Source: Escherichia phage T4
DNA: 64,000 bases
Reading direction: 5' to 3' (one strand)
Sequence record: NC_000866.4
The notes beneath the pieces are model-generated. The model saw only the letters and a program-made list of their open reading frames with translations. It ran no database searches and was not told where the DNA came from. How positions within the stretch are numbered: position 1 is the stretch's first letter; every line of letters starts with the position of its first letter. Shown one piece after another: positions 1 through 64,000 of this stretch. The translations under genes were made by a program, and so were the position numbers.

Positions 1-603
1 TTTTGCCCAAAGCAGAAGTTTATAATTTCCTGGTTGCATTTTCATATTTGCCATATTGATAATGAAATTAAATGTATTTTCACCATCATAATCACCAAGA
101 GTCAAAGAATATTTAACACGGGTCAGAGCAGAATCTTCTACTTTATTAAAACCGTTAATTACGATTTTACCTTCTTTTACCGTGATAGCAATTGTATCAA
201 TTTGCAGACCACGAGATACACGCAACAGCTGTTGAAGGTCTTCAGCTTTAATTTCAGTAACAGCAGATGCTACCGGGAATGGAATTGGTTTATTAGGAGC
301 AACTACTGTACTCGGATCGGCTGCTGGCCAAAAAATTGTTGAGCGGGCATCAGCAATTTTAATATTTCCATCTTCTGACTGGGAAATTTCTGCATCATCA
401 TTAACTAAAGACAGAATACCGAGAAAACCGTTCAAATCGTAAATTGCTACATCAAAATCAATAACGTCAGAAATATTTGCTTCCGCATAAGTTGTACCAT
501 TAACTGCGCGAGTCATAATAAATTGACCGGATTTAAGCATAATACCAGAGTTAATAGTAGCGAAATTTTTAAGCAGAGCAGTAGTATCTTTAGACAGTTT
601 CAT
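1..603 (-). CDS. 45: gp45 sliding clamp, partial (C-terminus beyond window start)
   Basis: Reverse translation from ATG at 601-603 reads MKLSKDTTALLKNFATINSGIMLKSGQFIM..., matching T4 gp45 from memory; runs off the window edge so absent from ORF track. Confidence 0.85.
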   Translation of the reverse strand, partial: MKLSKDTTALLKNFATINSGIMLKSGQFIMTRAVNGTTYAEANISDVIDFDVAIYDLNGFLGILSLVNDDAEISQSEDGNIKIADARSTIFWPAADPSTVVAPNKPIPFPVASAVTEIKAEDLQQLLRVSRGLQIDTIAITVKEGKIVINGFNKVEDSALTRVKYSLTLGDYDGENTFNFIINMANMKMQPGNYKLLLWAK

Positions 604-658
604 GTAATTTCCTTCAATTCAAATGAGATTTAATTTTATAACTAATTTAATAAAGCAA

Positions 659-1048
659 TTAACGATTAAAATCAGCCGCAATTGTTTCCGCAACAATTTG
701 AGCAGCAACAATTAGACGTTCATCTGCATTACCGCAATAATCATCTTCAAGGCGTTCACCACATGAAGTCATAATAAATTTAGCACCGGCGTTTAGGGAT
801 TCTGTAGTATGTTTGCGCATTAGTTCAATCCATTTATTACTTACTTCACGATCGATAGCTTCATAATACGCATGACGAGCAGGTGCAGATTTAATTTTGT
901 TCTGAATAACTTCCATTGCGTTATCAGAAAGAGACAAAACCCATGCTCGACGAATTTTATTTTGGTTTTGTGGATTTGATTCAGAACGCACGTGTTTTGG
1001 CTGAATATCTTTTACATCAACAGTATAATTCACAGTAATTTTAGTCAT
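659..1048 (-). CDS. rpbA: RNA polymerase binding protein RpbA
   Basis: 129 aa [17 protein letters not shown]...; size and position between 45 and 46 as in T4. Confidence 0.75.
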
Positions 1049-1057
1049 AATACACCT

Positions 1058-1246
1058 TTAGTCATAATAATCAGTAACAGTCCAAGCTTCATTTCTATTG
1101 GACATTATTTTTGTATATTCTGCTTTAAATGCATTCCTAAGCATAGATTCAGTAACTATATGCTCTTCATTAGAAAAATTATTTCTCAGAATATATCGTT
1201 TTATTTCAGGAATAGTTAATAGATGCTGTCCAGTTGAATATTCCAT
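1058..1246 (-). CDS. hypothetical protein (45.2-like)
   Basis: 62 aa ORF tiling minus strand upstream of rpbA. Confidence 0.5.
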   Translation of the reverse strand: MEYSTGQHLLTIPEIKRYILRNNFSNEEHIVTESMLRNAFKAEYTKIMSNRNEAWTVTDYYD

Positions 1247-1301
1247 GTTTTTCCTCCATAGAGATTATACTCTAATAAATTAAAGCATAATCTCTTATAA
1301 A

Positions 1302-2984
1302 TTAAACCATTACAGTAAATCGACCAACTTTCTTCATTTGAAGATGCTGACCATATTCTTGCGGGTCATGGTCTTTATGCGAAATTATAAAAACGTTAGT
1401 GTTTTTCATTGAATTTATAATATTAGCTACACCTTTAATACCTTCGGCATCAAATGACCCATCAAACACTTCATCAAGAATTAATGTACTAATACTAACA
1501 CCAGATACGATAGAAGCAATATCACGCCAAGTAAATAAAAGAGCAATATCGATTCGTGCCTTTTCACCTTCACTAAATGAAGCATAACTAAAATCTTCAC
1601 GACCACGGGATTTAATTGTCTCATTAAATTCTTCATCTAATGTAAACACATAATCCGCTTCCATTATTTTAAGATAATGGTTAATCTGCTTATTAAATAA
1701 TGGAATGTACTTTTTAATAATAGCACCTTTAATACCAGAATCTTTGAGCATATCAGTCAAAATTCCTCGGTGGTATTTTTCCATTACTAAATTAGTTTTT
1801 GTCTTAACAATTTTATCAAGTTCTTCTTGAAGCAGTGCTATTTCATCAGCATGGTCAATAAACTCAGAAGATGCTTTTTCTATAGCCGCTTTAACTTTTT
1901 TAGCTTTATCTACTGCTGCGATCAGAGATTGCTTTTTATTGCGAATATCATTTGCCAACGACTGCTGGGTTTTAATATTATCTCGGTATTCATCAACAAG
2001 AACTTTTAAATTATCACGATGTGTTGAAAGCTGTTCAAACGAATGTGTGCATTCAGAAACTTTATCTTTAATTTTAGAAACAACTTTATCACCGGAACTC
2101 AATTGTGACAAACAGGTTGGACATAATCCACCTTCGTGATACATATTAATGACTTTATTATACGAGTCAATTTTTGATTTAATTAAAAATGCTTCTTGAC
2201 CGATTTTATTAAATGCATCAGTCGGGTCTTCGTCCAAAACAATATTAACTAATCTTTCGTTAGCTTCTTCTATTTCCGATTTTAGCGTTCTAGCTTCTTT
2301 TGCCAAATCATCATACATATTTTGTAGACGAGTAAGGTTGTCACCCGTTAATTTTTTCTGGCGTTCAACATTATCATTATATATTTTAATTTGTTGGATA
2401 ATACTATCTTTTTTAACATCAAGCACTTGGTTCTGCGAATTTAATTCACGTATTAGTGCTTTATTAAGCTTATCCATTTCAGCTAATGTTCCTACCTCAA
2501 GCAGGTCTTCCACAAGCTTTCTTCGCGCAGGGGTCGACAAACCCATGAAAGGGGTATACCCTGCTGTACCAAGGACAACAATCTGCTTGAAACTGGCATA
2601 TGACATTCCGATAAGCTGTTCAAATTCTGCTTGGAAATCTTTACTGCTGGCAGATTCATTAAGACGTGTACCGTTAACGGTGATTTCGAAAACGTTTGGT
2701 TTTTGTCCTCTTTTGATATAGTACTTTTTCTCATCATATTCCATCCACAGTTCAACTAAAAGTTCTTTCTTATTTGTGCTGTTTATTAATTGACCTTTCT
2801 TTACATCGCGAAATGGCTTACCAAAAAGCCCAAATGTGATGGCTTCTAGCATAGTAGACTTACCACCGCCATTTCGTCCAGTAATAAGAGTTTTTTGAAC
2901 CTTATCTAATTGAATGTCAATCCCATTTTGACCAACTGACATTATATTTTTATATTTTACTCTATTAAGTTTAAAATTCTTCAC
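1302..2984 (-). CDS. 46: gp46 recombination nuclease subunit (Rad50/SbcC-like ATPase)
   Basis: 560 aa; Walker A GRNGGGKST; long coiled-coil; zinc hook CPTC; T4 gp46 length. Confidence 0.95.
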   Translation of the reverse strand: MKNFKLNRVKYKNIMSVGQNGIDIQLDKVQKTLITGRNGGGKSTMLEAITFGLFGKPFRDVKKGQLINSTNKKELLVELWMEYDEKKYYIKRGQKPNVFEITVNGTRLNESASSKDFQAEFEQLIGMSYASFKQIVVLGTAGYTPFMGLSTPARRKLVEDLLEVGTLAEMDKLNKALIRELNSQNQVLDVKKDSIIQQIKIYNDNVERQKKLTGDNLTRLQNMYDDLAKEARTLKSEIEEANERLVNIVLDEDPTDAFNKIGQEAFLIKSKIDSYNKVINMYHEGGLCPTCLSQLSSGDKVVSKIKDKVSECTHSFEQLSTHRDNLKVLVDEYRDNIKTQQSLANDIRNKKQSLIAAVDKAKKVKAAIEKASSEFIDHADEIALLQEELDKIVKTKTNLVMEKYHRGILTDMLKDSGIKGAIIKKYIPLFNKQINHYLKIMEADYVFTLDEEFNETIKSRGREDFSYASFSEGEKARIDIALLFTWRDIASIVSGVSISTLILDEVFDGSFDAEGIKGVANIINSMKNTNVFIISHKDHDPQEYGQHLQMKKVGRFTVMV

Positions 2985-3196
2985 AAAAGATTCCTTTTAA
3001 TGTATCTTTTAGACCATTCTATCATATCATCATAATCTAAAAAGTATTCATCAAATTCAGCCATGCAAACAACGCCTTGTGCTGTTTTTGATGTGATATA
3101 AATTATTCCAACATATCTAGAATCTTCTTCGGTATAATCAATATTTGCTATGAATTCATCATTAATGTCAAATGTCGAAAACTTCACAGTATGCAT
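2981..3196 (-). CDS. hypothetical protein (46.1-like)
   Basis: ORF track 2981..3244; start trimmed to ATG at 3194-3196 to limit overlap with next gene. Confidence 0.45.
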   Translation of the reverse strand: MHTVKFSTFDINDEFIANIDYTEEDSRYVGIIYITSKTAQGVVCMAEFDEYFLDYDDMIEWSKRYIKRNLL

Positions 3197-3431
3197 CCTT
3201 AATACAAGATACAGCCATATCTCGTAATGATTTAGGTGTGTCATTATCTAAAATGTTGAAGTTAAAAGATACAGCCCAGTCAGTGCAGACAGTAACCTTT
3301 TTAATACAATTATCTTCAACCTCTAACGGTTCAAACCAGTATTCAATAATTTCTTTATGACCAATATCATCTTTTACTTCACATTTAAAATGCTGACTCA
3401 TCATAACATTTTTAAATTCATCAAAAGTCAT
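3168..3431 (-). CDS. hypothetical protein (46.2-like)
   Basis: 87 aa ORF between 46 and 47. Confidence 0.5.
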   Translation of the reverse strand: MTFDEFKNVMMSQHFKCEVKDDIGHKEIIEYWFEPLEVEDNCIKKVTVCTDWAVSFNFNILDNDTPKSLRDMAVSCIKDAYCEVFDI

Positions 3432-4447
3432 TGTGTTGCCTCTACATATAGCTGATTTGCATATTGAATAAGTGCTTCACGGTCAGAATCAGTGATGTCT
3501 GGAATTGCATTAATATACTCTTCCATTAATGTCTGAAGCGATTGAACTTCAACTTCTTCACTGTCATCTGACTCGACAGAGTTATCAATCTTTGACACAA
3601 CTCGTAATGAATGCACAACTTTTTCTAGTTCAGATTCGAACTTCGTCAGATTTTTGTCTACTTCAGTTACTATAACACGTACTGATAGATTTGTAAAATC
3701 TTTATAGTCAATTTTTCCTTTAAATGGATAATGAATTCTACGATGCCAGGTAGTATTGTTTGGAATAAATTCCGTTCGTTCTGTTTCTGTATCAAACATC
3801 CAGAACCCACGAGGGTCATTCTCGTCACCTGCGGTTAGTGTCCATGGTGTCCCAATATATCTGACGTTTGCAGCCTCAGAAATAGTATGGAAGTGACCAG
3901 ACCACACTTCTTTATAAGTCTTAAGGAAATCGGGTTCAAGACCATGAGATTTCATTCCTTTATAAAAATAAAATCCATTCAGTTCCCAGTGACCAACACA
4001 AAAAGAAGCAGATGAAGTTTTGATATGCTCAAGAATTTCACCAGTATTTTCTTCGCACATCCAAGGAATCAAATCAATCAAACACCCGTCAAAATCTACT
4101 GTAGTAGGCTTATCATACACTTTAACATTAGGATATTTAGCCAAAAGCTCAGTAGAAGCATTTGGATGCATTACATTTTTATAGTGGAGATCGTGATTTC
4201 CTACAATAGTGTGTAATGTAATTCCAGCATCATCAAGCGTTTGAACTATTTCACGGGCAAACTCCATAGTTTTATGTGTGATCGCTTTTCGCACATCAAA
4301 AATATCACCGTATTGAATCCAGGTAGTAATTCCATTTTTCTTAGAATATTCTATCGCTTGCTTAATTCCATCAATTTGAATACCGCGAATCCACTCATCA
4401 TCAGCTTTAACGCCTAAATGCCAATCACCTAAATTTAAAATTTTCAT
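3428..4447 (-). CDS. 47: gp47 recombination nuclease subunit (Mre11/SbcD-like phosphoesterase)
   Basis: 339 aa; calcineurin-like motifs GDWHLG, GNHD, GHFH; adjacent to 46. Confidence 0.95.
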   Translation of the reverse strand: MKILNLGDWHLGVKADDEWIRGIQIDGIKQAIEYSKKNGITTWIQYGDIFDVRKAITHKTMEFAREIVQTLDDAGITLHTIVGNHDLHYKNVMHPNASTELLAKYPNVKVYDKPTTVDFDGCLIDLIPWMCEENTGEILEHIKTSSASFCVGHWELNGFYFYKGMKSHGLEPDFLKTYKEVWSGHFHTISEAANVRYIGTPWTLTAGDENDPRGFWMFDTETERTEFIPNNTTWHRRIHYPFKGKIDYKDFTNLSVRVIVTEVDKNLTKFESELEKVVHSLRVVSKIDNSVESDDSEEVEVQSLQTLMEEYINAIPDITDSDREALIQYANQLYVEATQ

Positions 4448-4603
4448 ATATCAAGAACCGTCATTGAAATGCAAAATAAAATTATTGAAATAAATCCATC
4501 TGGAGTGCTAAAGAACCCAATCCAACATGCTCTAGTGAATAGATAAAATGCAAGAAAAAGTATCACATATCCAAGAAATATCATTATATCAAACTCCGTA
4601 TAA

Positions 4604-4623
4604 AGCTAAAGGGCCGAAGCCCT
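4604..4623 (-). terminator. UUCG-loop hairpin after a-gt (possible terminator or RNA-stability element)
   Basis: Minus-strand agggcttcggccct directly after a-gt stop; weak U-tract. Confidence 0.4.
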
Positions 4624-5826
4624 TTATTTTGTAATAATGTCAAACTGTTCTTTAAAGCAGAAGCTTGAATCTTGATGCTGATACAAAAATTCATATGCTT
4701 TTTCTCGCTCACGGTCATAAAGAGCTCGGTCAGATGACAGTTCTTTAATACGTTCAAATGTTGATTCCATATCATTTTCATCAAACCAAATGATACCGCT
4801 ATCATGCGAGGTCAAAGGAGTATTATCAACACGGAATTTTAAATTTTCGCCAGTAGATTTCCAAAATACCGGAATTGTTCCACATGCACCAAGCTCGAGA
4901 TGAGTATATTCGAGTGAGCGTTGTAAGTATTTCTGGTTAAGTTTACTCAACTGATATCCAAAGCCAGATTTACTCATTCGTTCAAGCATTTCACTATTAA
5001 TATAACAATCTAGGATTTGTGCCGGTTGATTCGGCGCGAGATTCATTTTATCAATCTCACGATTACCGTAATATTCATACGGAATACCTTTTTCCTTAAT
5101 TGCAATAAAAGCAGGGGAACGTTCCAGACCTTCCATTACAGTGGATTTACCAGCAGGTTTTAAGAATTTTTCATGAAAATCAAACATCTGGTAAAAACCT
5201 TTCCATGTAGTCGTACGACCAATCCAACGGTTGATATTCATGTTAATTTCAGAAACATCTTTCCAATAAGTTGACCGAACCTTCACAATATCCATAGGAG
5301 GCTGAAAATTATATACTGTCGGTGCTTCTTCAATATCATCAAACAGAGAAACAGTTTCTGGATACCATTCTTTCATCAGAACTTTATTAAAATCACCATT
5401 ATCAGAATGGCTAAAAATAACATCAGCTCGACGAACAGTTTCTTCTAATCCCAAATTTCGACGCAAAGAAAGAACAGAATGATCATGCTGATAAACTACA
5501 ACACGAATAGAAGGTTTAATATTATCTAAAAGTTTTTTATAGTTATTAATCGTAGCTTCTTGAACGGAAGTAGCAGGAACAGAATTAATAATTAGAATAT
5601 CACAATCATTTACTAGCTTAAGTGCTTTATCGTATTCTTTAGCTAAAATAACTGGAATTGAAAATGATTTGTGGTCATGAGAACTTGTACGAGTAAATGA
5701 TTTATCTTTAGCATAAACCAAAGTTACTTCATGACCATTTTTAATAAACCAATCACGTTGCTCGAGTGAGAATTTTGTTACACCACAACCTTCAAGACCT
5801 CGAGCCATAAAAATGCAAATACGCAT
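4624..5826 (-). CDS. a-gt: DNA alpha-glucosyltransferase
   Basis: 400 aa ORF MRICIFMARGLEGCGVTKF...; T4 a-gt length and position after gene 47. Confidence 0.9.
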   Translation of the reverse strand: MRICIFMARGLEGCGVTKFSLEQRDWFIKNGHEVTLVYAKDKSFTRTSSHDHKSFSIPVILAKEYDKALKLVNDCDILIINSVPATSVQEATINNYKKLLDNIKPSIRVVVYQHDHSVLSLRRNLGLEETVRRADVIFSHSDNGDFNKVLMKEWYPETVSLFDDIEEAPTVYNFQPPMDIVKVRSTYWKDVSEINMNINRWIGRTTTWKGFYQMFDFHEKFLKPAGKSTVMEGLERSPAFIAIKEKGIPYEYYGNREIDKMNLAPNQPAQILDCYINSEMLERMSKSGFGYQLSKLNQKYLQRSLEYTHLELGACGTIPVFWKSTGENLKFRVDNTPLTSHDSGIIWFDENDMESTFERIKELSSDRALYDREREKAYEFLYQHQDSSFCFKEQFDIITK

Positions 5827-5884
5827 AGTTTTCCTCTTTTCATTTAATAAATCATGTAAATAATATTTTATTTTCTATAAAACG

Positions 5885-6679
5885 CTACGAATAGGCCCAA
5901 ACATATCCATAAGCAATTTTGCTTTTTCCAGATATGCACTTTTTAATATTAGACATGCATCCTTTAACGGATACAGCTGCGTCTTTAATTCTAGGAAATA
6001 CTCGTAATAATTTTCCAGTAGTATCATATTGAAATACTGGCACATTTCTTTTCTGAGTTATCCCACGTTTAGATTTAGACATTTTTTGTTTAGTTGCATT
6101 AGACATCCTAGAGGGCTTTCCTATGTTATCAGAATAATAATATTTCCATTGAAATCCTCCAGCGGTTTTCCTTTTACCATCTACACATTGTTTAATTGAA
6201 GTTGAACAGCTATATGACATATCTTCTGCAGCATCTGTAATACATCTATATTTGCGAATAAAATTTCCATTTAAATCATATTGATAAATTGGTTTTCCAG
6301 CATTTCGTCTAGCGTTAGACATGTATTTTTTATTATCATCATCTTTCCAGAACTCTTTCATGCTTTCCGATATTGAAGAAGATACAGCTGTTTTAATCCA
6401 TCCATACATTTTATTATTTAGTCTTGTTCCGTCAGAACTATAACACATCATACGAATAGCTAAAGCCAATTTAGGAAGTCTATAAATTTTAAATAATAAT
6501 AAATGCGCGGTAAAATGTTCTTCTGGTGTCAAAAGAACTAAATTAGTTTTATCATCTGTACCACCCATACATCTAGGAATTATATGATGTGTTTCAGTAT
6601 AGTATGTCAAAAGACTTTTATCATTGCCTCTGTTTAGTCCTTTTTCGATCAGTAAATTATATATGTTTAAATAATTCAT
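5885..6679 (-). CDS. mobB: HNH homing endonuclease (MobB-like)
   Basis: 264 aa; HNH motif HHIIPRCMGGTDDKTNLVLLTPEEHFTAH; free-standing between a-gt and 55. Confidence 0.8.
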   Translation of the reverse strand: MNYLNIYNLLIEKGLNRGNDKSLLTYYTETHHIIPRCMGGTDDKTNLVLLTPEEHFTAHLLLFKIYRLPKLALAIRMMCYSSDGTRLNNKMYGWIKTAVSSSISESMKEFWKDDDNKKYMSNARRNAGKPIYQYDLNGNFIRKYRCITDAAEDMSYSCSTSIKQCVDGKRKTAGGFQWKYYYSDNIGKPSRMSNATKQKMSKSKRGITQKRNVPVFQYDTTGKLLRVFPRIKDAAVSVKGCMSNIKKCISGKSKIAYGYVWAYS

Positions 6680-6730
6680 TTTAGTTTATTTTACCAAAAA
6701 ATTTATAAAGCAATATAGGAGCCGAAGCTC

Positions 6731-6922
6731 CTATCCACATAATACGCCATACAGAGGCTCGTTAGAACTTTTAAATTTTATGCGCTTATATGTTATAGTT
6801 CCTTCTGCTTTAGCTTTATCATGAGCCTCTTTAAAGCGTCTCATCATTTCCTCTCTAGAGGAACGAATTTTATTATAATCTATTTCAGAAGTCGGATGTT
6901 CATCTTTCACAGTTGCCACCAT
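6731..6922 (-). CDS. hypothetical small protein
   Basis: 63 aa minus-strand ORF in 55-distal cluster. Confidence 0.45.
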   Translation of the reverse strand: MVATVKDEHPTSEIDYNKIRSSREEMMRRFKEAHDKAKAEGTITYKRIKFKSSNEPLYGVLCG

Positions 6923-7113
6923 TTTTTGACTTGATAAGAATCAACCCACACTTTCATATTAGGGTCTGCTCTTACAATAGGAGGATTAACTTCTTTGATT
7001 GAACTATCACGGTATTCTTTTTCAGAAATTTTCACGCAAAGATGACCATTCAAAGATTCAGTAAATCCTGCATTAATTTTAAGACGCTTGAATTTTACGT
7101 GTGTAAGCATCAA
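6907..7113 (-). CDS. hypothetical small protein
   Basis: 68 aa minus-strand ORF. Confidence 0.45.
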   Translation of the reverse strand: MMLTHVKFKRLKINAGFTESLNGHLCVKISEKEYRDSSIKEVNPPIVRADPNMKVWVDSYQVKKWWQL

Positions 7114-7396
7114 TCATATCCTCAATCTGCGATCTAGTAGTCTTCCAAAGAATACTGATGAGTTCATCGTTATATGGCTGTTTTAGAATATCCCGACTTT
7201 TCTTGATAGCATATTCGTATTGAGCAAAATTATTATTTTCAGCTGCGATCTGAGCGTGCTTATAAAGACGATTCAGTTCGCGTTTGTTTTTAGACAATAA
7301 CTTATTTGCTTTTCTTTCTGCTTCAAGACGGTTCTTTTCTTCAATAGAAGAAATAAGCTTTTCCACTTCATCATTAATTTCGGGTTTATCAGTCAT
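7079..7396 (-). CDS. hypothetical protein (coiled-coil)
   Basis: 105 aa minus-strand ORF, charged helical composition. Confidence 0.5.
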   Translation of the reverse strand: MTDKPEINDEVEKLISSIEEKNRLEAERKANKLLSKNKRELNRLYKHAQIAAENNNFAQYEYAIKKSRDILKQPYNDELISILWKTTRSQIEDMIDAYTRKIQAS

Positions 7397-7397
7397 A

Positions 7398-7616
7398 TTA
7401 TTTCTCTAATATAAAATAAAAATCATCATCTGTTAAATGATACCGATAGTTTAATTCTACACCATTAGATTTAAAAGCGGTATCATACGGATTTTCTGGA
7501 TCAATATCAATGTCAAGAGCTAAAACTTCCCTGAGATACATTTTAAGTAAATAGGGAATAGCTTCAACTTCAGGTATTTCTTCCAAGAATCCGGAGAGGT
7601 TAATCGTTAGCCTCAT
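7398..7616 (-). CDS. hypothetical small protein
   Basis: ORF track 7398..7643; start trimmed to ATG 7614-7616. Confidence 0.45.
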
Positions 7617-8157
7617 ATAAAAAATCCAAACTAGGAGAATCATCTACAACACTTTTCTTTTCAGCCCCCGGTGTTCTATAGGTTGATTCTTCGTAATGCG
7701 TCATTTTATCATAGATGTCTTGAATAAAAGTTTCATCTACTAACGCAACCATATCGTCGTCACGGCTGTCATAGACATTGTGAACGAAGTAACTATATTT
7801 CTTTGCAACTTCCTTACGTTCTTTTTTAATACGTTGGACGAATGCATTAAAACAAGCTTGAGTTATATACGCATGTGGGTTTTTATATTTCGTTTCATCA
7901 AAATTGTGAAGCCCCTTAATAGAAGCTTCTATACCATCTGCAATCATTTCTTGTTTCCAAGACTGGGTGTATCCTGAAAAGTTGAAACGTTTAGATAAGC
8001 CTTCTGCAATAAGCATAATGGCTAATCCGATAGTATCATTCTGACGAACTACTTTATTTGGGTCTTTATTATTTGCTAATTCTGTTTTCCAATCAATAAT
8101 AGCTTGTAAAAGCTCTTTATTGTTTACGTAATTATATTTAGGCTTAGTTTCTGACAT
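7600..8157 (-). CDS. 55: gp55 late-transcription sigma factor
   Basis: Start trimmed to [20 protein letters not shown]... (185 aa), matching T4 gp55. Confidence 0.9.
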
Positions 8158-8192
8158 TTTCACCTCTTAGCTCAATTCATAGATCTATTATA

Positions 8193-8456
8193 TCATAATA
8201 TTTGAAGACCTATCTTAAAGCATAGAGGATGAATCAATTTCAAGCACTTCATCAGATTAGCCGCTCCAAGAGCTGCATCTAGTGAATCAAATTGGTCAAC
8301 ATATTCAATTAATTCGCCGTAATTAGCGTATAACCACCATTGGCTAAATTCATACTCAAGGATGAATCCATTTCCTTCAATTTGAGTTAAACCAATGCCA
8401 TTTGTATTTACTTCATACCCAGCGAGACGTAAATCGTTAATAAGAGCTTCGTTCAT
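8193..8456 (-). CDS. hypothetical protein (55.1-like)
   Basis: 87 aa minus-strand ORF. Confidence 0.5.
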   Translation of the reverse strand: MNEALINDLRLAGYEVNTNGIGLTQIEGNGFILEYEFSQWWLYANYGELIEYVDQFDSLDAALGAANLMKCLKLIHPLCFKIGLQIL

Positions 8457-8458
8457 AA

Positions 8459-8785
8459 TTATACCTTAGTAATTTTCAGGTCTGCAAATTTTTTCTTGCG
8501 TTGATTTTTCATGCGACGAATAGTTTTATCGGAAATTTCATGCTTTTGATAAGCTTTAGATTCTACACCAAAAGCTTTAACATCAAATTCTGACAAGATA
8601 TATTGAACCAACAATTCACGGACAGTATTGCGTCCAATCTTCTGATCATTCTGTTTCATCGTTTGATGAAGCTCTTTTTCCCATTTATCCAAAATTTGAG
8701 GAGTTACAATATCGCCTTTTTCTAGCAAAGAAACTACTTTATCATATGCGTAAGAATTGATGGCGTTTTTAATTTGAATAGTCAT
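8459..8785 (-). CDS. hypothetical protein (55.2-like)
   Basis: 108 aa minus-strand ORF. Confidence 0.55.
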   Translation of the reverse strand: MTIQIKNAINSYAYDKVVSLLEKGDIVTPQILDKWEKELHQTMKQNDQKIGRNTVRELLVQYILSEFDVKAFGVESKAYQKHEISDKTIRRMKNQRKKKFADLKITKV

Positions 8786-8798
8786 ACATTATCCTCAA

Positions 8799-9038
8799 TT
8801 ACGTTAAAATTTTATTATCCAAAAAGGCCGAAGCCCTTAGGCTAAACTTTTTGGCACCCTTCCAGCCTTCGTACATCATTGCGACTGACAATGACAAAGC
8901 TCCTTCACATGCTGCATACTTATTATTCCAGAACCAATTTAGAAAAACTTCATCCTCAATACCGTTGTGTTTCATGTTCTGGAAAAATTTGGCGCGTTCT
9001 TCAGCAATTCGCTGCGATAATTTAGATTCAGGATTCAT
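8799..9038 (-). CDS. hypothetical protein
   Basis: 79 aa minus-strand ORF. Confidence 0.5.
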   Translation of the reverse strand: MNPESKLSQRIAEERAKFFQNMKHNGIEDEVFLNWFWNNKYAACEGALSLSVAMMYEGWKGAKKFSLRASAFLDNKILT

Positions 9039-9177
9039 TTAAATTTCCCAATTGCCATTTTCATCAATAAATTTAATCCAGTCATTTACTGACCACTTGG
9101 TCGTATCGCCTTTTGGAGTAACATTTAAAGTGTATAGCCCTTGCTTAAAAAGCATGCGTTTGATATTCATATTTTCC

Positions 9178-9471
9178 TCAGCTGTAACGATAACACTCGT
9201 TTGATTTACGTTTAGCAACTCGTTGAGAAGTATTATAATCAAAATCATCATCAATGTAAACTGATTTTTTCAACTTTCTTACTTCACCGCGTAATTGACG
9301 ATTTAACTCATCTTTAACTTCTGAATCAATACCTTTCATTCTACGCCATTTATCTGAGCGAAAAATGTTTTCAACCATATCTTTATGACTTACCCCATCA
9401 GGAGCTTTACGCTTTCCGAAATAGTCATAATCACGCACTTTTAAGTCTTTACGACGATACGTTTTACCCAT
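9178..9471 (-). CDS. hypothetical basic protein
   Basis: ORF track 9178..9516; start trimmed to MGKTYRRKDL at 9469-9471. Confidence 0.4.
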   Translation of the reverse strand: MGKTYRRKDLKVRDYDYFGKRKAPDGVSHKDMVENIFRSDKWRRMKGIDSEVKDELNRQLRGEVRKLKKSVYIDDDFDYNTSQRVAKRKSNECYRYS

Positions 9472-9646
9472 GGAGTTTAATTTCCTTAGCAACTGAACTA
9501 AATACAGCACGATCACAAATCATACGTTTATGTAACTTGAGTATAAGATAGTAAACATCAAAACCATTTACATAAGTAACACGAACAACATTACCATTCA
9601 CGAGATAATACTGTCCCTTTTTAATCTCTTTATCAACCACAACCAT
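9464..9646 (-). CDS. hypothetical small protein
   Basis: 60 aa ORF directly downstream of early promoter at 9677-9706. Confidence 0.4.
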   Translation of the reverse strand: MVVVDKEIKKGQYYLVNGNVVRVTYVNGFDVYYLILKLHKRMICDRAVFSSVAKEIKLHG

Positions 9647-9676
9647 ATCAATTCCTCAAAGGTAATTCATATGTTA

Positions 9677-9706
9677 ATAATACCACGGTTTGAACTTGTT
9701 GTAAAC
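9677..9706 (-). promoter_or_regulatory. T4-type early promoter
   Basis: Minus strand GTTTAC, 18 bp spacer, TATTAT; A/T-rich upstream tract. Confidence 0.6.
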
Positions 9707-9782
9707 AACTTTGTGAAAAATATTTTAGGGAATGATAAGAAAGGAACGATAGCTTAGAATGGTAATATACAGAATGTGAGAA

Positions 9783-9800
9783 AGAAAGGCCCAGAGGGCC
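9783..9800 (-). terminator. hairpin after nrdH (possible terminator)
   Basis: GC-rich inverted repeat ggccc..gggcc directly after nrdH stop, followed by T/C-rich run on minus strand. Confidence 0.45.
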
Positions 9801-9804
9801 CGTC

Positions 9805-10113
9805 TTAATCTTCTATGATATCTCTATCATATCCAAGTGAAATGAGAGTTTCTTTGAAGTGTTTAATGTTCTTTTGTCTAGAATCATTAATGAAAATGAC
9901 TGGATAACGAATGTTAAGAGATGTGAATCCAGCGCGTTTAGCAAGAGATACAATCAGCGGACGATCATACTCAATCTTACCATTATTTGTAAGAACTTTA
10001 TAGAAAGTAAAAGGAGCATTGAGCTCCTTTAGAAGTTTTGTAACTGATTGACATCCAGGACAACGACCTACTTCATCTGGAATTCCATAGACTTCAATCT
10101 TATTTTGTTTCAC
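9805..10113 (-). CDS. nrdH: glutaredoxin-like protein NrdH
   Basis: 102 aa; redox motif CPGC near N-terminus; position upstream of nrdG. Confidence 0.8.
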   Translation of the reverse strand: MKQNKIEVYGIPDEVGRCPGCQSVTKLLKELNAPFTFYKVLTNNGKIEYDRPLIVSLAKRAGFTSLNIRYPVIFINDSRQKNIKHFKETLISLGYDRDIIED

Positions 10114-10115
10114 AA

Positions 10116-10328
10116 CTATTCCTTACTAAGAGCAGCATTCAGCTTGTTAGTAATTTTATCCAGACGCTCATTGAATTCACTAGAAGATAAGCCCTTTTCT
10201 GGAGAAATCAAACTAATCACGAAAAATATAGCAATAAAAGGAATAAGGAAAATAGCTCCAACTGCCATAAACAGAAAGAATGTTACAGTTGTAAGAAAAT
10301 CAGCTAAACCTTTACGAAATTTATACAT
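10116..10328 (-). CDS. hypothetical small membrane protein
   Basis: 70 aa with hydrophobic segment TVTFFLFMAVGAIFLIPFIAIFFVISL. Confidence 0.5.
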   Translation of the reverse strand: MYKFRKGLADFLTTVTFFLFMAVGAIFLIPFIAIFFVISLISPEKGLSSSEFNERLDKITNKLNAALSKE

Positions 10329-10445
10329 TTACATTTACCTTTAATTGATTAACCAAGCATTGATAAGCACTAAACTATACTGCGAATAAAATTCTGGACC
10401 AAAATGAAAATCATATCATTTATAGTATCCATAATGTAATTCAAT

Positions 10446-10916
10446 TTAATCATGTTTCCACACCCCATCGGTATTTGACCAAAGTCGCTGATTATCTGAT
10501 CCTCGCCACAGCTTTTTGGTCGGAAGATTTTTCTCATACTTCCCATCAATAATAACATCAACATATTTAAGCATTTCTAGTTGTTTAATATCTTCAAACT
10601 TATATCCTGTCCACAACCAGATATCTTTCTCCGGAAATCTTGCTTTAACCCAAGAAACTAAATTTGAAATCTCTTCTCGGTTCTGTGGATAAAGTGGGTC
10701 ACCGCCGGTTAAGGTAAGGCCTTGGATATACGATTTGCTTAAATGGGACGCAAGTTCTTTAACGGTATTCATAGTGAATAACTGTCCGTTACGAGCATTC
10801 CAAGTACTACGATTATAACAACCTTCGCATTTATGCAAACATCCAGTGACGAAGAGAACGACCCTACATCCAGGGCCGTTAACGAAATCGCATGGATAAA
10901 TTCTATCATAATTCAT
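10446..10916 (-). CDS. nrdG: anaerobic ribonucleotide reductase activating protein NrdG (radical SAM)
   Basis: Start trimmed to MNYDRIYPCDF; radical-SAM Cys cluster CLHKCEGCYN; 156 aa. Confidence 0.9.
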   Translation of the reverse strand: MNYDRIYPCDFVNGPGCRVVLFVTGCLHKCEGCYNRSTWNARNGQLFTMNTVKELASHLSKSYIQGLTLTGGDPLYPQNREEISNLVSWVKARFPEKDIWLWTGYKFEDIKQLEMLKYVDVIIDGKYEKNLPTKKLWRGSDNQRLWSNTDGVWKHD

Positions 10917-11538
10917 CTTTATATTTCCAAGTATATCCCTTATGAATAGATTGAATTCCTTTGCAACATTTATAAACAGCAGAATGAAAAAATCCTGCAT
11001 TTCTTATTTCAGTTGCTCCAGTTAGTTCTATTGTATTTCCGTCTGGTGAATAGCCAATAACCGTTTTGGTGTTAAAGCGATTTCTAGAACTATTTTTGAT
11101 ATGCTCTTTATGATTAGTAGACAAAGTTCTTCCTGTTAGCCCATCAGATATCCTTTTTCCAAAATCATCAGGAAGAGTTACTTTAGACCTAGCTATGCTC
11201 ATTAGCTTCTTAGTTTTATCGCTTCTTTTTGCGCCACGCTGATTTTCAAATTTCTTAGCTTTTGCATACGCGTATTGTGAAGAAGTAACTTTTCTATGCT
11301 TACTATTACTCATTATCCAATATGCATCATACATCTTTCCACCATATATTTTAGCCAATAAATGGTGAGCAGTATAGTGGGCCTTATAAGTTAAAAATAC
11401 TAAGTTGTCTAAATCATCTGAACCACCCATACTTCTTGGAATTATATGATGAAGTTCATACCCGGCTTTAGTTTGACGGGGCTTAGATGGGTGTTCAGCA
11501 GAATTAACTAGATTTGAATAGATTCTGTCATAATTCAT
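10906..11538 (-). CDS. mobC: HNH homing endonuclease (MobC-like)
   Basis: 210 aa; HNH motif HHIIPRSMGGSDDLDNLVFLTYKAHYTAH; between nrdG and nrdD. Confidence 0.8.
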   Translation of the reverse strand: MNYDRIYSNLVNSAEHPSKPRQTKAGYELHHIIPRSMGGSDDLDNLVFLTYKAHYTAHHLLAKIYGGKMYDAYWIMSNSKHRKVTSSQYAYAKAKKFENQRGAKRSDKTKKLMSIARSKVTLPDDFGKRISDGLTGRTLSTNHKEHIKNSSRNRFNTKTVIGYSPDGNTIELTGATEIRNAGFFHSAVYKCCKGIQSIHKGYTWKYKDEL

Positions 11539-12809
11539 TGGTGCTTAACCCTATGCATGATTTCTTTATTTTTACCGAGATTAAATCCGCGTTCGTTCGG
11601 ATTTCCCAAATAACCACATGTTCTTCTTATGGTATTCATCTTTTTAGGATCAGTTTCTCCACAAATAGAACAAACAAATCCGTTTTCAGTAGGAGTCATT
11701 TCATGGGTACTTCCACATGTAAAACATTTATCTACTGGCATATTAACACCAAAATAATCTAAATGCTGTGCAGCATAATCCCACACGGCCTCAAGACCTT
11801 TTAAGTTATTTTTCATATCAGGAAGTTCAACATAAGAAATGTGACCACCTGTCGCAATGAAATGATATGGCGCTTCACGAGAAATCTTTTCAAACGGAGT
11901 AATATTTTCTTCTACTGAAACATGGAAACTGTTAGTGTACCAGCCTTTATCGGTAACATCTTTTACGCTTCCATATTTTTCTGTATCGAGTTTACAGAAG
12001 CGATAACACAGGTTTTCAGCAGGAGTCGAATATAAACTAAAAGCAAATCCGGTTCTTTCAGTCCACTGTTTAAGATGAGCATTCATTTTAGTTAAAATTT
12101 CTCGTCCAATATCACGACCGACAAGAATATTCAATTCGTGAATACCAATGTATCCTAAAGACACTGAACTTCTACCGTTTTTAAATAACTCAATTATGTC
12201 GTCATCAGGTTTAAGACGAACCCCGAATGCACCTTCTTGGTAAAGAATAGGAGCAACAGTAGCTTTAACTCCTTTTAAGGAACTAATTCTACACATCAAA
12301 GCTTCAAAACATAAATCCATTCGTTCATTAAATAGCTCAACAAATTTCTGTTCATTGAACTGTGTTCCAATATAAGAATCTAACGCGATGCGAGGAAGAT
12401 TCAGTGTTACAACACCAAGATTATTGCGTCCATCAAGAATTTCATTGCCAGTCGAATCTTTCCATACGCTCAAGAAACTACGGCAACCCATCGGAGAAAC
12501 AGGAACAGATGAACCAGTGATAGCTTTATTGTTCTTAGCTGAAATAATATCAGGATACATCCTTTTGCTTGCGCACTCTAGAGCAAGCTGTTTAATATCA
12601 TAGTTCGGATCGTCTTTATAAAGATTAACACCTTCTTCAACGAACATAACAAGCTTAGGGAAAATAGGAGTTATCCCATCACGACCAAGACCTTTAATAC
12701 GATTTTTCAGAATTGCTTTCTGAATCATTCGTTCAGTCCAGTCAGTTCCCGTACCAAATGTAATTGTTACAAAAGGAGTCTGTCCGTTTGAACTGAATAA
12801 CGTGTTCAC
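11535..12809 (-). CDS. nrdD: anaerobic ribonucleotide reductase NrdD, exon 2 (C-terminal part)
   Basis: 424 aa ORF ending with glycyl-radical motif RRTCGYLG and Cys cluster CFTCG...CSICG; upstream boundary is the 3-prime splice site, not a start codon. Confidence 0.85.
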   Translation of the reverse strand: MNTLFSSNGQTPFVTITFGTGTDWTERMIQKAILKNRIKGLGRDGITPIFPKLVMFVEEGVNLYKDDPNYDIKQLALECASKRMYPDIISAKNNKAITGSSVPVSPMGCRSFLSVWKDSTGNEILDGRNNLGVVTLNLPRIALDSYIGTQFNEQKFVELFNERMDLCFEALMCRISSLKGVKATVAPILYQEGAFGVRLKPDDDIIELFKNGRSSVSLGYIGIHELNILVGRDIGREILTKMNAHLKQWTERTGFAFSLYSTPAENLCYRFCKLDTEKYGSVKDVTDKGWYTNSFHVSVEENITPFEKISREAPYHFIATGGHISYVELPDMKNNLKGLEAVWDYAAQHLDYFGVNMPVDKCFTCGSTHEMTPTENGFVCSICGETDPKKMNTIRRTCGYLGNPNERGFNLGKNKEIMHRVKHQ

Positions 12810-13845
12810 TTCATCAATGTGTTCAGTAGAGTTCGCTACTTCTCTACCCGTTTATATGAAACAATGTAATTTGGATAATTGTCATCTAAACACAAATCTT
12901 TAATACGACTTGGGTGGAGTTTTAAATCTTTAGCAGCATCCACAAATGATTTATAGATATTGTCATTTATTTTAACATATTCTGGGACGGGATGAATTGT
13001 TATTTTTATATCTATAACATTTGGATGATTACTAACCTGTTCTTCAGAGCATTTAAGAAATTTTGCAGCTGATTTAAAACTTCTAAATTTATTTCCGGAT
13101 TTTAAAGCTATAGAAACAGTCTTTTTAGCCGTTCTACTACCAATATTATTTTTAACATGAGCTTCACTTCTACTATTATTTTTATAATGCTCAATCAATT
13201 TCTCTCGTATCTTATCTTTATGTTTTAAAGATAAGATTTTACCTTTATGGGCATTACTAAGTTTTTGCTTATGTTCTTCTGAATCCGGATATTTGTTAAA
13301 TTTATATCCACCTATAGATTTATTAAGAATAAATTCGTTATTAAAATATTTCCTAATAAGCATTTCTTCATGTTTAAGGGCCGATTCATAAGAATCAAAA
13401 ACTTGAAGAATTATCCACTTAGCTTTATAATCTTTAAGCTTTTCTTTAACAAGCTTAGATGACGAATTGTATTCTTTCCAATTTGTATCTTTACCATATA
13501 TAGTTTTGAATTTTTTAAAACCTATATAAAAAGACTTATCAGGAAATCTTACCATATAGGTAAATGCTACAGAATTGGCAATTTTTAAGCTTTTTCTTAA
13601 TTTCCATTTCATCGTTTCACCTCGTATTCATATTTATACGAGGATAAACAGCTGCATGTCACCATGCAGTTCAGACTATATCTTCAACTCTTAGAGTTGT
13701 CTGCCGTTTCGGGTCGCTTGACCCTACTCCCTTACATTCATCAGGGATAGTCGTTGGGCATTTACAGCTACTGCTGATTTAGCAACGGATTGTCTCAGTG
13801 AGAGTTTCCCGTTTTAGGCAGATTTTACATGAGCTTGACTTACGT
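12810..13845 (-). mobile_element. group I self-splicing intron in nrdD carrying I-TevII (boundaries approximate)
   Basis: Non-coding structured GC-rich core 13613-13845 recalled as the T4 nrdD (sunY) intron; embedded GIY-YIG ORF; NrdD reading frame interrupted; exon totals 181+424 match the ~605 aa NrdD. Confidence 0.8.
12836..13612 (-). CDS. I-TevII: intron-encoded GIY-YIG homing endonuclease I-TevII
   Basis: 258 aa ORF MKWKLRKSLKIANSVAFTYMVRFPDKSFYIGFKKFKTIYG... inside the nrdD intron. Confidence 0.9.
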   Translation of the reverse strand: MKWKLRKSLKIANSVAFTYMVRFPDKSFYIGFKKFKTIYGKDTNWKEYNSSSKLVKEKLKDYKAKWIILQVFDSYESALKHEEMLIRKYFNNEFILNKSIGGYKFNKYPDSEEHKQKLSNAHKGKILSLKHKDKIREKLIEHYKNNSRSEAHVKNNIGSRTAKKTVSIALKSGNKFRSFKSAAKFLKCSEEQVSNHPNVIDIKITIHPVPEYVKINDNIYKSFVDAAKDLKLHPSRIKDLCLDDNYPNYIVSYKRVEK

Positions 13846-14385
13846 TAACTCATAAGCTTGGAATGCATCGTATACGTCTTTTTCTGTTTTAGATTGAGCA
13901 TAATTCAACGCATCAGCGATTTGCCATTTTTCTGCATCCTCAATATGTTTTGCATAGGTGCGTTTAACATAAGGAGAAAGTACTTTATCTACATTCGCAA
14001 AAGTCGTTCCGCCGTATTGGTGAGAAGCAACTTGCGCAGTAATTTGTGCCATAATTGCAGTAGCAACTCCAATTGATTTAGGAGTTTCAATCTGCGCATT
14101 ACCAAGCTTAAATCCGTTTTCAAGCATTCCTTTTAAATCTACTAAACAGCAATTAGTAAATGGAAGAGCAGGGGAATAATCAATATCATGCACGTGAATA
14201 ATTCCGCTTTCATGCGCTTTCATAATAAAAGACGGGACCATATTTTTGGCAATGTGTTTAGACACAATACCAGCCATAAGGTCCCGTTGAGTTGGAAAAA
14301 CACGAGAATCTTTATTAGCATTCTCGTTTAAAAGGTCTTTATTAGTTTTATGAATTAATCCTTCAATTTCTTTTTCAATTGTCAT
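13846..14385 (-). CDS. nrdD: anaerobic ribonucleotide reductase NrdD, exon 1 (N-terminal part)
   Basis: ORF MTIEKEIEGLIHKTNKDLLN... of ~180 aa; ORF-track stop at 13840-13842 lies inside the intron; exact splice site not determined. Confidence 0.85.
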
Positions 14386-14855
14386 TTTAAACTCTTTCTA
14401 AGCTGCTTCTTGAATGAAGCTATTAATTGTGTTTTGGTGTCAGATTCATTATATTCAAATCCTCTTTGAAGCATCTCGGCCATCATTTCCTCTTTTCCTA
14501 AACGAGAAAATTCCTTTGATTTATCTCCAACAAAGTTAGGGTGAATATTATTTTGGGTGTAATCGGATTTTAAATAAGTAAGTAAATTTTCTAACCATTC
14601 AAGATAATCAACACCTTGTCCCTTTAAGCCAGAACGATTAAATTTATGCTTCATTTGACCTTCTGCAGCATTGCATAGATTACAAAGCAATCCACGCACC
14701 TTTCCTGCTTTTGGTCCATTTAATTCATGGTCATGGTCGAGGTGATTAGCTTGAACATCAGGATTTAGTTCTCGTTGGCAAATTAAGCATTTACCGTTTT
14801 GTGCATCATAAAATTTCTGTTTTTCTTCTTTGTATAATTTGCCAGTCAATAACAT
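14382..14855 (-). CDS. 49: gp49 endonuclease VII (Holliday junction resolvase)
   Basis: 157 aa MLLTGKLYKEEKQKFYDAQNGKCLICQREL...; matches T4 endo VII. Confidence 0.95.
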   Translation of the reverse strand: MLLTGKLYKEEKQKFYDAQNGKCLICQRELNPDVQANHLDHDHELNGPKAGKVRGLLCNLCNAAEGQMKHKFNRSGLKGQGVDYLEWLENLLTYLKSDYTQNNIHPNFVGDKSKEFSRLGKEEMMAEMLQRGFEYNESDTKTQLIASFKKQLRKSLK

Positions 14856-14896
14856 AATAAACCCTTACCTTAAATAGATAAGGGTATTTATTATTT

Positions 14897-15382
14897 TCAA
14901 GTATTGTAAAACATTTGATGCAATCGCTTATATTGCTGAATCATTCGGTCAGAAAAAGAAATTTGAGTTTCAAGCCATTCAATGTACTCTGCGGCAGCTT
15001 GCATTAAATTTCCTTCATAGCCATCGTTATTTTCTTGTGCAGCTAATTTAGCTAATGCGTATGAAATACGTTCACCTTGAAAATCGGCTTTAGGCTTCTG
15101 AACAACTTGATTAGTTCGCTCTACAACTTCTTCAATTTCGCCATTTTCTACTGATTCAGTATTCCACAAACACCAATACGTAATTGGCTTATCGTAGATG
15201 TTAATAATCTTTCCATCAGAAAGTTCAATTTCAATAATTCCAGTGTCAGGCTCTATATCATCTTCACATTCTTTTACAAGTTCACGAACTTTAAAGACAG
15301 TACCTGCACTAAGTTCCGGCCAGTAATTACACAGCCCTGTATCAGCACGATTAATTCTAAACCATTTATCTACTGTAATCAT
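14897..15382 (-). CDS. pin: PinA-like inhibitor of host Lon protease
   Basis: Start trimmed to MITVDKWF (161 aa); position after gene 49. Confidence 0.7.
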   Translation of the reverse strand: MITVDKWFRINRADTGLCNYWPELSAGTVFKVRELVKECEDDIEPDTGIIEIELSDGKIINIYDKPITYWCLWNTESVENGEIEEVVERTNQVVQKPKADFQGERISYALAKLAAQENNDGYEGNLMQAAAEYIEWLETQISFSDRMIQQYKRLHQMFYNT

Positions 15383-15505
15383 GTCCCATCTCCATATCAA
15401 TTAAGTCATTTATCGTTGGTTCATTATACACCGTTTCTTCATCAGTGTAAACCGGTTCTTCCGGCTCTGGCTCTACAGTTTCCCATCTAGCCGCCCACCA
15501 AGGTT

Positions 15506-15826
15506 TTATAGCGTAATCCATTCTCGTACTGTCTGAGTTACTACACGTTCTCGAAGCTCAACCAGTTCAACAGTAGGAACTGCATAATACCAGTCAGAAT
15601 GGTAAGAACCTGAGCGAGATTCATTTACAGCCACATGTACATTATGTTTTGGACTAAAATAAACACACTGACGATATTGGCATTTACCATCTTGCACCCA
15701 GTCTTCTATTTCGATAGGTTTAAGATAGTCGGAAAAATCGAAATCATAGTTTTCCGAAAATGCATCATGGTCTTCAATGATTTCGCTCAGAACTGCATCA
15801 ACATCTAATTTATTTTCAATATTCAT
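15506..15826 (-). CDS. hypothetical protein (49.1-like)
   Basis: 106 aa acidic ORF. Confidence 0.5.
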   Translation of the reverse strand: MNIENKLDVDAVLSEIIEDHDAFSENYDFDFSDYLKPIEIEDWVQDGKCQYRQCVYFSPKHNVHVAVNESRSGSYHSDWYYAVPTVELVELRERVVTQTVREWITL

Positions 15827-16131
15827 TTTTCACACCACCAACTGCTTACTTCAAAATCGGGTTCGCCATGTTCCCAGAACCAGGGGCCGATAGGAATCCA
15901 CTTACCTTCATCGGTGACGTCATATTCTTCGGATTTAAGCCCAACGTATCGCCATTCGACTTCATAAGCGGTACCACCGATTACAACTGTGTTCTCGCCA
16001 TACGGGTTAGACACAACAAAGTCTATACCTTCTGCTTTAGCTAACCAAATCATGTATTCATAGAGTTTATATTCCAGGTCGCCTTCTGTTCCATCGCCTA
16101 GAAAAATAATTTGTTCATTTAATTCTATCAT
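15823..16131 (-). CDS. hypothetical protein (49.2-like)
   Basis: 102 aa ORF, stop overlapping nrdC start. Confidence 0.5.
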   Translation of the reverse strand: MIELNEQIIFLGDGTEGDLEYKLYEYMIWLAKAEGIDFVVSNPYGENTVVIGGTAYEVEWRYVGLKSEEYDVTDEGKWIPIGPWFWEHGEPDFEVSSWWCEK

Positions 16132-16391
16132 TTAAAGTATTCCCGCAATTGGTCAAATCCACCAATATGACTTCCATCAGGAGCAAATACCTGAGGCATT
16201 GTTAAGCCGATTTGAGTATCACGACCTAGTTTAGTCAGAAGCTCAGCAATTTTCTCATCATCAAAAACACCTTTTTCCGGCATAATGTTGATAAATTCAA
16301 ACGGCTGTTTCTTCACAGTCAAAAGACGTTTTGCATTATCGCAATACACACATTTATGAATGTTGCTATCATAACCATATACTTTAAACAT
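16128..16391 (-). CDS. nrdC: thioredoxin/glutaredoxin NrdC
   Basis: 87 aa MFKVYGYDSNIHKCVYCDNAKRLL...; CVYC redox motif. Confidence 0.9.
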   Translation of the reverse strand: MFKVYGYDSNIHKCVYCDNAKRLLTVKKQPFEFINIMPEKGVFDDEKIAELLTKLGRDTQIGLTMPQVFAPDGSHIGGFDQLREYFK

Positions 16392-16392
16392 A

Positions 16393-16635
16393 TTATTCCT
16401 TAATTCCTAGTACTTGTTTAAAAGTCTCGTCGTAATCAAGACTTTGGCCCGTTTGTTCTTTATGCTTGTATATAATATCACTTACTTCTGATAGCATATT
16501 TTTATATGAACGAGTTAAAGCAGATTTAAGCACGCTGTATCTATCAGGAAATTTACCGTGTTCATTATAATAAGCTATTGCTAATTCACGGACTGCCTTT
16601 TCAGCAGTCTCCATATATTCTTTACGCTTTGTCAT
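16393..16635 (-). CDS. hypothetical protein (nrdC.1-like)
   Basis: ORF track 16393..16776; start trimmed to [13 protein letters not shown]. Confidence 0.5.
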
Positions 16636-16936
16636 TTTCTTCTCGGTCAAATCGGTGTTTACAATGGCGACATTTATAACGAAGATTATTAGTCTGCCAA
16701 TGGACCAATTGCACCTGTTCAGTTCCACATTCAGGGCAATTAGGAACGTTTTTAGAAGCCCTTTCGCGACGTTCAACCATGACCATTACAGAATCCCAAT
16801 TAACAGGAGGGCTATAATCATCACAACCATAAATCTTTCCACGCATTTCCAGATCGTCTTCTTCACCAGCCATAATAATTTTAATTAGACTAGAATTACT
16901 TGAAGCTGCAATGTCTTCTAATAGACGCTTTTTCAT
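16622..16936 (-). CDS. zinc-ribbon protein (nrdC.2-like)
   Basis: 104 aa; CPECG...CRHCKH four-Cys motif. Confidence 0.55.
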
Positions 16937-17859
16937 TTCAATACCTCAATAGCATTACGTAAACCATTTGCTTTGGCGGTTAAATCCTTAAGAACTTTAG
17001 TATGCTCTTCAATCTGTTTTTCAACTTCAATCAAACGGGTACTGAGATATTCGCGTTCTTCTTTCATAGTATCATTCCCATGATTGGGCTTTGGCGTAGG
17101 TTTAAATTTATTAGGGTCCTTTAACTTAATAACAACTTTAGTTTCAAACAGTGAAAGACCATAATTCGTATTATCATCAAAGGATTCAACTACGTCCATT
17201 TTAGACAATAACGTACGAAGTTTATAAGTCAAAGAACGAATCGTTTTATTATGTTTATTAGCTTCACATGGTTTCATATATGGAAGATTTTTATATATTT
17301 CATGCGGAGCACAAACAATAATTAACAATTCAAATGGTCCATTCTGAGATGATGGAATGAATTTAGCCGTAACCCAATCTTTTACATTTACATTAATAGT
17401 ACGATCATCGCCATGACAAAACAGTCTACGAGAATGCTTAAAAAGCATATTCACATTATTATTAAATTCGTGTGAAAACTCACTGGCAAATTTTTCTTTA
17501 CTATCTTTAGAAAACCATTCTTCTAAATAAGTTCTTTTCACGTCGTTAATAATATTAAATGTAACAACATTATCATTTGATACATTAGTCTCAATGTAGC
17601 TTGGATACATAAATTTTTTAACATTATTAACAGCTATCACAGAAGATAGTAATCGGGAACGTTTGAACCACTCGAGCAAAGAACCAAGAGAATGTGAATA
17701 CGCATTTTGTGTATCTTTACAAATATGGTTTTCCCATCCAATATAGTCTAAAAAATCACGAAGAATATTATTGATTACTTCTCTATGTCCTTTCTGATAA
17801 TCACGATGTTTAGTAATAAGACTGTCAAAATAATCAATATAATGTTTACGAGTTTTCAT
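16933..17859 (-). CDS. hypothetical protein with C-terminal coiled coil (nrdC.3-like)
   Basis: 308 aa; first of three consecutive proteins of similar architecture. Confidence 0.6.
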   Translation of the reverse strand: MKTRKHYIDYFDSLITKHRDYQKGHREVINNILRDFLDYIGWENHICKDTQNAYSHSLGSLLEWFKRSRLLSSVIAVNNVKKFMYPSYIETNVSNDNVVTFNIINDVKRTYLEEWFSKDSKEKFASEFSHEFNNNVNMLFKHSRRLFCHGDDRTINVNVKDWVTAKFIPSSQNGPFELLIIVCAPHEIYKNLPYMKPCEANKHNKTIRSLTYKLRTLLSKMDVVESFDDNTNYGLSLFETKVVIKLKDPNKFKPTPKPNHGNDTMKEEREYLSTRLIEVEKQIEEHTKVLKDLTAKANGLRNAIEVLK

Positions 17860-17913
17860 GTTCTTCTCACTTGGTTAATGATTTATACTCCGAGCCATCC
17901 TTGGCTTTAAATT

Positions 17914-18915
17914 TTACTTAATTAACTGCAAAGCTTGTTCTAGACGATCAAGACGATTAACGGATTCTTCCCAAATCTTTTTAGCCTGCTCATATTCTTT
18001 CTGCGCTTTATTAGAAATTTCTAGAACTTCTTTATAAGCTTTTTCTAGTGCAATAACTTCTGGACGAATTTCTATCGGTTCAGGTGAATCATCAAGACAT
18101 TCCATTAGTTCCTCAAGGGTAGTTTCTTCTTTAGGAGTATTCACAATTTCATCACATTTTTGTTGGTAAATTTCTTTACTAGTAGGTGAATAAGCACATT
18201 TCACTTCACGAAGGCTAATTACGAGTTTATATCCTTCCCAACCGCATATATTCTTAAAAGGATATGTATGAATATTTTCTACTGTTTCCATACAAAGTAA
18301 TGCGGTCTCTAATTGACGAGTTATAGTGCTAGCAATTGAGAAAAATTTATTAATATTCTTTTGGTTAGTTTCTGGTGTAAAAAATCCATAATTCACAAAA
18401 ATAGATACTTTATTTTTATCAAGTTCATATTCTTTTATGATAATCATATCAGAAGCCAAAGGATGAATTTGACGATAATCGCCATAACATAATTTAGAAG
18501 CTGATTTTAGAATTTGCTTCTTGAAAAGTCTGAAATTACTAATCCAACGACGAGTAAAAATATTCTCAGGGTCTTCTTTATTATTGAGATGATAAGAATT
18601 AACATCACCGAACCAATTATATCCTACTACATCTTTAGTTCGTTTAATTTCTTTCCCAAAATTACCAAGAATATCCCGATTAACCAAATATGAAAGAAGA
18701 CGAGACTCTTTAAAGGTTTTCTTGATAACATCTTTATCTACACGGCTAGAAATTTTACGAATTTCATGAATAAATTTAGTAGAAGAAACAATACTTGCAT
18801 CAACACTATTGAGCCACTGATTGATAATAGAAAGAACGCTATTTTGGCCAAACATCGGTATAGCTTTATCATCAATAACGCTATTGAATGATTTGATATA
18901 TTCGTTACGAGTCAT
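17914..18915 (-). CDS. hypothetical protein with C-terminal coiled coil (nrdC.4-like)
   Basis: Start trimmed to MTRNEYIKSF downstream of early promoter 18944-18973. Confidence 0.6.
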   Translation of the reverse strand: MTRNEYIKSFNSVIDDKAIPMFGQNSVLSIINQWLNSVDASIVSSTKFIHEIRKISSRVDKDVIKKTFKESRLLSYLVNRDILGNFGKEIKRTKDVVGYNWFGDVNSYHLNNKEDPENIFTRRWISNFRLFKKQILKSASKLCYGDYRQIHPLASDMIIIKEYELDKNKVSIFVNYGFFTPETNQKNINKFFSIASTITRQLETALLCMETVENIHTYPFKNICGWEGYKLVISLREVKCAYSPTSKEIYQQKCDEIVNTPKEETTLEELMECLDDSPEPIEIRPEVIALEKAYKEVLEISNKAQKEYEQAKKIWEESVNRLDRLEQALQLIK

Positions 18916-18943
18916 ATTAATCTCCTCAGTAGAAAGTAAGAAC

Positions 18944-18973
18944 ATTATACCACATCCTTGTGGCAAAGTAAAC
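18944..18973 (-). promoter_or_regulatory. T4-type early promoter
   Basis: Minus strand GTTTAC-18-TATAAT upstream of nrdC.4-like ORF. Confidence 0.65.
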
Positions 18974-19995
18974 TAGTTCAGTGCATTTAGTGCATTGTTC
19001 AGTTTAGAACGTTGCTTTGTCAGATTTTGAACCCTTGACTGAGCTTGTTCTAACGCCTTTTCAGCTTCTAGCACTTCATTGGTCGCTTTAACTAATTCAG
19101 CATCTACTGCCTTAAGAGACTTCTCAATCGCATCCGCGTGCCATTTTTCAACAGGTTTAAGACTTGGATTTTCAACAGGAAGAAAATTCACTTTATTGAA
19201 TTTCCATGCATCTTTATTACCTGAGCTATACATCCAAAATTTAGGATCGTTTGATAAGTAATTAGATAAATTTAAGTTATCTTGCACTTCTTGCTTTTTC
19301 TCTTGTGTGACTTCGTCCTTTCTCAAAAATTCATATTTAAATGAAACGATCATATCAAGTTCATATGATGTTGTATCTAACTTAAATCGTTCAAAACGAG
19401 GTAAAATCTTAGATTGAACAGCAGCAACAACATCCATATACTTAAATGCTTCTGTCAACTGCGATTTAAGGCATTCGCAAATTGAAAGAGAATTTTTTGT
19501 ATTAGGTTTAAAGCTAATTCGTGCAGTTCTATTATTTTCTTTTAACGGTCTTACTTCCATCTGAAGAGTATAACCATCAAATTTCAGATTCTTTAAGTTA
19601 ATGTCAGAGCCTTTTAATCGACTAGCAGTAGACAAAATTTGCTTTAATTGTCTACGGAACAGAGCAATAAATCTCCATTCAATACGATAATGATTTGGAT
19701 TGAAAAATCCAGATGATAAATCGACCTTACTTTGACCAACGCCTTGAACAAATAGAGGATTTTTATAATCAATAGTTTTACAGAAATCGGTGAGCTGTTC
19801 ACGAGCAGTCATTTGAGTAATATACCCTGCTTTACTAAAATTACGCACCCATTCACTGCTATTCGTATACTTAAAGTGATGAATAACACGATTAACTTTA
19901 TCAGGGTCTAAATTATTTTCACACAAAAATGTCATAACATCACGAGTATAGCTGGCATTACGAACCATATCTTCAATTTGAGAACGAGTTTTCAT
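18973..19995 (-). CDS. hypothetical protein with C-terminal coiled coil (nrdC.5-like)
   Basis: 340 aa ORF. Confidence 0.6.
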   Translation of the reverse strand: MKTRSQIEDMVRNASYTRDVMTFLCENNLDPDKVNRVIHHFKYTNSSEWVRNFSKAGYITQMTAREQLTDFCKTIDYKNPLFVQGVGQSKVDLSSGFFNPNHYRIEWRFIALFRRQLKQILSTASRLKGSDINLKNLKFDGYTLQMEVRPLKENNRTARISFKPNTKNSLSICECLKSQLTEAFKYMDVVAAVQSKILPRFERFKLDTTSYELDMIVSFKYEFLRKDEVTQEKKQEVQDNLNLSNYLSNDPKFWMYSSGNKDAWKFNKVNFLPVENPSLKPVEKWHADAIEKSLKAVDAELVKATNEVLEAEKALEQAQSRVQNLTKQRSKLNNALNALN

Positions 19996-20065
19996 GGTGT
20001 TCCTTAAGATTTAAGTAAATCAACAATTTTAATTAACTTTTCACGCTCAGATTTAGCTTTACTAC

Positions 20066-20917
20066 TCAATCCAGATAGTCTGAAAATTTCATCATCATAT
20101 TGTTGAATAGAAATATCAGCTCTTCAATTTGCTTATTAAAATAATCAATTTGTTCAGAATGTTTTTCGTTACTACGAACTGGTACAGGTTTTGTAGGCAA
20201 TTTAGTTGAACTGGATTCATTCGGGCGATAAATTAAAATGCAATTTGAACCAATCGGGCATTTAGCACCAGATGAATATTCTAACGTTCCAGCTTCTTTT
20301 AAAACTTCAAAAGCTAAACAGAGATGATGCCCCATATTAACATAATCAGTAGAGCGAGCTCTGATGTAATAATCATCTCCACGAGTGCTAAATTTAAAGC
20401 ATTTAAGGTCTTCTGTATTATTAGTTTTAAAAATCATTTGTTTATCTAGACCTTTAGCCAATCGAGCACCTAATGCTAATAATCGTCGTTGATTTTCCCA
20501 CAAATCTGCGATCATTTGGTCAAATGATAATTTCGGCATTAGCCGACCATAAAGGTCATATCCTTTATTATAATTGCGAAGGATTTCACTCGCATTAATA
20601 CGAGACAACGCTCCAATTTTATTAAGGGCTTTCATAATACGATTAGATAAACTCATTCCAGACCCGTTTGTTCGCTGTAAATGTTTTTCTAATCCAAATC
20701 CAATATCAACTTTAAATTTATCTAAAATTTCAGCATGAACATCTCTGTCAATAACATTCAAATCCAAAGTTGGGTTAAATCTATGAAAAAATTTATCTGG
20801 CTCTCCACGACGTAAAACAGTCCATTCATTCATCATTTTTTTATTAACTAAAGATTTAATTACTGCGTTGACATTATTAATTACTACTGACATATTTTCC
20901 TCACTCAATTTTACCAA
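20066..20917 (-). CDS. hypothetical protein (nrdC.6-like)
   Basis: 283 aa ORF. Confidence 0.6.
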   Translation of the reverse strand: MVKLSEENMSVVINNVNAVIKSLVNKKMMNEWTVLRRGEPDKFFHRFNPTLDLNVIDRDVHAEILDKFKVDIGFGLEKHLQRTNGSGMSLSNRIMKALNKIGALSRINASEILRNYNKGYDLYGRLMPKLSFDQMIADLWENQRRLLALGARLAKGLDKQMIFKTNNTEDLKCFKFSTRGDDYYIRARSTDYVNMGHHLCLAFEVLKEAGTLEYSSGAKCPIGSNCILIYRPNESSSTKLPTKPVPVRSNEKHSEQIDYFNKQIEELIFLFNNMMMKFSDYLD

Positions 20918-21302
20918 TTACGCGGAATAAGATTGAACAGACTATATAAGTACCACATATAGATTGAACTAATGCCATTCCAAAGAACCAAACAATATTA
21001 TCAAACCATGTCTGTTTTACGTCGAAAGGACGTAAACTTACAGTAATATTATCACCTTTTTCTATTGAAGAATACGTCTCTGGGGAAATATATTCACTAA
21101 ATCTATAACCGTCTTTGAGTTCATATACAGCAATAAACGATAAACTAGACCCCTTTCCTTGAGTTCCTGTAAGGGTATTAACTACAGTAACATCATAATC
21201 TTTATAATGCATATAATCATTAATTGCGTAATAACCATATGCAATTACTATACATAAACAACATATCAATAAATTCAATCTTTTAATTATCAACTGTTTC
21301 AT
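20901..21302 (-). CDS. hypothetical membrane protein (nrdC.7-like)
   Basis: 133 aa with N- and C-terminal hydrophobic helices. Confidence 0.55.
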   Translation of the reverse strand: MKQLIIKRLNLLICCLCIVIAYGYYAINDYMHYKDYDVTVVNTLTGTQGKGSSLSFIAVYELKDGYRFSEYISPETYSSIEKGDNITVSLRPFDVKQTWFDNIVWFFGMALVQSICGTYIVCSILFRVIGKIE

Positions 21303-21357
21303 AATAATCTCAATTAAAAGGGCTTAGAACCATTATACCATCCTTGGTATAAAGCGG

Positions 21358-21885
21358 TTATGCGAGTACCGTATTTAACCGTTCTTCAAACTTCCGAAGA
21401 GTGTTCTGGCGTTCAGCTCTTTGCTTTTTGTAAGTTTCAATACGCTCTGAAATGAGAGTGTATCGTTCATTTACTGATTCTTTCATAAAATCAGGAATTT
21501 CTCGAGAAGCTTTAATCTCGTCAAATTTATCAATAACAGCTTGCTCTTCAGCAATTAAGTTATCATACATCAAAATATCTTTCTTGATGAACTCAATATC
21601 TTCTTGAGTTACACGAGATAATTTAGATGCTTTATCCTTTTTGTACTGTTCGTTAGTATCACGAGACCAGTGTAATGTACGATTTTTATTCGTATTCTTG
21701 TAAATTTCTACAATACCAATCTCATCGATAATAACGATCCAATTCCAACGGGATTTGTAAATTTGTCCTCCATTAACAGTGATTTCACCTCCGATTGAGA
21801 TGTCATTAAAGAACTTGCTTTGTGCTTCTGATTTAAATTTACCATCGTTGTAATTTACCAGGTTGAAAATATCTTTAGCGTTCAT
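21358..21885 (-). CDS. hypothetical protein (nrdC.8-like)
   Basis: Start trimmed to MNAKDIF preceded by GGAGG; ORF track extension covers promoter and 5-prime UTR. Confidence 0.55.
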   Translation of the reverse strand: MNAKDIFNLVNYNDGKFKSEAQSKFFNDISIGGEITVNGGQIYKSRWNWIVIIDEIGIVEIYKNTNKNRTLHWSRDTNEQYKKDKASKLSRVTQEDIEFIKKDILMYDNLIAEEQAVIDKFDEIKASREIPDFMKESVNERYTLISERIETYKKQRAERQNTLRKFEERLNTVLA

Positions 21886-21913
21886 TTTGTGTTCCTCCGT
21901 AGTTGATAGTTGT

Positions 21914-21943
21914 ATAGTACCACAGAGGAACGGTCTTGTAAAC
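21914..21943 (-). promoter_or_regulatory. T4-type early promoter with conserved downstream block
   Basis: Minus strand GTTTAC-18-TACTAT followed by acaactatcaactac and GGAGG. Confidence 0.65.
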
Positions 21944-21945
21944 AA

Positions 21946-22260
21946 CTAAAAGAAACTTCTTTCACAATTTTTTCCACTGAACCAAGCGCTCACTGCTTTC
22001 TTAGTTTCAGGAGCAGTGTTATCCATAAACCATTCAAAGGCAGCCTTTTTATGATTCTGGAGGGCTTCTCGGGCTTTAATCTGCTCACGGTCTATTAACA
22101 CTAACATATGAGCCTTTCTTGTCACCAGGGGCTTCTTATGATTTTTTGAATACTCCCAATCATTTGTCCATCGCATCGTTGTTGCGAATTGAAATACAGC
22201 TTCTTTAATCTTAGTTTCGTAAATTTCACGAGCCTTTGAGTATAACATCATTACCTCCAT
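21946..22260 (-). CDS. hypothetical protein (nrdC.9-like)
   Basis: 104 aa ORF. Confidence 0.5.
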   Translation of the reverse strand: MEVMMLYSKAREIYETKIKEAVFQFATTMRWTNDWEYSKNHKKPLVTRKAHMLVLIDREQIKAREALQNHKKAAFEWFMDNTAPETKKAVSAWFSGKNCERSFF

Positions 22261-22342
22261 TTACCAGTTTAATTCTAGTCATCTTTTTGATGGCAGTCCA
22301 TATAATCTATTTCTGAACTGCCTTTTTGTCTTAGAAGGCCTC

Positions 22343-23320
22343 TTATGAATTTATTTCAGAAGAGTAACCCGTAGCGATTTCTTCCCAACCGTTTTTGTCG
22401 GTCATAATAAAGTCAGCAAGATAAAGTGCAGTACGCAGTGAAACATTACGTAAACGGTTAACATTGACTTTCATCCATGATAATGCTTTATAAGTTTCTT
22501 CATCAGAAAGACCACGCTTTTGCATCATGTCGGTTGAAAGAATAACATCTTCAACCCTGACCATAATTTCTTCATTAGTGTGAACACCCAAATCCAAATA
22601 AACTGAGCGGGACACTAATGCTTGTAAATGTGGAGCAAGTTTAGTACCACGGTCTAATTCGCGGTCAATGTCAACGTTTGTGATAAAAACAATTGTTCCT
22701 TTAAATTCGAGCTCACGCTCAATGCCTTTTTCTTCTAAGTAAGAAGATGCAGTGCTCCAGCAGACTTTACGGGTCTCTCCAGTGTCCAGAGCAGCTTTCA
22801 GAAGATTAAGAATGTCCATATCAGAGAAAACATCCACATCATCAATCAAAAGGACAGAATTCTCTTCACGATTATTCCAAAGCTGTTCATAAAGACCGAT
22901 ACCAGAGATTTTACCGTTAATGCTTTTATACTCAATGTATCCAATATCATTTGCTTTATTCAAAGCTTTATCTAAAGAATATGTTTTACCAATACCCGCC
23001 GCACCAGAGATAATTAATGAACGAATATTTCCGTTAATAATACCATTCGTCATCATTCCCATAACATTAAATCTTTTATTAATGCGGGTTTTCATATCTT
23101 CATATGATTCTTTAACTTCTTCAACTTTTACACCATCATATGAAATGTCTGATTTGTAAACCCAAACACCGCGACGTTTACCGTCAATTTCAACAAAAAC
23201 TTTACCATCTCCTTGTGCATCTACCGGAGCATTATCAGGGAACCATTCACCTAAGAGCTCAAAAGTTCCAGAGATTTCTTTACCGAAGTACATACCCTTA
23301 TTGATAGTTACAGTTTTCAT
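22343..23320 (-). CDS. P-loop ATPase, AAA-like (nrdC.10-like)
   Basis: Walker A GAAGIGKT and Walker B VLLIDDVD; start trimmed to MKTVTINKG. Confidence 0.7.
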   Translation of the reverse strand: MKTVTINKGMYFGKEISGTFELLGEWFPDNAPVDAQGDGKVFVEIDGKRRGVWVYKSDISYDGVKVEEVKESYEDMKTRINKRFNVMGMMTNGIINGNIRSLIISGAAGIGKTYSLDKALNKANDIGYIEYKSINGKISGIGLYEQLWNNREENSVLLIDDVDVFSDMDILNLLKAALDTGETRKVCWSTASSYLEEKGIERELEFKGTIVFITNVDIDRELDRGTKLAPHLQALVSRSVYLDLGVHTNEEIMVRVEDVILSTDMMQKRGLSDEETYKALSWMKVNVNRLRNVSLRTALYLADFIMTDKNGWEEIATGYSSEINS

Positions 23321-23354
23321 TTTATTCTCCAAATCCGTATCAGTTGATAGTTGT

Positions 23355-23384
23355 ATAGTACCATAAAGCTTTATGCTTGTAAAC
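23355..23384 (-). promoter_or_regulatory. T4-type early promoter with conserved downstream block
   Basis: Minus strand GTTTAC-18-TACTAT; preceded by terminator and A/T-rich UP-like tract. Confidence 0.65.
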
Positions 23385-23406
23385 CGTTTTGTGAAAAAAT
23401 TTTGAA

Positions 23407-23432
23407 ATAAAAAAGGGAGCCCGAAGGCTCCC
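23407..23432 (-). terminator. rho-independent terminator after nrdC.11-like gene
   Basis: Minus-strand gggagccttcgggctccc hairpin followed by TTTTTT. Confidence 0.7.
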
Positions 23433-23434
23433 TA

Positions 23435-24445
23435 TCATTTATAATAACTTCGATGGTTTTCAAGATAAACCCTCTCAAGGAAGTCATCCCAGAAACTCAT
23501 GTCTACTTTTTGCTGCATACCGTTCTTAGAAGCTTCAGTAGATGCTGCTTCTACTTGATCGACCACATCTTCCAAAAACTCTTGAACGGTTTTAAATGGA
23601 TGCTTACCCAACTTCACGTCGAGAATAAATGGAGCATCTTGGAGTGGATAAACCAAGTCACCAGTTTTGTAAATTTCCAATAGTTGAAGTCCACCACGAC
23701 AAGCATGGCTCAGAGCTTTCCAGTCAATGCCTTCATTGGCTTCGGCCTTACGAGCACGTTCGCCGTATTCAGCATCTAATTTGTTCAGTGACTGCTTAAG
23801 CTCAATAAGAGAAAGCGTTGTCTGATATTTACGACCCAACACTGTGTAAAACGTTTGTGGGCCTGTTTTCTCATGATTATGGAACACCCATTCACAGAAT
23901 TCGTTTTCTGGAAGACGATGCTTAATATCTTCAACTTTAGTACGACGCTGCTTAATGGAACCATCTTCTTGGTAATCAACCCATTGCTCAGGGATTTGAT
24001 TAACTACTTTCAATACATCGCGTAATGCAGCCAAACGAGAACCCTTGACGCCGTATTTAGAAGCTTGCTTGCGGACATATCCTAAATATGATTTCATGTT
24101 AGTCGTATAAAAACGAGAACGGTTGTCTTGAATAAACTTCCAAACATCAGGCAAATCGGATTTAACCACTAGTTCAGGTGGAGTGTGAAGCATATCCAAT
24201 GCTACAGGTTCACCATCTGCTGCTAATTTAAAGAAATACTTAAGACTATACAATTCGTGGTCAATATTATCTTTAGTGTTTTTAGATGATGTGTTGTTGG
24301 TATTTTTACTCATGTGCTCTTTGACGTTTCCAATAAGAATATCGCGAGCAGGAGGAACAAAGATTTCTTTAAAATCTACATCAGATTCTGGAGTAGAAGT
24401 TCCATAAAGATGACTACCAAAATAAGACTTAACTACAGTTTTCAT
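23435..24445 (-). CDS. putative nucleotidyltransferase-fold protein (nrdC.11-like)
   Basis: N-terminal GS-x10-DVDF resembling the pol-beta type nucleotidyltransferase signature; start trimmed to MKTVVKSYFGS. Confidence 0.55.
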   Translation of the reverse strand: MKTVVKSYFGSHLYGTSTPESDVDFKEIFVPPARDILIGNVKEHMSKNTNNTSSKNTKDNIDHELYSLKYFFKLAADGEPVALDMLHTPPELVVKSDLPDVWKFIQDNRSRFYTTNMKSYLGYVRKQASKYGVKGSRLAALRDVLKVVNQIPEQWVDYQEDGSIKQRRTKVEDIKHRLPENEFCEWVFHNHEKTGPQTFYTVLGRKYQTTLSLIELKQSLNKLDAEYGERARKAEANEGIDWKALSHACRGGLQLLEIYKTGDLVYPLQDAPFILDVKLGKHPFKTVQEFLEDVVDQVEAASTEASKNGMQQKVDMSFWDDFLERVYLENHRSYYK

Positions 24446-25208
24446 TATTAGACCTTTCATAATCTTCATTAAATTGTACAATCAATCGATGATAATTAGA
24501 TTTTGGATATCCTAATTTACTTATATAAGTTCCGAATGACCCACGTTTAGGTCTATTTAATTTAATCCATAACTTATAAAGTAAGTCATAGTCTTGCCAA
24601 TGTTTACCAGTTCTTTGTCTAATTTTAGATGAATTTGATTGTTTCTTTTTAGCTTCAAAATTATTCAAAGATTTTTTGACTGCAGCAGAGTGTTTTTCTT
24701 TAACTCCCGGTCGTTTAAAAGCAGCTTTCACCCCTTTAGATATTTTTTCTTTAACTTCCGGTTTGTTTTGTGCTTCTAACTGGGATTCTGAAATTTTAGC
24801 CCTTATTTCAGGAAGACTTAATGTTATCGAACGTTTTTCTCTGTATTCATTAGACTTCCACATTTCTTTCATTGTATTAGAATGTATTTTTGAAAATTTT
24901 TCTCTAACTAACTGATATCCTCTTGAAGTTAATTTGAGATTTCTTCCTAAAGAATCTTCTCCAAAATTATAAAATGACCACCATGCATAAATTAATCCAG
25001 GCGAATTGTAATGAATTTTAGCTAAAAGCCAATGGGCTATAAAATGCTCTCTAGCTGTTAATAAAACTAGATTATCAGAATCATCATTACCACCAATACA
25101 AGATGGAATAATATGATGCTTTTCCGTATAAAAATTTAATTTAGATTTATCTAATTTTCTGAGTTTTCCTTTCTTAATTAAATTATTATATACTTTAGTA
25201 TAATTCAT
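24429..25208 (-). CDS. mobD: HNH homing endonuclease (MobD-like)
   Basis: 259 aa; HNH motif HHIIPSCIGGNDDSDNLVLLTAREHFIAH. Confidence 0.8.
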   Translation of the reverse strand: MNYTKVYNNLIKKGKLRKLDKSKLNFYTEKHHIIPSCIGGNDDSDNLVLLTAREHFIAHWLLAKIHYNSPGLIYAWWSFYNFGEDSLGRNLKLTSRGYQLVREKFSKIHSNTMKEMWKSNEYREKRSITLSLPEIRAKISESQLEAQNKPEVKEKISKGVKAAFKRPGVKEKHSAAVKKSLNNFEAKKKQSNSSKIRQRTGKHWQDYDLLYKLWIKLNRPKRGSFGTYISKLGYPKSNYHRLIVQFNEDYERSNNENCS

Positions 25209-25282
25209 TGGTTCTTCGTCTCATTTAATTTTGCTTTGCATTTATAACACATGTCTGTTCCACTTGAAATAAACATATTTCC

Positions 25283-25828
25283 TCACTTTGAAATCATAGT
25301 TGGAATAACAGAATCAAGATAAGTCTTTAGTGCAATAGCTTCCTCTTTCTTTAATGTAATGATATGTGATCGAAAATCATCAATTTGACGAATAGATACT
25401 ACATCTCCCTCTTCATAGCATTTTGAAACATTTAAAATAGTTTCATCATTCTGATTACAGGAGTTAGTAATAATAGCATTACATTTTTTAAACCATTTTA
25501 AATTATGTTTTCTTTTAGTAGAATCATAAAAATATTTAATGTTAGTTATAAAATTATCCCAATTATTAATTGATAAGCACATTGACTCGCTTTTAATATT
25601 AAATCCTGGGCATGAAGAATAAAAATGAATTTTATGCTCATCATTAATGCTTACAATTTTATCAGTGTAAGCATATTCAATTTGGGTTAAACGAACAATT
25701 TCGCTAGGCGTAAAATATAACATGTCATCTTCTTGCGTCAAACGATACATGTTATTTACTTTTTCTATAGCCAATTCACCAAAAAGTGGACTAACTTCTA
25801 ATACTAGTCGTTTCGCCTCGCTCATCAT
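25283..25828 (-). CDS. hypothetical protein (mobD.1-like)
   Basis: 181 aa ORF downstream of early promoter 25961-25990. Confidence 0.55.
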   Translation of the reverse strand: MMSEAKRLVLEVSPLFGELAIEKVNNMYRLTQEDDMLYFTPSEIVRLTQIEYAYTDKIVSINDEHKIHFYSSCPGFNIKSESMCLSINNWDNFITNIKYFYDSTKRKHNLKWFKKCNAIITNSCNQNDETILNVSKCYEEGDVVSIRQIDDFRSHIITLKKEEAIALKTYLDSVIPTMISK

Positions 25829-25960
25829 TACATACTCCTCTGAATCATATTAATAATGTTATTCACCAGATTATAAGTAAACATTGGGTAATTATATTGA
25901 ATCATCACATATATAACAAACAAAACTTTCATTCTCTTCTCCTTGGCAGTTGACAAGATT

Positions 25961-25990
25961 ACTATACCATAATCTTGTCAACTTGTAAAC
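25961..25990 (-). promoter_or_regulatory. T4-type early promoter inside 12-bp inverted repeat
   Basis: Minus strand GTTTAC-18-TATAGT; dyad ttgacaagatta/taatcttgtcaa at 25950-25981. Confidence 0.55.
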
Positions 25991-26154
25991 CATTAAATGA
26001 CGTTTTCGATAAAATTTTGAAGCTTTGTATGAGCATCAACCATGATTTTCATTTCTTCCTTGGAAAAGCTGTGCCTCTTTCCCGAGAAGAACATTCATAG
26101 TCAGAAACTGCATTAGCATATTCTTCAATTAGCTTCATTAAAAACATCTGTTTT

Positions 26155-26349
26155 TCAGTTTTCATTATTCCACCTAATCATTTCAAGATATTGAACTAAC
26201 TTAGCTTTGGATTTATCCAAATCCCTTTTAGCTGCTTCTATACCGTCGTATGAATATCCTTCACAATGCTCAACTGCTAATTGATATGAATCTATTTCAA
26301 TATCATGCGCTAATTTAATGATTTTTTCAAACTGTTCGCGTGTTAGCAT
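26155..26349 (-). CDS. hypothetical small protein
   Basis: 64 aa ORF. Confidence 0.45.
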   Translation of the reverse strand: MLTREQFEKIIKLAHDIEIDSYQLAVEHCEGYSYDGIEAAKRDLDKSKAKLVQYLEMIRWNNEN

Positions 26350-26351
26350 AC

Positions 26352-26570
26352 TTAAACTCTCGTATTATGATCGATAATTTCATCAAGAAACATATCTAAC
26401 GCTTCTACAGCATTATTAACTTTAGCTTCAAATTCTTCAATACCTGATAAGGCAAAGTTAATGCGTTCCTCATCTGCTTTACGAATTAAAGCTACCAATT
26501 CCTTAATTTTATCCGCTTGTTCGATACTAATCATTATTCCACCACATATGAAAGAGAGAATATTGCACAC
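26352..26570 (-). CDS. hypothetical small protein
   Basis: 72 aa ORF. Confidence 0.45.
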
Positions 26571-26722
26571 GCCATGTGAGTTGCAACTTCATCACACATA
26601 TTATAACGTTTCTTAAGAAGTTCTACAAGTTCTTCACTAGTAACTTCATCCATGTCGACGAAAAAATCACCATTAATGATGACGTAGATATTTCCTTCTT
26701 GATTGAGTGCTTCAATTTTCAT
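26534..26722 (-). CDS. hypothetical small protein
   Basis: Start trimmed to [11 protein letters not shown] downstream of early promoter 26751-26780. Confidence 0.45.
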
Positions 26723-26750
26723 GATGTTCTCCTCTTTATCCGATGGTTGT

Positions 26751-26780
26751 ATAGTACCACAGCTCAAACGGAAAGTAAAC
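26751..26780 (-). promoter_or_regulatory. T4-type early promoter
   Basis: Minus strand GTTTAC-18-TACTAT immediately after terminator 26791-26814. Confidence 0.65.
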
Positions 26781-26790
26781 CGGTAAAATG

Positions 26791-26814
26791 AAAAAAAGTC
26801 TCCCGAAGGAGACT
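26791..26814 (-). terminator. rho-independent terminator after rI.-1-like gene
   Basis: Minus-strand agtctccttcgggagact hairpin followed by TTTTTTT. Confidence 0.7.
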
Positions 26815-26818
26815 AATG

Positions 26819-27205
26819 TTATTCGAGGGAAAGAAGATACTTACTCTGGTAAAACATTCCAGTAATATCATCTATCGTGCTTTGGATGGCTGGAGGCATT
26901 TCTTTATAAATGCTGTTAGATTGGTCTAGTATGCGATCAATCATTTTAATTGTGTCGGTAGGAAGTTTACTGGCATCTGGAATTGAAGGCGTGTATTTTC
27001 GACCAGAATACCCCAAATATTGCTCACCAAATTTATCAATCAAATCTGGCAACTCGGAAAAAATAAAATCGTATGCTTTGTGTCTAGCATAACTTTTAGT
27101 TTCAAAATGTGCAGAATGAAAATAAGCTTGTGCAGCCATTAATAAACCTAAGTATTCATCTGCCTTTGAAGGTTTTCCACTTTGTGAAAAGTCGCTGAAT
27201 TTCAT
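26819..27205 (-). CDS. hypothetical protein (rI.-1-like)
   Basis: 128 aa ORF immediately downstream of rI. Confidence 0.55.
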   Translation of the reverse strand: MKFSDFSQSGKPSKADEYLGLLMAAQAYFHSAHFETKSYARHKAYDFIFSELPDLIDKFGEQYLGYSGRKYTPSIPDASKLPTDTIKMIDRILDQSNSIYKEMPPAIQSTIDDITGMFYQSKYLLSLE

Positions 27206-27495
27206 TCAGTCTCCAATTTAATGTTCATAATTCTAGCGTATGATTGTGCCATCTCCGCGCCTCGCTCTATACATTCAAAATCAGAAGAGCACGGGTCATT
27301 TTTATAGGTCGTTCTCATAAAACTATAGAATTGTTCAGACGATTCTACGCTTTTATTTTCAAAAAGCATATAAACGTGCCTAATACCAGATTCCATAAAT
27401 TTATCAAAATGAGGATCGACATTCGCTTCAATCGATGGAGATAAAACAAATGACAATCCTAGCATGGCAAAAAGTGCTGTTGCTTTTAAGGCCAT
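27202..27495 (-). CDS. rI: lysis inhibition regulator rI
   Basis: 97 aa with N-terminal signal/anchor MALKATALFAMLGLSFVLSPSIEA; matches T4 RI. Confidence 0.85.
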   Translation of the reverse strand: MALKATALFAMLGLSFVLSPSIEANVDPHFDKFMESGIRHVYMLFENKSVESSEQFYSFMRTTYKNDPCSSDFECIERGAEMAQSYARIMNIKLETE

Positions 27496-27507
27496 AAAGG
27501 CCTCCTA

Positions 27508-27720
27508 TCATTTTTGTCCTGTATTTACTTTGTGCCGATGCACGGCCTTAACTTTATCAAGGTATTTTTCAAAATTTCGCAATCTAGTATAGTCTGCCGG
27601 AGATTGGTTGAGTGATACTTCTCGACGCAAAGCTGAAATGATATTTCCAACTTCCCTACGAATTTCATCTAATTGAAGAACAGTAAGATTGCGAAGTTGC
27701 TTTTCAGTTAATTGTAGCAT
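27508..27720 (-). CDS. hypothetical protein (rI.1-like)
   Basis: 70 aa ORF. Confidence 0.5.
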
Positions 27721-27762
27721 ATATACCCCTTTAGTTAGATAAACCTATTTATAACTTTTGCA

Positions 27763-28344
27763 CTAACCGAGCTTTTTAGTTAATTCATTCCAATGTTTTC
27801 TACACAAAGAAACATAAATTTCATCACCAATACAAATTTGATTACCTTCTTTAACTGGTGTTCCATCTTCCATTAATCGAGCTGTCATAATCGCTTTTTT
27901 ACCACAATGACAAACTGCTTTTAGTTCAATAAGTTTATCTGCAATCGCTAAAAGTTCTTTAGAACCTTCAAATAATTTTCCAGCGAAATCAGTCCTTAGC
28001 CCATAAGCCATAACAGGAACATTATATGTATCAACAATTCGGCTCAATTGATGCACCTGTTCAGTTTTTAAAAACTGAGCTTCATCTACAAATACGCAAT
28101 GAATATCTTTTTGTGCTTCAGCCCATTTATAGAACTCGAAAATATCCATATCATCTGTAATAATATTCGCTTCCTGCTTAATTCCAATGCGAGAAACGAC
28201 TTCACAGACAGAATCGCGAGTATCAATAGCAGGCTTAAGAACTAATACACTCATTCCACGTTCTTTATAATTATGTGCAGCAATCAAAAGAGAAGCAGAT
28301 TTTCCAGCATTCATTGCTGCATAAGTAAAAATTAAACTCGCCAT
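27763..28344 (-). CDS. tk: thymidine kinase
   Basis: 193 aa; P-loop AAMNAGKSASLL; Zn-binding Cys pairs near C-terminus. Confidence 0.95.
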   Translation of the reverse strand: MASLIFTYAAMNAGKSASLLIAAHNYKERGMSVLVLKPAIDTRDSVCEVVSRIGIKQEANIITDDMDIFEFYKWAEAQKDIHCVFVDEAQFLKTEQVHQLSRIVDTYNVPVMAYGLRTDFAGKLFEGSKELLAIADKLIELKAVCHCGKKAIMTARLMEDGTPVKEGNQICIGDEIYVSLCRKHWNELTKKLG

Positions 28345-28345
28345 C

Positions 28346-28534
28346 TTAGTCCTTAGTTAAATTTTCTAAATATGTTTCTAAATCATTTTCAGCTTTATCG
28401 ATAGATTTTACTAATTCGTAATATGTTTCGGCATCTCCATATTCAGAAGATATTTCAAAAGACAAATCCTTTTCTAAACTAATAATTTCACCAACTAAAA
28501 ATAATATTTCGTTCTTTTGTTCGCGAGTAATCAT
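28346..28534 (-). CDS. hypothetical small acidic protein (tk.1-like)
   Basis: 62 aa ORF. Confidence 0.45.
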   Translation of the reverse strand: MITREQKNEILFLVGEIISLEKDLSFEISSEYGDAETYYELVKSIDKAENDLETYLENLTKD

Positions 28535-28722
28535 AAGGAATTTATATAATCAATGAGTTCTTGTTCTTTATTATCGAATTCTTTAGAAAGTTCTTCGTAC
28601 TCGTTTGCGCTAAAAGGACCGCATTCATTACAAACTTTTTCCAATTCACTATTTTTATCCATAACTTCGTGGATAAGAGAAAAGAGTGTGTCTTTTTGTT
28701 CTTTGCTTAAACTCATAACCAT
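28531..28722 (-). CDS. hypothetical small acidic protein (tk.2-like)
   Basis: 63 aa ORF; similar composition to tk.1, possible tandem paralogs. Confidence 0.45.
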   Translation of the reverse strand: MVMSLSKEQKDTLFSLIHEVMDKNSELEKVCNECGPFSANEYEELSKEFDNKEQELIDYINSL

Positions 28723-28940
28723 GTCACCTTTAAGCAGTATTCTTCTACATGCTGTTTACGACCTTTCTTATCAATAAAGGTATATTCAACGAATGTTCCA
28801 ATGTAGTCTTTATCTACATCATGTGGACTATTAATTGGACATTTAGTGCGACAAATGCGTTCCCATTGACGAATAATTACTGCCTTATTCTTTGGGTCAT
28901 ATGGATGTGGATAATGTATATTCATAATAATGGTTCCCAA
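28713..28940 (-). CDS. hypothetical protein (tk.3-like)
   Basis: 75 aa ORF. Confidence 0.5.
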   Translation of the reverse strand: MGTIIMNIHYPHPYDPKNKAVIIRQWERICRTKCPINSPHDVDKDYIGTFVEYTFIDKKGRKQHVEEYCLKVTWL

Positions 28941-29389
28941 TCAACAATCACAATTTCTAATTTAGAGGAATATGTATCTAAAATCCCCTCAATAATATCC
29001 CAGTTCCCTTTACCTATGCCTGCACCAATCCTAGGCATATAGATTGTAGGTTTAATCAGTTTATTTTCACCAAACTCATTTAATTCTAACATACAATTCA
29101 TTAAAGCGGAATACTCAAAATTTGGCCCTGGTTGAAATTGAGTATAAAGATTGAAGCAGTAAGCTTTATGAGTCCTAAAGTATTTTTCATAGACTGAGTA
29201 AGAACCGAGTTTAGTTACATCACCCCATTCAGTCTGTAATTTATCAGCTTCCAAAATTTTAGGGAAAGCTTTGGTTAATTGACCCGCTACGCCTGAACCC
29301 ATAGTATGAAAACAATTACATCCATGTGCAATATTTTTACCTTCAGCGAAAAGGGCGACAATATCGCCCTTGATATATTTTACAATCAT
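28922..29389 (-). CDS. macro-domain protein (tk.4-like)
   Basis: 155 aa; macro-domain-like motifs NIAHGCNCFHTMGSGVAGQL and PRIGAGIGKGNW. Confidence 0.7.
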   Translation of the reverse strand: MIVKYIKGDIVALFAEGKNIAHGCNCFHTMGSGVAGQLTKAFPKILEADKLQTEWGDVTKLGSYSVYEKYFRTHKAYCFNLYTQFQPGPNFEYSALMNCMLELNEFGENKLIKPTIYMPRIGAGIGKGNWDIIEGILDTYSSKLEIVIVDWEPLL

Positions 29390-29733
29390 CTAGTACTCAA
29401 TCCTCGATTATAAGAATCTACCAAACGGTCAACCATTGAATGACAAGCGGCTTTATCTTTCTCCTCCGCAACTGAACATTCTAAGGTATTCCACTTTTTA
29501 GCATATCGTTTTAACAATGTATCGTTTTTGTATCTGCTTGATTTATCTCTTTCTCCGTCTTTATATGCATATATTAATTTCTGTGCAAATTCAGCTTGGC
29601 ATGCCTTATTTTTCCCACAATAATCTGCCGCAGTGCGGTTTACATATTCTCTAATTTCAGTATATGATGTATCTGCTGACGCAGAAGCAGAAAATGAAAT
29701 TAATCCTATACATAAAACCAAAATTTTAGTCAT
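29386..29733 (-). CDS. vs: Vs, valyl-tRNA synthetase modifier
   Basis: 115 aa with signal-like N-terminus; size and position as T4 vs. Confidence 0.7.
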   Translation of the reverse strand: MTKILVLCIGLISFSASASADTSYTEIREYVNRTAADYCGKNKACQAEFAQKLIYAYKDGERDKSSRYKNDTLLKRYAKKWNTLECSVAEEKDKAACHSMVDRLVDSYNRGLSTR

Positions 29734-30271
29734 TTACTATTTCCAAAAGTTTATTATTTTTAAGGTAATTAGCCTTTTCTAGGACTTCAGAAGCATATTT
29801 AGAACCTGCTTTAACATTCCATCCCGAATTATAAGAGGATATTGCTTTTCTTATATCGCCCTTATGTATATTTAACCAATAAGAAAGTTCAATGTACGCC
29901 CAGGAAGCTGAATTGGATCGTTTATTCAACATTCTTTTTATTTCAGCATCGGTCATATTATAACCAAGTTCCTTAACTCTTGCTCGCATAGTAGGCAAAT
30001 AATTTTGGAACATTCCGTAGGCGTGATGCTTTGGTTTAGATTTTAAATTAACTCCGCCAGAGCTTTCTTGCCATAAAATGGCAGCCATTATATGACCTAA
30101 TCCGCTCTTGTGGATATTTTTGTGTGTTTTATATTTTCCATCCTTAGAAAATTGTTCCCCGAATTGATACGCGTAACGCATGTTATCGAGTTGGACATTA
30201 CTGAAAGTATGCTCGGAGCTATGTGCCATCATTGAAATGGCCAATAGACCAGCGAGTAGTGCTTTTCTCAT
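29726..30271 (-). CDS. secreted lytic-transglycosylase-like protein (vs.1-like)
   Basis: Signal peptide MRKALLAGLLAISMMAHS; SLT-like ES...GxxQ...SSYNSG motifs. Confidence 0.65.
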   Translation of the reverse strand: MRKALLAGLLAISMMAHSSEHTFSNVQLDNMRYAYQFGEQFSKDGKYKTHKNIHKSGLGHIMAAILWQESSGGVNLKSKPKHHAYGMFQNYLPTMRARVKELGYNMTDAEIKRMLNKRSNSASWAYIELSYWLNIHKGDIRKAISSYNSGWNVKAGSKYASEVLEKANYLKNNKLLEIVND

Positions 30272-30278
30272 GCTTACC

Positions 30279-30740
30279 TCATTGAGTTTTAATTACTGCT
30301 TTAGAAGCCTTTCCTGGTAAACGACGACTGTTGATAATTGCCATCCTACATTGAAGTGACGGGTCTTTGAACTTCTCGTTAGGTTTACAAACTGTAAATC
30401 CAAGCCAAAGATTTCCATCTGTGATTTCTAAACGTCCAGGACGATATTCAACCCCATCAATAAAATCCTCGTCAATGTCAGGACGCGGAGGCATACTCAG
30501 GAATTCATTAACTTCTAAAACATGGTCTTTTATTTTATGGAATAATTCAAAAACGTATGTCTCATCAATCTCCCGTTGAATTGCGCGATCAAGAAGATGT
30601 TGAGAATATTTTAGATGAAACGATGAGACTCCTGCTGCTTTTGATGCCTCACGAATCTCATTGTTAATTTGACGAAACTCCGACTCAAAGTGACGACGAA
30701 GCTTATTTCGACGGATAAAAACTTCTGTATTGATAGTCAT
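30279..30740 (-). CDS. regB: RegB site-specific endoribonuclease
   Basis: 153 aa; position and size as T4 regB; early promoter directly upstream. Confidence 0.85.
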   Translation of the reverse strand: MTINTEVFIRRNKLRRHFESEFRQINNEIREASKAAGVSSFHLKYSQHLLDRAIQREIDETYVFELFHKIKDHVLEVNEFLSMPPRPDIDEDFIDGVEYRPGRLEITDGNLWLGFTVCKPNEKFKDPSLQCRMAIINSRRLPGKASKAVIKTQ

Positions 30741-30767
30741 GTTATTCTCCTCTTAACTGATAGAAAA

Positions 30768-30797
30768 ATTATACCACAGTCAAGAGGAAAAGTAAAC
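30768..30797 (-). promoter_or_regulatory. T4-type early promoter of regB
   Basis: Minus strand GTTTAC-18-TATAAT then GAGGAG and regB ATG. Confidence 0.7.
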
Positions 30798-30799
30798 AG

Positions 30800-31120
30800 T
30801 TATTCTTTAAATCTAATCAATTTATTCATAGACTTTGAAACTTCGGCACGAACCTCATGTAGATTTTTGAGCTGTTCAAGACGCTGCGTATAGTAAGCAA
30901 TTTCATCTTCTTCGAGACAGTCCTGCGAATCTTCTTTAAGATAACGTGCATAGTCCTGGAAAGCGTTACGGACTACTTCCTGGAAGTCATCAAGACTTTG
31001 AATTTTCTTAGGAGCAACAGATACACGACGAGGGGCAGTATAATACTCATAACCAAACCCTGCGCTTAATTGAGCCATTAGTATTTTTCCTCTGGTTGGA
31101 ACACTGCACGACAAGCCCAC
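30800..31120 (-). CDS. hypothetical protein (vs.3-like)
   Basis: 106 aa ORF. Confidence 0.5.
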
Positions 31121-31380
31121 ATACTGGCTTCTTTGAGTTTCGTTTTAGCAATAGTTAACTGATCGAGACTTTCAGCATAATTCTTCGCGAATTCACAGTC
31201 TTCGCAATTATCTAGTGCTTCCCAGAATTCATCATATAAAGCATCAAAGATAAGTCCTAAACGAACTTCAGCGTCTTTAATAGCATTTACTTTACCGATT
31301 TTCTCTTCAGTATGTGGTTTATAACCCTTAATATCTTCAATCATATTTGACTTCCTCACCAGTACATAATACGTATTCAA
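31078..31380 (-). CDS. acb2: Vs.4-like protein, probable Acb2 cyclic-oligonucleotide sponge (anti-CBASS)
   Basis: About 90-100 aa ORF at the vs.4 position; T4 Vs.4 is the described Acb2; true start may be internal (MIEDIKGY). Confidence 0.6.
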
Positions 31381-31556
31381 CTAAACGAATAGGTTCATGA
31401 ATGCCATAGCCTTGAACAGAAATTTCTGTCGTAGGATAAATTCCATCAATATCACCCATATTCCACGCTTCATTAAATTGCTGTTCGCCTGAGTTACTAA
31501 ACCACTCGCGAAAGCATTTAGCACATCTTCAGAACCTTCAATAATTATCTTTGCCA

Positions 31557-31919
31557 TTACAAACTTTCAGTAAAGGTACGAGCGATAACGTCGCGCTGCT
31601 GTTCCGGAGTCAGAGAGTTAAAGCGAACTGCATAACCGGATACACGGATGGTCAGCTGCGGATATTTTTCCGGATGCTTAACTGCATCTTCCAGAGTTTC
31701 ATGACGCAGAACGTTAACGTTCAGGTGTTGACCACCTTCAATTTTAACTGTAGGTTGTGGCTCAATTTCAATTTCACGGGCATGCAAACCATAGAAAATT
31801 TCTGGGTCTACAAAAGAGTCCTCTTTAAAGGTTTTAGAGACAATAATTCGTGCTTGAATACCATCTTCAAAATAAATAGTACCTTTATGTGTGCCTTCAA
31901 GAATTTGATATGCTTTCAT
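31557..31919 (-). CDS. glycyl-radical spare-part protein (GrcA/YfiD-like, vs.6-like)
   Basis: 120 aa; C-terminus [59 protein letters not shown] carries glycyl-radical motif RVSGYA. Confidence 0.8.
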
Positions 31920-31926
31920 ATAAACC

Positions 31927-32307
31927 TCAATTAGAAAATAAATTTATCCAAGATTGTTCTTTAATTAAAAATGGCTCAGAATCATATGCCATTAAACTTT
32001 GCGTAATTAATCCTTTAAAAGGTCCATCAATAAATTCCATGGTAAAATATGGAATTTTATTCATTAGCCGTGCATTAGGAGCAGTGCACAAAACTCTGCA
32101 TCCTTTGAATACGCCTTTTTGTAATTTGTATTGCTTGGGATAAAATTCGCTCAAAATGTTATTTTTTGCCAAAATTTCAAAATGATTCACCAATTTATTT
32201 TTAATAGTTTTTGGCGAAAAATAAAGATATTCGAAAAGCTGAGTGTCTGTCATCATTGCATTCCGATTACGAAAAACTGTGGACGAGTAATACCACCAAT
32301 GCAACAT
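31927..32307 (-). CDS. hypothetical protein (vs.7-like)
   Basis: 126 aa ORF. Confidence 0.5.
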
Positions 32308-32912
32308 TTACTATTACAGCAGTAGTGTACGGTGTCAATATGGACACTATAAATCTTATCCATATCAGGAGATTTGACAGGCTCATCAATTATATACAAA
32401 ATTCGCGAAAGCTTTAAACCTCTGAACTTGCTTCCTTTATTACCAATAAAACTGCGTACAGAATCAGTAAATAAACGAAAACGTATATCATCATTAGAAT
32501 AACGCGAAAATTCCTTTTTGATGTTATTTGCAGAAATTTTAGCATAAGCTGAAGTATTAGAAAGAACAATAACTGTTCCGCCATCATACAACCAATTAGC
32601 AGCAAAGTTAGTCACAGCAATTGATTTACCGGATTGACGTCCACCATCTAGTCGAAGTGTACAATACTGTTTAAGTAAGTCTTCAAATGGCGGGATATAT
32701 TCGTTTTTACAAATTTCTTCTACTCTAGCATCAGAATGGTGTGTAAAAGCATTCATCAGGGATAGATAAGGACCAGTTAAAAATGTTCTCATTTCTTCTC
32801 TATAAGCTCTATAAGTTTGGGCCATTCCGTGGCACATGAATTGTCCATTTCTGTATTTACCCATTACCGCGCTTGGGCTCGACCTTATTACAGGTTGGCG
32901 GGAATCCCTCAT
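32253..32912 (-). CDS. hypothetical P-loop protein (vs.8-like)
   Basis: 219 aa; Walker A-like GGRQSGKS; start probably over-extended. Confidence 0.5.
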   Translation of the reverse strand: MRDSRQPVIRSSPSAVMGKYRNGQFMCHGMAQTYRAYREEMRTFLTGPYLSLMNAFTHHSDARVEEICKNEYIPPFEDLLKQYCTLRLDGGRQSGKSIAVTNFAANWLYDGGTVIVLSNTSAYAKISANNIKKEFSRYSNDDIRFRLFTDSVRSFIGNKGSKFRGLKLSRILYIIDEPVKSPDMDKIYSVHIDTVHYCCNSKCCIGGITRPQFFVIGMQ

Positions 32913-32938
32913 ATAATCATGAGGTCCAGGTTGTTCCC

Positions 32939-33355
32939 TTATGCATAAATCGCCTTACCGTAGTATTTGTACCAAGTAGGACGTTGTGCAATTTTTTCAT
33001 CTAAACGAGCTTGTGATATAGCAATAGAAGCTTCATGGGGAATATAATCACCACGGAATTCCTGAGGAATATCACTAATATCCTGGACTGTAGTATCCTT
33101 GATATTAAAACCACGTTTTAAACATTCAGCTATAAGCTCAATTTGACGTTTACGTAAGAACTCGAGCTTATCGTAAAAGAATGTAACATGACCTGCGCCA
33201 AGGATAAAAGTAGGACTGATTTTAAAATCACGAACACGTTTACCGTTAGCAACATGCTTACGAACTGCACCAAAAACACGCGGCAATTCACGATATTCAG
33301 CCATTAAGTGTTGGTCAGCCAATTCAGATACTAAAGTAAGGTTGATACGAGTCAT
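32939..33355 (-). CDS. denV: endonuclease V (pyrimidine dimer DNA glycosylase)
   Basis: 138 aa [28 protein letters not shown]...; matches T4 endo V. Confidence 0.95.
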
Positions 33356-33385
33356 TTTAGTGTTCTCCTGTAGTTGATAGGTCTA

Positions 33386-33414
33386 TAGTATCATACCTAC
33401 AGGAGATGTAAACT
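33386..33414 (-). promoter_or_regulatory. T4-type early promoter of denV
   Basis: Minus strand GTTTAC-17-TACTAT. Confidence 0.65.
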
Positions 33415-33415
33415 G

Positions 33416-33718
33416 TTATTTATCTTTAATTGCTTTAGCTGCTTCGATAGCCGCTTGCTGAAGGTCATCCATAGACATGCCGAACTTAGAAGCAAAGTTA
33501 TCAATTTTCTTTTCGACGGCATTCAAAGGCTTGGCCTGTTTACCTTCATTAGCGCCAGGAAGAGCGAGAATACGCTCTCTGTCAATATAAAGGCTTACAA
33601 GTTTCTTACGGTCTTTATCGGGCAAATCATGAAATGAATGGGCCTTTTTATTTACAGCGGCTTCTAATTTACCTGCGCCCACTCGCGCTTCGGCAATAAA
33701 TTCTTGATATGTTTTCAT
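33416..33718 (-). CDS. ipII: internal protein II
   Basis: 100 aa; N-terminus MKTYQEFIAEA shared with ipIII (capsid targeting sequence). Confidence 0.85.
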   Translation of the reverse strand: MKTYQEFIAEARVGAGKLEAAVNKKAHSFHDLPDKDRKKLVSLYIDRERILALPGANEGKQAKPLNAVEKKIDNFASKFGMSMDDLQQAAIEAAKAIKDK

Positions 33719-33769
33719 ATGTTTCCTTTAAATGTAAATATTTTTATTATTCTATCCTAGAATTGTGAT

Positions 33770-33799
33770 AATATATTCACAATTCTAGGAGTTGTAAAC
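33770..33799 (-). promoter_or_regulatory. T4-type early promoter of ipII
   Basis: Minus strand GTTTAC-18-TATATT; -10 sits between 12-bp inverted repeats 33757-33788. Confidence 0.65.
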
Positions 33800-33833
33800 T
33801 GCTTTTATTTAAGCGTCCCAAGTATAAGCTTTA

Positions 33834-34415
33834 TTAAGAATTACCACGGGCTGCATTAGCAACGGCGTAAGCGTACTGAATATTAGCGTCTTTAAACTTA
33901 CCTTTAGAGGTATCTATTTCTGCCTTAAAGCCGCCTTTAGTCATAACATCGGCAAATTCTTTACGGAAAGCCATTGCATCAAGACCTTTCCATGATGATT
34001 TATGCTTGGCAAATTCAAGACCTGCGAAGTTGACAGCTTTAGCCAATTTATTATCAATGACCCATTTACCGGCTTTAGGCACAAACTTCGGGCCTTTCTG
34101 TTTAGAGAACAGTTTTAAATTCCAGCGGCGAAGGTCTGCATCAGCTTTAACAAATTCTGAGTCTAAGTTACTAGCAACAACATCTTCAATATGAGCAAAT
34201 TTAAGTCCGTCAACTTCAATATTTAAATCGGTACGCCAGCGAAGTCCTTCCCAAGCGAAGGCTTTAAAGTCGGAAGCCTTTGTAGCTAAGTACCGTTCAA
34301 TAGGAGCTGTTTTAGGGTCAAAGCCGTTTCCTGATCGGTAGGTCCACTCATCTTTGTTAATGCCTTTGGCCTTTACTACAGAAGCTTCGGCAATAAATTC
34401 TTGATATGTTTTCAT
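33834..34415 (-). CDS. ipIII: internal protein III
   Basis: 193 aa; N-terminus MKTYQEFIAEA. Confidence 0.85.
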   Translation of the reverse strand: MKTYQEFIAEASVVKAKGINKDEWTYRSGNGFDPKTAPIERYLATKASDFKAFAWEGLRWRTDLNIEVDGLKFAHIEDVVASNLDSEFVKADADLRRWNLKLFSKQKGPKFVPKAGKWVIDNKLAKAVNFAGLEFAKHKSSWKGLDAMAFRKEFADVMTKGGFKAEIDTSKGKFKDANIQYAYAVANAARGNS

Positions 34416-34468
34416 ATGTTTCCTTTAAATATTTTAATTAGTAATTGTCTATTCAAGTAATTGTGAAT

Positions 34469-34498
34469 ATACTATCACAATTCCAAGAGAAAGTAAAC
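34469..34498 (-). promoter_or_regulatory. T4-type early promoter of ipIII
   Basis: Minus strand GTTTAC-18-TAGTAT; -10 sits between 8-bp inverted repeats 34459-34482. Confidence 0.65.
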
Positions 34499-34502
34499 AG
34501 CT

Positions 34503-35490
<988 letters not shown>

Positions 35491-35651
35491 TCAGTGATAA
35501 AGTTATTTAAATTTTGAGCATATTTCTTTTCATCAAAAATCTTTTGCTGTCTGCGTAACCGCCATGGCATTTCAATGAACATACGCCATATCCCTAGATA
35601 ATACCGCTGCTGTAAAAATATTAACAAGTATAGTTAAAAGAATCCAATCGC

Positions 35652-35960
35652 CTATTCTGTCCATTGGATTTTTATAAAAAAGTAAAATACGAATGATGAT
35701 ATAGGAAGACTAATGATATACCACAGAAGAACCTTCTTATCTGTGAACCAATCAGCATTCGTTAACTTAGCGCGACCATTTTGAATACACACGAATTTAT
35801 CATCTGTTACAGTAAATGGCTTAGCTGCTTGATATCCCATTCTAAACTCCCTAATTAATCGTTTCTTTGTATCTTCGGAACAACCATTCCAATCAACTCT
35901 ATCAACTGGAATGCCATCATCCCCATCATCTAAATCATACCAGCGAGTTTTTAAAATCAT
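35652..35960 (-). CDS. hypothetical protein with C-terminal membrane anchor (e.2-like)
   Basis: 102 aa ORF. Confidence 0.5.
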   Translation of the reverse strand: MILKTRWYDLDDGDDGIPVDRVDWNGCSEDTKKRLIREFRMGYQAAKPFTVTDDKFVCIQNGRAKLTNADWFTDKKVLLWYIISLPISSFVFYFFIKIQWTE

Positions 35961-36319
35961 TTAATTTTCCTGCAATCAATCACAAACTCTTTCATTGATT
36001 CATTTTCAATATAAGACATGTAGCTATTATATTCTTTTAATTGTATTTTGTAATCCTTTTTTCTTTGCCAATTTATTTTAAAATTATCATAATGAAAATA
36101 TAAAATGATACCAAAGAATGAAAACAATGAAATAATTTTAGTATAACAAAGCTCGCTCCAAACTTCTATTATATCTACTGTACCACTGATTTTTAAAATA
36201 AAACAGTCAATTAATAGTCCAATAAGACTACCTGTAAGAGCTGCAGCCAACGCCACAGCAAAAATTAAAAATGACTCAGAAAACGAATATTTGACTTTAT
36301 TTAGCTTTGGCTTTTGCAT
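35957..36319 (-). CDS. hypothetical membrane protein (e.3-like)
   Basis: 120 aa with two hydrophobic helices. Confidence 0.5.
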   Translation of the reverse strand: MQKPKLNKVKYSFSESFLIFAVALAAALTGSLIGLLIDCFILKISGTVDIIEVWSELCYTKIISLFSFFGIILYFHYDNFKINWQRKKDYKIQLKEYNSYMSYIENESMKEFVIDCRKIK

Positions 36320-36714
36320 CGTGATTCCTTAACAAATTTCATAATTTCATTAAATTCATACTCAGCAAGTTTAAGCTGGTGTTCCTTTTTAATCTTTTTG
36401 CACTGGGCTTTCCAATCACGTACGCGTTTACGATAATGTCTTCCTTGATACCAGTATCCTATCCAATTTACGGGTACTAATAAAAATGGAACTACCAATG
36501 GAAGAGTTAGCATTAACATAATTATTACGCCAGAATCAATATCAGTCATAACATCTAAAACACCTCCAATAATCAATAGAATTACAAATGATATAGCTAT
36601 CACAGGACCTATTAATACATCAGTAGAAATTATCTGGCGCTTTAATTCATACTTCAAAGGTTTACTTGGAAGGTATAGTGATGGCTTTGACATATTCTCT
36701 ACATTCCTTAACAA
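36301..36714 (-). CDS. hypothetical membrane protein (e.4-like)
   Basis: 137 aa with two hydrophobic helices. Confidence 0.5.
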   Translation of the reverse strand: MLRNVENMSKPSLYLPSKPLKYELKRQIISTDVLIGPVIAISFVILLIIGGVLDVMTDIDSGVIIMLMLTLPLVVPFLLVPVNWIGYWYQGRHYRKRVRDWKAQCKKIKKEHQLKLAEYEFNEIMKFVKESRCKSQS

Positions 36715-37270
36715 ATTTTTCTAGTAATAAATCACTTTCAAAATTAGGATTTTCCACTAATTTATCAAAAAGATCATCAACAATATTCAAGATATTTCTT
36801 TTACTAAGAATACGTTTATTTTCATGCTTCGTTTCAGAATCAACTATAAGAGTAAAGAAATATTTCTTTCCCTGAAATTTTACCGTAGTATCAATATAAA
36901 ATAAATTTGACTTTTGTAAATTACGTTTAAACCATGCGTCACTTAAACTATAAACACCGAGATAATCAAAATCGTCGTTTAAATAACAAACTGACCATTC
37001 AGGAGAAATGAAATCAGTAAATTCAACATCAAAATCACATGTCAATGAATGAATTGATTCAATACTGTTAATAAGTATTCCAGGACGTATTAAAGACTTT
37101 TTACCTCTGGAAAATCTTCCAGAAAGACTTTCATCAGTTTCATATGAAGAACCCCAATAATAATTACGTCCTTTTGCCATATGTTTAAGAGCATTTAGTA
37201 ATTGGTCTGGAACATCAACGTGTCTTTGGAACTCTTCAAACATTGAATTGAAATCACTTTGCATTTTCAT
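36662..37270 (-). CDS. hypothetical protein (e.5-like)
   Basis: 202 aa ORF. Confidence 0.5.
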   Translation of the reverse strand: MKMQSDFNSMFEEFQRHVDVPDQLLNALKHMAKGRNYYWGSSYETDESLSGRFSRGKKSLIRPGILINSIESIHSLTCDFDVEFTDFISPEWSVCYLNDDFDYLGVYSLSDAWFKRNLQKSNLFYIDTTVKFQGKKYFFTLIVDSETKHENKRILSKRNILNIVDDLFDKLVENPNFESDLLLEKFVKECREYVKAITIPSK

Positions 37271-37311
37271 TCCTATTTACTCCAAGTAATAGGGGCCGAA
37301 GCCCCTTATCA

Positions 37312-37905
37312 TTATTTCAGAGAATTAATATATTCCTGAACATCGGCAGAGGTAGTTTCAACCCCAGAAATATTACCATTAAAGGTTTCAACTCGAGCAA
37401 GAGTATCTTCAATATCAACCTTAGTCAGTGCTGCAATTTCAACTACATCATCAGCAGTACTAATTCCAAGGGCATTTGCTGCACGAGTTTCACGGATATA
37501 TTCCAATTTAACTGCAAGTTCTTGGCGAGCATCATCTAACTCAACTACTTTCTTGGCGATTTCAATTCGCATTTCAGCATAACCATCAGCTTTAGTAGTC
37601 AGCTGTTCAGCTGTTCGACGATATAGCAAGCCGAGTTTAGCATGCATTGTTACATCTTGACCTTCGGAAAGAAGCTTGCGAATTTCACGCTCTTTTGATT
37701 CGGCCTGTTTATTCTTTTCAACAATAAGTTCACGAATACGTTTTTCTTCATTAATAGATTTAACAGAAGCAGTTTTTAGGTCTTTAATTTTATCAAGTAG
37801 TTTTGCTGCTGCAGCAGTATACTGTTCTTCAACAGATAGATTTTTAGCCATTGCAGAACCAAGTTTAGTGCGAATAAACTCAACAATTTTCTTCAGTGTG
37901 TTCAT
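37312..37905 (-). CDS. coiled-coil protein, possibly PspA/IM30-like (e.6-like)
   Basis: 197 aa, long heptad-rich helices; PspA similarity is an impression, not verified. Confidence 0.5.
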
Positions 37906-37937
37906 AGTATTTCCTTAGGTTGGTATAATTAGATAAT

Positions 37938-37967
37938 ATAATATCACGTTTCTAATAGATTGTAAAC
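37938..37967 (-). promoter_or_regulatory. T4-type early promoter
   Basis: Minus strand GTTTAC-18-TATTAT upstream of e.6-like ORF. Confidence 0.6.
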
Positions 37968-38303
37968 TTATTCTTCGTCTAGCTCGTCGATAAAGGCGTT
38001 GATGGCCTCGATAATGGCATCATTGATAGCCAATAAAATAAAATCATCGTCAGTACCTTTAGAAGATTCTAAAGCATTGATATATGCTTGGTTGACGAGT
38101 TCCCAAGCCTTTTTAAAATAAGGAGCTTCATCATCAGGACAAATATCCCGCACGCCTTCAAAGATACGTTTGGCATAATCTAACACCCATTGTACAGGCA
38201 TGTTTTGAGAACGTTCGTTAAACTCTTTAAAGTCCTTAGATTCAAAAAGCTCTTCAGGATAATTATTTCTATTACAAAAAGCTTTACTAAAGTTACGTTT
38301 CAT
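37968..38303 (-). CDS. hypothetical acidic protein (e.7-like)
   Basis: 111 aa ORF downstream of early promoter 38330-38359. Confidence 0.5.
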   Translation of the reverse strand: MKRNFSKAFCNRNNYPEELFESKDFKEFNERSQNMPVQWVLDYAKRIFEGVRDICPDDEAPYFKKAWELVNQAYINALESSKGTDDDFILLAINDAIIEAINAFIDELDEE

Positions 38304-38329
38304 AATGTTTTCCTCATTTGTATAGGCTC

Positions 38330-38359
38330 ATAATATCTCAATCATCAGCCTATGTAAAC
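38330..38359 (-). promoter_or_regulatory. T4-type early promoter
   Basis: Minus strand GTTTAC-18-TATTAT upstream of e.7-like ORF. Confidence 0.6.
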
Positions 38360-38623
38360 TTATTTCATATTATTGAAATATTCTTCTGCGATTTCGTCGT
38401 TATCATGGTAAACTTTAGAAGACAGTTTAACATAACTTTCAGCAGTGAACATGTTAATCACAACCTTTACAGTATACCACTGACCGTCTTCATTACCCAT
38501 TACTGCGTAAGTTTCAAACATCGGATGGTCAGGACCGATAACTTTAATATCATTCACCGTACGACCGAAATCTTCTGAAACACATTTCATAAAGAAGTTG
38601 AAAAGTTCACCGTAATTATCCAT
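38360..38623 (-). CDS. hypothetical protein (e.8-like)
   Basis: Start trimmed to MDNYGELF downstream of early promoter 38667-38696. Confidence 0.5.
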   Translation of the reverse strand: MDNYGELFNFFMKCVSEDFGRTVNDIKVIGPDHPMFETYAVMGNEDGQWYTVKVVINMFTAESYVKLSSKVYHDNDEIAEEYFNNMK

Positions 38624-38666
38624 TTTATTCTCCAAGTTATTTTCTGTATCAGTAGTTGATAGTTGT

Positions 38667-38696
38667 ATAGTACCATGGAAGAACAAGGATGTAAAC
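38667..38696 (-). promoter_or_regulatory. T4-type early promoter with conserved downstream block
   Basis: Minus strand GTTTAC-18-TACTAT followed by acaactatcaactac. Confidence 0.65.
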
Positions 38697-38825
38697 AGTT
38701 TTGTGAAAAAATTTTTAAAAAGTTTTAGGGAATTCTAGGGCGGAGAGGGGCAATTAAAAGATAGGATAATATATTATAAAGGGTATAAACTAAATGATGC
38801 CTAGAGAGGTCTGGAAAGGCTTAGA

Positions 38826-38857
38826 TACCAAAAAGCCCCAACCTTTCGGTCGGGGCT
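38826..38857 (-). terminator. rho-independent terminator closing the tRNA / small-RNA cluster
   Basis: Minus-strand agccccgaccgaaaggttggggct hairpin followed by TTTTT. Confidence 0.7.
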
Positions 38858-38864
38858 AACCGTT

Positions 38865-39180
38865 GCGGCAACCTTGTCGGGGTTCCACCTGCCAAGGCAA
38901 GTGTTTGTACGAAACGCCGGGATTCGAACCCGGTTATTAAGTAGTTGACGCTACTCAATATTTTTAAAAGGCCATATCTCAACCATATCCGAACGTTCCG
39001 TCAAAAACGCTACTCGGCTTACGGCAAAGATATTTCCTCGAATCGATAATTTGGTGCGCCGTTTCTGCTGTGATGTAAGAGGGCATCAATAAACGCAAAG
39101 ATTATTAACGCAATTCCTTACTCAGGGAACCATCAGTCCGACGACTTACCGGTAGCGACCCGGTTTCTCATTTGGTATCC
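38865..39180 (-). ncRNA. stable small RNAs of the tRNA cluster (T4 species 1 / species 2-like), boundaries approximate
   Basis: No ORF; tRNA-like T-arm ccgggttcgaatcccgg and an encoded ...gcgcacca 3-prime end; lies between tRNA-Arg and the cluster terminator, as T4 rnaC/rnaD. Confidence 0.5.
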
Positions 39181-39182
39181 CG

Positions 39183-39257
39183 CCCTGGGATCGAACCAGG
39201 ACCGCAAACTTAGAAGGATCGTATGCTATCCATTACACCAGCGGGACGTAATTTAAA
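39183..39257 (-). tRNA. tRNA-Arg: tRNA-Arg (anticodon UCU)
   Basis: Minus-strand gtcccgctggtgtaatggatagcatacgatccttctaagtttgcggtcctggttcgatcccagggcgggatacca; cloverleaf, encoded CCA. Confidence 0.85.
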
Positions 39258-39918
39258 ATTTCATTTTTCGACCTTTAAACCATCCTTCTGGAATTGGGTC
39301 AGTTTTCTTAATACGTTTAGAAACTTTTTCATCTAATGAATGAATCCACATCATACCGAATTGGGAATTCTTTTCACCTTTCTGGTGATTATTTTTGGCG
39401 TGAGATTCTTTCATTTTATTAATAGTTTCAGGAGTATGATGCTTATTTAGAAATCTGCTATTATTTAAAAATTTTTCCCTGTATTCAGGAGTTGACCACA
39501 AACGTTTAAATACATTTGAACCAATTTTACGATATTTTTCTTGAAGTAAAATATCATTTTCAAAACGTGACTTAAACGATTTAGCTCCTTTTAAGCTAGC
39601 ATCTTTCTTCTGGTTTAGCATTCCAGGAATATTTACATGATCCCATCCACCTTCACCGCCAAGTTTTAAATTATACACATCTGGTCTATTTAAAAACTCT
39701 TCTGTGACAATATTTTTCTCGGCTTCAAGCATAGATTCTTTATCGTCAAAATACTCTAATATTTCTTTAGAAAAATTTTCTATACCATATTTATCTTGGG
39801 CTCTTTTTAATAATTTACCAGAACCCATATATCCATCATCTAAATTTTCGGTAGAATGCACACCAATATAAATTTTATTATTAATTTTATTTGTTATTTT
39901 ATAAGTGTAATAGAACAT
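39253..39918 (-). CDS. segB: GIY-YIG homing endonuclease SegB
   Basis: 221 aa; YYTYKITNKINNKIYIGVHS...GYMGSG; embedded in the tRNA cluster as in T4. Confidence 0.85.
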   Translation of the reverse strand: MFYYTYKITNKINNKIYIGVHSTENLDDGYMGSGKLLKRAQDKYGIENFSKEILEYFDDKESMLEAEKNIVTEEFLNRPDVYNLKLGGEGGWDHVNIPGMLNQKKDASLKGAKSFKSRFENDILLQEKYRKIGSNVFKRLWSTPEYREKFLNNSRFLNKHHTPETINKMKESHAKNNHQKGEKNSQFGMMWIHSLDEKVSKRIKKTDPIPEGWFKGRKMKF

Positions 39919-39959
39919 AAATATCTCCTATTTCTAAGAGTATTTATGTTCTCAAAATA

Positions 39960-40033
39960 TGACCCAGACCAGATTTGAACTGGTAACCTTTCCCTTATGA
40001 GGGGACTGCTGCTAACCATTGAGCTACAGGGCC
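39960..40033 (-). tRNA. tRNA-Ile: tRNA-Ile (anticodon CAU type)
   Basis: Minus-strand ggccctgtagctcaatggttagcagcagtcccctcataaggg...ggttcaaatc...; anticodon loop ctcataa. Confidence 0.75.
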
Positions 40034-40034
40034 T

Positions 40035-40110
40035 TGGTGCTGATTGACGGAATCGAACCGCCGACATCCTCATTACAAGTGAGGTGCTCTACCTACTGAG
40101 CTAAATCAGC
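40035..40110 (-). tRNA. tRNA-Thr: tRNA-Thr (anticodon UGU)
   Basis: Minus-strand gctgatttagctcagtaggtagagcacctcacttgtaatgagg...ggttcgattcc...aatcagcacca. Confidence 0.85.
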
Positions 40111-40117
40111 AAAATTA

Positions 40118-40204
40118 CGGAGGCGATAGGATTTGAACCTATGAGTCGCCGGAGCGACTGCCGGTTTTCAAGACCGGTGCATTAAACCACTCTGCCACGC
40201 CTCC
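40118..40204 (-). tRNA. tRNA-Ser: tRNA-Ser (anticodon UGA), long variable arm
   Basis: Minus-strand ggaggcgtggcagagtggtttaatgcaccggtcttgaaaaccgg...ggttcaaatcctatcgcctcc. Confidence 0.85.
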
Positions 40205-40206
40205 AG

Positions 40207-40280
40207 TCTCCATACAAGGATTTGAACCTTGGACCTCCTGATCCCAAATCAGGCGCTCTACCAAACTGAGCTACACGGAG
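40207..40280 (-). tRNA. tRNA-Pro: tRNA-Pro (anticodon UGG)
   Basis: Minus-strand ctccgtgtagctcagtttggtagagcgcctgatttgggatcagg...ggttcaaatcc. Confidence 0.85.
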
Positions 40281-40290
40281 TAAATTAAAT

Positions 40291-40364
<74 letters not shown>

Positions 40365-40369
40365 AAATT

Positions 40370-40456
40370 TGGTGCGAGAAGTGGGACTCGAACCCACAAG
40401 GAAATCATTCCGCAGCATTTTAAGTGCTGTGCCTTTACCAATTTGACCATTCTCGC
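40370..40456 (-). tRNA. tRNA-Leu: tRNA-Leu (anticodon UAA), long variable arm
   Basis: Minus-strand gcgagaatggtcaaattggtaaaggcacagcacttaaaatgctg...gggttcgagtcccacttctcgcacca. Confidence 0.85.
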
Positions 40457-40457
40457 G

Positions 40458-40530
40458 CTGGGAATAAAGGACTCGAACCTTTGCATCTAGCAGTCAAAGT
40501 GCTATGCCTTACCAACTTGGCTAATTCCCA
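40458..40530 (-). tRNA. tRNA-Gln: tRNA-Gln (anticodon UUG)
   Basis: Minus-strand tgggaattagccaagttggtaaggcatagcactttgactgctag...ggttcgagtcctttattccca. Confidence 0.85.
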
Positions 40531-40627
40531 ATTATTAACAAAGGCTCTCTAACAAGAACCCTTGATGATAGAGGGTATTAATCAGTGCGGTATGAGTTAA
40601 TAATAACAAATAATTCTTAAAGCATAT

Positions 40628-40921
40628 TTACCATTTATGATGATACGTATTTACGATACATTCAAGACCCAAAGGATTCTTGAAAATATCATATTCAAGA
40701 GGACCTTTTTCTGTTTCAATAAAGAAATCAAAATTTACTGTATTAAATTTACGGTCTTCCTTTACTAATTTAACTTGAGAAGATGAACGATCAATGTAAA
40801 CCTTTTCAACTTCAAAACACGTTAAAATGCCATAATCATCAATCAAGGCTTTAGCTGCTTCTTGATCATATTTATATCCATTTTCAACGGATGATACTTT
40901 CGCATAAAGAATCATCATCAA
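40628..40921 (-). CDS. hypothetical protein (tRNA.2-like)
   Basis: 97 aa ORF upstream of tRNA cluster. Confidence 0.5.
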   Translation of the reverse strand: MMMILYAKVSSVENGYKYDQEAAKALIDDYGILTCFEVEKVYIDRSSSQVKLVKEDRKFNTVNFDFFIETEKGPLEYDIFKNPLGLECIVNTYHHKW

Positions 40922-41328
40922 CCTCTATCAACAATAGCATGAGTATGGGCATTTACGATTTGCCACCAGTCGAAACGATTGGAACCATAATCTGGTTTAT
41001 TTTCATTTTCTTTAATGATATCACGCAGTTTATCTTCTGTTTCAGCATACGCAATTAAATCATCATATCCACCACAAGGATAATAATTATCACCTGCGAA
41101 TAAAAGAAAATTTACCTTAGATGGATTTACGTAATAATGGTCTTTAGGATATTTAGTTCCTCTCCAATCAGTTACTTCAACATAACGGTAAGAAAATCCA
41201 TTTTTACTTTCAATCCAACTCCACGCTTCAAAAGGAGTATTAAAAACTTTATCAGGTATTAAATTACCTTCAAAATGAGAAGGATTTGCATAATCCCCGG
41301 CATAAACATAATATTCGTTAATACTCAT
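40918..41328 (-). CDS. hypothetical protein (tRNA.3-like)
   Basis: 136 aa ORF. Confidence 0.5.
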   Translation of the reverse strand: MSINEYYVYAGDYANPSHFEGNLIPDKVFNTPFEAWSWIESKNGFSYRYVEVTDWRGTKYPKDHYYVNPSKVNFLLFAGDNYYPCGGYDDLIAYAETEDKLRDIIKENENKPDYGSNRFDWWQIVNAHTHAIVDRG

Positions 41329-41514
41329 TTATTCACCTTTAGAAATTTTATCCATAACGATAGCAATTAAACCAATTAAAAATGCTACTACAAGTGAAAA
41401 CACATTTTCTGCTGTAGTTAATAATCCGCATATAAATCCAACAAACATTGAAAAACTAAAAGCAGAAGCAGAAATTGCAATAGCAACATTTCGAATTAAT
41501 TCACAGCGTTTCAT
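41329..41514 (-). CDS. hypothetical small membrane protein (tRNA.4-like)
   Basis: 61 aa, two hydrophobic helices; downstream of early promoter 41543-41572. Confidence 0.5.
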   Translation of the reverse strand: MKRCELIRNVAIAISASAFSFSMFVGFICGLLTTAENVFSLVVAFLIGLIAIVMDKISKGE

Positions 41515-41542
41515 TTTATTCTCCTCAGTAGTTGATAGGGTA

Positions 41543-41572
41543 ATAGTATCACAGCTAAAACCCTATGTAAAC
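41543..41572 (-). promoter_or_regulatory. T4-type early promoter
   Basis: Minus strand GTTTAC-18-TACTAT upstream of tRNA.4-like ORF. Confidence 0.65.
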
Positions 41573-41590
41573 AACTTTGTGAAATATTTA

Positions 41591-41878
41591 TTACAAAAGA
41601 TTTTTAGCAATAATCTTGAGATGTGCCGCAGAAATGTGTTTAGCTTTAAACAACGCAGTTTCTTCAGCAGGAGAGATAACGATTGTAGCACCATCCTTTT
41701 TAGCAGACCACCCATCACCTAGGTAAACAGTACCTTTGATTTCTTCGCCATCAACCAGACTAATCATTGGTTTACCTTCTCGTCCTTTATTTGCTTTAAT
41801 AACTTCAGAAGTAAGAGTAGCTTCGGTAATGGTAGAAACCGGGGTAGTTGTAGAAGTAAATTCTTTAAATGTTTTCAT
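41591..41878 (-). CDS. ipI: internal protein I (IPI), injected anti-restriction protein
   Basis: 95 aa MKTFKEFTSTTTPVSTITEA...; capsid targeting N-terminus like ipII/ipIII. Confidence 0.85.
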   Translation of the reverse strand: MKTFKEFTSTTTPVSTITEATLTSEVIKANKGREGKPMISLVDGEEIKGTVYLGDGWSAKKDGATIVISPAEETALFKAKHISAAHLKIIAKNLL

Positions 41879-41909
41879 TTTTATTTTCCTAATTAATTTT
41901 GATGAGGTA

Positions 41910-41939
41910 ATAGTATCACTACCTCATCAGTATGTAAAC
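41910..41939 (-). promoter_or_regulatory. T4-type early promoter of ipI
   Basis: Minus strand GTTTAC-18-TACTAT; -10 sits between 9-bp inverted repeats gatgaggta/tacctcatc. Confidence 0.65.
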
Positions 41940-41951
41940 AACTTTGTGAAA

Positions 41952-42648
<697 letters not shown>

Positions 42649-42649
<1 letters not shown>

Positions 42650-43374
42650 TATAGTACCTTTAGTGTATTTTTAATTTTAGAAAAAAGTTCTTCAAGAGAA
42701 CCATCGTTTGTAATTACTAAATCGCCATCACGAATTGGCAATCCAGCTTCTGTAATATGTGTATCATTGGATTTTTGACCAGGACGAACTACATGAATTA
42801 CTGTAGCACCCATCGCCCTAGCCGCATCCATTTCATGATCTTGACGGGTATCAGGAACGATATAATAATCATAACCTGAGTTAAATTTATCAAGATAATC
42901 TAAAGCAAATAATTTTACCCAGTACATGCGGTCGAAGTTATTAACAATCAAATCCGTACCTAGGGCTTGCATCAGACGACGGACTGACCATTGATCTTCA
43001 ATATTATTTATAACGTCAGTAATCTTATTAAATGCTACGAAATTAACTGATTCTTTTCCTTCGTCATCAAAAACAAACACACCTTTAATTGGGCTTTTAC
43101 CATTAAGATAACAAAATGCTTGTTCCATAATCGTGATTACTTCTAATTTAGTCAGATTTAAATTAGTCTCACGATCATAGTCAATTCCTTCAAACTCTTT
43201 ACGAGTTAAGCAAGGATAGTCAGTGTTTGCTGCAAATACTCCCCATGCATAAGCCAATGCATCCTTAATAGGACCAGCAAGTTGGTATTTAACTGCAGAA
43301 TAATTGCTCATGATAAAATCAGCAGTAGTATCTTTTCCACTACGCTTTACACCGCTTAAAAAGATTAGTTTCAT
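42649..43374 (-). CDS. 1: gp1 deoxynucleoside monophosphate kinase
   Basis: Start trimmed to MKLIFLSGVKRSGKDTTADF (241 aa); P-loop. Confidence 0.9.
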
Positions 43375-43423
43375 GTGTTTCTCCTCAAATTTAATTAAGA
43401 TTATAACACACAAAACTGAAGCA

Positions 43424-43954
43424 TTAAACTTCTGCTATAATTTTACCATCTTTTTCTACTTGAAAATAGGTGTAAGGAATTGTTGCAGTACATACTAAAG
43501 CCGGGTCTGAATCTTCCGTGTAGCTAAATTCTACTTCAGATAGGTCAGAAACCCAAGGCTTATAAAAATTTATTGACATCACGATTTCAGTTTTGCTATT
43601 ATCTAAGATGTAAAGCGTAATGTACTCAGGACCTGTTTTTTGGGCAGTATTTTCACCTGTAAGATAGTTGCTAGTTCCTAGCATCCATTCATACATTCCT
43701 ATCCACGACTTAAGTTCTTCATCAACTATAAATCTCACAATGAGTGGATCATACTCAAATGTAACACCTGGACGTTGTGCTCGGCCCAGTCCAAACGGCC
43801 CAGTCACGGTATCAGTAACAGGTATTCTAATTCCTGGAATAGGAACTGACTGAGCATTTAAAGTAAAAGCAGATGTAGTATTACTATGTGGTATTGATAC
43901 TACAAAGTTAGTTGTATTTGCTTGGTTAAAAATTTGTTGCAGAGCTTGCGACAT
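43424..43954 (-). CDS. 3: gp3 tail completion / sheath stabiliser
   Basis: Track ORF starts at TTG 44033-44035; trimmed to MSQALQQIF (176 aa). Confidence 0.85.
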   Translation of the reverse strand: MSQALQQIFNQANTTNFVVSIPHSNTTSAFTLNAQSVPIPGIRIPVTDTVTGPFGLGRAQRPGVTFEYDPLIVRFIVDEELKSWIGMYEWMLGTSNYLTGENTAQKTGPEYITLYILDNSKTEIVMSINFYKPWVSDLSEVEFSYTEDSDPALVCTATIPYTYFQVEKDGKIIAEV

Positions 43955-44060
43955 ATATTCCTCATAATGCTTTATAACTGTTGGTGGTATAATGGGTCTA
44001 AGTCCCTTCCATTCAATTCCATTTAGAACAAACAACAGAAAAGAATGGAAGATAATAGAA

Positions 44061-44885
44061 TTAGATATTTGACCAGACTTTGTTTGCAGAGAAACGTTTT
44101 CCTTTTGAAACGAACTGCTGAAGTGGCATCAACACAACGTTCGCCCAGTCTTTCGGGGCGATTTCAACAAGGCTACCCATAATATTACCAGGTATATATG
44201 CCTTAATCATTTGGTCTGCACCCCTAAATCCTTTCACTTGACTCCAATCAATTTTTAATTTCGTTTTATTAGTAATAGTAGGTGTATTTGCATATTGCTT
44301 TAAAAGCTCTTCTAGGAATTGCTGACGAGCTTTAGGTGGAATATAGTGCAAGTTTAATCCGTACATTAAATTATGCTTACCTAAACCAAGGTAAATTATC
44401 AAAGGAAATTTATCCCAGTAAGGAAGAGTTTCCTTGTGTTTAGCATCATAAGCAAAAGCATATATTCGTCCCGGCTGCGGGCGAACAACTTTATGTCCTT
44501 TTACTTGCTTAATAGTTTCAGCAAACCACTTTCTGGTTTTATTATTAATTGCTGCGCCTTCATTACGAATTTTATCACGCAATGTTTGTCTGAATGAATT
44601 TATCATAAGCAGTTGTCTTTCTTGCTTATTGAGTTTATTCATTGGTTTTGATTCAAGTTTTTGAATCTTTTCAGCCGTTTTAATTCCTGAAGCATATTTT
44701 GACATTGCTGAAGTAAACGTAGAGTATTTGATTCCTCTTTCTTCAGCAAATTGCTTTCCTGTCATTCCTTTTGCTTTGGCCTTTTTATATTCAAGACCTA
44801 TCTGAATCCATTTCTTTTCGTTTAATGATTGCTTAACCTTTGGAACTTGGGGAGTGCTTTCATTAATTATTTGAAAAATAGCCAT
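44061..44885 (-). CDS. 2: gp2 DNA end protector protein
   Basis: 274 aa [16 protein letters not shown]...; T4 order 3-2-4. Confidence 0.85.
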
Positions 44886-45337
44886 TATGCCCCCTTAAAG
44901 CCAAGAGCTCGTAATCCATCTTCTGTTAGAATTCTAAATTTTATTCCACGCTTTTCAGCTAAAGATTGTGCTGCTTTCCATTTGTCAGTGTTCACAGACC
45001 AGGTATAAATTTCATTCATAAATCTTTTCTTCGCTGCGGTCGTTAGATGTGCTGGTTTAACTGGTGGTTGTGTTTCTTTTTTAGGTTTTATTTCAATAAA
45101 AAATTCTTGTCCAGAAGAATCTTTCATCCAAATATCCATGAAGTATCTACGTTTTTTCCCTTCTGCATTACAAAAATAAGGAATTACTGCTGTTTCACTA
45201 CCCCATGCAATAATTTCTGGATTTTTATCTAACCATTCAAAAAAGAATTTTTCCCAATTTGATCTATACGTAATTTTTTTAGGGTCACCTCTATACTTTG
45301 ATATATTTTTAGGAACCCATTTTCCAGAATATGCCAT
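44885..45337 (-). CDS. 4: gp4 head completion protein
   Basis: 150 aa; late promoter immediately upstream. Confidence 0.8.
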
Positions 45338-45348
45338 TGGATTCTCCT

Positions 45349-45356
45349 TATAAATA
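45349..45356 (+). promoter_or_regulatory. late promoter TATAAATA for gene 53
   Basis: Exact TATAAATA 29 bp upstream of gene 53 ATG. Confidence 0.7.
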
Positions 45357-45363
45357 GATAATA

Positions 45364-45371
45364 TATTTATA
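45364..45371 (-). promoter_or_regulatory. late promoter TATAAATA for gene 4
   Basis: Exact TATAAATA on minus strand upstream of gene 4; divergent partner of the gene 53 promoter. Confidence 0.7.
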
Positions 45372-45384
45372 AACAGGAGGGCCC

Positions 45385-45975
45385 ATGCTCTTTACATTTT
45401 TTGATCCGATTGAATATGCGGCCAAAACGGTGAATAAAAACGCGCCGACTATTCCTATGACAGATATTTTTAGAAACTATAAAGACTATTTTAAACGCGC
45501 TCTTGCGGGATACCGCTTACGTACTTATTATATTAAAGGTTCACCACGCCCGGAAGAATTAGCAAATGCTATATATGGAAATCCACAGCTGTATTGGGTT
45601 TTATTGATGTGTAATGATAATTATGACCCGTATTATGGATGGATTACTTCGCAAGAAGCTGCTTATCAAGCATCTATACAAAAATACAAAAACGTAGGTG
45701 GAGACCAAATAGTATATCATGTGAATGAGAACGGTGAAAAATTTTATAATTTAATATCATACGATGATAATCCATATGTTTGGTATGATAAAGGCGATAA
45801 AGCTAGAAAATATCCTCAATATGAAGGAGCGCTTGCTGCGGTCGATACGTATGAAGCTGCTGTTCTTGAAAATGAAAAACTTCGTCAAATAAAAATAATA
45901 GCAAAATCAGACATCAATTCATTTATGAACGACCTTATACGTATAATGGAGAAATCTTATGGAAATGATAAGTAA
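45385..45975 (+). CDS. 53: gp53 baseplate wedge protein
   Basis: 196 aa; late promoter TATAAATA at 45349-45356; precedes gene 5. Confidence 0.85.
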   Translation: MLFTFFDPIEYAAKTVNKNAPTIPMTDIFRNYKDYFKRALAGYRLRTYYIKGSPRPEELANAIYGNPQLYWVLLMCNDNYDPYYGWITSQEAAYQASIQKYKNVGGDQIVYHVNENGEKFYNLISYDDNPYVWYDKGDKARKYPQYEGALAAVDTYEAAVLENEKLRQIKIIAKSDINSFMNDLIRIMEKSYGNDK

Positions 45976-47686
45976 TAACCTTAATTGGTTTGTCGGTGTT
46001 GTTGAAGATAGAATGGACCCATTAAAATTAGGTCGTGTTCGTGTTCGTGTGGTTGGTCTGCATCCACCTCAAAGAGCACAAGGTGATGTAATGGGTATTC
46101 CAACTGAAAAATTACCATGGATGTCAGTTATTCAACCTATAACTTCTGCAGCAATGTCTGGAATTGGAGGTTCTGTTACTGGACCAGTAGAAGGAACTAG
46201 AGTTTATGGTCATTTTTTAGACAAATGGAAAACTAATGGAATTGTCCTTGGCACGTATGGTGGAATAGTTCGCGAAAAACCGAATAGACTTGAAGGATTT
46301 TCTGACCCAACTGGGCAGTATCCTAGACGTTTAGGAAATGATACTAACGTACTAAACCAAGGTGGAGAAGTAGGATATGATTCGTCTTCTAACGTTATCC
46401 AAGATAGTAACTTAGACACCGCAATAAATCCCGATGATAGACCGCTATCAGAGATTCCGACCGATGATAATCCAAATATGTCAATGGCTGAAATGCTTCG
46501 CCGTGATGAAGGATTAAGATTAAAAGTTTATTGGGATACCGAAGGATATCCGACAATTGGTATTGGTCATCTTATCATGAAGCAGCCAGTTCGTGATATG
46601 GCTCAAATTAATAAAGTTTTATCAAAACAAGTTGGTCGTGAAATTACAGGAAATCCAGGTTCTATTACAATGGAAGAGGCGACGACTTTATTTGAGCGTG
46701 ATTTGGCTGATATGCAACGGGACATTAAATCACATTCTAAAGTAGGACCAGTCTGGCAAGCTGTCAACCGTTCTCGTCAAATGGCGTTAGAAAATATGGC
46801 ATTTCAGATGGGTGTTGGTGGTGTAGCTAAATTTAACACAATGTTAACTGCTATGTTAGCAGGAGATTGGGAAAAAGCGTATAAAGCCGGTCGTGATTCA
46901 TTGTGGTATCAACAAACAAAAGGCCGTGCATCCCGTGTTACCATGATTATTCTTACGGGGAATTTGGAATCATATGGTGTTGAAGTGAAAACCCCAGCTA
47001 GGTCTCTATCAGCAATGGCTGCTACTGTAGCTAAATCTTCTGACCCTGCTGACCCTCCTATTCCAAATGACTCGAGAATTTTATTCAAAGAACCAGTTTC
47101 TTCATATAAAGGTGAATATCCTTATGTGCATACAATGGAAACTGAAAGCGGACATATTCAGGAATTTGATGATACCCCTGGGCAAGAACGATATAGATTA
47201 GTTCATCCAACTGGAACTTATGAAGAAGTATCACCATCAGGAAGAAGAACAAGAAAAACTGTTGATAATTTGTATGATATAACCAATGCTGATGGTAATT
47301 TTTTGGTAGCCGGTGATAAAAAGACTAACGTCGGTGGTTCAGAAATTTATTATAACATGGATAATCGTTTACATCAAATCGATGGAAGCAATACAATATT
47401 TGTACGTGGAGACGAAACGAAAACTGTTGAAGGTAATGGAACTATCCTAGTTAAAGGTAATGTTACTATTATAGTTGAAGGTAATGCTGACATTACAGTT
47501 AAAGGAGATGCTACCACTTTAGTTGAAGGAAATCAAACTAACACAGTAAATGGAAATCTTTCTTGGAAAGTTGCCGGGACAGTTGATTGGGATGTCGGTG
47601 GTGATTGGACAGAAAAAATGGCATCTATGAGTTCTATTTCATCTGGTCAATACACAATTGATGGATCGAGGATTGACATTGGCTAA
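45959..47686 (+). CDS. 5: gp5 baseplate hub / cell-puncturing device with lysozyme domain
   Basis: 575 aa; internal lysozyme domain MAEMLRRDEGLRLKVYWDTEGYPTIGIGHL paralogous to e; C-terminal VxGxxxxx beta-helix repeats. Confidence 0.95.
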   Translation: MEMISNNLNWFVGVVEDRMDPLKLGRVRVRVVGLHPPQRAQGDVMGIPTEKLPWMSVIQPITSAAMSGIGGSVTGPVEGTRVYGHFLDKWKTNGIVLGTYGGIVREKPNRLEGFSDPTGQYPRRLGNDTNVLNQGGEVGYDSSSNVIQDSNLDTAINPDDRPLSEIPTDDNPNMSMAEMLRRDEGLRLKVYWDTEGYPTIGIGHLIMKQPVRDMAQINKVLSKQVGREITGNPGSITMEEATTLFERDLADMQRDIKSHSKVGPVWQAVNRSRQMALENMAFQMGVGGVAKFNTMLTAMLAGDWEKAYKAGRDSLWYQQTKGRASRVTMIILTGNLESYGVEVKTPARSLSAMAATVAKSSDPADPPIPNDSRILFKEPVSSYKGEYPYVHTMETESGHIQEFDDTPGQERYRLVHPTGTYEEVSPSGRRTRKTVDNLYDITNADGNFLVAGDKKTNVGGSEIYYNMDNRLHQIDGSNTIFVRGDETKTVEGNGTILVKGNVTIIVEGNADITVKGDATTLVEGNQTNTVNGNLSWKVAGTVDWDVGGDWTEKMASMSSISSGQYTIDGSRIDIG

Positions 47687-48215
47687 TATACTTCCAATGA
47701 GCGCTGATTTAGGAGAATCCATGGAAGGTTCTTCTATCGACGTCACCTTTACCGCTCAATTAGAAACAGGTGAAACGTTAGTATCTATAAATATAACTAG
47801 TTACGAAGAAACTCCTGGGGTTTTAGTAGAAGAAAATCGCTTATATGGAACATATGAATCTGTATTTGGTTTCGGAAATGACGCGTTGAAATATCGTTTA
47901 GGCGATGAATTTAAAACTGCTGCTTCATGGGAAGAACTTCCTACTGATTCTGATACTCAGTTGTATTTGTGGAAAGCTCCTCAAAACCTCCAGAAGACAT
48001 TCACTTACGAAGTAACATTAATATATGACTACCAAGAACAAAGTGAATCTGGGGGTTCTGGCAGTAATTCTAGGTCATCTTCTGATACTACTGAACCGAC
48101 AGATCCTCCTGCTCCAGTAAGAAAAACTCTAGTTAAAAATTATACTAAAACTATAGTTGGAAATTGGAGTCGTTGGGCTAATAAACTGAGAAAATATGCC
48201 TATGCAAGACCATAA
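47658..48215 (+). CDS. 5.1: gp5.1-like protein
   Basis: ORF following gene 5; start uncertain. Confidence 0.55.
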   Translation: MMDRGLTLANILPMSADLGESMEGSSIDVTFTAQLETGETLVSINITSYEETPGVLVEENRLYGTYESVFGFGNDALKYRLGDEFKTAASWEELPTDSDTQLYLWKAPQNLQKTFTYEVTLIYDYQEQSESGGSGSNSRSSSDTTEPTDPPAPVRKTLVKNYTKTIVGNWSRWANKLRKYAYARP

Positions 48216-48791
48216 ATATTTTTATTTGTATTCAATAACTAATAAAACAACAGAAAAAATTTATGTAGGCGTCCACAAAACTTCAAATTTGGATGATGGG
48301 TATATGGGTTCTGGCGTTGCCATTAAAAATGCCATTAAAAAATATGGCATAGATAATTTTTATAAGCATATTATAAAATTCTTTGAATCTGAAAAAGCTA
48401 TGTATGACGCAGAGGCAGAAATAGTCACAGAGGAATTTGTTAAATCTAAGAAAACTTATAATATGAAACTAGGCGGTATCGGTGGCTTCCCAAAACATAA
48501 CACAGCGGGTGCTAAAAATGGATTTTACGGTAAATCTCATTCGCGTGAAACTAGATTGAAAATTAGCATTAAATCGTCTAGAAAAAGAGGGCCTAGAGGG
48601 CTAGAGGTAAAACTCTGAAGATGTGTGGCGCCAATAACCCAAGGTATGGCAAAATAGCCCCTAATGCTAAATCTGTTATTATCAACGGCGTTTTATATAA
48701 AAGTATTAAAATCGCAGCTAAAGCTCTTAATATAAATTATAGTACCTTAAAGGGGCGAGTTAAAGCGGGGTATTATAAATGTCAGGATTAA
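48196..48791 (+). pseudogene. segC: GIY-YIG homing endonuclease SegC-like, split by frameshift
   Basis: 140 aa GIY-YIG N-terminal ORF ends at TGA 48616-48618; C-terminal DNA-binding-like segment continues in the +2 frame to 48791; 8-bp direct repeat ctagaggg/ctagaggt at the junction. Confidence 0.7.
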
Positions 48792-49072
48792 GTTATGATA
48801 AGTGTGTTACTGCTGGCCATGAAGCGTGGCCTCCAACAGTTGTGAATGCTACACAAAGTAAAGTATTCACTGGAGGAATTGCTGTTCTCGTAGCAGGCGA
48901 TCCAATTACAGAACATACAGAAATTAAAAAGCCGTATGAAACACATGGCGGAGTGACACAACCTAGAACTTCTAAGGTATATGTCACTGGAAAGAAAGCT
49001 GTTCAAATGGCTGATCCAATATCATGCGGTGATACTGTGGCTCAGGCATCATCTAAAGTATTCATTAAATAG
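48779..49072 (+). CDS. 5.4: gp5.4 PAAR-repeat spike tip protein
   Basis: 97 aa [30 protein letters not shown]... Confidence 0.8.
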
Positions 49073-49080
49073 GATTTAAA

Positions 49081-51063
49081 ATGGCAAATACCCCTGTAAA
49101 TTATCAATTAACAAGAACAGCAAATGCTATTCCCGAGATATTCGTCGGGGGTACATTTGCTGAAATAAAACAAAACCTCATTGAATGGCTTAATGGCCAA
49201 AATGAATTTTTGGATTATGATTTTGAAGGCTCAAGATTAAACGTTCTGTGTGACCTTTTAGCTTATAATACATTATACATTCAGCAGTTTGGTAATGCTG
49301 CTGTGTATGAAAGCTTTATGCGTACTGCTAACTTACGAAGTTCAGTTGTTCAAGCTGCACAAGATAACGGATATTTACCTACTTCAAAATCCGCTGCGCA
49401 GACCGAAATTATGTTAACATGCACTGACGCATTGAATAGGAATTACATTACTATTCCTCGCGGAACTCGCTTTTTAGCATATGCAAAAGATACTTCTGTT
49501 AATCCATATAACTTCGTTTCTAGGGAAGACGTTATTGCTATTCGTGATAAAAATAACCAATATTTTCCGCGTTTAAAATTGGCCCAGGGACGTATAGTAA
49601 GAACTGAAATCATTTATGATAAATTAACACCTATTATCATTTATGATAAAAATATTGATAGAAACCAGGTTAAATTATACGTTGATGGAGCGGAATGGAT
49701 TAACTGGACGAGAAAGTCAATGGTTCATGCTGGTTCAACATCAACGATTTACTATATGCGTGAAACTATTGATGGAAACACTGAATTCTATTTTGGTGAA
49801 GGTGAAATTTCTGTTAATGCTTCTGAAGGAGCTTTGACCGCTAATTATATCGGAGGTCTTAAACCTACTCAGAACTCTACGATTGTTATTGAGTACATTA
49901 GTACTAATGGTGCTGACGCGAACGGAGCAGTCGGATTTTCATACGCAGATACATTAACAAATATAACTGTCATCAATATTAATGAAAATCCAAACGATGA
50001 TCCAGATTTTGTTGGGGCAGATGGAGGCGGTGATCCAGAAGATATTGAGCGTATTCGCGAATTGGGTACTATTAAACGCGAAACCCAACAACGATGCGTA
50101 ACTGCGACTGACTATGATACATTCGTTTCAGAGAGATTTGGTTCTATTATTCAAGCTGTTCAGACTTTCACTGATTCTACTAAACCTGGGTATGCATTTA
50201 TTGCTGCTAAACCTAAATCAGGATTGTATTTAACTACCGTACAGCGTGAAGATATTAAAAATTATCTCAAAGACTATAATTTAGCTCCTATTACGCCATC
50301 AATTATTTCTCCTAATTATCTTTTTATTAAGACTAATTTAAAAGTCACATATGCTTTAAATAAACTGCAAGAATCCGAACAGTGGCTTGAAGGTCAAATA
50401 ATTGATAAAATAGATCGCTATTATACCGAAGATGTAGAAATTTTTAACTCGTCTTTCGCTAAATCTAAGATGTTGACATATGTAGATGATGCAGATCATT
50501 CTGTCATTGGTTCATCAGCGACTATTCAAATGGTTCGTGAAGTACAAAACTTCTATAAAACGCCTGAAGCGGGTATTAAATACAATAATCAAATAAAAGA
50601 TCGTTCTATGGAATCTAATACGTTTTCATTTAATTCTGGACGAAAGGTTGTAAATCCTGATACTGGTTTAGAAGAAGATGTATTATATGACGTTCGTATA
50701 GTATCAACAGACCGAGATTCTAAAGGAATTGGTAAAGTTATTATTGGTCCATTTGCTTCTGGCGATGTTACAGAAAATGAAAACATTCAGCCGTATACAG
50801 GCAACGATTTTAACAAATTAGCAAATTCTGATGGACGCGACAAATACTATGTTATCGGTGAAATAAATTATCCAGCTGATGTGATTTATTGGAATATCGC
50901 TAAAATTAATTTAACATCTGAAAAATTTGAAGTTCAGACCATTGAATTATATTCTGACCCAACCGATGATGTTATCTTTACTCGCGATGGTTCACTGATT
51001 GTATTTGAAAATGACTTACGTCCACAATACTTAACTATCGATTTGGAGCCTATATCACAATGA
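49081..51063 (+). CDS. 6: gp6 baseplate wedge protein
   Basis: 660 aa; T4 size and order. Confidence 0.9.
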   Translation: MANTPVNYQLTRTANAIPEIFVGGTFAEIKQNLIEWLNGQNEFLDYDFEGSRLNVLCDLLAYNTLYIQQFGNAAVYESFMRTANLRSSVVQAAQDNGYLPTSKSAAQTEIMLTCTDALNRNYITIPRGTRFLAYAKDTSVNPYNFVSREDVIAIRDKNNQYFPRLKLAQGRIVRTEIIYDKLTPIIIYDKNIDRNQVKLYVDGAEWINWTRKSMVHAGSTSTIYYMRETIDGNTEFYFGEGEISVNASEGALTANYIGGLKPTQNSTIVIEYISTNGADANGAVGFSYADTLTNITVININENPNDDPDFVGADGGGDPEDIERIRELGTIKRETQQRCVTATDYDTFVSERFGSIIQAVQTFTDSTKPGYAFIAAKPKSGLYLTTVQREDIKNYLKDYNLAPITPSIISPNYLFIKTNLKVTYALNKLQESEQWLEGQIIDKIDRYYTEDVEIFNSSFAKSKMLTYVDDADHSVIGSSATIQMVREVQNFYKTPEAGIKYNNQIKDRSMESNTFSFNSGRKVVNPDTGLEEDVLYDVRIVSTDRDSKGIGKVIIGPFASGDVTENENIQPYTGNDFNKLANSDGRDKYYVIGEINYPADVIYWNIAKINLTSEKFEVQTIELYSDPTDDVIFTRDGSLIVFENDLRPQYLTIDLEPISQ

Positions 51064-54000
51064 CAGTAAAAGCACCTTCAGTCACTAGTCTCAGAATTTC
51101 CAAGTTATCCGCAAATCAGGTGCAAGTACGCTGGGATGACGTTGGTGCTAATTTCTACTATTTTGTAGAAATCGCTGAGACAAAAACAAACTCGGGGGAA
51201 AATCTCCCGAGTAATCAATATCGTTGGATTAATTTAGGATATACAGCAAATAATAGTTTCTTTTTTGATGATGCTGATCCATTAACAACATACATTATTA
51301 GAGTAGCCACAGCTGCGCAAGATTTTGAGCAGTCTGATTGGATTTATACCGAAGAGTTTGAAACTTTTGCTACAAATGCTTATACATTTCAAAACATGAT
51401 TGAAATGCAATTAGCCAATAAATTCATTCAGGAAAAATTTACTCTTAATAATTCTGATTATGTTAATTTTAATAATGATACTATAATGGCTGCATTGATG
51501 AATGAATCATTCCAATTCAGCCCATCGTATGTTGATGTTTCATCAATAAGTAATTTTATTATTGGTGAAAATGAGTATCATGAAATACAAGGTTCTATTC
51601 AGCAAGTATGTAAGGATATTAACCGAGTTTATTTGATGGAATCAGAAGGAATTCTATATCTTTTTGAGCGCTATCAACCTGTAGTTAAAGTATCCAATGA
51701 TAAAGGACAAACCTGGAAAGCTGTAAAGCTCTTCAATGACCGTGTAGGATATCCTTTATCTAAGACAGTATATTACCAATCTGCGAACACAACATACGTT
51801 CTAGGATACGACAAGATTTTCTATGGCCGCAAATCTACTGATGTTAGATGGTCAGCCGATGATGTCAGATTTAGTTCTCAGGATATAACATTTGCTAAAC
51901 TTGGCGACCAATTACATCTAGGATTTGATGTAGAAATTTTTGCCACTTACGCGACTTTACCAGCGAATGTATACCGCATTGCAGAAGCTATTACTTGCAC
52001 CGATGATTACATTTACGTTGTCGCCAGAGACAAAGTTAGATACATAAAAACGAGTAATGCACTTATAGATTTTGATCCATTATCTCCAACATATTCGGAA
52101 AGACTTTTTGAACCTGATACCATGACTATAACCGGAAATCCTAAAGCAGTATGCTATAAAATGGATTCTATCTGTGATAAAGTTTTTGCTCTTATTATTG
52201 GTGAAGTTGAAACATTAAATGCTAATCCTAGAACATCAAAAATAATTGATTCCGCTGATAAAGGAATATATGTTTTAAATCATGACGAAAAAACATGGAA
52301 AAGAGTTTTTGGTAATACCGAAGAAGAAAGAAGACGTATTCAACCCGGATATGCGAATATGTCAACTGACGGTAAATTAGTTTCTCTGTCTTCGAGTAAT
52401 TTTAAATTTTTAAGTGATAATGTTGTTAATGACCCTGAAACTGCAGCAAAATATCAGTTAATTGGCGCTGTTAAATATGAATTTCCTCGTGAATGGTTAG
52501 CTGATAAGCATTATCATATGATGGCATTTATAGCGGATGAAACATCTGATTGGGAGACTTTTACTCCTCAACCAATGAAATACTACGCAGAACCATTCTT
52601 TAACTGGTCTAAAAAATCTAACACACGTTGTTGGATAAACAACTCTGATAGAGCTGTGGTAGTTTATGCTGATTTAAAATACACTAAAGTTATAGAAAAT
52701 ATTCCGGAAACATCACCAGATAGATTAGTTCATGAATACTGGGATGATGGTGATTGCACTATAGTAATGCCAAATGTCAAATTCACTGGATTTAAAAAAT
52801 ACGCATCAGGAATGCTTTTCTATAAAGCCTCCGGTGAAATAATTTCTTACTATGATTTTAACTATCGTGTGAGAGATACAGTAGAAATTATTTGGAAGCC
52901 AACTGAAGTATTTTTAAAAGCATTTTTACAAAACCAAGAGCATGAGACTCCTTGGTCACCAGAAGAAGAGCGTGGATTAGCTGACCCTGATTTAAGACCA
53001 TTAATTGGCACAATGATGCCTGATTCTTATTTGTTACAGGATTCGAATTTTGAGGCATTTTGCGAAGCATATATTCAGTATCTTTCTGATGGATATGGAA
53101 CTCAATACAATAATTTACGAAATTTAATTCGTAACCAATATCCACGAGAAGAGCACGCATGGGAATATTTGTGGTCAGAGATATATAAAAGAAACATTTA
53201 TTTAAATGCTGATAAACGCGATGCTGTTGCGAGATTCTTTGAATCACGTAGCTATGATTTTTATTCTACTAAAGGAATTGAAGCATCATACAAGTTTCTT
53301 TTTAAAGTTCTTTATAATGAAGAAGTTGAAATTGAAATTGAATCTGGGGCTGGTACTGAATATGATATAATCGTTCAATCTGATTCTTTGACTGAAGATT
53401 TAGTAGGACAAACGATTTATACGGCAACAGGAAGATGTAATGTTACTTATATAGAAAGAAGCTATTCTAATGGTAAATTGCAATGGACCGTAACTATTCA
53501 TAATCTTTTGGGACGATTAATTGCTGGTCAAGAAGTTAAAGCAGAAAGACTCCCTAGTTTTGAAGGCGAAATTATTCGTGGGGTTAAAGGAAAGGATTTG
53601 CTTCAAAACAATATAGACTATATTAATAGAAGTAGATCATACTATGTAATGAAAATTAAATCCAATTTACCTTCTTCCCGCTGGAAATCTGACGTTATTC
53701 GTTTTGTTCATCCAGTAGGATTTGGATTTATAGCAATTACCCTTTTAACAATGTTTATTAATGTTGGTTTAACTCTTAAACATACAGAGACTATAATTAA
53801 TAAATACAAAAACTATAAATGGGATTCTGGATTGCCTACTGAATATGCCGACAGAATAGCTAAATTAACTCCAACCGGTGAAATTGAGCATGATTCAGTA
53901 ACAGGCGAAGCAATTTATGAGCCTGGCCCAATGGCTGGTGTAAAATATCCTCTTCCTGATGACTATAATGCTGAAAATAATAATTCAATATTTCAAGGTC

Positions 54001-54158
54001 AATTGCCGTCTGAACGACGTAAATTAATGAGTCCTTTATTTGATGCATCTGGAACAACATTTGCGCAATTTAGAGATTTAGTTAATAAACGTCTAAAAGA
54101 TAATATAGGAAATCCAAGAGACCCTGAAAATCCAACACAGGTTAAAATAGATGAATGA
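51060..54158 (+). CDS. 7: gp7 baseplate wedge protein
   Basis: 1032 aa; start overlaps gene 6 stop. Confidence 0.9.
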   Translation: MTVKAPSVTSLRISKLSANQVQVRWDDVGANFYYFVEIAETKTNSGENLPSNQYRWINLGYTANNSFFFDDADPLTTYIIRVATAAQDFEQSDWIYTEEFETFATNAYTFQNMIEMQLANKFIQEKFTLNNSDYVNFNNDTIMAALMNESFQFSPSYVDVSSISNFIIGENEYHEIQGSIQQVCKDINRVYLMESEGILYLFERYQPVVKVSNDKGQTWKAVKLFNDRVGYPLSKTVYYQSANTTYVLGYDKIFYGRKSTDVRWSADDVRFSSQDITFAKLGDQLHLGFDVEIFATYATLPANVYRIAEAITCTDDYIYVVARDKVRYIKTSNALIDFDPLSPTYSERLFEPDTMTITGNPKAVCYKMDSICDKVFALIIGEVETLNANPRTSKIIDSADKGIYVLNHDEKTWKRVFGNTEEERRRIQPGYANMSTDGKLVSLSSSNFKFLSDNVVNDPETAAKYQLIGAVKYEFPREWLADKHYHMMAFIADETSDWETFTPQPMKYYAEPFFNWSKKSNTRCWINNSDRAVVVYADLKYTKVIENIPETSPDRLVHEYWDDGDCTIVMPNVKFTGFKKYASGMLFYKASGEIISYYDFNYRVRDTVEIIWKPTEVFLKAFLQNQEHETPWSPEEERGLADPDLRPLIGTMMPDSYLLQDSNFEAFCEAYIQYLSDGYGTQYNNLRNLIRNQYPREEHAWEYLWSEIYKRNIYLNADKRDAVARFFESRSYDFYSTKGIEASYKFLFKVLYNEEVEIEIESGAGTEYDIIVQSDSLTEDLVGQTIYTATGRCNVTYIERSYSNGKLQWTVTIHNLLGRLIAGQEVKAERLPSFEGEIIRGVKGKDLLQNNIDYINRSRSYYVMKIKSNLPSSRWKSDVIRFVHPVGFGFIAITLLTMFINVGLTLKHTETIINKYKNYKWDSGLPTEYADRIAKLTPTGEIEHDSVTGEAIYEPGPMAGVKYPLPDDYNAENNNSIFQGQLPSERRKLMSPLFDASGTTFAQFRDLVNKRLKDNIGNPRDPENPTQVKIDE

Positions 54159-55155
54159 TTCAAGTGTTATCTATCGTGCGATAGTTACTTCAAAATTTAG
54201 AACAGAAAAAATGTTGAATTTTTATAATTCAATTGGAAGTGGTCCGGATAAAAACACTATCTTTATCACATTTGGAAGATCAGAACCGTGGTCATCAAAT
54301 GAAAATGAGGTGGGCTTTGCCCCACCTTATCCAACCGATTCTGTATTAGGCGTAACTGACATGTGGACGCATATGATGGGAACAGTAAAAGTTCTTCCAT
54401 CAATGCTTGATGCTGTTATTCCTCGCAGAGATTGGGGAGATACTAGATATCCGGATCCATACACATTTAGAATTAACGATATTGTAGTGTGTAACTCAGC
54501 TCCTTACAACGCTACTGAATCAGGCGCTGGTTGGTTAGTGTATCGTTGTTTAGATGTTCCTGATACCGGAATGTGTTCAATAGCATCTTTAACTGATAAA
54601 GATGAATGCCTTAAGTTAGGTGGAAAATGGACTCCTTCTGCTAGGTCAATGACTCCGCCTGAAGGTCGAGGAGATGCTGAAGGAACAATTGAACCCGGAG
54701 ACGGGTATGTGTGGGAATATCTATTTGAGATTCCGCCTGATGTATCTATAAATAGATGCACGAATGAATATATCGTGGTTCCTTGGCCTGAGGAATTAAA
54801 AGAAGACCCGACTAGATGGGGATATGAAGATAATCTCACTTGGCAACAAGATGATTTTGGATTAATTTACCGTGTTAAGGCAAATACTATCCGTTTTAAA
54901 GCATATTTAGATTCAGTTTATTTTCCTGAAGCTGCATTACCAGGAAATAAAGGATTTAGACAAATATCAATAATCACGAATCCTCTTGAAGCTAAAGCTC
55001 ATCCAAATGACCCAAACGTTAAAGCTGAAAAGGATTATTATGACCCAGAAGATTTAATGAGGCATTCGGGTGAAATGATTTATATGGAAAATAGGCCACC
55101 TATTATTATGGCAATGGATCAAACAGAAGAAATCAATATTCTGTTTACATTTTAA
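54151..55155 (+). CDS. 8: gp8 baseplate wedge protein
   Basis: 334 aa. Confidence 0.9.
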   Translation: MNDSSVIYRAIVTSKFRTEKMLNFYNSIGSGPDKNTIFITFGRSEPWSSNENEVGFAPPYPTDSVLGVTDMWTHMMGTVKVLPSMLDAVIPRRDWGDTRYPDPYTFRINDIVVCNSAPYNATESGAGWLVYRCLDVPDTGMCSIASLTDKDECLKLGGKWTPSARSMTPPEGRGDAEGTIEPGDGYVWEYLFEIPPDVSINRCTNEYIVVPWPEELKEDPTRWGYEDNLTWQQDDFGLIYRVKANTIRFKAYLDSVYFPEAALPGNKGFRQISIITNPLEAKAHPNDPNVKAEKDYYDPEDLMRHSGEMIYMENRPPIIMAMDQTEEINILFTF

Positions 55156-55160
55156 ATTAA

Positions 55161-55184
55161 GGGAGCCCATGGGCTCCCTTTTTC
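55161..55184 (+). terminator. rho-independent terminator after gene 8
   Basis: Hairpin gggagcccatgggctccc followed by TTTTT. Confidence 0.7.
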
Positions 55185-55186
55185 TT

Positions 55187-55194
55187 TATAAATA
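55187..55194 (+). promoter_or_regulatory. late promoter TATAAATA for gene 9
   Basis: Exact TATAAATA between gene 8 terminator and gene 9 start. Confidence 0.7.
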
Positions 55195-55218
55195 CTATAA
55201 ACTCATAAGGAAACCGCT

Positions 55219-56085
55219 ATGTTCATTCAAGAACCAAAGAAATTGATTGATACCGGCGAAATTGGTAACGCTTCTACTGGTGATATCTTATTCGACGGTG
55301 GTAATAAAATTAATAGTGATTTTAACGCAATTTATAATGCGTTTGGCGATCAGCGTAAAATGGCAGTAGCAAATGGCACTGGAGCAGATGGTCAAATTAT
55401 CCATGCTACTGGATATTATCAAAAACACTCTATTACAGAGTACGCAACTCCAGTGAAAGTTGGCACTAGACATGATATTGATACCTCTACTGTAGGTGTT
55501 AAAGTTATCATTGAAAGAGGCGAACTCGGCGATTGTGTTGAATTCATTAACTCTAATGGATCAATATCAGTTACTAATCCTTTGACAATTCAAGCTATTG
55601 ATTCAATTAAAGGTGTTTCAGGTAATTTAGTAGTAACTAGCCCATATAGTAAAGTTACTTTACGCTGTATTTCATCTGATAATTCTACGTCGGTTTGGAA
55701 TTATTCTATTGAAAGTATGTTTGGACAAAAGGAATCACCAGCTGAAGGTACATGGAATATTTCTACATCTGGATCAGTTGACATTCCATTATTTCATCGT
55801 ACTGAATACAATATGGCTAAATTGCTAGTTACGTGCCAATCGGTAGATGGAAGAAAAATTAAAACAGCAGAAATAAATATTCTTGTGGATACTGTTAATT
55901 CAGAGGTAATTTCTTCTGAATATGCTGTCATGCGAGTTGGGAATGAAACCGAAGAAGACGAAATCGCTAATATTGCATTTAGTATTAAAGAAAATTATGT
56001 AACGGCGACTATAAGTTCTTCAACTGTCGGTATGAGAGCAGCAGTTAAAGTTATCGCTACGCAGAAAATCGGGGTGGCTCAATAA
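55219..56085 (+). CDS. 9: gp9 baseplate protein (long tail fibre socket)
   Basis: 288 aa; own late promoter and upstream terminator. Confidence 0.9.
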   Translation: MFIQEPKKLIDTGEIGNASTGDILFDGGNKINSDFNAIYNAFGDQRKMAVANGTGADGQIIHATGYYQKHSITEYATPVKVGTRHDIDTSTVGVKVIIERGELGDCVEFINSNGSISVTNPLTIQAIDSIKGVSGNLVVTSPYSKVTLRCISSDNSTSVWNYSIESMFGQKESPAEGTWNISTSGSVDIPLFHRTEYNMAKLLVTCQSVDGRKIKTAEINILVDTVNSEVISSEYAVMRVGNETEEDEIANIAFSIKENYVTATISSSTVGMRAAVKVIATQKIGVAQ

Positions 56086-57893
56086 TGAAACAAAATATTA
56101 ATATCGGTAATGTTGTAGATGATGGTACCGGTGACTACCTGCGTAAAGGTGGTATAAAAATAAATGAAAACTTTGATGAGCTTTATTATGAACTCGGTGA
56201 TGGTGATGTTCCATATTCAGCCGGTGCCTGGAAAACTTATAATGCTTCATCAGGACAAACATTAACAGCAGAATGGGGAAAATCATACGCTATTAATACA
56301 TCTTCTGGAAGAGTGACTATAAATCTTCCAAAGGGTACAGTTAATGATTACAACAAGGTAATTAGAGCTAGAGACGTATTTGCTACATGGAACGTCAACC
56401 CAGTTACACTAGTAGCTGCTTCCGGCGATACGATTAAAGGGTCTGCAGTACCAGTTGAAATTAATGTTCGATTCAGCGATTTAGAACTAGTGTATTGTGC
56501 CCCAGGACGTTGGGAATATGTCAAAAATAAACAAATTGACAAAATTACCAGTTCAGACATTAGTAATGTAGCTCGCAAAGAATTTTTAGTTGAAGTTCAA
56601 GGACAAACAGACTTTTTAGATGTTTTCCGTGGAACTAGTTATAATGTAAATAACATCAGAGTAAAACATCGTGGTAACGAATTGTATTACGGCGATGTGT
56701 TTAGCGAAAACAGCGATTTTGGCTCTCCAGGCGAAAATGAAGGAGAACTGGTTCCTCTTGATGGATTTAACATTCGATTAAGACAGCCTTGTAATATTGG
56801 TGACACTGTTCAAATTGAAACATTTATGGATGGTGTATCACAGTGGAGAAGTTCATATACAAGACGTCAAATTAGATTGTTAGATTCAAAATTAACGTCA
56901 AAAACTTCTTTAGAAGGAAGCATTTACGTTACTGATTTATCAACAATGAAATCAATTCCATTTTCTGCTTTTGGATTAATTCCAGGAGAACCTATTAATC
57001 CTAACTCTCTTGAGGTTCGTTTTAACGGGATTTTACAGGAATTGGCTGGCACAGTTGGAATGCCATTATTTCATTGTGTTGGTGCCGATTCAGACGATGA
57101 AGTAGAATGCTCTGTTTTAGGTGGAACTTGGGAACAATCTCATACCGATTATTCAGTTGAAACTGATGAAAACGGCATACCAGAAATTTTACATTTCGAT
57201 AGCGTATTTGAGCATGGTGACATTATCAATATCACCTGGTTTAATAATGATTTGGGTACATTATTAACAAAAGATGAGATTATTGATGAAACTGATAATC
57301 TCTATGTATCGCAAGGACCTGGAGTAGATATTTCTGGTGATGTAAATTTAACAGACTTCGATAAAATTGGTTGGCCAAATGTAGAAGCAGTTCAATCTTA
57401 TCAACGCGCATTTAATGCTGTTTCAAATATCTTTGATACGATTTATCCTATTGGAACTATATATGAAAACGCTGTTAATCCAAATAACCCTGTTACATAT
57501 ATGGGATTCGGCTCATGGAAATTATTTGGGCAAGGAAAAGTTTTAGTTGGATGGAATGAAGATATTTCGGACCCTAACTTTGCTCTAAATAACAACGATT
57601 TAGATTCGGGTGGAAATCCTTCACATACCGCAGGTGGAACAGGTGGTTCTACTTCTGTTACATTGGAAAATGCTAATCTTCCTGCAACTGAAACAGATGA
57701 AGAAGTTCTAATAGTTGATGAAAATGGATCAGTCATTGTTGGTGGGTGTCAATACGATCCAGATGAATCCGGTCCAATTTACACTAAATACCGTGAAGCT
57801 AAAGCATCTACTAACTCTACTCACACTCCGCCAACATCAATAACTAACATTCAACCATATATTACAGTTTATCGTTGGATAAGGATTGCATAA
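56085..57893 (+). CDS. 10: gp10 baseplate wedge protein
   Basis: 602 aa. Confidence 0.9.
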
Positions 57894-58552
57894 TGAGTTT
57901 ACTTAATAATAAAGCGGGAGTTATTTCCCGCTTAGCCGATTTTCTTGGTTTTAGACCTAAAACTGGCGACATTGATGTAATGAATCGTCAATCAGTCGGG
58001 TCAGTGACAATATCTCAATTAGCGAAAGGATTTTATGAACCAAACATAGAATCAGCTATTAATGACGTTCATAATTTTTCTATAAAAGACGTTGGCACAA
58101 TTATTACTAATAAAACTGGTGTTTCTCCTGAGGGTGTTTCTCAAACTGATTATTGGGCATTTTCTGGAACTGTAACAGACGATTCTCTTCCTCCGGGTTC
58201 TCCTATTACGGTATTAGTATTTGGTCTTCCAGTTTCAGCAACAACTGGAATGACGGCAATTGAGTTTGTTGCAAAAGTTCGCGTTGCACTACAAGAAGCT
58301 ATTGCGTCATTTACTGCTATCAATTCATATAAAGACCATCCAACTGATGGTAGTAAATTAGAAGTTACTTATTTAGATAATCAAAAACATGTATTAAGCA
58401 CATATTCTACATATGGAATAACTATTTCCCAAGAAATTATATCTGAGTCTAAGCCTGGCTATGGTACATGGAATTTATTGGGCGCACAAACTGTAACTTT
58501 AGATAATCAGCAGACTCCTACAGTATTTTATCATTTTGAGAGAACAGCATGA
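57893..58552 (+). CDS. 11: gp11 baseplate wedge protein
   Basis: Start trimmed to [10 protein letters not shown] (219 aa), ATG overlapping gene 10 stop. Confidence 0.9.
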
Positions 58553-60132
58553 GTAATAATACATATCAACACGTTTCTAATGAATCTCGTTATGTAAAAT
58601 TTGATCCTACCGATACGAATTTTCCACCGGAGATTACTGATGTTCACGCTGCTATAGCAGCCATTTCTCCTGCTGGAGTAAATGGAGTTCCTGATGCATC
58701 GTCAACAACAAAGGGAATTCTATTTATTCCCACTGAACAGGAAGTTATAGATGGAACTAATAATACCAAAGCAGTTACACCAGCAACGTTGGCAACAAGA
58801 TTATCTTATCCAAATGCAACTGAAACTGTTTACGGATTAACAAGATATTCAACCAATGATGAAGCCATTGCCGGAGTTAATAATGAATCTTCTATAACTC
58901 CAGCTAAATTTACTGTCGCCCTTAATAATGCGTTTGAAACGCGAGTTTCAACTGAATCCTCAAATGGTGTTATTAAAATTTCATCTCTACCGCAAGCATT
59001 AGCTGGTGCAGATGATACTACTGCAATGACTCCATTAAAAACACAGCAGTTAGCTATTAAATTAATTGCGCAAATTGCTCCTTCTGAAACCACAGCTACC
59101 GAATCGGACCAAGGTGTTGTTCAATTAGCAACAGTAGCGCAGGTTCGTCAGGGAACTTTAAGAGAAGGCTATGCAATTTCTCCTTATACGTTTATGAATT
59201 CATCTTCTACTGAAGAATATAAAGGCGTAATTAAATTAGGAACACAATCAGAAGTTAACTCGAATAATGCTTCTGTTGCGGTTACTGGCGCAACTCTTAA
59301 TGGTCGTGGTTCTACGACGTCAATGAGAGGCGTAGTTAAATTAACTACAACCGCCGGTTCACAGAGTGGAGGCGATGCTTCATCAGCCTTAGCTTGGAAT
59401 GCTGACGTTATCCAGCAAAGAGGTGGTCAAATTATCTATGGAACACTCCGCATTGAAGACACATTTACAATAGCTAATGGTGGAGCAAATATTACGGGTA
59501 CCGTCAGAATGACTGGCGGTTATATTCAAGGTAACCGCATCGTAACACAAAATGAAATTGATAGAACTATTCCTGTCGGAGCTATTATGATGTGGGCCGC
59601 TGATAGTCTTCCTAGTGATGCTTGGCGCTTCTGCCATGGTGGAACTGTTTCAGCGTCAGATTGTCCATTATATGCTTCTAGAATTGGAACAAGATATGGC
59701 GGAAACCCATCAAATCCTGGATTGCCTGACATGCGTGGTCTTTTTGTTCGTGGTTCTGGTCGTGGTTCTCACTTAACAAATCCAAATGTTAATGGTAATG
59801 ACCAATTTGGTAAACCTAGATTAGGTGTAGGTTGTACCGGTGGATATGTTGGTGAAGTACAGATACAACAGATGTCTTATCATAAACATGCTGGTGGATT
59901 TGGTGAGCATGATGATCTGGGGGCATTCGGTAATACCCGTAGATCAAATTTTGTTGGTACACGTAAAGGACTTGACTGGGATAACCGTTCATACTTCACC
60001 AATGACGGATATGAAATTGACCCAGAATCACAACGAAATTCCAAATATACATTAAATCGTCCTGAATTAATTGGAAATGAAACACGTCCATGGAACATTT
60101 CTTTAAACTACATAATTAAGGTAAAAGAATGA
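58549..60132 (+). CDS. 12: gp12 short tail fibre
   Basis: 527 aa. Confidence 0.9.
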
Positions 60133-61592
60133 CAGATATTGTACTGAATGACTTACCATTCGTTGACGGCCCTCCTGCAGAGGGCCAGAGCCGCATTTCC
60201 TGGATTAAAAACGGCGAAGAAATATTAGGAGCTGACACACAGTATGGAAGTGAAGGCTCAATGAATAGACCTACGGTTTCTGTACTAAGAAATGTTGAAG
60301 TTCTTGATAAAAACATTGGAATACTTAAAACATCTTTAGAAACCGCAAATAGTGATATTAAAACAATTCAGGGCATCTTAGATGTATCTGGTGATATTGA
60401 AGCTTTGGCCCAAATAGGTATCAATAAAAAGGATATTTCTGACCTCAAAACGCTAACCAGTGAACACACAGAAATATTAAATGGAACTAATAATACGGTT
60501 GACAGTATTCTTGCCGATATTGGTCCATTTAACGCCGAGGCCAACTCTGTATACAGAACGATCAGAAATGATTTACTGTGGATAAAGCGTGAACTTGGAC
60601 AATACACTGGTCAAGATATTAATGGTCTTCCTGTTGTAGGAAATCCTAGTAGTGGAATGAAGCATCGCATTATTAATAATACTGATGTCATCACTTCGCA
60701 GGGAATACGTTTAAGCGAATTAGAAACAAAATTTATTGAATCTGATGTAGGTTCTTTGACCATTGAAGTTGGTAATCTTCGTGAAGAGCTTGGACCGAAA
60801 CCACCATCATTTTCACAGAACGTTTATAGTCGTTTAAATGAAATTGACACTAAACAGACAACAGTTGAGTCTGACATTAGTGCTATTAAGACCTCAATAG
60901 GATATCCAGGAAATAATTCGATTATCACGAGTGTTAATACAAACACTGATAATATTGCATCTATTAATTTAGAGCTAAATCAAAGTGGAGGTATTAAACA
61001 GCGTTTAACCGTTATTGAAACTTCCATTGGTTCAGATGATATTCCTTCGAGTATTAAAGGTCAAATCAAAGATAATACAACTTCAATCGAATCTCTAAAT
61101 GGAATCGTCGGTGAAAACACTTCATCTGGCTTAAGAGCGAATGTTTCATGGTTAAACCAAATTGTTGGAACTGATTCTAGCGGTGGACAACCTTCTCCTC
61201 CTGGGTCTCTTTTAAACCGAGTTTCTACAATTGAAACTTCTGTTTCAGGCTTGAATAACGCTGTTCAAAACCTACAAGTAGAGATTGGTAATAACAGCGC
61301 AGGAATTAAAGGGCAAGTTGTAGCGTTAAATACTTTAGTAAATGGAACTAATCCAAACGGTTCAACTGTTGAAGAGCGCGGATTAACCAATTCAATAAAA
61401 GCTAACGAAACTAACATTGCATCAGTTACACAAGAAGTGAATACAGCTAAAGGCAATATATCTTCTTTACAAGGTGATGTTCAAGCTCTCCAAGAAGCCG
61501 GTTATATTCCTGAAGCTCCAAGAGATGGGCAAGCTTACGTTCGTAAAGATGGCGAATGGGTATTCCTTTCTACCTTTTTATCACCAGCATAA
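60129..61592 (+). CDS. wac: fibritin (whisker antigen control)
   Basis: 487 aa coiled-coil with C-terminal foldon [27 protein letters not shown]. Confidence 0.92.
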
Positions 61593-61595
61593 CAT

Positions 61596-61611
61596 GGGGC
61601 CGCAAGGCCCC
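61596..61611 (+). terminator. stable hairpin between wac and 13 (weak terminator or RNA-stability element)
   Basis: ggggccgcaaggcccc hairpin; no clear U-run. Confidence 0.45.
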
Positions 61612-61623
61612 AAAGGATTTTAA

Positions 61624-63325
<1,702 letters not shown>

Positions 63326-63366
63326 TAAATATTATAAACTAATTAAAGCCCGGATTAGGAGAAGTC

Positions 63367-64000
63367 ATGTTTGGTTATTTTTATAATTCGTCTTTTAGAC
63401 GATATGCTACCTTGATGGGCGATTTGTTTTCAAATATCCAAATCAAACGTCAGTTAGAATCTGGTGATAAGTTTATACGTGTTCCTATTACGTATGCATC
63501 AAAGGAACACTTTATGATGAAATTGAATAAATGGACATCAATAAATTCACAAGAAGATGTAGCTAAAGTTGAAACTATTCTACCTCGTATAAATTTACAT
63601 TTAGTTGATTTTAGCTATAATGCTCCATTTAAAACAAACATTTTAAATCAGAATTTACTGCAAAAAGGTGCAACTTCTGTAGTATCGCAGTATAATCCAT
63701 CTCCTATTAAAATGATTTATGAATTGAGTATCTTTACTCGCTATGAAGATGATATGTTTCAAATAGTTGAACAGATTCTTCCATATTTTCAACCTCATTT
63801 TAATACAACTATGTACGAGCAGTTTGGAAATGATATTCCATTTAAAAGGGATATTAAAATTGTACTGATGTCTGCTGCTATAGACGAAGCTATAGATGGG
63901 GATAATTTATCTCGTCGTAGAATTGAATGGTCATTAACATTTGAAGTAAATGGATGGATGTATCCTCCAGTAGATGATGCAGAAGGATTAATTCGTACTA
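63367..64000 (+). CDS. 15: gp15 tail sheath stabiliser / connector, partial (runs off window end)
   Basis: ATG at 63367; MFGYFYNSSFRRYATLMGDLFSNIQIKRQ... continues to window end. Confidence 0.85.
   Translation, partial: MFGYFYNSSFRRYATLMGDLFSNIQIKRQLESGDKFIRVPITYASKEHFMMKLNKWTSINSQEDVAKVETILPRINLHLVDFSYNAPFKTNILNQNLLQKGATSVVSQYNPSPIKMIYELSIFTRYEDDMFQIVEQILPYFQPHFNTTMYEQFGNDIPFKRDIKIVLMSAAIDEAIDGDNLSRRRIEWSLTFEVNGWMYPPVDDAEGLIRT

Follow-up and report, generated by a model that had tools for sequence, protein, structure and literature searches.

A direct repeat at the starts of mobC and nrdG in bacteriophage T4: probable trace of an in-frame endonuclease gene insertion

In bacteriophage T4 the endonuclease gene mobC and its downstream neighbour nrdG open with the same seven codons, and we consider it probable that the repeat represents two nrdG translation-start alleles lying on either side of an in-frame insertion of mobC in the nrdG 5' end. 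We interpret the first copy as the start of the resident nrdG gene, which now serves as the mobC start and forms the left border of a mobile cassette; the second is best read as an nrdG start that was imported with the cassette and marks its right border zone.

The repeat and the nrdD-mobC-nrdG locus

The analysed window is a stretch of 64,000 nt of the T4 genome (NC_000866.4), and the initial annotation of it drew attention to the shared codons. This observation holds: the two minus-strand segments (Table 1) agree at 19 of their 21 nt and differ at nt 12 and nt 18, both translate as MNYDRIY, and they are spaced 622 nt apart. As a direct repeat they rank first in the region, extendable to 21 of 24 nt, and only two sites in the 64 kb fall within three mismatches of the pattern, where shuffled sequences lead one to expect 0.03. 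The starts of unrelated genes in the window have at most 17 of 21 nt in common (133 ATG-ORFs, each taken at its longest, a set in which the nrdG start is placed at 11000).

The nrdD, mobC and nrdG genes all lie on the minus strand, and the deposited T4 record MT984581 and the ORF calls agree in placing mobC at 10906-11538 and nrdG at 10446-10916, the name mobC being that used in the annotation of the T4 records. The ATGA at which the nrdD stop and the mobC start overlap also connects nrdD to nrdG in phages without mobC; two such empty-site phages, T2 and Sf23, have ...CACCAATGAATTATGATAGATTTTAT there, with nrdG beginning exactly where mobC begins in T4, and the difference in length between T4 and these phages is exactly 622 nt, the period of the repeat. 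In phages without mobC nrdG begins MNYDR[F/I]Y, and comparison of this junction, as the initial annotation had proposed, found the nrdG start to be essentially the same there (20 of 21 nt in T2 and Sf23) and not different, as a refutation of the first interpretation would have required. At its other end mobC had been described as ending 10 nt inside nrdG, but the overlap is 11 nt when the stop codon is included. The nrdG gene 3' of mobC is a complete ORF of 156 aa with a full Fer4_12/radical-SAM match. In each of the other two frames this start contains a TGA (nt 2-4 and nt 9-11), and thus any upstream ORF terminates on it. A promoter and terminator scan of positions 10300-11900 gave nothing that exceeds shuffle expectation.

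Table 1. Features of the mobC-nrdG region of T4 (window positions)
Feature	Position	Strand	Sequence or basis
Repeat copy 1, mobC codons 1-7	11518..11538	-	ATGAATTATGACAGAATCTAT, MNYDRIY
Repeat copy 2, nrdG codons 1-7	10896..10916	-	ATGAATTATGATAGAATTTAT, MNYDRIY
ATGA overlap of nrdD stop and mobC start, 4 nt	11535..11538	-	T2 and Sf23 junction, MT984581
Overlap of mobC end and nrdG start, 11 nt, ATGAATTATGA	10906..10916	-	mobC ends ..KDEL + stop
mobC, 210 aa, putative free-standing HNH homing endonuclease gene	10906..11538	-	Pfam HNH PF01844
nrdG nt 1-~55, cassette-specific 5' end	10862..10916	-	KMI12 comparison
nrdG nt ~56-300, Klebsiella-phage (Jiaodavirus) allele	10617..10861	-	Identity to Merci, K65evo5, KMI12
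nrdG nt 301-471, ordinary Tequatrovirus allele, past right-hand crossover	10446..10616	-	Identity to T2, Sf23

The MobC protein matches Pfam HNH PF01844 at 27.6 bits (cut-off 21.4) and contains the HNH catalytic motif, with H30, H31, N45, H54 and H58 invariant across 61 family members. Residues 3-13 form a confident helix in its AF2 model (mean pLDDT 93.1), with residues 1-10 predicted at pLDDT 96, and near the N terminus Y3 is conserved in 89 of 89 and Y7 in 87 of 89 members of the family.

Endonuclease heads and resident nrdG alleles

The mobC gene is present in 30 of the 834 records that hold the locus, at no less than 99.1% identity and in at least three backgrounds; its carriers (27 of them non-Klebsiella) span Tequatrovirus and Jiaodavirus, in which the flanking genes are only ~80-90% identical. 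Across these genera the first codons of mobC follow the resident nrdG allele. The mobC genes of the Klebsiella Jiaodavirus phages Boboto and Wolf_ER13 are identical to that of T4 at 631 of 633 nt, and the sole two differences are both in codon 3, TAT being replaced by TTC, with the result that the start reads MNF. This Jiaodavirus head, ATGAATTTCGACAGAATCTAT, matches the start of nrdG in KMI12, a phage with an empty site, at 21 of 21 nt, and the mobC-head codons GAC AGA ATC TAT agree with the Jiaodavirus nrdG start. On the 5' side of the mobC ATG lies the nrdD 3' end in T4 and a 74-aa ORF in Jiaodavirus, the sequences being unrelated from position -3. The second copy of the repeat is the same in T4, HP3, Boboto and Wolf_ER13 despite their differing host backgrounds, and the two copies in Boboto are identical at only 17 of 21 nt, though its mobC is 99.7% identical to that of T4. 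For the empty-site relatives of Boboto and Wolf_ER13 our model predicts the nrdG start ATGAATTTC.

A second HNH endonuclease occupies the same site in the Tequatrovirus phage F25 and the Jiaodavirus phage Roth67, with gene bodies that are 84.8% identical. The first 39 nt of each gene are identical at 39 of 39 sites to the resident-type nrdG of its own genus, and the two heads differ from one another at nine of those sites. This endonuclease ends at a junction of the mobC/nrdG type (..INEL + stop), the nrdG gene 3' of it begins with a different allele, MNYDRIYPCC, and the repeat copies are identical at 29-30 of 39 nt. On these comparisons F25 and Roth67 provide an independent case of apparent takeover of the nrdG start.

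The two protein families do begin alike, and the initial annotation had allowed for convergence. The consensus start of 89 Mob-family representatives, which were gathered by an exhaustive protein search (a word-indexed search gave just 12 matches), is MNY[QKE][RK]IY; MNYQRIY is seen most often, and one of the 89 has MNYDRIY exactly. The NrdG consensus is MNYDR[YIF]Y, with D4 in 71 and R5 in 79 of 88, and NrdG homologues, including those of bacteria, begin MN in 83 of 88 and have Y at position 3 in 77 of 88. Elsewhere in T4, MobB (MNYLNIY, 6659-6679) and MobD (MNYTKVY, 25188-25208) show the same pattern, as had been described, and in the Pseudotevenvirus phages leB and Kiwi_ER50, whose MobC homologues are 45% identical, with a leader of their own and MNYHKIY/MNYQKIY as native start, the leB start matches the neighbouring nrdG at 16 of 21 nt. 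Six of the seven residues are those of the Mob-family consensus, and if T4 is considered by itself the shared peptide could be mostly a matter of ancestry. It is unlikely, however, that MNY..IY starts on both sides, completed by AT-rich codon usage and with no sequence exchanged, explain the repeat in full, and such an account is contradicted by the Jiaodavirus and F25/Roth67 matches: the only two positions at which Jiaodavirus mobC departs from that of T4 give the TTC codon of the local nrdG, F3 occurs in none of the 89 family members and D4 in only two, the codons that follow agree with the Jiaodavirus nrdG start, and the 39-nt heads match resident nrdG in two genera. Part of the T4 match is evidently due to family ancestry or convergence, and ancestry leaves the rest unexplained. 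The earlier suggestion that the endonuclease gene copied the start of its neighbour is partly borne out, in that nrdG sequence is present at the mobC head; the start seems, rather than copied, to have been taken over by in-frame insertion, with an imported nrdG start behind.

Selection on translation would offer a different reason for the likeness, the 21 nt being kept alike as a favourable context for initiation or re-initiation, ATGA followed by A/T-rich codons. Both starts overlap the stop codon of the upstream gene, the nrdG start carries its TGA triplets in both other frames, and coupling and scanning have been discussed for mob genes (PMC2988022). We think this very improbable: the leB-type cassette and the segH gene of T6 function at this locus with starts that differ, and the proposal does not account for a mobC head that follows the host allele. 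Nor is there any visible pressure for identity, since the copies are just 17 of 21 nt alike in the recent Jiaodavirus carriers.

Mosaic nrdG alleles and recombination joints

Compared with its relatives, the T4 nrdG gene is evidently a three-layer mosaic (Table 1). The cassette-specific layer departs from the alleles of T2 type and Jiaodavirus type at positions where both of these carry the same base; its best match in a non-carrier is ~90% (KMI12), and in successive 30-nt bins T4 and KMI12 nrdG are 77%, 83% and then 100% identical. The middle layer is 90-100% identical to Merci, K65evo5 and KMI12, as against 40-83% to T2 and Sf23. A Megablast search with nt 100-300 matched only ~135 Klebsiella/Raoultella phages and ~30 coliphage-type records, a number close to the 27 non-Klebsiella mobC carriers when the totals, not individual records, are compared. 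The last layer is 97-100% identical to T2 and Sf23, whereas Jiaodavirus is 60-77% identical over nt 331-471; nt 301-330 are conserved in Tequatrovirus and Jiaodavirus (93%). The middle layer was probably co-converted into the T4 lineage along with mobC, which would give part of the T4 nrdG gene a Klebsiella-phage origin, and co-conversion of flanking host sequence is likewise seen in Boboto, where nrdG nt 1-113 are of the T4 type.

The left joint lies at a short shared sequence, bracketed in CAATGAATT..GACAGAATCTAT (nt -2 to 21); the crossover brackets, which depend on few informative sites, are nt 9-22 in Jiaodavirus and nt -1 to 22 in T4. Sequence of the T4 type extends to ~nt 17 of the second repeat copy and no further in Shark_ER15 and the SHFML-11 group, and the members of that group are joined on the left at a microhomology of 10 nt, CATGCATAGG. 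Homology to the donor is found on the nrdG side alone, the upstream sequences of T4 and Jiaodavirus being those that differ from -3. The idea that the patch could seed recombination is supported by natural recombinants joined there, but deletions between the repeats, which the initial annotation had proposed to look for, were not found: an exact-pattern scan of IMG/VR for the repeat-mediated deletion junction returned 0 matches, and a search with a simulated junction of the nrdD end and T4-type nrdG gave only two-piece matches, in which mobC is present at ≥98%, the best single-piece empty sites being 87-94% identical to it. The only candidate deletion product, 236Ecol005PP, was rejected, its allele being of the T2 type apart from a small converted stretch at nt 91-120.

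Short direct repeats around an inserted mobile gene, 19 of 21 nt alike in T4, also recall the target-site duplication of transposons, produced by a staggered cut and fill-in, or concerted evolution through gene conversion of the copies within T4. We regard either origin as extremely improbable and have rejected target-site duplication: the copies are not identical in recent acquisitions (17/21 in Boboto, 29-30/39 in Roth67 and F25), their length is not fixed but varies from 21 nt with mobC to 39 nt in the F25 type, each copy matches a different parental allele, and the only enzyme encoded is an HNH homing endonuclease, with no transposase.

Proposed mechanism and related systems

Under the two-allele interpretation, the cassette would run from about codon 8 of mobC through the stop codon and take in ~55 nt from the 5' end of a foreign nrdG, the insertion point lying among the first codons of the resident gene. 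On this layout the sequence shows the mobC frame to be opened by the resident nrdG ATG and seven codons, with the ATGA stop-start overlap with nrdD retained, and a complete nrdG to be restored by the imported copy, which overlaps the mobC stop. Because Mob proteins natively begin MNY[QKE][RK]IY and NrdG proteins MNYDR[YIF]Y, both proteins are probably left essentially intact by the fusion, the Mob-type native start presumably being a structured N-terminal helix. A selfish gene may in this way enter a tightly coupled operon without cost, the host start being reused and a replacement supplied.

The natural mosaics suggest spread of the cassette through homing, as a product of double-strand-break repair, with cleavage by MobC a putative step. 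Homology on the nrdG side would lead to co-conversion tracts of ~17 to 300 nt. The left side may lack homology, since in Jiaodavirus an additional ORF stands in place of the nrdD end, and the joint would then form at the patch's own microhomology (CAATGAATT..GA...), a one-sided homing event with an illegitimate joint. The mobC gene has evidently moved very recently between coliphages and Klebsiella phages, and as to the direction and number of transfers we infer that the T4 lineage received it, with 300 nt of nrdG, from a donor resembling Jiaodavirus. The layout also leads to a predicted site of MobC action in the nrdG 5' end, the putative cleavage site lying at nt ~20-55 in alleles of phages without mobC, a stretch that is recoded in the cassette allele.

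[quoted passage not shown] It differs from them in that its ORF opens with the start codon and first seven codons of the target gene and in that the cassette brings a replacement 5' end for nrdG. We found no description of an endonuclease ORF opening on the start of its target gene in the accessible literature, and no remark on the shared codons in the accessible papers that name both mobC and nrdG, Sandegren et al. (2005) lying outside both sets. One-sided homing with microhomology joints is experimentally established in T4, according to the account of Parker, Belisle and Belfort (1999) given in PMC2988022, and as described there it resembles the present case in having long homology on one side only, here that of nrdG, and the other joint at 9-12 nt of microhomology. 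The system in that account is an experimental one based on the td intron, whereas mobC appears to represent a natural, cross-genus event whose joint is in frame and lies in a start-codon patch common to two genes. The mobC mosaics would thus be a natural example, joined at ~10 nt of microhomology, of a process known before mainly from engineered td-intron systems.

Genes in pieces (nrdA/mobE of Aeh1; 39/60 with mobA of T4) similarly have a Mob-type HNH gene inside a gene of nucleotide metabolism, the function of which is kept. Unlike these, nrdG is not divided into two polypeptides: the endonuclease has a short N-terminal piece of it fused on, and a full-length gene is restored by the duplicated 5' end. 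Sandegren and co-workers reportedly described, in 2005, segH in place of mobC between nrdD and nrdG. We find segH in mobC's place at the nrdD/nrdG locus of T6, where the cassette again brings its own nrdG 5' allele (MNYDRIYPCC), but segH encodes a GIY-YIG enzyme and begins at a start of its own, ATGCATAGG, which overlaps the nrdD stop and is not fused to nrdG codons.

It is conceivable, if somewhat doubtful, that takeover of the start codon is an adaptive design and not a by-product; in the strongest form of this proposal the Mob start MNYxRIY, which is nearly universal in the family, would be pre-adapted to, or derived from, the MNYDRYY of NrdG. If so, cassettes placed a few codons inside nrdG and provided with a spare 5' end would inherit nrdD-coupled translation, would be phenotypically silent and could be lost without a scar, and 21-39 nt would suffice as a left homology arm, permitting passage between genera, from the Klebsiella phages of Jiaodavirus to the coliphage T4.

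The layout described here should be useful in the annotation of phage genomes, since the nrdG start is mis-called in several records of this locus.

The repeated start of mobC and nrdG

The window is 100% identical to OZ209023 and is thus phage T4. As the initial annotation had it, mobC and nrdG open with the same seven codons: 19 of 21 nt are identical and MNYDRIY is encoded in both (copy 1 at the mobC start, copy 2 at the nrdG start). The overlap of the two genes, put there at 10 nt, is actually 11 nt (ATGAATTATGA), counting the stop codon. Spaced 622 nt apart, the two copies rank first among the direct repeats of the region; no site with three or fewer mismatches occurs elsewhere in the 64 kb (0.03 expected), unrelated ORF starts within the window have at most 17 of 21 nt in common, and the shared start is a real feature.

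Features of the T4 window and segments of nrdG
Feature	Position	Strand	Remarks
nrdG	10446-10916	minus	ORF calls, agreeing with deposited record MT984581
mobC	10906-11538	minus	ORF calls, agreeing with deposited record MT984581
nrdD end	11535	minus	ORF calls, agreeing with deposited record MT984581
Copy 2, nrdG codons 1-7	10896-10916	minus	Reverse complement ATGAATTATGATAGAATTTAT, MNYDRIY
Copy 1, mobC codons 1-7	11518-11538	minus	Reverse complement ATGAATTATGACAGAATCTAT, MNYDRIY
258-aa ORF	12836-13612	minus	Between two nrdD coding segments
Three ORFs	33416-33718, 33834-34415, 41591-41878	minus	Common first codons
T4 nrdG, 5' segment	nrdG nt 1-~55		Cassette-specific; differs from T2-type and Jiaodavirus-type where those two agree
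T4 nrdG, middle segment	nrdG nt ~56-300		90-100% identical to Jiaodavirus alleles, 40-83% to T2 and Sf23
T4 nrdG, 3' segment	nrdG nt 301-471		97-100% T2-type

The mobC ATG is overlapped by the nrdD stop (ATGA). A 2010 review (PMC2988022) gives mobC a 24 bp overlap with the upstream ORF and an RBS 27 nt upstream, whereas the sequence (window 11515-11560) and current T4 records have only the 4-nt ATGA; the stretch of nrdD from its in-frame codons ATGCATAGG to its TGA measures exactly 24 bp and may explain the differing figures. The nrdG start is wrongly called at this locus in several records. A long in-frame ORF (window 10446-11000) extends nrdG to an upstream ATG inside mobC (MQDFF..., 184 aa), a mis-start annotated in the Wolf_ER13 record (L003, 1875), and the SHFML-11 record (L012, 2067) has a truncated start.

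A selected translation signal at both starts is possible as an extra, and TGA is present in both other frames of the nrdG start, but such a signal is unnecessary to account for the repeat. Two nrdG starts, one on either side of an in-frame insertion, make up the repeat. The resident nrdG start, copy 1, now opens mobC and keeps the ATGA overlap, and copy 2 travels with the cassette (mobC from about codon 8 plus ~55 nt of foreign nrdG), restoring nrdG.

Gene heads and host nrdG alleles

The initial annotation proposed comparing this junction in phages lacking mobC, and in T2 and Sf23 nrdG occupies the exact position of the T4 mobC start (...CACCAATGAATTATGATAGATTTTATCCTTGC), the locus being exactly 622 nt shorter. 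mobC is at least 99.1% identical across 30 phage records, three of them Klebsiella Jiaodavirus phages, in which a 74-aa ORF precedes the site in place of the nrdD end. Jiaodavirus nrdG without mobC starts ATGAATTTCGACAGAATCTA(C/T), encoding MNFDRIY. The mobC genes of Boboto and Wolf_ER13 differ from that of T4 at just two nucleotides out of 633, and because codon 3 holds both (TTC in place of TAT), their first 21 nt match the nrdG start of KMI12, a mobC-less Jiaodavirus phage, at 21/21; a T4-type copy starts the nrdG behind. Thus the mobC head tracks the host nrdG allele rather than the endonuclease. HP3 (L014, NC_041919) is listed as a Rosemountvirus, yet its locus is T4-like with mobC 99.8% identical to that of T4, and the label is probably an oddity.

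F25 (Tequatrovirus) and Roth67 (Jiaodavirus) have a different HNH endonuclease (EAHHVLPKS motif, MobD-like) at the mobC site. Their genes are 84.8% identical in the body and differ at nine of the first 39 nt, each head matching the resident-type nrdG of its genus at 39/39, and therefore showing the same host-tracking as mobC; in both phages the downstream nrdG opens with another allele, MNYDRIYPCC. Target-site duplication or concerted evolution as the origin of the repeat is contradicted by unequal, variable-length repeats that track parental alleles.

Pure convergence of the Mob and NrdG starts accounts for the peptide pattern. An exhaustive search found 13,277 MobC relatives, and for most of the 150 best the alignment pairs the first residues of both proteins. 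The 89 that have the motif begin MNY[QKE][RK]IY, with N2 in 68, Y3 in 89, R5 in 35, I6 in 69, Y7 in 87, D4 in two, F3 in none and exact MNYDRIY in one. NrdG homologues, bacterial ones included, start MNYDR[YIF]Y (D4 71/88, R5 79/88), so that all but one of the seven residues belong natively to each family. The AlphaFold model of MobC (mean pLDDT 93.1; 96 for residues 1-10) has a helix at residues 3-13, so the heptad is predicted to be a structured segment of the HNH protein. In Pseudotevenvirus a MobC homologue (leB, Kiwi_ER50; 45% identical) is preceded by a 35-nt leader of its own and begins natively with MNYHKIY/MNYQKIY; even so, its start agrees with that of the following nrdG at 16/21 nt, which sets the convergence-only baseline. 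Family ancestry or convergence, raised in the initial annotation, therefore holds for the peptide pattern but fails on the Jiaodavirus mobC heads and the 39/39 heads of F25 and Roth67.

Mosaic nrdG and transfer of mobC

By megablast, T4 nrdG nt 100-300 matched ~135 Klebsiella/Raoultella phages, none of ~600 other Tequatrovirus records, and ~30 coliphage-type records, in a comparison of totals a figure similar to that of the non-Klebsiella mobC carriers (27). From this distribution and the nrdG mosaic we infer that a Jiaodavirus-like donor gave the T4 lineage mobC and ~300 nt of nrdG. The T4 left flank is ordinary Tequatrovirus nrdD through position -1, so that, judged from sequence, the left joint of the cassette must fall within the repeat patch; copy 1 reads ATGAATTAT (coliphage-like), then GACAGAATCTAT (Jiaodavirus nrdG-like). 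In the SHFML-11 group and Shark_ER15 the T4-type sequence ends at about nt 17 within copy 2. On the left, the SHFML-11 group has a T6-type nrdD end joined to T4-type sequence through 10 nt of microhomology, CATGCATAGG.

The cassette would have spread by homing, with co-conversion on the nrdG side and, where left homology is absent, an illegitimate joint at patch microhomology. Such joining is the 'one-sided' pathway of the td-intron experiments (PMC2988022), the same joint type as we propose for the left mobC border. The native likeness of the Mob and NrdG N-termini would make the fusion harmless, and a putative MobC cleavage site is predicted at about nt 20-55 of those nrdG alleles that lack mobC. 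While mobC, its position, its replacement by segH and one-sided homing were already known, the accessible literature holds no description of in-frame takeover of the nrdG start, of gene heads that track the host allele for two families of endonuclease, or of T4 nrdG being derived in part from Klebsiella phages; the 2005 locus paper lies outside this coverage, and an earlier report is possible.

No deletion between the two repeats was found among 50,697 phage records or in IMG/VR; the sole candidate, 236Ecol005PP, has a T2-type nrdG allele. In this empty-site nrdG (L022), the 30 nt at 91-120 read exactly as in the T4/KMI12 allele (AATCGTAGT), suggesting a small tract of gene conversion in the absence of mobC.

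Other occupants and other shared starts

In SHFML-11, ELT1 and BCPShso_001 (L012/L013/L016, ~1260-1300) a T6-type nrdD end precedes mobC and, because it is joined at CATGCATAGG, 12 nt separate the nrdD stop from the mobC ATG. Their nrdG is T4-type except that nt 18-51 are of T6 type, changing PCDF to PCCF; this patch may mark the target/immunity region of SegH or an F25-type enzyme. In T6 itself (L004, 1255-1300) the true segH start is ATGCATAGG, overlapping the nrdD stop (MHRYYIIYKITN..., GIY-YIG motif), the record annotating segH from a later ATG; T6 nrdG (2080-2110) truly starts MNYDRIYPCC and is annotated from an internal TTG.

The slot immediately upstream of nrdG is variable in Pseudotevenvirus too, with a 20-codon ORF in RB16 (L018, 773-835), a 176-aa ORF having the same first and last codons in leN (L019, 773-1303), and the MobC homologue in leB and Kiwi_ER50. 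The 258-aa T4 ORF is I-TevII, carried by the group I intron of nrdD, so that two endonuclease genes lie within 2.7 kb at this locus. Elsewhere in the window, the sole instance of genes sharing their starts is ATGAAAACATATCAAGAATTT at the three tabulated ORFs, where two match at 21/21 and the third at 19/21 (MKTYQEFIAEA / MKTFKEF); the three are the internal proteins IPII, IPIII and IPI of T4, with their capsid-targeting leader.

Follow-up and report, generated by a model that had tools for sequence, protein, structure and literature searches.

Splice boundaries, ribozyme core and distribution of the I-TevII-carrying group I intron in phage T4 nrdD

The reading frame for NrdD, the large subunit of anaerobic class III ribonucleotide reductase, comes in two parts in the 64 000-nucleotide stretch of phage T4 DNA analysed here (record NC_000866.4; hereafter the window), raising the question of whether the locus holds one interrupted gene or two. 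Translated without splicing, the frame opens at 14385, continues 7 nucleotides into the intervening sequence and meets a TAA at 13842..13840, giving a 181-amino-acid ORF. The NrdD frame reopens at 12814, 1033 nucleotides downstream, and ends at the stop codon at 11535; the first start after the interruption in a mechanical ORF list is a GTG at 12809. These values bear out the original prediction, which had a stop after ~180 codons and a resumption about 1 kb downstream with the glycyl-radical half of the protein. Over 3.1 kb the locus matches phage T4 records at 100% identity, and the predicted span is exactly that of nrdD in T4 record MT984581.1, where the gene is annotated as a CDS joined from two pieces and I-TevII as 'encoded by group 1A intron in nrdD; GIY-YIG family'. 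All of it lies on the minus strand, which the original prediction left unstated. We conclude that the locus is almost certainly T4 nrdD (sunY) split by a self-splicing IA2-type group I intron that carries I-TevII. The element is already known and ordinary, a classic of the field, and the literature counts nrdD/sunY as one of T4's three group I introns (PMC2988022, PMC1865063).

The exon–intron boundaries were placed by comparison with intronless alleles. Alignment with nrdD of T2 and fFiEco06 revealed a single, unique insertion of 1033 nucleotides with split point k=538, which sets the splice coordinates at 13848/13847 (5') and 12815/12814 (3'; Table 1). The insertion point is exact at the single-base level and divides the Tyr180 codon as T/AT. 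A covariance-model search, proposed in the original prediction as the way to fix the boundaries, returned a strong match to the group I core but did not by itself define the intron ends, because the RF00028 match already begins within exon 1, by 36 nucleotides, and stops at P9, about 840 nucleotides short of the 3' splice site. Removal of 13847..12815 yielded an intact NrdD ORF of 605 amino acids that agrees with T2 NrdD at 604 of 606 aligned positions (stop counted) and differs from the crystallised T4 protein (PDB 1H78) solely by the engineered G580A substitution. Pfam NRDD matched both exons (1.5e-40 for exon 1, 2.7e-122 for exon 2) and Gly_radical matched exon 2 (9.4e-26); an NRDD domain followed by a C-terminal glycyl-radical domain with its radical Gly is the make-up of a class III (anaerobic) NrdD.

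Table 1. Features of the nrdD locus, in window coordinates (a slash separates the two strands of a helix or marks an exon junction).
Feature	Position	Strand	Basis
nrdD (anaerobic class III ribonucleotide reductase large subunit), exons and intron	11535..14385	-	identical to MT984581.1 join(2) CDS
nrdD exon 1, 538 nt (codons 1-179 and first base of Tyr180)	13848..14385	-	intronless-allele comparison
Group I (IA2-type) intron, 1033 nt	12815..13847	-	insertion versus intronless alleles; Rfam RF00028
Intron ends: 5' UAACGUAAG; 3' ...ACAUUG	terminal G at 12815	-	
Terminal guanosine (omega-G), 3' splice site	12815	-	context ...ACAUUG/AUGAAG
nrdD exon 2, 1280 nt including stop, with glycyl-radical domain	11535..12814	-	
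Spliced exon junction ...GCUUAUGAGU/AUGAAGUGAAC	13848/12814		predicted
T2 intronless nrdD across insertion site ...GCTTATGAAT/ATGAAGTAAATACTCTC...			
Gly580 codon, glycyl-radical residue, motif RRTCGYLG	11613..11615	-	
P1: exon 1 -7..-1 UAUGAGU (13854..13848)/internal guide GCUCAUG (13834..13828)	13828..13854	-	MFE fold
Catalytic core P3-P9	13652..13822	-	Rfam alignment, MFE fold, covariation
P3	13822..13817/13705..13700	-	
P4	13813..13808/13789..13784	-	
P5	13804..13802/13796..13794	-	
P6	13783..13782/13759..13758	-	
P6a	13776..13773/13768..13765	-	
P7 (pseudoknot)	13752..13748/13678..13674	-	
P7.1	13747..13743/13732..13728	-	
P7.2	13724..13720/13715..13711	-	
P8	13699..13694/13690..13685	-	
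P9	13669..13663/13658..13652	-	
P9.1 hairpin, stem CCUCGUAU (13643..13636)/AUACGAGG (13627..13620)	13614..13649	-	
T4 late-promoter motif TATAAATA, P9.1 5' arm and loop, 18 nt upstream of I-TevII ATG	13631..13638	-	exact match
Operator-like TATGAATACGAGGTGA, putative I-TevII autorepression site	13617..13632	-	resembles nrdD homing site
I-TevII homing endonuclease ORF, 258 aa	12836..13612	-	
3'-terminal hairpin (P9.2-like), GGUAGAG/CUCUACU, enclosing I-TevII stop codon (12838..12836)	12825..12848	-	fold

The RNA structure of the insert was then compared with that of known group I introns. Rfam RF00028 matched over the full model (1-253) at 13883..13652 on the minus strand, scoring 105.3 bits (E 2.8e-26) where the gathering score is 50, and the minimum free energy (MFE) of the core, -79.4 kcal/mol, lay well below that of shuffled sequences (z = -5.6). 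A 'GC-rich structured core' had been predicted at 13613-13845, limits that fall within a few bases of the intron start at 13847 and of the start of the intron ORF; the structured part of that description stood, while the core is GC-rich only in relative terms (43%, against 35% for the window and 27% for the intron ORF). In the fold, P1 arises from pairing between the internal guide and the seven 3'-terminal bases of exon 1. U(-1, 13848) and G(13834) make the wobble pair at the 5' splice site, and a small GUAA-capped extension sits between the two strands. Two elements of the MFE fold, a long-range pairing of an exon AGCU with an AGCU beyond P9 and a small GAUA/UAGUC hairpin, were dropped in favour of the P7 pseudoknot.

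Covariation was assessed in five sequences (T4 and four related phage introns), with the structure taken from the T4 sequence. The core helices comprise 69 pairs; 92% of cells were paired, and 23 pairs had changed on both sides. None of 500 shuffles did as well, and slid controls gave 33-43% paired. Covarying helices were P3, P4, P6a, P7.1, P7.2 and P8, with three of five pairs compensated on both sides in each of P7.1 and P7.2; P7 and P9 are invariant and therefore uninformative. The intron has P7.1 and P7.2 as additional helices after the 5' strand of P7 and before the 3' strand of P3, as is characteristic of subgroup IA (IA2). Identity with T4, the RF00028 match, the unique insertion, the U·G pair and terminal G, the agreement with 1H78 and covariation all support the known nrdD (sunY) intron arrangement named in the original prediction. 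Such a core would be expected to be catalytic, and autocatalytic labelling with GTP was reportedly the subject of a 1986 paper by Gott, Shub and Belfort.

The 258-amino-acid intron ORF was present as predicted, but its GIY-YIG label needed family-level and fold evidence, because Pfam fell below its own thresholds: SegE_GIY-YIG scored 21.6 against a cut-off of 25 (E 2.8e-4), NUMOD1 22.5 against 22.8 and NUMOD3 18.8 against 20.4. The protein itself had no match to PF01541 and none to any NCBIfam model, nor did its single sequence find a match in a PDB sequence search; Foldseek with the whole model gave non-significant E-values. Homologues were collected by an exhaustive HMMER search (261 hits), which was needed since a word-indexed search found three clusters only, and in a set of 75 homologues SegE_GIY-YIG was recognized in 27 and PF01541 in 6. 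In the 75-sequence alignment Y29, G31, E82 and N97 do not vary, and Y19 is conserved in at least 90%. By profile, the motif residues (the Tyr of 'GIY', 'YIG', the catalytic Glu and Asn) align with the I-TevI catalytic domain 1LN0. The structural model was confident (pLDDT 93) and has the GIY-YIG alpha/beta fold, with an N-terminal GIY-YIG domain (~residues 15-100), NUMOD3-like linker helices and C-terminal DNA-binding modules. The literature lists I-TevII as an active enzyme that targets nrdD and cuts some way from where the intron inserts (PMC2988022 Table 1; PMC1865063).

Automatic annotation gives a different picture of the locus. The pipeline annotation of the same sequence in OZ209023.1 has two NrdD CDSs and a 'homing endonuclease', and that of Yersinia phage PST has nrdD-A/nrdD-B; on such a reading the gene would be genuinely split, with two polypeptides (about 181 and about 400-424 amino acids) assembling post-translationally, no splicing, and an endonuclease gene standing on its own between the halves, for which nrdA of phage Aeh1, split by mobE, is a precedent (PMC3653736). 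We regard this as extremely improbable for T4 nrdD. A complete, covarying group I core lies exactly between the NrdD halves, the insertion interrupts a codon at base precision, and at the true junction exon 2 has no separate ribosome-binding context; the crystallised protein, moreover, is a single chain of 605 residues that includes the junction sequence AYEYEVN.

Nor is there more than a slight chance that the intron is a decayed relic, its ribozyme or endonuclease inactive and the element immobile or impaired in splicing. The endonuclease of the T4 nrdB intron is defunct (PMC1865063), and the sub-threshold Pfam scores of I-TevII might be read in the same way. The I-TevII ORF, however, is full length, its invariant catalytic residues are intact and its fold is predicted with confidence; the core scores 105 bits with every helix intact; and homing of the nrdD intron has been reported to occur at high efficiency, with I-TevII among the active enzymes (PMC2988022, PMC1865063). 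I-TevII is reported to cut an intronless nrdD target, and the intron to home when T4 is crossed with T2. Intein, frameshift and pseudogene readings were rejected, as the insert is stop-rich in the NrdD frame, carries the core of a ribozyme and, once taken out, leaves the frame exactly restored. The preferred reading thus remains a group I intron within a single nrdD gene.

The T4-type intron was found in 23 of 864 phage records matching the locus. Most of these records cover the exons only (63% of the query), and most relatives are intronless at the site. Presence/absence polymorphism at an identical site, with the same insertion point against both T2 and fFiEco06, is what is expected of a mobile intron.

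Another 44 phage records, among them those of Escherichia phages JB75, CE1, FL23 and IME537, have a second, diverged intron lineage at this nrdD site; it is absent from the window. This JB75-type intron shares with the T4-type intron the position (k=538), the internal guide GCUCAUG, the layout (core, hairpin, ORF, 3' hairpin) and the terminal G. It is 1045 rather than 1033 nucleotides long, its core is only about 72% identical, and its endonuclease has 256 amino acids and is 56% identical to I-TevII. Four of the seven pairs of the 3'-terminal hairpin have changed on both sides and are still paired in the JB75-type intron. Its P4-P5 segment (intron nucleotides 30-71) is 100% identical to td introns. 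The lineage was missed in a multi-locus Rfam gathering search, a filter artefact, as a focused search gave 72 bits.

Comparison with the other T4 introns showed both likenesses and differences. The td intron, which encodes I-TevI, resides in a different host gene, thymidylate synthase, and its ORF is looped out inside the core; in nrdD, unlike td, the ORF follows the complete core in a 3' extension (core 13847..13652, ORF 13612..12836). I-TevII and I-TevI have marginal sequence similarity only (profile E 0.016). The third T4 group I intron, that of T4/RB3 nrdB (I-TevIII), likewise interrupts a ribonucleotide reductase gene, and it too is under promoter and hairpin control (PMC2988022, PMC1865063). 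I-TevIII belongs to the HNH family and is truncated and inactive in T4, so that the nrdB intron is immobile on its own (PMC1865063).

Between the core and the I-TevII ORF lies P9.1, a hairpin of -15.3 kcal/mol (z -5.9; none of 200 shuffles as good) that sequesters the I-TevII Shine-Dalgarno GAGG (13623..13620) and has an equivalent in the JB75-type intron. Ribosome-binding-site (RBS) hairpins are a known mechanism for I-TevI/II/III (PMC2988022), and the nrdD intron is described as mobile, its active GIY-YIG enzyme being under late-promoter and RBS-hairpin control (PMC2988022, PMC1865063). The late-promoter motif TATAAATA is conserved in the JB75-type intron as well. It is not enriched in the window (11 matches observed, 11.25 expected), and its function therefore rests on position and literature (PMC2988022). 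A scan of 10400-15500 for sigma-70 promoters and terminators gave nothing above chance; a 'terminator' at 13669..13652 is simply P9.

The 16-nucleotide block TATGAATACGAGGTGA overlaps the Shine-Dalgarno and the 3' arm of the RBS hairpin as well as the late promoter. It shares 13 of its 16 bases with the nrdD homing site TATGAATATGAAGTAA, only modestly better than chance (5 of 300 shuffles reached this level). T4-type and JB75 introns have the block in identical form and CE1 differs by one base, while the flanks diverge. Autorepression by I-TevII was proposed in a review and, according to that source, never tested (PMC2988022). From the resemblance, and by analogy with the autorepression shown for I-TevI, we tentatively suggest that the block may be an operator for I-TevII, although the odds are somewhat against it. 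An operator/homing site common to both lineages could be tested, since the insertion site and the block are shared by the JB75-type endonuclease, which is 56% identical to I-TevII.

Taking ribozyme catalysis, I-TevII cleavage and regulation partly from the literature, we infer that the element would operate as follows. In the pre-mRNA, the end of exon 1 and the internal guide sequence would form P1, placing the U·G wobble at the splice site, and the P3-P9 core would fold around the guanosine-binding P7. External guanosine would attack after U13848, and the freed exon 1 would then attack after the terminal G (12815); ligation would complete the Tyr180 codon and give the glycyl-radical reductase NrdD. 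In long (early/middle) transcripts, the ribosome-binding site of I-TevII, carried in the 3' extension, would be locked within P9.1, and transcripts from the late promoter inside P9.1 would have it freed. I-TevII would then cleave the intronless nrdD of co-infecting relatives near the insertion site (according to Bell-Pedersen et al. in 1990, reportedly about 13-15 nucleotides downstream, with 2-nucleotide 3' overhangs), and double-strand-break repair would copy the intron and flanking exon sequence into the cut alleles.

The significance of the nrdD intron, one of three in T4, lies here in correct annotation only, sunY being both a model ribozyme and a model homing system. The annotation of the window gains exact splice coordinates for a locus that automatic pipelines still draw as two NrdD genes and a 'homing endonuclease', and the sister-intron loci in 44 phage records receive the same annotation.

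The original prediction held that the NrdD reading frame is interrupted and resumes downstream, with an endonuclease ORF in between. This was accurate, as judged from three minus-strand ORFs and their Pfam matches. The 3.1-kb stretch around nrdD was 100% identical to Escherichia phage T4 record OZ209023.1, and the intron region was also identical in a dozen further T4 records. Record MT984581.1, which matches the nrdD locus base for base, gives nrdD as a two-piece joined CDS and labels the internal ORF 'I-TevII homing endonuclease; DNA endonuclease encoded by group 1A intron in nrdD; GIY-YIG family'. Gene order was gene 49 (endonuclease VII), nrdD, mobC, nrdG, all on the minus strand. The predicted GC-rich core held in relative terms (G+C 43%, against 35% in the window and 27% in the intron ORF) but not in absolute terms. 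The T4 tRNA region was also detected, as a cluster of eight genes at 39176-40530 (minus strand; Rfam tRNA, 49-75 bits).

Coordinates of features at the nrdD locus (window positions)
Feature	Position	Strand	Basis
181-aa ORF	14385..13840	-	Pfam NRDD 1.5e-40
258-aa ORF (I-TevII)	13612..12836	-	ORF list
424-aa ORF	12809..11535	-	Pfam NRDD 2.7e-122, Gly_radical 9.4e-26
nrdD exon 1	14385..13848	-	Alignment with intronless nrdD
nrdD intron	13847..12815	-	Alignment with intronless nrdD
nrdD exon 2	12814..11535	-	Alignment with intronless nrdD
Gly580 codon, radical site	11615..11613	-	
mobC, free-standing HNH endonuclease gene	10906-11538	-	Pfam HNH 3.2e-6
nrdG	10446-10916	-	

The covariance-model search suggested for fixing the boundaries did not set the splice sites, because the Rfam match begins within exon 1 and ends at P9. 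We aligned the T4 locus (2851 nt) to the uninterrupted 1818-nt nrdD genes of phages T2 and fFiEco06 and scored all split points. Both comparisons gave the same single optimum, with an exon 1 of 538 nt, an insert of 1033 nt and junctions ...GCUUAUGAGU/UAACGUAAG... and ...GAACACAUUG/AUGAAGUG... Splicing would bring together T/AT as the codon for Tyr180. The spliced ORF of 605 aa shares 604 of 606 aligned positions with T2 NrdD, stop counted, and is the crystallised T4 NrdD chain (PDB 1H78, 1H79, 1H7A, 1H7B, 1HK8) except for the engineered G580A.

The Rfam group I intron model matched 13883..13652 (105.3 bits, E 2.8e-26; gathering score 50), its only match in the 64-kb window. The minimum free energy fold of 13860..13613 (-79.4 kcal/mol, z -5.6) contained P1, in which guide GCUCAUG pairs with exon UAUGAGU and U13848·G13834 forms the splice-site wobble, together with P3, P4, P5, P6/P6a, P7.1, P7.2, P8 and P9; the P7 pseudoknot (GACUA 13752..13748 / UAGUC 13678..13674) was placed by hand. 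The presence of P7.1 and P7.2 fits assignment to subgroup IA. We also infer a 3-bp P10 between intron UCA (13838..13836) and UGA at +2 to +4 of exon 2 (12813..12811), a pairing kept in both the T4-type and the JB75-type intron lineages. The T4-derived structure was then checked against only five related introns, aligned together (T4, JB75, FL23, PD114, PA02): 92% of cells were paired, and 23 pairs had changed at both bases. No column shuffle out of 500 reached any of the measures, and sliding the partners reduced pairing to 33-43%. A terminator scan marked the P9 hairpin (13652-13669, minus strand; CUGCAUGGUGACAUGCAG then CUGUUUAUCC) as terminator-like; such sites were no more frequent in the scanned region than expected by chance.

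Some annotation pipelines present nrdD as a truly split gene whose halves are used without splicing. This is excluded by the ribozyme, by the splitting of a codon itself, by the existence of intronless relatives and by the single chain of the NrdD crystal structure. That the insert is a decayed relic of an intron is contradicted by its intact core, its intact I-TevII ORF and its published activity. The observation is thereby confirmed and its interpretation, nrdD interrupted by a group I intron carrying I-TevII, is supported; the element is one already known.

As a single sequence, I-TevII scored below the Pfam cut-offs (SegE_GIY-YIG, 21.6 against 25; NUMOD1, 22.5 against 22.8; NUMOD3, 18.8 against 20.4) and had no match in NCBIfam or among PDB sequences. 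It matched phrog_314 'homing endonuclease' (8e-29), and an exhaustive HMMER search returned 261 relatives. A 75-sequence alignment revealed invariant Y29, G31, E82 and N97 and an almost invariant Y19, with 27/75 members matching SegE_GIY-YIG and 53/75 NUMOD3. The top two PDB matches of the family profile, both marginal, were the catalytic (E 0.016) and DNA-binding (E 0.034) domains of I-TevI. What supports the GIY-YIG assignment is therefore the fold together with the catalytic residues, not a curated domain threshold.

The I-TevII ORF lies wholly 3' of the ribozyme core. Directly upstream is a hairpin, CCUCGUAU/AUACGAGG (13643..13620; -15.3 kcal/mol, z -5.9), in which the Shine-Dalgarno GAGG, 7 nt ahead of the ATG, is buried. 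A T4 late-promoter motif, TATAAATA (13638..13631), covers the 5' arm and loop, so that a late transcript would not include the 5' arm, leaving the ribosome-binding site accessible. The motif was not enriched across the window; both motif and hairpin are retained in the diverged JB75-type intron. A 3'-terminal hairpin (12848..12825) holds the last I-TevII codons and stop; in the JB75 type, both bases have changed in four of the seven pairs and pairing is kept. The block TATGAATACGAGGTGA (13632..13617), identical in T4 and JB75 and one base different in CE1, matches the homing site at 13/16 positions (5/300 shuffles were equally good). It is compatible with a putative site for I-TevII autorepression, a proposal made in PMC2988022.

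Homing of the nrdD intron is reported to be efficient, and I-TevII to be active and to cleave away from the insertion site (PMC2988022, PMC1865063). The locus was matched by 864 phage records, mostly by exons alone, with the T4-type intron in 23. T4 and T2 exons differ at 44 positions, nine within 40 nt of the junction (spliced positions 537-576), a clustering that would be expected from co-conversion. Exon position -2 (13849), which pairs with a guide C, is G in both intron lineages and A in T2 and fFiEco06. The link between intron and exon allele is not absolute, as some intronless phages are a perfect match to T4 exon 1 over its final 53 nt. Silent T4/T2 differences are concentrated at the beginning of exon 2, within its initial 40 nt (12777-12807).

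T2 and fFiEco06 lack mobC and have nrdG immediately after nrdD. In T4, mobC lies between the two, its 5' end overlapping the nrdD stop and its last 11 nt the nrdG start. Both proteins, MobC and NrdG, start with MNYDRIY, and the first 11 nt of their genes are identical; the nrdG start appears to have been duplicated or captured by mobC insertion.

At exactly the nrdD position used by the T4 intron, phages JB75 (locus L006, 2554-3598), CE1 and FL23 carry a group I intron of a second, diverged lineage. It is 1045 nt long, its core is ~72% identical to the T4 type, and its 256-aa endonuclease shares 56% identity with I-TevII. This lineage was present in 44 phage records and the T4 type in 23; the records of the former that were examined show two nrdD CDSs and a homing endonuclease, with no intron annotated, and the literature searched yielded no published description. 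Over a 42-nt P4-P5 segment (nt 30-71), the JB75-type intron shows 100% identity to td introns of many T-even phages, T4 and RB55 among them, and differs from the T4-type nrdD intron; this looks like core-domain shuffling between introns of different genes. Related IA2-type cores were found interrupting nrdD in nieznany, PD114 and Vibrio phage F99, from unrelated phage groups (Phapecoctavirus, Justusliebigvirus, a Vibrio phage), apparently at other nrdD positions, judging by exon 1 lengths. The F99 and nieznany introns contain a 169-aa ORF (HNH endonuclease and hypothetical protein, respectively); that of PD114 has none. A multi-locus Rfam gathering search with default filters missed the JB75-type intron entirely, whereas a focused search gave it 72 bits (threshold 50); introns of this lineage can therefore escape routine Rfam scans.

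Follow-up and report, generated by a model that had tools for sequence, protein, structure and literature searches.

Although Escherichia phage T4 serves as the reference phage, roughly half of its genes still lack a known function. Within a 64,000-nucleotide stretch of its genome (sequence record NC_000866.4; 99.9% identity to T4; hereafter the window), three consecutive minus-strand genes, nrdC.3, nrdC.4, and nrdC.5, raise the question of whether these neighbors share an ancestor and, if so, what their products do. The initial annotation of this DNA had read them as a tandem paralog family, possibly of diversified binders for variable host targets.

Gene content of the locus

The three ORFs lie exactly at the coordinates given by the initial annotation, and the C-terminal sequences quoted there are correct (Table 1). 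All three genes are real, but the array is larger than the trio first described, with nrdC.6 upstream as a probable fourth member. The names nrdC.3, nrdC.4, and nrdC.5 were taken from the T4 annotation in GenBank U76612.1, which also annotates the early promoter P50.0; a consensus scan recovered this promoter with 10 of 12 matches and an extended -10 element. The mechanical ORF of nrdC.4 extends to a TTG at 18966, while its 333 aa are counted from an ATG. The TTG start is disfavored because the extra stretch contains P50.0, and the ATG at 18915 is supported by the sequence M1-T2-R3, which is invariant in 26 NrdC.4 homologs.

NrdC.3 and NrdC.4 both matched phrog_1435 end to end (E = 5.5e-101 and 5.6e-168, respectively), and PF26897 is assigned (precomputed) to all homologs of both. 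NrdC.5 matched PF23882 (DUF7235) over residues 1 to 340 (E = 5.3e-126; 420.6 bits against a cutoff of 30) and phrog_2351 (E = 1e-168).

Table 1. Positions of the nrdC array and its features in the window
Feature	Coordinates	Strand	Description
nrdC.3 CDS	16933..17859	-	308 aa; UniProt Y04O type; Pfam PF26897 Phage_T4_Y04OP; phrog_1435
nrdC.4 CDS	17914..18915	-	333 aa; PF26897; phrog_1435
nrdC.5 CDS	18973..19995	-	340 aa; Pfam DUF7235 PF23882; phrog_2351; published anti-Dsr1 gene
nrdC.6	20004..20893	-	PF26899 Phage_T4_Y05B type; phrog_2257; probable fourth member
NrdC.3 C-terminal heptad helix	16936..17061	-	residues 267-308; heptad test
NrdC.4 C-terminal helix	17917..18063	-	residues 285-333; AF2 helix 285-332 and heptad test
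NrdC.5 C-terminal helix	18976..19152	-	residues 282-340; AF2 model and heptad test
Early promoter P50.0	18944..18972	-	between nrdC.5 and nrdC.4; TTTACT, 17-nt spacer, TG-TATAAT

NrdC.3, NrdC.4, and NrdC.5 are related by profile comparison

In Pfam and PHROGs, the products of the array are divided among three families that are treated as unrelated and have no assigned function (PF26897/1435, PF23882/2351, and PF26899/2257). Pairwise BLASTP was not significant for the pairs with NrdC.5 (E = 0.15 to 0.26), and the E value of 0.001 for NrdC.3 and NrdC.4 is too weak for a decision. A first hhalign comparison, made with a shallow NrdC.5 alignment in which all members were at least 78% identical, gave only 37% and 1%. 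HMM-to-sequence searches between families in a small set of local ORFs found nothing significant. An exhaustive search with the NrdC.5 profile returned 15 representatives only, with zero cross-family matches; the NrdC.5 family is narrow, and profile-to-sequence search is unable to bridge the families. Searches of PDB sequences and NCBIfam yielded coiled-coil noise only. Taken by themselves, the separate database families, the BLASTP and HMM-to-sequence results, and the 37% value favor the explanation of convergence, in which NrdC.5 would share no ancestry with NrdC.3 and NrdC.4 but would have come to resemble them in size, coiled-coil tail, and low-complexity linker.

This explanation is nevertheless extremely improbable once the NrdC.5 alignment is broadened with homologs from Gaprivervirus, Dhakavirus, and Mosigvirus. 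With these homologs included, the NrdC.4-NrdC.5 comparison gave 93 to 96% (E down to 6e-9; 96% at E = 8e-9 over 257 columns), collinear over 245 to 257 columns. The similarity extends beyond coiled-coil composition, as 92% (E = 7e-7) was retained when the helix was removed. NrdC.3 and NrdC.4 gave 98% (E = 1e-14) over approximately 211 columns of the globular region, and NrdC.3 and NrdC.5 gave 86%, scores that likewise persisted without the helix, while unrelated neighbor genes used as negative controls gave at most 0.4%; the alignments are shallow (Neff of approximately 1.5 to 2.3), which weakens both these statistics and AF2 confidence. NrdC.3 and NrdC.4 are approximately 20 to 25% identical to the NrdC.5 core. 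The isolated C-terminal tails are too short and were not significant in hhalign. Convergence is also opposed by the identical order of elements and common Foldseek targets of the structural models and by conserved adjacency across loci, both described below.

The tandem family proposed from the window alone is thus upheld at profile level (98%, 96%, and 86% among the three proteins), where BLASTP is weak. The evidence supports NrdC.3, NrdC.4, and NrdC.5 as true tandem paralogs, and at least PF26897 and PF23882 are joined into one superfamily, to which PF26899 is probably added by predicted structure. The genes were already known; the family link among them appears to be undescribed.

Three further sequences were considered and set aside. 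P0056, in which a deletion at a microhomology has produced an NrdC.5::NrdC.3 fusion, was rejected as evidence of homology. P0161, a foreign N terminus joined to the NrdC.5 helix, and P0167, 83 aa of linker and helix, were rejected as mobile helix modules; the former comes from an 803-bp contig of uncertain origin, and the latter resembles a fragment of a disrupted gene.

Predicted fold and the C-terminal helix

AF2 models of NrdC.4 (pLDDT 80, pTM 0.64) and NrdC.5 (pLDDT 75) each contain one long terminal helix (residues 285 to 332 and 282 to 339, respectively), which in NrdC.5 is preceded by a disordered linker at residues 224 to 277. The two models have the same order of secondary structure elements and match common Foldseek targets (Cronus A0A2S1GM98, PM2 A0A0A0PZG4, and PS2 A0A023W506), as expected of a common fold, and the NrdC.4 model also matches NrdC.3 of fPS-65. 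The best explanation is a layout shared by four members, in which a helical bundle at the N terminus is followed by an alpha/beta sandwich core, then by a flexible linker whose length varies, and finally by a C-terminal amphipathic helix.

Matches of the core to lambda gpU, DUF3168, and SPP1 gp17-like proteins reflect a common sandwich fold and are not specific. They bear on a further reading, in which a phage neck protein, either a tail terminator or a tail-completion protein, would have given rise to the core as a decoy, so that the NrdC proteins would be early-made mimics occupying host sensors of conserved virion proteins. Unlike tail terminators, the NrdC proteins are early and nonstructural and carry an added N-terminal bundle, linker, and coiled coil, and we regard the decoy origin as highly improbable.

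Heptad repeats are present at the C termini of all three proteins, as the initial annotation had noticed, but the helices span 42 to 59 residues and are slightly longer than the ~40 residues given there. In a heptad test of the four tails, the hydrophobic fraction was 0.83 to 0.88 at positions a and d versus approximately 0.19 to 0.26 elsewhere, and at most 0.2% of 2000 shuffles reached the observed periodicity. The individual values were 0.83 versus 0.20 for NrdC.3 (0.2% of shuffles), 0.86 versus 0.26 for NrdC.4 (0.05%), and 0.88 versus 0.24 for NrdC.5 (0 of 2000). All four tails end in the same heptad register with the motif L-x-x-[A/I/V]-[I/L/V]-x-x-[L/I]-[K/N]-COOH. This motif, which was defined after the sequences were seen, occurs in 3 of the 135 ORFs in the window, exactly nrdC.3, nrdC.4, and nrdC.5. 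Related loci contribute 791 ORFs, of which the 52 that carry the motif are all family members. The NrdC.3 helix is also the most conserved block of the family alignment, with 0.97 identity in the last block.

The heptads suggest that these proteins may oligomerize through the C-terminal helix; the AF2 models are of monomers. The helices might even co-assemble, bringing three or four different chains into one multiheaded hetero-oligomeric complex. The common register counted from the C terminus, the shared terminal motif, the conservation of the helix above other segments, and the presence of the trio or quartet together in every Tevenvirinae locus examined are consistent with such a complex. 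Plasmid-borne NrdC.5 alone, however, sufficed for complementation (see below), although the evo 3 clone used may retain some paralogs; the tails by themselves are not significantly similar in hhalign, and certain natural phages have a disrupted nrdC.4. A hetero-oligomer is very unlikely in our judgment.

nrdC.6 is a probable fourth member, frameshifted in the window

Correcting a 1-nt deletion in the window sequence gives the gene directly upstream of nrdC.5 the architecture of the other three. Alignment to T4 assembly OZ209023.1 places the missing A at approximately 20116/20117. In the window, nrdC.6 is therefore read as a 275-aa ORF (20066-20893), and the deletion conceals the C-terminal helix. 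Intact NrdC.6 has 296 aa and a C-terminal end of ...SEREKLIKIVDLLKS, and a 295-aa NrdC.6 with the helix is encoded in all other Tequatrovirus loci. The reference annotation of nrdC.6 is corrected accordingly.

Profile comparison of NrdC.6 with NrdC.3, NrdC.4, and NrdC.5 was not significant (hhalign at most 12%). The NrdC.4 model matched JS10 NrdC.6 in Foldseek (E = 8e-6, probability 1.0, TM 0.40/0.46), and NrdC.6 bears the family tail motif, the heptad periodicity, and a conserved adjacency to the other members. It is this single structural match, at a TM of 0.40 to 0.46, together with the tail motif and position that ties NrdC.6 to the family, of which it is a probable member by predicted structure.

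Conservation and divergence among related phages

The order nrdC.6-nrdC.5-nrdC.4(-nrdC.3) was found in 21 of 21 loci from Tequatrovirus, Gaprivervirus, and Dhakavirus. Mosigvirus has an arrangement of the nrdC.6-nrdC.5-promoter-nrdC.3 type, and in Mosigvirus NBG1 a promoter is annotated at the position equivalent to P50.0. The array nrdC.6-nrdC.5-promoter-nrdC.4/3 is thus conserved across Tevenvirinae. In Acinetobacter phage Acj61, the structural relatives Acj61p120 and p121 are adjacent and lie between nrdC and nrdC.10; family membership was not detectable for Acj61p118 (268 aa), which adjoins nrdC.

Tequatrovirus alleles of NrdC.3 are 81 to 92% identical in the N-terminal bundle and 74 to 90% in the helix, whereas identity falls to 46 to 54% across the core and to 18% across the linker. 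Of 652 phage records, 514 have an NrdC.3 that shares less than 80% identity with the T4 protein. The NrdC.3 alleles are deeply diverged, mainly in the alpha/beta core. NrdC.4, NrdC.5, and NrdC.6 are at least 87% conserved within Tequatrovirus, indicating that not every member looks like an arms-race gene, and nrdC.4 is split or disrupted in natural phages G8 and T2 and is therefore not always needed.

NrdC.5 counteracts Dsr1

A T4 deletion clone regains the ability to plate on cells with ECOR17 Dsr1 when NrdC.5 is supplied from a plasmid (Srikant et al. 2022, eLife 11:e79549; PMC9391042). The primers of that study have unique matches at 19974-19995 (SS-45) and 18973-18993 (SS-46), and these positions and the GenBank name establish that the 340-aa ORF is the published anti-Dsr1 gene nrdC.5. 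Dsr1 is a sirtuin NADase whose sensor detects the major capsid protein, which is made late (PMC12803255). The literature searched contained no report of a physical NrdC.5-Dsr1 interaction or of anti-Dsr1 activity of NrdC.3, NrdC.4, or NrdC.6. The nrdC.1-6 and tk-nrdC.2 blocks can be deleted without a phenotype on laboratory hosts, and the surrounding region holds other counter-defense genes, namely, gp49.2 (anti-OLD) and Pin (a Lon inhibitor). This evidence fits the earlier suggestion of diversified binders for variable host targets, with a function demonstrated in the literature for NrdC.5 only.

Discussion

We consider it somewhat probable that the array encodes early proteins that oligomerize and inhibit host immune sensors, each of them recognizing its target through a variable core. 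Judging from promoter P50.0, the four NrdC proteins would be made early, before the late phage proteins that trigger the sensors. They would oligomerize via the C-terminal coiled coil, and the fast-evolving alpha/beta core would bind and silence the sensors, with direct binding and the role of the core as specificity determinant both conjectural. NrdC.5, the one member with demonstrated anti-immune function, would silence Dsr1 ahead of the late trigger proteins, and NrdC.3, NrdC.4, and NrdC.6 may target other Dsr1 variants or other defense proteins.

The paralogs could instead include NrdC.5 as the sole immune antagonist, with NrdC.3, NrdC.4, and NrdC.6 being redundant or binding other host-takeover targets in metabolism, transcription, or the envelope. 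Many host-takeover genes are found in the T4 early region, the reported phenotype belongs to NrdC.5, conservation of at least 87% in NrdC.4, NrdC.5, and NrdC.6 is atypical of arms-race genes, and nrdC.4 tolerates being split in G8 and T2. Against this, the common architecture and conserved array suggest a common type of activity, the neighborhood is enriched in counter-defense genes, the NrdC.3 core is hypervariable between alleles, and the block lacks a phenotype on laboratory hosts, as host-range factors would. We consider a lone antagonist unlikely, though far from negligible.

The proposed inhibitor array may be viewed beside other phage antagonists. NrdC.3 and NrdC.4 resemble NrdC.5 as its paralogs with the same domain order but are assigned to other Pfam and PHROG families. 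DSAD1, an SPbeta-group phage inhibitor of the sirtuin defense protein DSR2, is reported to bind the sensor region of this SIR2-domain NADase, which is triggered by a virion protein, and to compete with or block the trigger. The likeness to NrdC.5 is a functional analogy only, that of a phage protein neutralizing a SIR2-domain NADase; no sequence or fold similarity of the NrdC family to DSAD1 was found. Like the nrdC array, the T4 accessory counter-defense genes (gp49.2, Pin, and, elsewhere, TifA, Dmd, AdfA, IPI, and IPIII) are early, dispensable, host-range determining, and clustered in hyperplastic regions. Their products are mostly small and single domain, without a paralog array, whereas the NrdC proteins are large (approximately 300 to 340 aa), multidomain, and duplicated in tandem.

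A wider reading, which we hold to be quite unlikely as a whole, is that of a modular anti-sensor platform throughout Straboviridae, in which a conserved scaffold displays interchangeable alpha/beta cores. The scaffold would consist of the N-terminal bundle and an oligomerizing, possibly hetero-oligomerizing, C-terminal helix, and the cores, for which a phage neck protein is a conceivable ancestor, would each block a different receptor, for example, Dsr1 or Avs7-type TPR sensors of virion proteins. As the pattern in the NrdC.3 alleles suggests, phage populations would exchange core cassettes by recombining through the conserved segments on either side.

Since NrdC.5 neutralizes Dsr1, new anti-immunity factors may well be found among its uncharacterized siblings. 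Membership, probable in the case of NrdC.6, in a superfamily with a validated anti-Dsr1 factor nominates NrdC.3, NrdC.4, and NrdC.6 as candidate immune antagonists, together with relatives in phages of Acinetobacter, Erwinia, Pectobacterium, Serratia, and Klebsiella, and provides a hypothesis at the domain level, namely, that a conserved oligomerizing scaffold carries a variable core. The family may be relevant to host-range prediction for therapeutic T4-like phages, in which genomes that are nearly identical elsewhere carry sharply different NrdC.3 alleles.

Organization of the nrdC.3-nrdC.5 region

The 4.9-kb stretch around nrdC.3-nrdC.5 shares 99.9% identity with Escherichia phage T4, and endonuclease VII, Pin, NrdC, and NrdD are encoded nearby. 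The three reading frames, their lengths, and the C termini quoted in the initial annotation were all correct in an ORF check. The consensus scan resolved early promoter P50.0 into TTTACT, a 17-nt spacer, and TG-TATAAT. Because P50.0 sits there, the mechanical nrdC.4 ORF extending to 18966 is not the gene; M1-T2-R3 of the 333-aa NrdC.4 is invariant in 26 homologues. Inside P50.0, flanked by its -35 and -10 elements and immediately 3' of the nrdC.5 stop codon, is a terminator-like hairpin (TGCCACAAGGATGTGGTA, then a T-rich tail); it may link re-initiation to the termination of upstream transcription.

Positions of the genes and elements in the window
Feature	Position	Strand	Description
nrdC.3	16933-17859	minus	308 aa; name from T4 GenBank record U76612.1
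nrdC.4	17914-18915	minus	333 aa; name from U76612.1
nrdC.5	18973-19995	minus	340 aa; name from U76612.1
Early promoter P50.0	18972-18944		between nrdC.5 and nrdC.4; annotated in U76612.1 and found by consensus scan
Hairpin	18948-18965	minus	terminator-like
nrdC.6	20004-20893		upstream neighbor of nrdC.5
pin-nrdC.11	about 14897-23332		resembles a counter-defense island

A shared C-terminal helix

Hydrophobic residues occupy 83-88% of the a/d positions in the tails of NrdC.3, NrdC.4, and NrdC.5 versus 20-26% of the other positions, a heptad contrast reached by at most 0.2% of 2000 shuffles. AlphaFold2 predicts a single long terminal helix behind a low-confidence linker in both NrdC.4 (residues 285-332) and NrdC.5 (residues 282-339). 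The heptad-rich C-terminal helices that had been noticed in all three proteins are thus confirmed by the shuffles, and for NrdC.4 and NrdC.5 by the models as well. A C-terminus-anchored alignment placed the tails of all four families (NrdC.3-NrdC.6) in one heptad register; they share the terminal pattern L-x-x-[A/I/V]-[I/L/V]-x-x-[L/I]-[K/N], after which at most one residue remains. This pattern matched 3 of 135 window ORFs of at least 60 aa (nrdC.3, nrdC.4, and nrdC.5 only) and 52 of 791 ORFs of related loci, all 52 being members of these families; it was drawn up after the sequences had been viewed, so these counts show specificity rather than a formal probability.

Paralogy of NrdC.3, NrdC.4, and NrdC.5

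BLASTP gave a marginal match between NrdC.3 and NrdC.4 (24% identity over 271 residues, E = 0.001) and no significant match of either with NrdC.5. NrdC.3 and NrdC.4 share phrog_1435 in PHROGs and PF26897 (Phage_T4_Y04OP) in newer Pfam, while NrdC.5 belongs to DUF7235 (PF23882, phrog_2351). Profile-profile comparison joined NrdC.3 to NrdC.4 at 98% (E = 1e-14). The NrdC.4-NrdC.5 comparison reached 37% with Tequatrovirus sequences only; when the NrdC.5 alignment was widened with 23-40%-identical homologues from Gaprivervirus, Dhakavirus, Mosigvirus, and metagenomes, it reached 93-96% (E = 3e-7 to 6e-9), collinear over 245-257 columns. NrdC.3 and NrdC.5 matched at 86% (E = 5e-6). Convergence of the proteins on a similar form, as opposed to homology, is very improbable: NrdC.4 and NrdC.5 still matched at 92% (E = 7e-7) once the C-terminal helix was removed, and the neighboring controls NrdC.8 and NrdC.10 scored at most 0.4% against each family.

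The AlphaFold2 models of NrdC.4 (pLDDT 80, pTM 0.64) and NrdC.5 (pLDDT 75, pTM 0.59) agree in the order of their elements. Five or six N-terminal helices come first; three strands, a pair of helices, and a pair of strands lead on to a long helix and two long strands, and the terminal helix follows a disordered linker. In the BFVD viral library, both models matched the same uncharacterized proteins of T4-like phages (300-370 aa), from Erwinia phage Cronus (A0A2S1GM98), Pectobacterium phage PM2 (A0A0A0PZG4), and Serratia phage PS2 (A0A023W506). The NrdC.4 model also matched NrdC.3 of Yersinia phage fPS-65 (E = 2e-8). Because of these profile, model, and Foldseek matches, the similarity is not confined to coiled-coil composition. 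The tandem paralogue family proposed initially therefore stands, and we regard nrdC.3, nrdC.4, and nrdC.5 as paralogues with high confidence.

nrdC.6 as a fourth gene

In VR7, AnYang, and their relatives, nrdC.6 lies upstream of nrdC.5 and encodes a product of about 281 aa that ends in …KAERQKLMNVIELLKD, a tail of the same kind as those of NrdC.3-NrdC.5. The window nrdC.6 ends differently in its own frame, but the +1 frame gives …ISIQQYDDEIFRLSGLSSKAKSEREKLIKIVDLLKS*. T4 assembly OZ209023.1 has one additional A at about 20116/20117 (GCTGAATATT versus GCTG-ATATT in the window) and encodes 296 aa with the +1-frame tail; all other Tequatrovirus loci carry a 295-aa form. In classic T4 (the window and U76612.1), the missing A, which is either a sequencing error of long standing or a mutation in the laboratory strain, cuts NrdC.6 to 275 aa, and the conserved C-terminal helix is lost. 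Since the corrected frame has a tail of this kind, four consecutive genes appear to have the architecture in common. Profile-profile comparison of NrdC.6 (PF26899, phrog_2257) with the other families gave no link (at most 12%); its membership rests on its tail, its position, and a Foldseek match of the NrdC.4 model to NrdC.6 of phage JS10 in BFVD (E = 8e-6, TM 0.40/0.46).

Distribution and divergence

The order nrdC.6-nrdC.5-nrdC.4(-nrdC.3) is kept in all 21 loci compared. nrdC.3 is missing from Gaprivervirus and Dhakavirus, and Mosigvirus and a metagenomic relative have nrdC.6-nrdC.5-promoter-nrdC.3 type instead. This gene content indicates that NrdC.3 and NrdC.4 are two old PF26897 lineages, both retained only in Tequatrovirus. 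The NrdC.5 family is narrow (15 representatives in 1.84 billion proteins). In Acinetobacter phage Acj61, structural matches p120 (330 aa) and p121 (304 aa), each with a long C-terminal helix, lie side by side between nrdC and nrdC.10.

Within Tequatrovirus, NrdC.4, NrdC.5, and NrdC.6 are at least 87% conserved. NrdC.3 is strongly polymorphic and falls into discrete classes relative to T4: of 652 records, 342 share 60-80% identity with it and 172 share less than 60%. Between T4-type and majority Tequatrovirus NrdC.3, identity is 81-92% in the N-terminal bundle and 74-90% in the helix versus 46-54% in the α/β core and 18% in the linker. Such a mosaic is what one would expect of a conserved scaffold that carries a variable recognition module, and the conserved ends around a divergent core and linker suggest cassette-like replacement. 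The classes lie at ≥88%, about 61%, and about 56% (Mosigvirus), in Tequatrovirus genomes otherwise 90-95% identical.

Several rearranged forms were also seen. P0056 (299 aa, metagenomic/ENA) is a natural NrdC.5::NrdC.3 fusion, corresponding to window 17450-19560 approximately, that lacks the tail of NrdC.5, the whole of nrdC.4, and the N terminus of NrdC.3; its junction at a microhomology (…KFNKVN | MLFKH… versus …EFNNNVNMLFKH…) shows that illegitimate recombination happens inside the array. nrdC.4 is broken into 193- and 158-aa ORFs in phage G8-like genomes (L012:7971-9003; BFVD A0A482N302), and the T2 annotation has a 155-aa fragment (BFVD A0A2Z5WKJ2), so some natural or laboratory phages carry a disrupted copy. 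The NrdC.4 homologue of a 155-kb Dhakavirus-like phage (L020:7941-8912) has an aberrant helix (…PRLLACAQITKSKLPEVVADRLEQALELLK), which suggests an internal frameshift or deletion, and a 324-aa ORF downstream (L020:10250-11224) matches the NrdC.4 profile weakly (E = 0.039, small database). In P0161 (173 aa; L023, an 803-bp ENA contig), the last ~55 NrdC.5 residues (linker motif and helix) come after an unrelated N-terminal region that matches nothing in the 64-kb window, and a nrdC.4-like gene start follows; the protein may be recombinant or an artifact of assembly.

Counter-defense by NrdC.5 and a proposed role for its paralogues

A T4 clone with compensatory deletions failed to infect ECOR17 because of the sirtuin defense protein Dsr1, and plasmid-borne NrdC.5 restored plating of a T4 deletion clone on cells with ECOR17 Dsr1 (Srikant et al., eLife 2022, PMC9391042). 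The cloning primers of that study encode MKTRSQI… and …ALNALN* and match uniquely at 19974-19995 and 18973-18993. They map to the 340-aa ORF, which identifies nrdC.5 as the published anti-Dsr1 gene. Counter-defense genes near the array also include those for Pin, which inhibits Lon, and for gp49.2 (anti-OLD). The pin-nrdC.11 region as a whole holds Pin, gp49.2 (anti-OLD, 2026 paper), NrdC.5, the AAA-ATPase-like NrdC.10, and NrdC.11, an RlaP-type nucleotidyltransferase (PF10127). The array is dispensable in the laboratory: the Δtk2 deletion spans tk to nrdC.2, and an nrdC.1-6 fragment is removable. The TPR sensor domain of Dsr1, common to Avs7, is reported to be triggered by a phage major capsid protein (2026 preprint, PMC12803255), a late protein.

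We consider it probable that NrdC.3-NrdC.6 act as early, oligomerizing inhibitors of immune sensors. Made early, they would oligomerize via the C-terminal coiled coil, and the variable α/β core would bind host sensors and keep them inactive before late triggers build up; NrdC.5 would target Dsr1 and its paralogues other variants or systems. The anti-Dsr1 phenotype is the experimental part of this mechanism; we infer the binding, the oligomerization, and the paralogue roles. NrdC.5 could instead be the sole immune antagonist, which we think rather unlikely. That the similar helices join the paralogues in one hetero-oligomeric complex seems less likely still. The proposed mechanism broadly resembles the action of DSAD1 against DSR2; a relationship of the NrdC proteins to DSAD1 was looked for and not detected.

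The overall interpretation in the initial annotation was essentially right, and the feature is real. Since the genes were annotated long ago and a function has been published for one of them, the system is not of a new kind. The literature searched yielded no function or mechanism for NrdC.3, NrdC.4, or NrdC.6 and no description of a family relationship among NrdC.3-NrdC.6. The apparent novelty is the likely union of three function-unassigned database families in a single superfamily, duplicated in tandem, with a validated anti-defense protein among its members. Besides correcting the reference nrdC.6 reading frame, this provides concrete candidates that can be tested.

Follow-up and report, generated by a model that had tools for sequence, protein, structure and literature searches.

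The early promoters of bacteriophage T4 are textbook material and were reportedly treated by Liebig and Rueger (1989) and by Wilkens and Rueger (1996). Short-repeat-mediated deletions of T4 in the rII, e and 39-56 regions are said to have been described by Singer, Owen and Mosig. The T4 early promoters (Pe) share an 'uber' UP/-35/TGn/-10 consensus, and a further consensus has been recognized besides these elements (PMC2988021). In the PeSL elements, a terminator or stem-loop is combined with an early promoter, a Shine-Dalgarno (SD) sequence and an ATG; these elements occur in hyperplastic regions and flank the indels that distinguish close relatives (PMC2839356, PMC4122927). In RB49 and phi1, inverse PCR revealed circles whose crossovers lie between the -10 and the SD/ATG of the PeSLs on either side (PMC2839356); crossovers may also fall near the -35 or the A/T-rich region. 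A later paper applied the PeSL model to the T4/PST pair, for which it gives the consensus TTTACW-N17-TAYWAT (PMC4122927). Shuffling by recombination at early promoters is this published PeSL model and is already known (Arbiol 2010; Comeau 2014). Hairpin control has been described for the T4 genes e, soc, 49 and I-TevI: the read-through RNA hides the SD, and transcripts from an internal promoter lack the 5' arm and are translatable (PMC3014915).

The window analysed here is a 64,000-nucleotide stretch of T4 DNA, which matches the T4 nrdC-region record U76612 at 100% identity and complete T4 genomes at about 99.7%. It contains three copies of a 22-bp block. The block sites agree with Pe in the GTTTAC -35 element, the 17-bp sigma-70 spacer, TGn plus TAnnnT, the A/T-rich upstream element, the early strand, and the small early ORFs downstream; there is no difference in kind. 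They also resemble the PeSLs in the order of elements, in their setting and in the location of crossovers, and the T4/PST consensus is the same motif. The stem-loop part is represented by a terminator at block 2, a hairpin at block 1 (z = -4.7), and a weaker hairpin at block 3 (z = -2.4). The blocks lie among the small ORF runs nrdC.x and e.x, where the gene content is variable in relatives. There is little new in the block finding itself, since both the promoters and their role as recombination points have been published.

There are several differences from the known systems. The RB49/phi1 elements have sigma-70-perfect promoters and GGGG/CCCC stems and were defined experimentally, whereas the T-even elements were termed analogues, not homologues, by the 2010 authors (PMC2839356). 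Mini-circles have been shown only for RB49/phi1 (PMC2839356). The stem is placed upstream of the promoter in PMC4122927, whereas many of the T4 stems straddle the -10. The short-repeat deletions of T4 likewise have endpoints in direct repeats of about 10-20 bp. However, those repeats are fortuitous, whereas the present ones are functional promoter parts at gene boundaries, and the recombination products therefore stay expressed. Finally, the internal promoter of e, soc, 49 and I-TevI is late, whereas the arrangement predicted here concerns early promoters genome-wide.

Six copies of one promoter core

The 22-mer AGTTGATAGTTGTATAGTACCA has three exact copies in the window (Table 1), and no copy was found across 100 dinucleotide-preserving shuffles. 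The first-pass annotation had located the first two copies correctly and had placed the third at 38653-38674, one base low. The two partial copies that it listed are genuine. The promoter holding the 14-nt copy lies upstream of mobD.5 in the T4T numbering, which is mobD.6 in U76612, and the denV promoter indeed has the shorter spacer that was ascribed to it, as seen in the promoter census. The promoter scan also bore out that the minus-strand block, which reads TGGTACTATACAACTATCAACT, comprises the -10 and the first transcribed bases. It is made up of a TGn-extended -10 (TGG-TACTAT), a discriminator (ACAACT), and the putative +1 A with six further transcribed bases (ATCAACT). The predicted start sites are 21907, 23348, and 38660, and the block spans -15 to +7 in the promoters of nrdC.8, nrdC.10, and e.8. 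The whole T4 genome, assembled from the unannotated record, has six exact copies at about 27.1, 53.9, 55.4, 70.7, 163.7, and 167.1 kb, every one on the early strand; the copy at 163.7 kb is upstream of a motA-like ORF. The three copies in the window are only half of this six-copy family.

In U76612, the annotated -10/-35 signals coincide with blocks 1 and 2, of which the second bears the label 'early promoter 54.4', and a site of the same format lies upstream of e.8 at block 3. The reading of the blocks as promoters is supported in this way, and we infer their early-promoter activity from the U76612 annotation and the literature (PMC2988021). In the sigma-70 scan, all three sites are TTTACA-17-TACTAT with TG, TTTACA being GTTTAC in the sigma-70 register. 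The extended -10 TGnTAnnnT is present as TGGTACTAT at all three. An A/T-rich, UP-like region AAAATTTTTTCACAAAAC is found at P(nrdC.10) and P(e.8); the corresponding region of P(nrdC.8) is less regular, and the nrdC.9 coding sequence extends into its -35. On the early-transcribed strand, each promoter is followed, after a 5'UTR of 22-37 nt, by an ORF that has a Shine-Dalgarno sequence. The terminator at 23414-23433 directly precedes the UP element of P(nrdC.10) and forms with it a composite terminator-promoter cassette, an architecture that recurs at the T4 163.7k and 146.9k copies. A Pfam search of the three driven genes and the cassette ORFs described below found only DUF4031 (in cassette B) and weak P-loop matches in nrdC.10. 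No functional link between the genes driven by the block promoters is evident from their sequences.

The minus strand of the window was also surveyed for GTTTAC with a 17- or 18-bp spacer, and 17 credible GTTTAC-N17/18-TAnnnT sites were found. The earlier statement that all fifteen early promoters share GTTTAC and TA(C/T)(T/A)AT holds roughly: 14 sites have the strict -10, and three more carry TAGTAT, TATATT, or TATAGT. In the whole T4 genome, there are 41 sites of the GTTTAC-N17/18-TAnnnT type on the early strand and one on the opposite strand.

Table 1. Coordinates of the block copies, promoters, and hairpins in the window.
Feature	Position	Strand	Evidence or remark
Predicted read-through RNA hairpin	21872-21945	-	nrdC.8 spacer GUUCCUCUGUGGU pairs with ACUACGGAGGAAC, 13 bp
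Block copy 1, early promoter of nrdC.8	21901-21922	-	exact match; U76612 -10 signal; -10 TACTAT 21919-21914
P(nrdC.8)	21914-21943	-	-35 GTTTAC 21943-21938; 18-bp spacer; -10 21919-21914; nrdC.8 ATG 21885
Block copy 2, early promoter of nrdC.10	23342-23363	-	exact match; U76612
P(nrdC.10)	23355-23384	-	-35 23384-23379; -10 23360-23355; nrdC.10 ATG 23320
Intrinsic terminator hairpin	23414-23433	-	8 bp, 6 GC, T-run; computed; terminator annotated in U76612
Partial block copy, 14 nt	26746-26759	-	GTTGTATAGTACCA (TGGTACTATACAAC read on minus strand); exact-match check
Early promoter holding the 14-nt partial copy		-	U76612 label 'early promoter 57.9'
P(regB), one end of 3,701-bp T4/T6 indel	30768-30797	-	crossover within CTGTTTACTTT
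Near-copy of block (19/22), denV early promoter	33372-33393	-	17-bp spacer; sequence comparison
P(ipIII), opposite end of T4/T6 indel	34469-34498	-	also right end of 1,094-bp ipII-ipIII indel (TH09, SH-1)
Block copy 3, early promoter of e.8	38654-38675	-	exact match
P(e.8)	38667-38696	-	-35 38696-38691; -10 38672-38667; e.8 ATG 38623
Terminator hairpin about 140 bp upstream of P(e.8)	38834-38857	-	0.5-1.2 kb insertion site in G10400, TH09, SH-1

Probable common descent of the block promoters

The new observation is that six T4 promoters have an identical core from -15 to +7, a much closer agreement than the consensus of the class provides. The blocks are very probably sigma-70 early-promoter cores that form one subfamily by descent and exchange, and the homologies of their cassettes are used for shuffling of the PeSL type. 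Their primary role would be transcription initiation right after infection.

The exact conservation reaches through the discriminator and the initial transcribed bases, and the subclass includes the promoter upstream of the motA-like ORF. Both features could reflect an operator, that is, a phage or host factor that binds -15 to +7 and co-regulates a subclass of early promoters including that of motA, by shut-off or by Alt stimulation. The mechanism of early shut-off is left unexplained in reviews, and Alt stimulation varies despite identical -35/TGn/-10 elements (PMC2988021). However, such a factor is unlikely: the block has no dyad symmetry, no binding protein suggests itself, a function common to the six downstream genes is not evident, and RNA polymerase alone suffices for these data.

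The six cores might also be identical only because this core is functionally optimal, having neither a common history nor a role in rearrangement. Among 12 orthologous nrdC.8 promoters, the block is invariant while the spacer and the codon third positions of the coding sequence vary, which is consistent with purifying selection. Moreover, parts of the block (TGn, TAnnnT, and CTATCAACT) reappear in other T4 early promoters, in which extra consensus regions are known (PMC2988021). Convergence of this kind is nevertheless quite unlikely to be sufficient. A weight matrix was trained on the other 35 T4 promoters, with the block-type copies left out; the probability of the block under this matrix is P = 1.5e-7. 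The matrix predicts 1.3e-5 identical pairs among the 41 sites, whereas 15 were observed, and the six cores are therefore a subfamily and not independent draws from the class consensus. The identity also extends beyond the parts that are constrained by the consensus. P(nrdC.10) and the promoter at T4 ~146.9 kb have a common 58-nt exact run that includes the non-consensus spacer AAGCATAAAGCTTTATGG, and the 27.1k and 167.1k copies agree over 43 nt, which take in the block and the 5'UTR, and over the 12 bases at the beginning of the coding sequence. The chimeric promoters at the cassette junctions of relatives, described in the next section, likewise argue against convergence alone.

Exchange between the members of the subfamily is suggested by their mosaic structure: spacers and 5'UTRs are reassorted between copies around the constant block. 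An incompatibility (cycle) test of spacer type against 5'UTR type gave zero cycles, so that the mosaic pattern is suggestive of reciprocal recombination and is not proof of it. An exact-match scan of IMG/VR found 3-6 block copies per T4-like genome, ahead of at least 8 different genes. In one IMG/VR genome, a 67-bp cassette of the nrdC.8 type is also present at a second locus.

The reading by descent and exchange may be formulated as follows. The six T4 cores would owe their likeness to common ancestry and to exchanges among promoter cassettes, beyond mere convergence on the consensus, and would have been kept invariant by selection for promoter function. The promoter cassette (terminator/UP element, -35, spacer, -10, 5'UTR, and Shine-Dalgarno) would then be a short patch of homology as a by-product of its function, and the recombination system of the phage might occasionally use such patches. 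In this manner, the phage could gain, lose, or replace promoter-led ORF cassettes in the interval from a promoter core to the Shine-Dalgarno sequence of the gene that follows, and expression would not be disturbed. This helps to explain how the T-even phages exchange small accessory genes while their expression remains unbroken.

Rearrangement at early promoters

The relatives of T4 have 0-3 promoter-led ORF cassettes between P(nrdC.10) and nrdC.10. Cassette A is a 486-nt ORF, cassette B consists of DUF4031 and a 150-nt ORF, and cassette C is a 201-nt ORF. There is no cassette in T4 and ECp13, C in EH2 and PinkRuby, B in HY03, B+C in BYEP02, A+B in G4500, and A+B+C in FT. Four arrangements were sampled directly, and a search with the FT array gave graded coverage over 598 records. 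The homology of T4 with the cassette-bearing relatives stops inside block 2, after ...CTATCAA, and TH09 has breakpoints at 23330/23344.

Chimeric promoters were found at two of the junctions. The PinkRuby promoter equals P_B of BYEP02 through ACAACTATCAAAACAAA and then continues as P_C; the EH2 promoter equals P_B as far as GTTTACA and then continues as P_C. The crossovers are located either in GTTTACA or in CTATCAAAACAAA, a sequence overlapping the block at its 3' end. Since EH2 and PinkRuby both lack cassette B and their junctions differ, two independent events are indicated, one at the block 3' end and one at the -35. We infer the direction of each event, and likewise the recombination pathway, homologous or microhomology-based. 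T4 was considered as a simple deletion product of arrays of the HY03 or BYEP02 type, and this was rejected, because its 5'UTR CTGATACGGATTTGGAG agrees with none of the promoters next to nrdC.10 in those arrays and corresponds instead to the 5'UTR found at the T4 27.1k and 167.1k copies. Simple loss of cassettes from any of the sampled arrangements would not yield the T4 5'UTR at nrdC.10. The general PeSL model gains examples in the T4 neighbourhood from the nrdC.10 array, with its up to three promoter-led cassettes and two chimeric junctions, and nrdC.10 is a locus where cassette exchange could be measured.

In the genomes sampled, there is no breakpoint inside block 1 or block 3; the event closest to block 3 lies at the terminator 140 bp upstream. 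The first-pass annotation had suggested rearrangement at the blocks and had named a lack of breakpoints there as its refutation. Breakpoints do map to block 2. The general idea is thus upheld at this block and at other promoters of the window, and it is the specific deletion from copy to copy that was not found.

A further set of examples is given by promoter-to-promoter indels near the internal-protein genes. T6 lacks the 3,701 bp between P(regB) and P(ipIII), with ipIII, ipII, denV, and vs.3-vs.8 missing, and its junction is a chimeric promoter with an 11-bp common sequence, CTGTTTACTTT. TH09 and SH-1 lack ipII and ipIII, and the P(ipIII) core is joined to the denV Shine-Dalgarno sequence; in the same two phages, an ORF cassette of 562 bp separates the core of P(37967) from the gene of this promoter. 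The replacement of ipI in T6 and TH09 begins within the spacer of the 41572 promoter. Between 16.6 and 49 kb there are 17 distinct indels, of which 5 touch a promoter, versus about 1.1 expected from position alone. This enrichment is inflated and confounded, since an indel of whole genes has to end between genes, in DNA much of which is filled by promoters.

The deletion of DNA between the copies themselves was tested with three deletion-junction queries of 350 bp per side. They were searched in 50,697 phage records at a query coverage of at least 80%, and junctions joining any two blocks were found in 0/675, 0/707, and 0/724 of the T4-like records that match the halves separately. This search of related genomes, which the first-pass annotation had recommended, thus returned none among about 700 T4-like records. 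T4 laboratory variants keep the 1,440-bp and ~15,000-bp spacings of the blocks. In addition, the intervening genes had been called non-essential, which does not apply to the 15.3- and 16.8-kb intervals: these hold e (lysozyme), tk, regB, denV, and rI, and also internal-protein genes. When the lysozyme gene e is lost, no plaques are formed. Recombination among the three copies that would delete or duplicate the 1.4, 15.3, and 16.8 kb between them is very unlikely, and for fixed variants this proposal is largely refuted by the genome comparison, although 22-bp direct repeats are in the size range of rare short-homology recombination, patches of <50 bp have been cited (PMC2839356), and other parts of the window do show deletions from promoter to promoter, of 1.1 and 3.7 kb. 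The value of the comparison is that of a clean test, in which the literal prediction failed in about 700 genomes.

Some other candidates were examined. In the duplication-junction query for copies 1 and 2, the halves are 720 bp apart in normal genomes and were joined as one place. Promoter swapping at nrdC.8 was considered for EH2, ECp13, HY03, and others, in which 22 extra bases matched past the block; it was rejected as chance similarity of the spacer, and the nrdC.8 promoter in these phages is orthologous and colinear. The mutant clone T4_7t1 (OL964745) has four deletions in the window, at 10802-12846, 16955-17859, 23554-25599, and 30789-32842. These were rejected as block events, their ends having no microhomology and none ending in a block. 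Three of them, each of ~2,046-2,054 bp, look engineered or artefactual.

Predicted hairpins around early promoters

A separate pattern was observed in the T4 early promoters. In most of them, the spacer is complementary to the +1 to +35 region of the same promoter or to its SD, and the -10 falls in the loop of the resulting hairpin. The duplexes of own pairs have a mean of -11.7 kcal/mol, versus -7.4 for swapped pairs, and none of 20,000 permutations was as low; the own partner ranks first in 17 of the 41 promoters. The sense strand gives -18.0 and the antisense strand -13.8 kcal/mol (p = 5e-4), and the difference is -0.55 in the swapped-pair control. The folds of regB, ipII, ipI, and the promoter at 25990 have z = -4.6 to -5.5. 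The SD is inside the stem in 11 of the 18 strong stems.

The promoters' own transcripts start inside the loop, so that a role at the RNA level is limited to read-through transcripts. On this basis, the early promoters might be self-insulating expression modules, in which the read-through RNA folds and leaves the next gene untranslated, and RNA from the own start, which has no 5' arm, is translated. This model is offered tentatively, and we are inclined to doubt it rather than to accept it. Folding might in addition shield the read-through RNA from RegB or make it accessible to Rho. If self-insulation were true, it would account for the free shuffling of promoter-led cassettes. Stems overlapping the -10 have been drawn for the RB49 PeSLs (PMC2839356); the papers accessible to this analysis describe no genome-wide, SD-occluding RNA role for the early promoters of T4. 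The hairpin pattern is the sole part of the present results that is possibly worth further work.

At the three blocks, a strong stem is predicted for P(nrdC.8) only; P(e.8) has a weak one, and P(nrdC.10) has none. In the predicted fold of the nrdC.8 hairpin, the -10 is in the loop and the Shine-Dalgarno sequence GGAGG is in the stem. Its minimum free energy is -20.8 kcal/mol (z = -4.69), which was equalled by 0 of 200 shuffles, and its own duplex ranks 1 of 41. Under the self-insulation model, the six-copy block family would be a long-loop or stem-less variant.

Inverted Repeats around the Early Promoters

The T4 early promoters lie inside promoter-specific inverted repeats, in which the spacer is complementary to the promoter's own +1 to +35 region and the loop holds the -10 element. 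In the duplex between the spacer and this region, the mean energy over the T4 early promoters was -11.7 kcal/mol for own pairs vs -7.4 kcal/mol for pairs swapped between promoters (0/20,000 permutations). The antisense RNA of the hairpins is less stable than the sense RNA (p = 5e-4), and the Shine-Dalgarno sequence is part of the stem in 11 of the 18 strong stems. This pattern suggests that the hairpins block translation only in read-through transcripts. The repeats and the other features are listed in the table.

Early-promoter hairpins and other features (window coordinates)
Feature	Window	Strand	Compared sequences
Early-promoter inverted repeats	21872-21945, 25920-25992, 30727-30799, 33729-33801, 41869-41941	minus	also whole T4 (L034-L037)
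nrdC.10-nrdC.11 cassette array	23331-23413		L003, L004, L028-L031
Terminator loop upstream of P(nrdC.10)	23422-23425		L030
Segment missing from T6	30797-34498		L027 15997-16014
ipII, ipIII missing from TH09, SH-1	33360-34453		L038, L039
ipII/ipIII repeat	33687-33760, 34384-34457
Site of 562-bp ORF cassette	37910-37922		L038, L039
Insertion site upstream of P(e.8)	38825-38859		G10400, TH09, SH-1
T4_7t1 deletions of 2,045-2,054 bp	10802-12846, 23554-25599, 30789-32842		OL964745 (L026)
Tandem 24-nt units	47426-47569

Indels at Early Promoters and Terminators

A segment of 3,701 bp, containing ipIII, ipII, denV and vs.8 to vs.3, is missing from phage T6. The junction is a chimeric early promoter, and CTGTTTACTTT is common to the junction and the early promoters P(ipIII) and P(regB). 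Phages TH09 and SH-1 contain neither ipII nor ipIII; in both, the Shine-Dalgarno sequence of denV is joined to the P(ipIII) core. In addition, an inserted ORF cassette of 562 bp separates the core of the promoter at 37967 from the next gene in these two phages. A 74-nt repeat with 84% identity spans the 5'UTR and initial codons of both ipII and ipIII. This repeat is the shared internal-protein leader, already described by Repoila 1994, as cited in PMC2839356.

Between nrdC.10 and nrdC.11, the intergenic DNA forms a polymorphic array in which promoter-led ORF cassettes, at most three, follow one another: a 486-nt ORF, DUF4031 with a 150-nt ORF, and a 201-nt ORF. The full three-cassette array, used as query, gave graded coverage among 598 related genomes, a pattern that would fit relatives with no cassette, with some of them and with all three. 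In the terminator upstream of the early promoter P(nrdC.10), the stem is the same between phages and the 4-nt loop is inverted, being TTCG in T4 and PinkRuby and CGAA in BYEP02. In G10400, TH09 and SH-1, additional DNA of 0.5-1.2 kb is inserted at another terminator hairpin, which lies about 140 bp upstream of the early promoter P(e.8) and near rnaC.

Further Copies, Deletions and Repeats

Of the four deletions in OL964745 ("mutant T4 clone T4_7t1"), three are 2,045-2,054 bp long and the fourth is 905 bp. No microhomology was found at the ends of any of the four when compared with the window. The near-equal sizes of the three larger ones suggest engineering or an artefact of the assembly.

Outside the window, at about 167.1 kb of T4, a promoter copy shares its 5'UTR and the initial 12 bases of coding sequence (ATGAAAATCGCT) with the lipoprotein-like gene at about 27.1 kb (L034-L036). 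The reading frame behind this copy ends after 8 codons. The copy looks like the remnant of a copied gene start.

The tandem 24-nt units, in five to six copies, appear to encode an eight-residue, V-x-G-x-rich repeat. They presumably make up the repeat region in the gene for the baseplate hub/tail lysozyme (gp5).

Follow-up and report, generated by a model that had tools for sequence, protein, structure and literature searches.

The product of the bacteriophage T4 gene tk.4 is a macrodomain by its sequence, its profile matches and its predicted fold, and we consider it probable that this stand-alone, 155-residue member of the ALC1/TARG1-like class is made by the phage to defeat the DarTG2 system, most likely, by analogy with characterized members of the class, through hydrolysis of thymidine-linked ADP-ribose (T-ADPr) on phage DNA. 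DarTG systems are widespread anti-phage defenses, and phage genes that defeat them help explain host range. The finding as such is already known: some sequence records annotate the macrodomain, and the function has been public since a preprint of November 2025 (bioRxiv 10.1101/2025.11.20.689424). With the T4 case already answered genetically (tk.4 being the adfM of that preprint), the remaining value of the analysis is mechanistic and taxonomic. What we add is modest, namely the assignment of Tk.4 to a Gln-type catalytic center, its separation from the PhiKZ AdfM and from DarG, the absence of such a gene from phage T5, and the doubtful standing of the 'phosphatase' label attached to the family.

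The window (the whole 64,000-nucleotide stretch of T4 DNA analyzed, record NC_000866.4, to which all coordinates refer) matched bacteriophage T4 (X04567, HM137666 and others) at 100% identity in a megablast search with positions 28000-30500, and the open reading frame considered here is T4 tk.4, formerly named ORF 60.5. On the minus strand it opens with an ATG at 29389 and closes with a TGA at 28924-28922; vs lies upstream, tk.3 downstream, and tk, vs.1 and regB are close by (Table 1). The sequence overlap between vs and tk.4 points to one transcription unit, perhaps with translational coupling; with a second overlap of the same kind at the stop codon of tk.4, the genes vs, tk.4 and tk.3 look like a single tightly packed transcription unit. 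The X04567 record carries a ribosome_binding_site annotation in the GAGGA stretch within the 3′ end of vs. Promoter-like sites around tk.4 were not enriched (15 observed against 16.1 expected from shuffles), and we claim no promoter for the gene because such matches are no commoner there than in shuffled sequence.

Table 1. Coordinates of tk.4 and of the sequence features discussed in the text (window positions).
Feature	Position	Strand	Remarks
tk.4 (adfM) coding sequence	28922..29389	-	155 aa, stand-alone macrodomain
Loop 1, phosphate-binding loop, H22-G36 (HGCNCFHTMGSGVAG)	29282..29326	-	Invariant N25 between invariant C24 and C26; GxG motif
N80-L-Y-T-Q84	29138..29152	-	Gln84 in the column of the catalytic Lys (DarG K80, TARG1 K84)
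Loop 2, substrate/diphosphate-binding loop, P119-W130 (PRIGAGIGKGNW)	29000..29035	-	P119, I121, G122 and G124 invariant
vs stop/tk.4 start overlap, ATGA	29386..29389	-	Direct sequence reading
tk.4 stop/annotated tk.3 start overlap, ATGA	28922..28925	-	Sequence reading; tk.3 start as in OL964735
GAGGA, Shine-Dalgarno-like	29401..29405	-	11 nt upstream of the tk.4 ATG, within the 3′ end of vs

An earlier note, made from the letters alone, had read two macro-domain motifs in this frame, and both are present (residues 19-38 and 119-130). Its assignment of the product to the macro-domain family, which by its account a fold prediction outside that family would have refuted, is upheld by three independent lines of evidence. 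The match of Tk.4 to the Pfam Macro model (PF01661) scores 27.7 bits (E 2.9e-6), above the gathering threshold of 22, and takes in profile positions 2-113 of 118. A profile built from 34 sequences of the Tk.4 family recovered solved macrodomains, namely BT1257 (E 2.6e-17), SCO6735 (E 1.3e-14), TARG1 (E 2.4e-14), Poa1p (E 1.5e-13) and the DarG of Mycobacterium tuberculosis (E 1.2e-12). An AlphaFold2 model computed on the family alignment (pLDDT 93.1, pTM 0.89) has the three-layer α/β/α macro fold. The nearest neighbors of Tk.4 in profile and structure are TARG1, DarG, SCO6735/BT1257 and Poa1p, and not the MacroD, PARG or macroH2A types.

Residues G23, C24, N25, C26, G33, A35, D49, N80, Y82, Q84, P119, I121, G122 and G124 are invariant in all 34 members of the Tk.4-family alignment, and G31 and G8 are nearly so; among 120 homologues, the HGCNC of loop 1 recurs in 110 and NxY[TS]Q in about 115. 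Tk.4 has the hallmarks of the ADP-ribose-binding loops: a loop 1 with the conserved Asn and a GxG motif, and a loop 2 rich in Gly. N25 aligns with N27 of SCO6735, N22 of DarG and N23 of PhiKZ gp104, and mutation of the equivalent Asn lowers activity both in SCO6735 (PMC9411070) and in gp104 (N23A; PMC13309987). When the Tk.4 family was compared with DarG, TARG1 and PhiKZ gp104 using hhalign, NLYTQ was paired with NFPTK (probability 99.2%, E 1e-19). SCO6735 and BT1257 also have a Gln in the Q84 column, and G122 and G124 of Tk.4 align with G126 and G128 of SCO6735. D125 of TARG1 corresponds to G126, and hence the Lys/Asp dyad of TARG1 (K84/D125) is absent from Tk.4, which has Q84/G126 in its stead. 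These alignments establish the equivalences of the catalytic site.

A functional guide is SCO6735 of Streptomyces coelicolor (PDB 5E3B), which, like BT1257 of Bacteroides thetaiotaomicron (PDB 2FG1/2AFC), is about 29% identical to Tk.4. SCO6735 cleaves thymidine-linked, and not guanine-linked, ADP-ribose from DNA and does so faster than DarG and TARG1 (Hloušek-Kasun et al., PMC9411070). Its activity is abolished by Q85A/E, nearly abolished by N27S and reduced by G128E (PMC9411070); the equivalents of these three positions in Tk.4 are Q84, N25 and G124, all invariant in the family. The mechanism proposed for SCO6735, drawn from mutagenesis and molecular dynamics and not from a substrate-bound structure, is mediated by water and independent of lysine; Asn27 holds Gln85, and Gln85 positions the distal ribose (PMC9411070). 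Reversal of T-ADPr has been described as a unifying activity of the class, being known for DarG, TARG1 and SCO6735 (PMC9411070 among others), and reversal of uridine-linked ADP-ribose (U-ADPr) on RNA has also been reported for all three.

A neighbor-joining tree placed the Tk.4 family with BT1257 and SCO6735, apart from a group of three DarG sequences, PhiKZ gp104 and TARG1, in 166 of 200 bootstraps, a moderate support from a small tree with few references. The loop that follows the catalytic position sets Tk.4 apart within this grouping. Nine residues separate Q84 or its counterpart from a conserved Tyr in both Tk.4 and TARG1, against 15 in BT1257, and HMMER and MAFFT both place a 6-residue gap after Q84 of Tk.4 relative to BT1257. 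In the alignment, the long 'mobile loop' of SCO6735 and BT1257, about five residues longer than its counterpart in DarG and TARG1, is thus missing from Tk.4; basic residues of this extended loop have been invoked for the high activity of SCO6735 on DNA (PMC9411070). Given its TARG1-length loop after the Gln, we place Tk.4 beside the Gln-type subclass, as a relative with a short loop, and do not count it as a typical member. Human TARG1/OARD1 (PDB 4J5S) and yeast Poa1p (PDB 6LFQ), which belong to the same class, resemble Tk.4 in their similar size and in the short loop after the catalytic position. Tk.4 further differs from SCO6735 and BT1257 in loop 1 (H-G-C-N-C as against H-V/I-C-N-D), in D49, which is invariant in and specific to the Tk.4 family, and in being a phage counter-defense protein where the other two are bacterial. 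Lacking the Lys of DarG and TARG1 and grouping with the Gln-type enzymes, Tk.4 would lend itself, being small, to the study of how base-linked ADP-ribose is hydrolyzed without a lysine.

That T4 had to possess an anti-DarTG2 factor besides the known ones follows from the finding that T4 lacking adfA and adfN, like T2, stays DarTG2-resistant, from which a further factor was predicted (PMC11825919). The requirement for tk.4 on DarTG2 hosts has been established by a HIDEN-SEQ screen, for which the genetic evidence is one preprint, before peer review: a saturated T4 transposon library on Escherichia coli with DarTG2 gave tk.4 as the single significant T4 hit, and the gene was renamed adfM, for 'anti-DarT factor macrodomain' (bioRxiv 10.1101/2025.11.20.689424). 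The earlier note had proposed, as the first of three roles, that the protein could reverse the DarT defense, and also that a deletion mutant be plated on DarTG-carrying hosts; the former is borne out genetically by this hit, and the latter experiment has since been published in the same preprint, which reports that a clean tk.4 deletion sensitizes T4 to DarTG2. The preprint grades the enzymatic removal of ADP-ribose from DNA by AdfM as 'seems likely' and compares the protein with M. tuberculosis DarG only, with no mention of the Lys-to-Gln change or of the kinship to SCO6735 and BT1257.

The occurrence of the gene in other phages points the same way. Phage T5 is strongly restricted by DarTG2 (PMC11825919), and neither tblastn at E <= 10 nor HMMs of the Tk.4 family and of DarG/TARG1 run against all T5 ORFs found a Tk.4-type or DarG-type macrodomain in it, the best HMM score being 9.8 bits as against 207 bits for tk.4 in the window as a positive control. 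This absence from a DarTG2-sensitive phage, a single case, is consistent with an anti-DarTG2 role. T2, which is DarTG2-resistant (PMC11825919), carries tk.4 at 98.9% DNA identity. Other ADP-ribosylating defenses delimit what Tk.4 achieves: T4 ΔadfN retains tk.4 and is sensitive to DarTG1, which modifies G (PMC11825919), and CmdTAC, whose ADP-ribosylation targets are adenines in mRNA, strongly restricts the wild type, so that Tk.4 evidently brings no rescue from G- or A-linked modification. This limit fits the preference of SCO6735 for T over G.

In the mechanism that we propose, DarT2, set free upon infection, ADP-ribosylates thymidines in single-stranded phage DNA and stops replication; Tk.4 would then bind the ADP-ribose moiety in the cleft between loops 1 and 2 and hydrolyze the ribose-thymine N-glycosidic bond, yielding free ADP-ribose and intact DNA, so that replication could go on. 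The chemistry would be lysine-independent and water-mediated, like that proposed for SCO6735 and unlike that of DarG and TARG1, which depends on a Lys; Asn25 would hold Gln84 in place, and Gln84 would position both the transition state and the distal ribose. We infer the hydrolase activity, the thymidine specificity and the role of Gln84 from the analogy to characterized relatives. The lack of both the catalytic Lys of DarG and TARG1 and the extended mobile loop counts against hydrolysis by Tk.4.

Three other explanations were weighed against T-ADPr hydrolysis. One that we think unlikely holds that Tk.4 mainly processes a small soluble ADP-ribose derivative, such as ADP-ribose-1′′-phosphate (in the manner of Poa1p), O-acetyl-ADP-ribose or an ADPR-derived immune signal (e.g., the Thoeris messengers), with the DarTG2 phenotype being secondary. 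The 'phosphatase' label, the similarity to Poa1p and the general argument of Iyer et al. lend themselves to it. However, the only known tk.4 phenotype is seen specifically with DarTG2, a system with a DNA-modifying toxin, and a small-molecule role would leave this specificity unexplained; the 'phosphatase' name is a transferred annotation and not the outcome of an assay; and the catalytic column holds a Gln, as in SCO6735 and BT1257, where yeast Poa1p, an ADP-ribose-1′′-phosphate phosphatase, has a Ser. To our knowledge, RNA repair by T4 (Pnk/Rnl1) yields no ADP-ribose-1′′-phosphate, which also counts against a phosphatase role.

Somewhat less likely still is that Tk.4 neutralizes DarTG2 without catalysis, either by binding and inhibiting DarT2 or by serving as a sponge for ADP-ribosylated DNA or free ADP-ribose. 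The missing canonical Lys would agree with this, non-catalytic 'reader' macrodomains exist, and the C-terminal domain of DarG does bind and inhibit DarT. Tk.4, however, is a macrodomain only, with no counterpart of that DarT-binding domain; its invariant residues are those required for catalysis by SCO6735; and stoichiometric shielding of every modified thymidine seems implausible. As for the marks that T4 itself makes through Alt, ModA and ModB, including the RNAylation by ModB, their erasure by Tk.4 strikes us as very improbable. A pairing of writer and eraser would be logical in a phage with three ADP-ribosyltransferases, and an Arg-specific macrodomain, MavL, is on record, yet Tk.4 showed no resemblance to MavL in the searches run. 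Alt, ModA and ModB modify arginine, and TARG1-like macrodomains have been characterized on acidic-residue, thymine/uracil and phosphate linkages, not on arginine; moreover, tk.4 is non-essential in the absence of DarTG2, and no phenotype of that kind has been reported (bioRxiv 10.1101/2025.11.20.689424).

Taking T-ADPr hydrolysis as the preferred reading, we asked how Tk.4 stands to the DarG antitoxins. The idea that it is an orphan DarG was rejected: the NCBIfam DarG equivalog NF048014 scores 30.3 bits against Tk.4, with a cut-off of 250, and matches over model positions 2-146 of 338 only; the Lys80 of the DarG macrodomains (T. aquaticus 5M31/5M3E, M. tuberculosis 5M3I, T. africanus 7OMU) is replaced by Gln84; and the C-terminal domain is absent. 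No darT adjoins tk.4, whose neighbors are vs and tk.3. TARG1, the other Lys-type reference, reverses both T- and U-linked ADP-ribosylation.

The name AdfM has also been given, independently, to gp104 of phage PhiKZ in a paper that does not mention T4 (Cell Reports 2026, PMC13309987). Like Tk.4, gp104 is a stand-alone phage macrodomain countering DarTG2; in vitro it frees an oligonucleotide of the ADP-ribose added by DarT2, an activity reduced by N23A (PMC13309987). The two differ in type, gp104 being a Lys-type relative of DarG with an FPTK motif (E 9e-25 to M. tuberculosis DarG) and Tk.4 being Gln-type, as well as in setting, since gp104 enters the phage nucleus by import, a compartment that T4 lacks. 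BLASTP aligned only 23 residues of Tk.4 with gp104 (E 0.005), and gp104 grouped with DarG in 197 of 200 bootstraps, which rules out a single AdfM family at the subclade level. The class being common to both and the subclade not, the simplest reading is that phages recruited anti-DarT2 macrodomains independently at least twice. The coining of one name for two macrodomain subclades is a collision of nomenclature that could mislead annotation transfer. A wider proposal, to which we give slightly less than an even chance, is that Tk.4 may embody a third, phage-specific design of thymidine-ADP-ribose eraser, with a Gln-type center, a short TARG1-like scaffold, HGCNC and D49. It would include at least two recruitments (Gln-type in T4-like and many large lytic phages, Lys-type and DarG-derived in PhiKZ-like ones) and would make Tk.4 a general T/U eraser on DNA and RNA and not one specific to DarTG2.

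Tk.4 is widely distributed among phages: tblastn matched 2845 of 50,697 phage records, 2463 of them covering >=80% of the query, and the hosts of the matching phages include Escherichia, Klebsiella, Salmonella, Pseudomonas, Vibrio, Acinetobacter, Aeromonas and Campylobacter. In relatives of T4, tk.4 usually adjoins vs. The product is labeled differently from one GenBank record to another, as 'hypothetical protein', 'phosphatase' (PHROG 335), 'Poa1p_like family protein', 'macro domain-containing protein' or 'O-acetyl-ADP-ribose deacetylase (regulator of RNase III)', of which 'phosphatase' is probably misleading for this phage family. Two homologues from metagenome-assembled genomes (MAGs) that passed for bacterial proved to lie on T4-like phage contigs, in surroundings of Rnl1, helicase, PNKP, dCMP deaminase and spanin genes, and neither has a DarT neighbor beside it. 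On one of these contigs (JBOFGC010000414.1, 1-2397, from a 'Bacilli' MAG), an Rnl1-type RNA ligase and a DUF4326 gene precede the homologue, which is two genes downstream of them, and PNKP follows after about another 2.5 kb; an RNA-repair neighborhood of phage macrodomains has been noted by Iyer et al., and this contig presents the same setting. Elsewhere, the homologues of Acinetobacter phage vB_AbaM_B09_Aci02-2 (MH800199.1, 86217-86672) and Vibrio phage Noelle (OQ095919.1, 105746-106153) overlap or abut genes annotated as nicotinamide phosphoribosyltransferase and ribose-phosphate pyrophosphokinase, and a link of the Tk.4 family to phage modules for NAD+ salvage or reconstitution is possible.

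Some further observations concern the locus itself. A perfect 8-bp, G+C-rich hairpin (AAGGGCGAUAUUGUCGCCCUU, mRNA strand) lies at 29351-29371, inside codons 7-13 of tk.4. A scan marked it as terminator-like for the opposite strand, but we rejected this because the 81 nt around it gave a fold z-score of only -1.55, which is not significant, and it may be a chance occurrence. The downstream tk.3 (28713-28925, minus strand) encodes 70-75 residues of unassigned function with a match to DUF7202 (E 2e-38), and its frame can be extended to an upstream TTG at 28940; with its annotated ATG overlapping the tk.4 stop, it is probably co-expressed with tk.4. The upstream vs (29386-29733, minus strand) encodes the 115-residue 'valyl-tRNA synthetase modifier', and its N-terminus (MTKILVLCIGLISFSASASA/DTS) resembles a Sec signal peptide ending in an AxA cleavage site, an odd feature in a protein described as modifying a cytoplasmic synthetase; according to the HIDEN-SEQ preprint, vs is conditionally important in minimal medium (bioRxiv 10.1101/2025.11.20.689424). 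Directly upstream of vs and tk.4, and co-oriented with both, vs.1 (29726-30271, minus strand) encodes a 181-residue protein with a signal-like N-terminus (MRKALLAGLLAISMMAHS) and an SLT lytic transglycosylase domain (25.1 bits in Pfam against a cut-off of 21.3).
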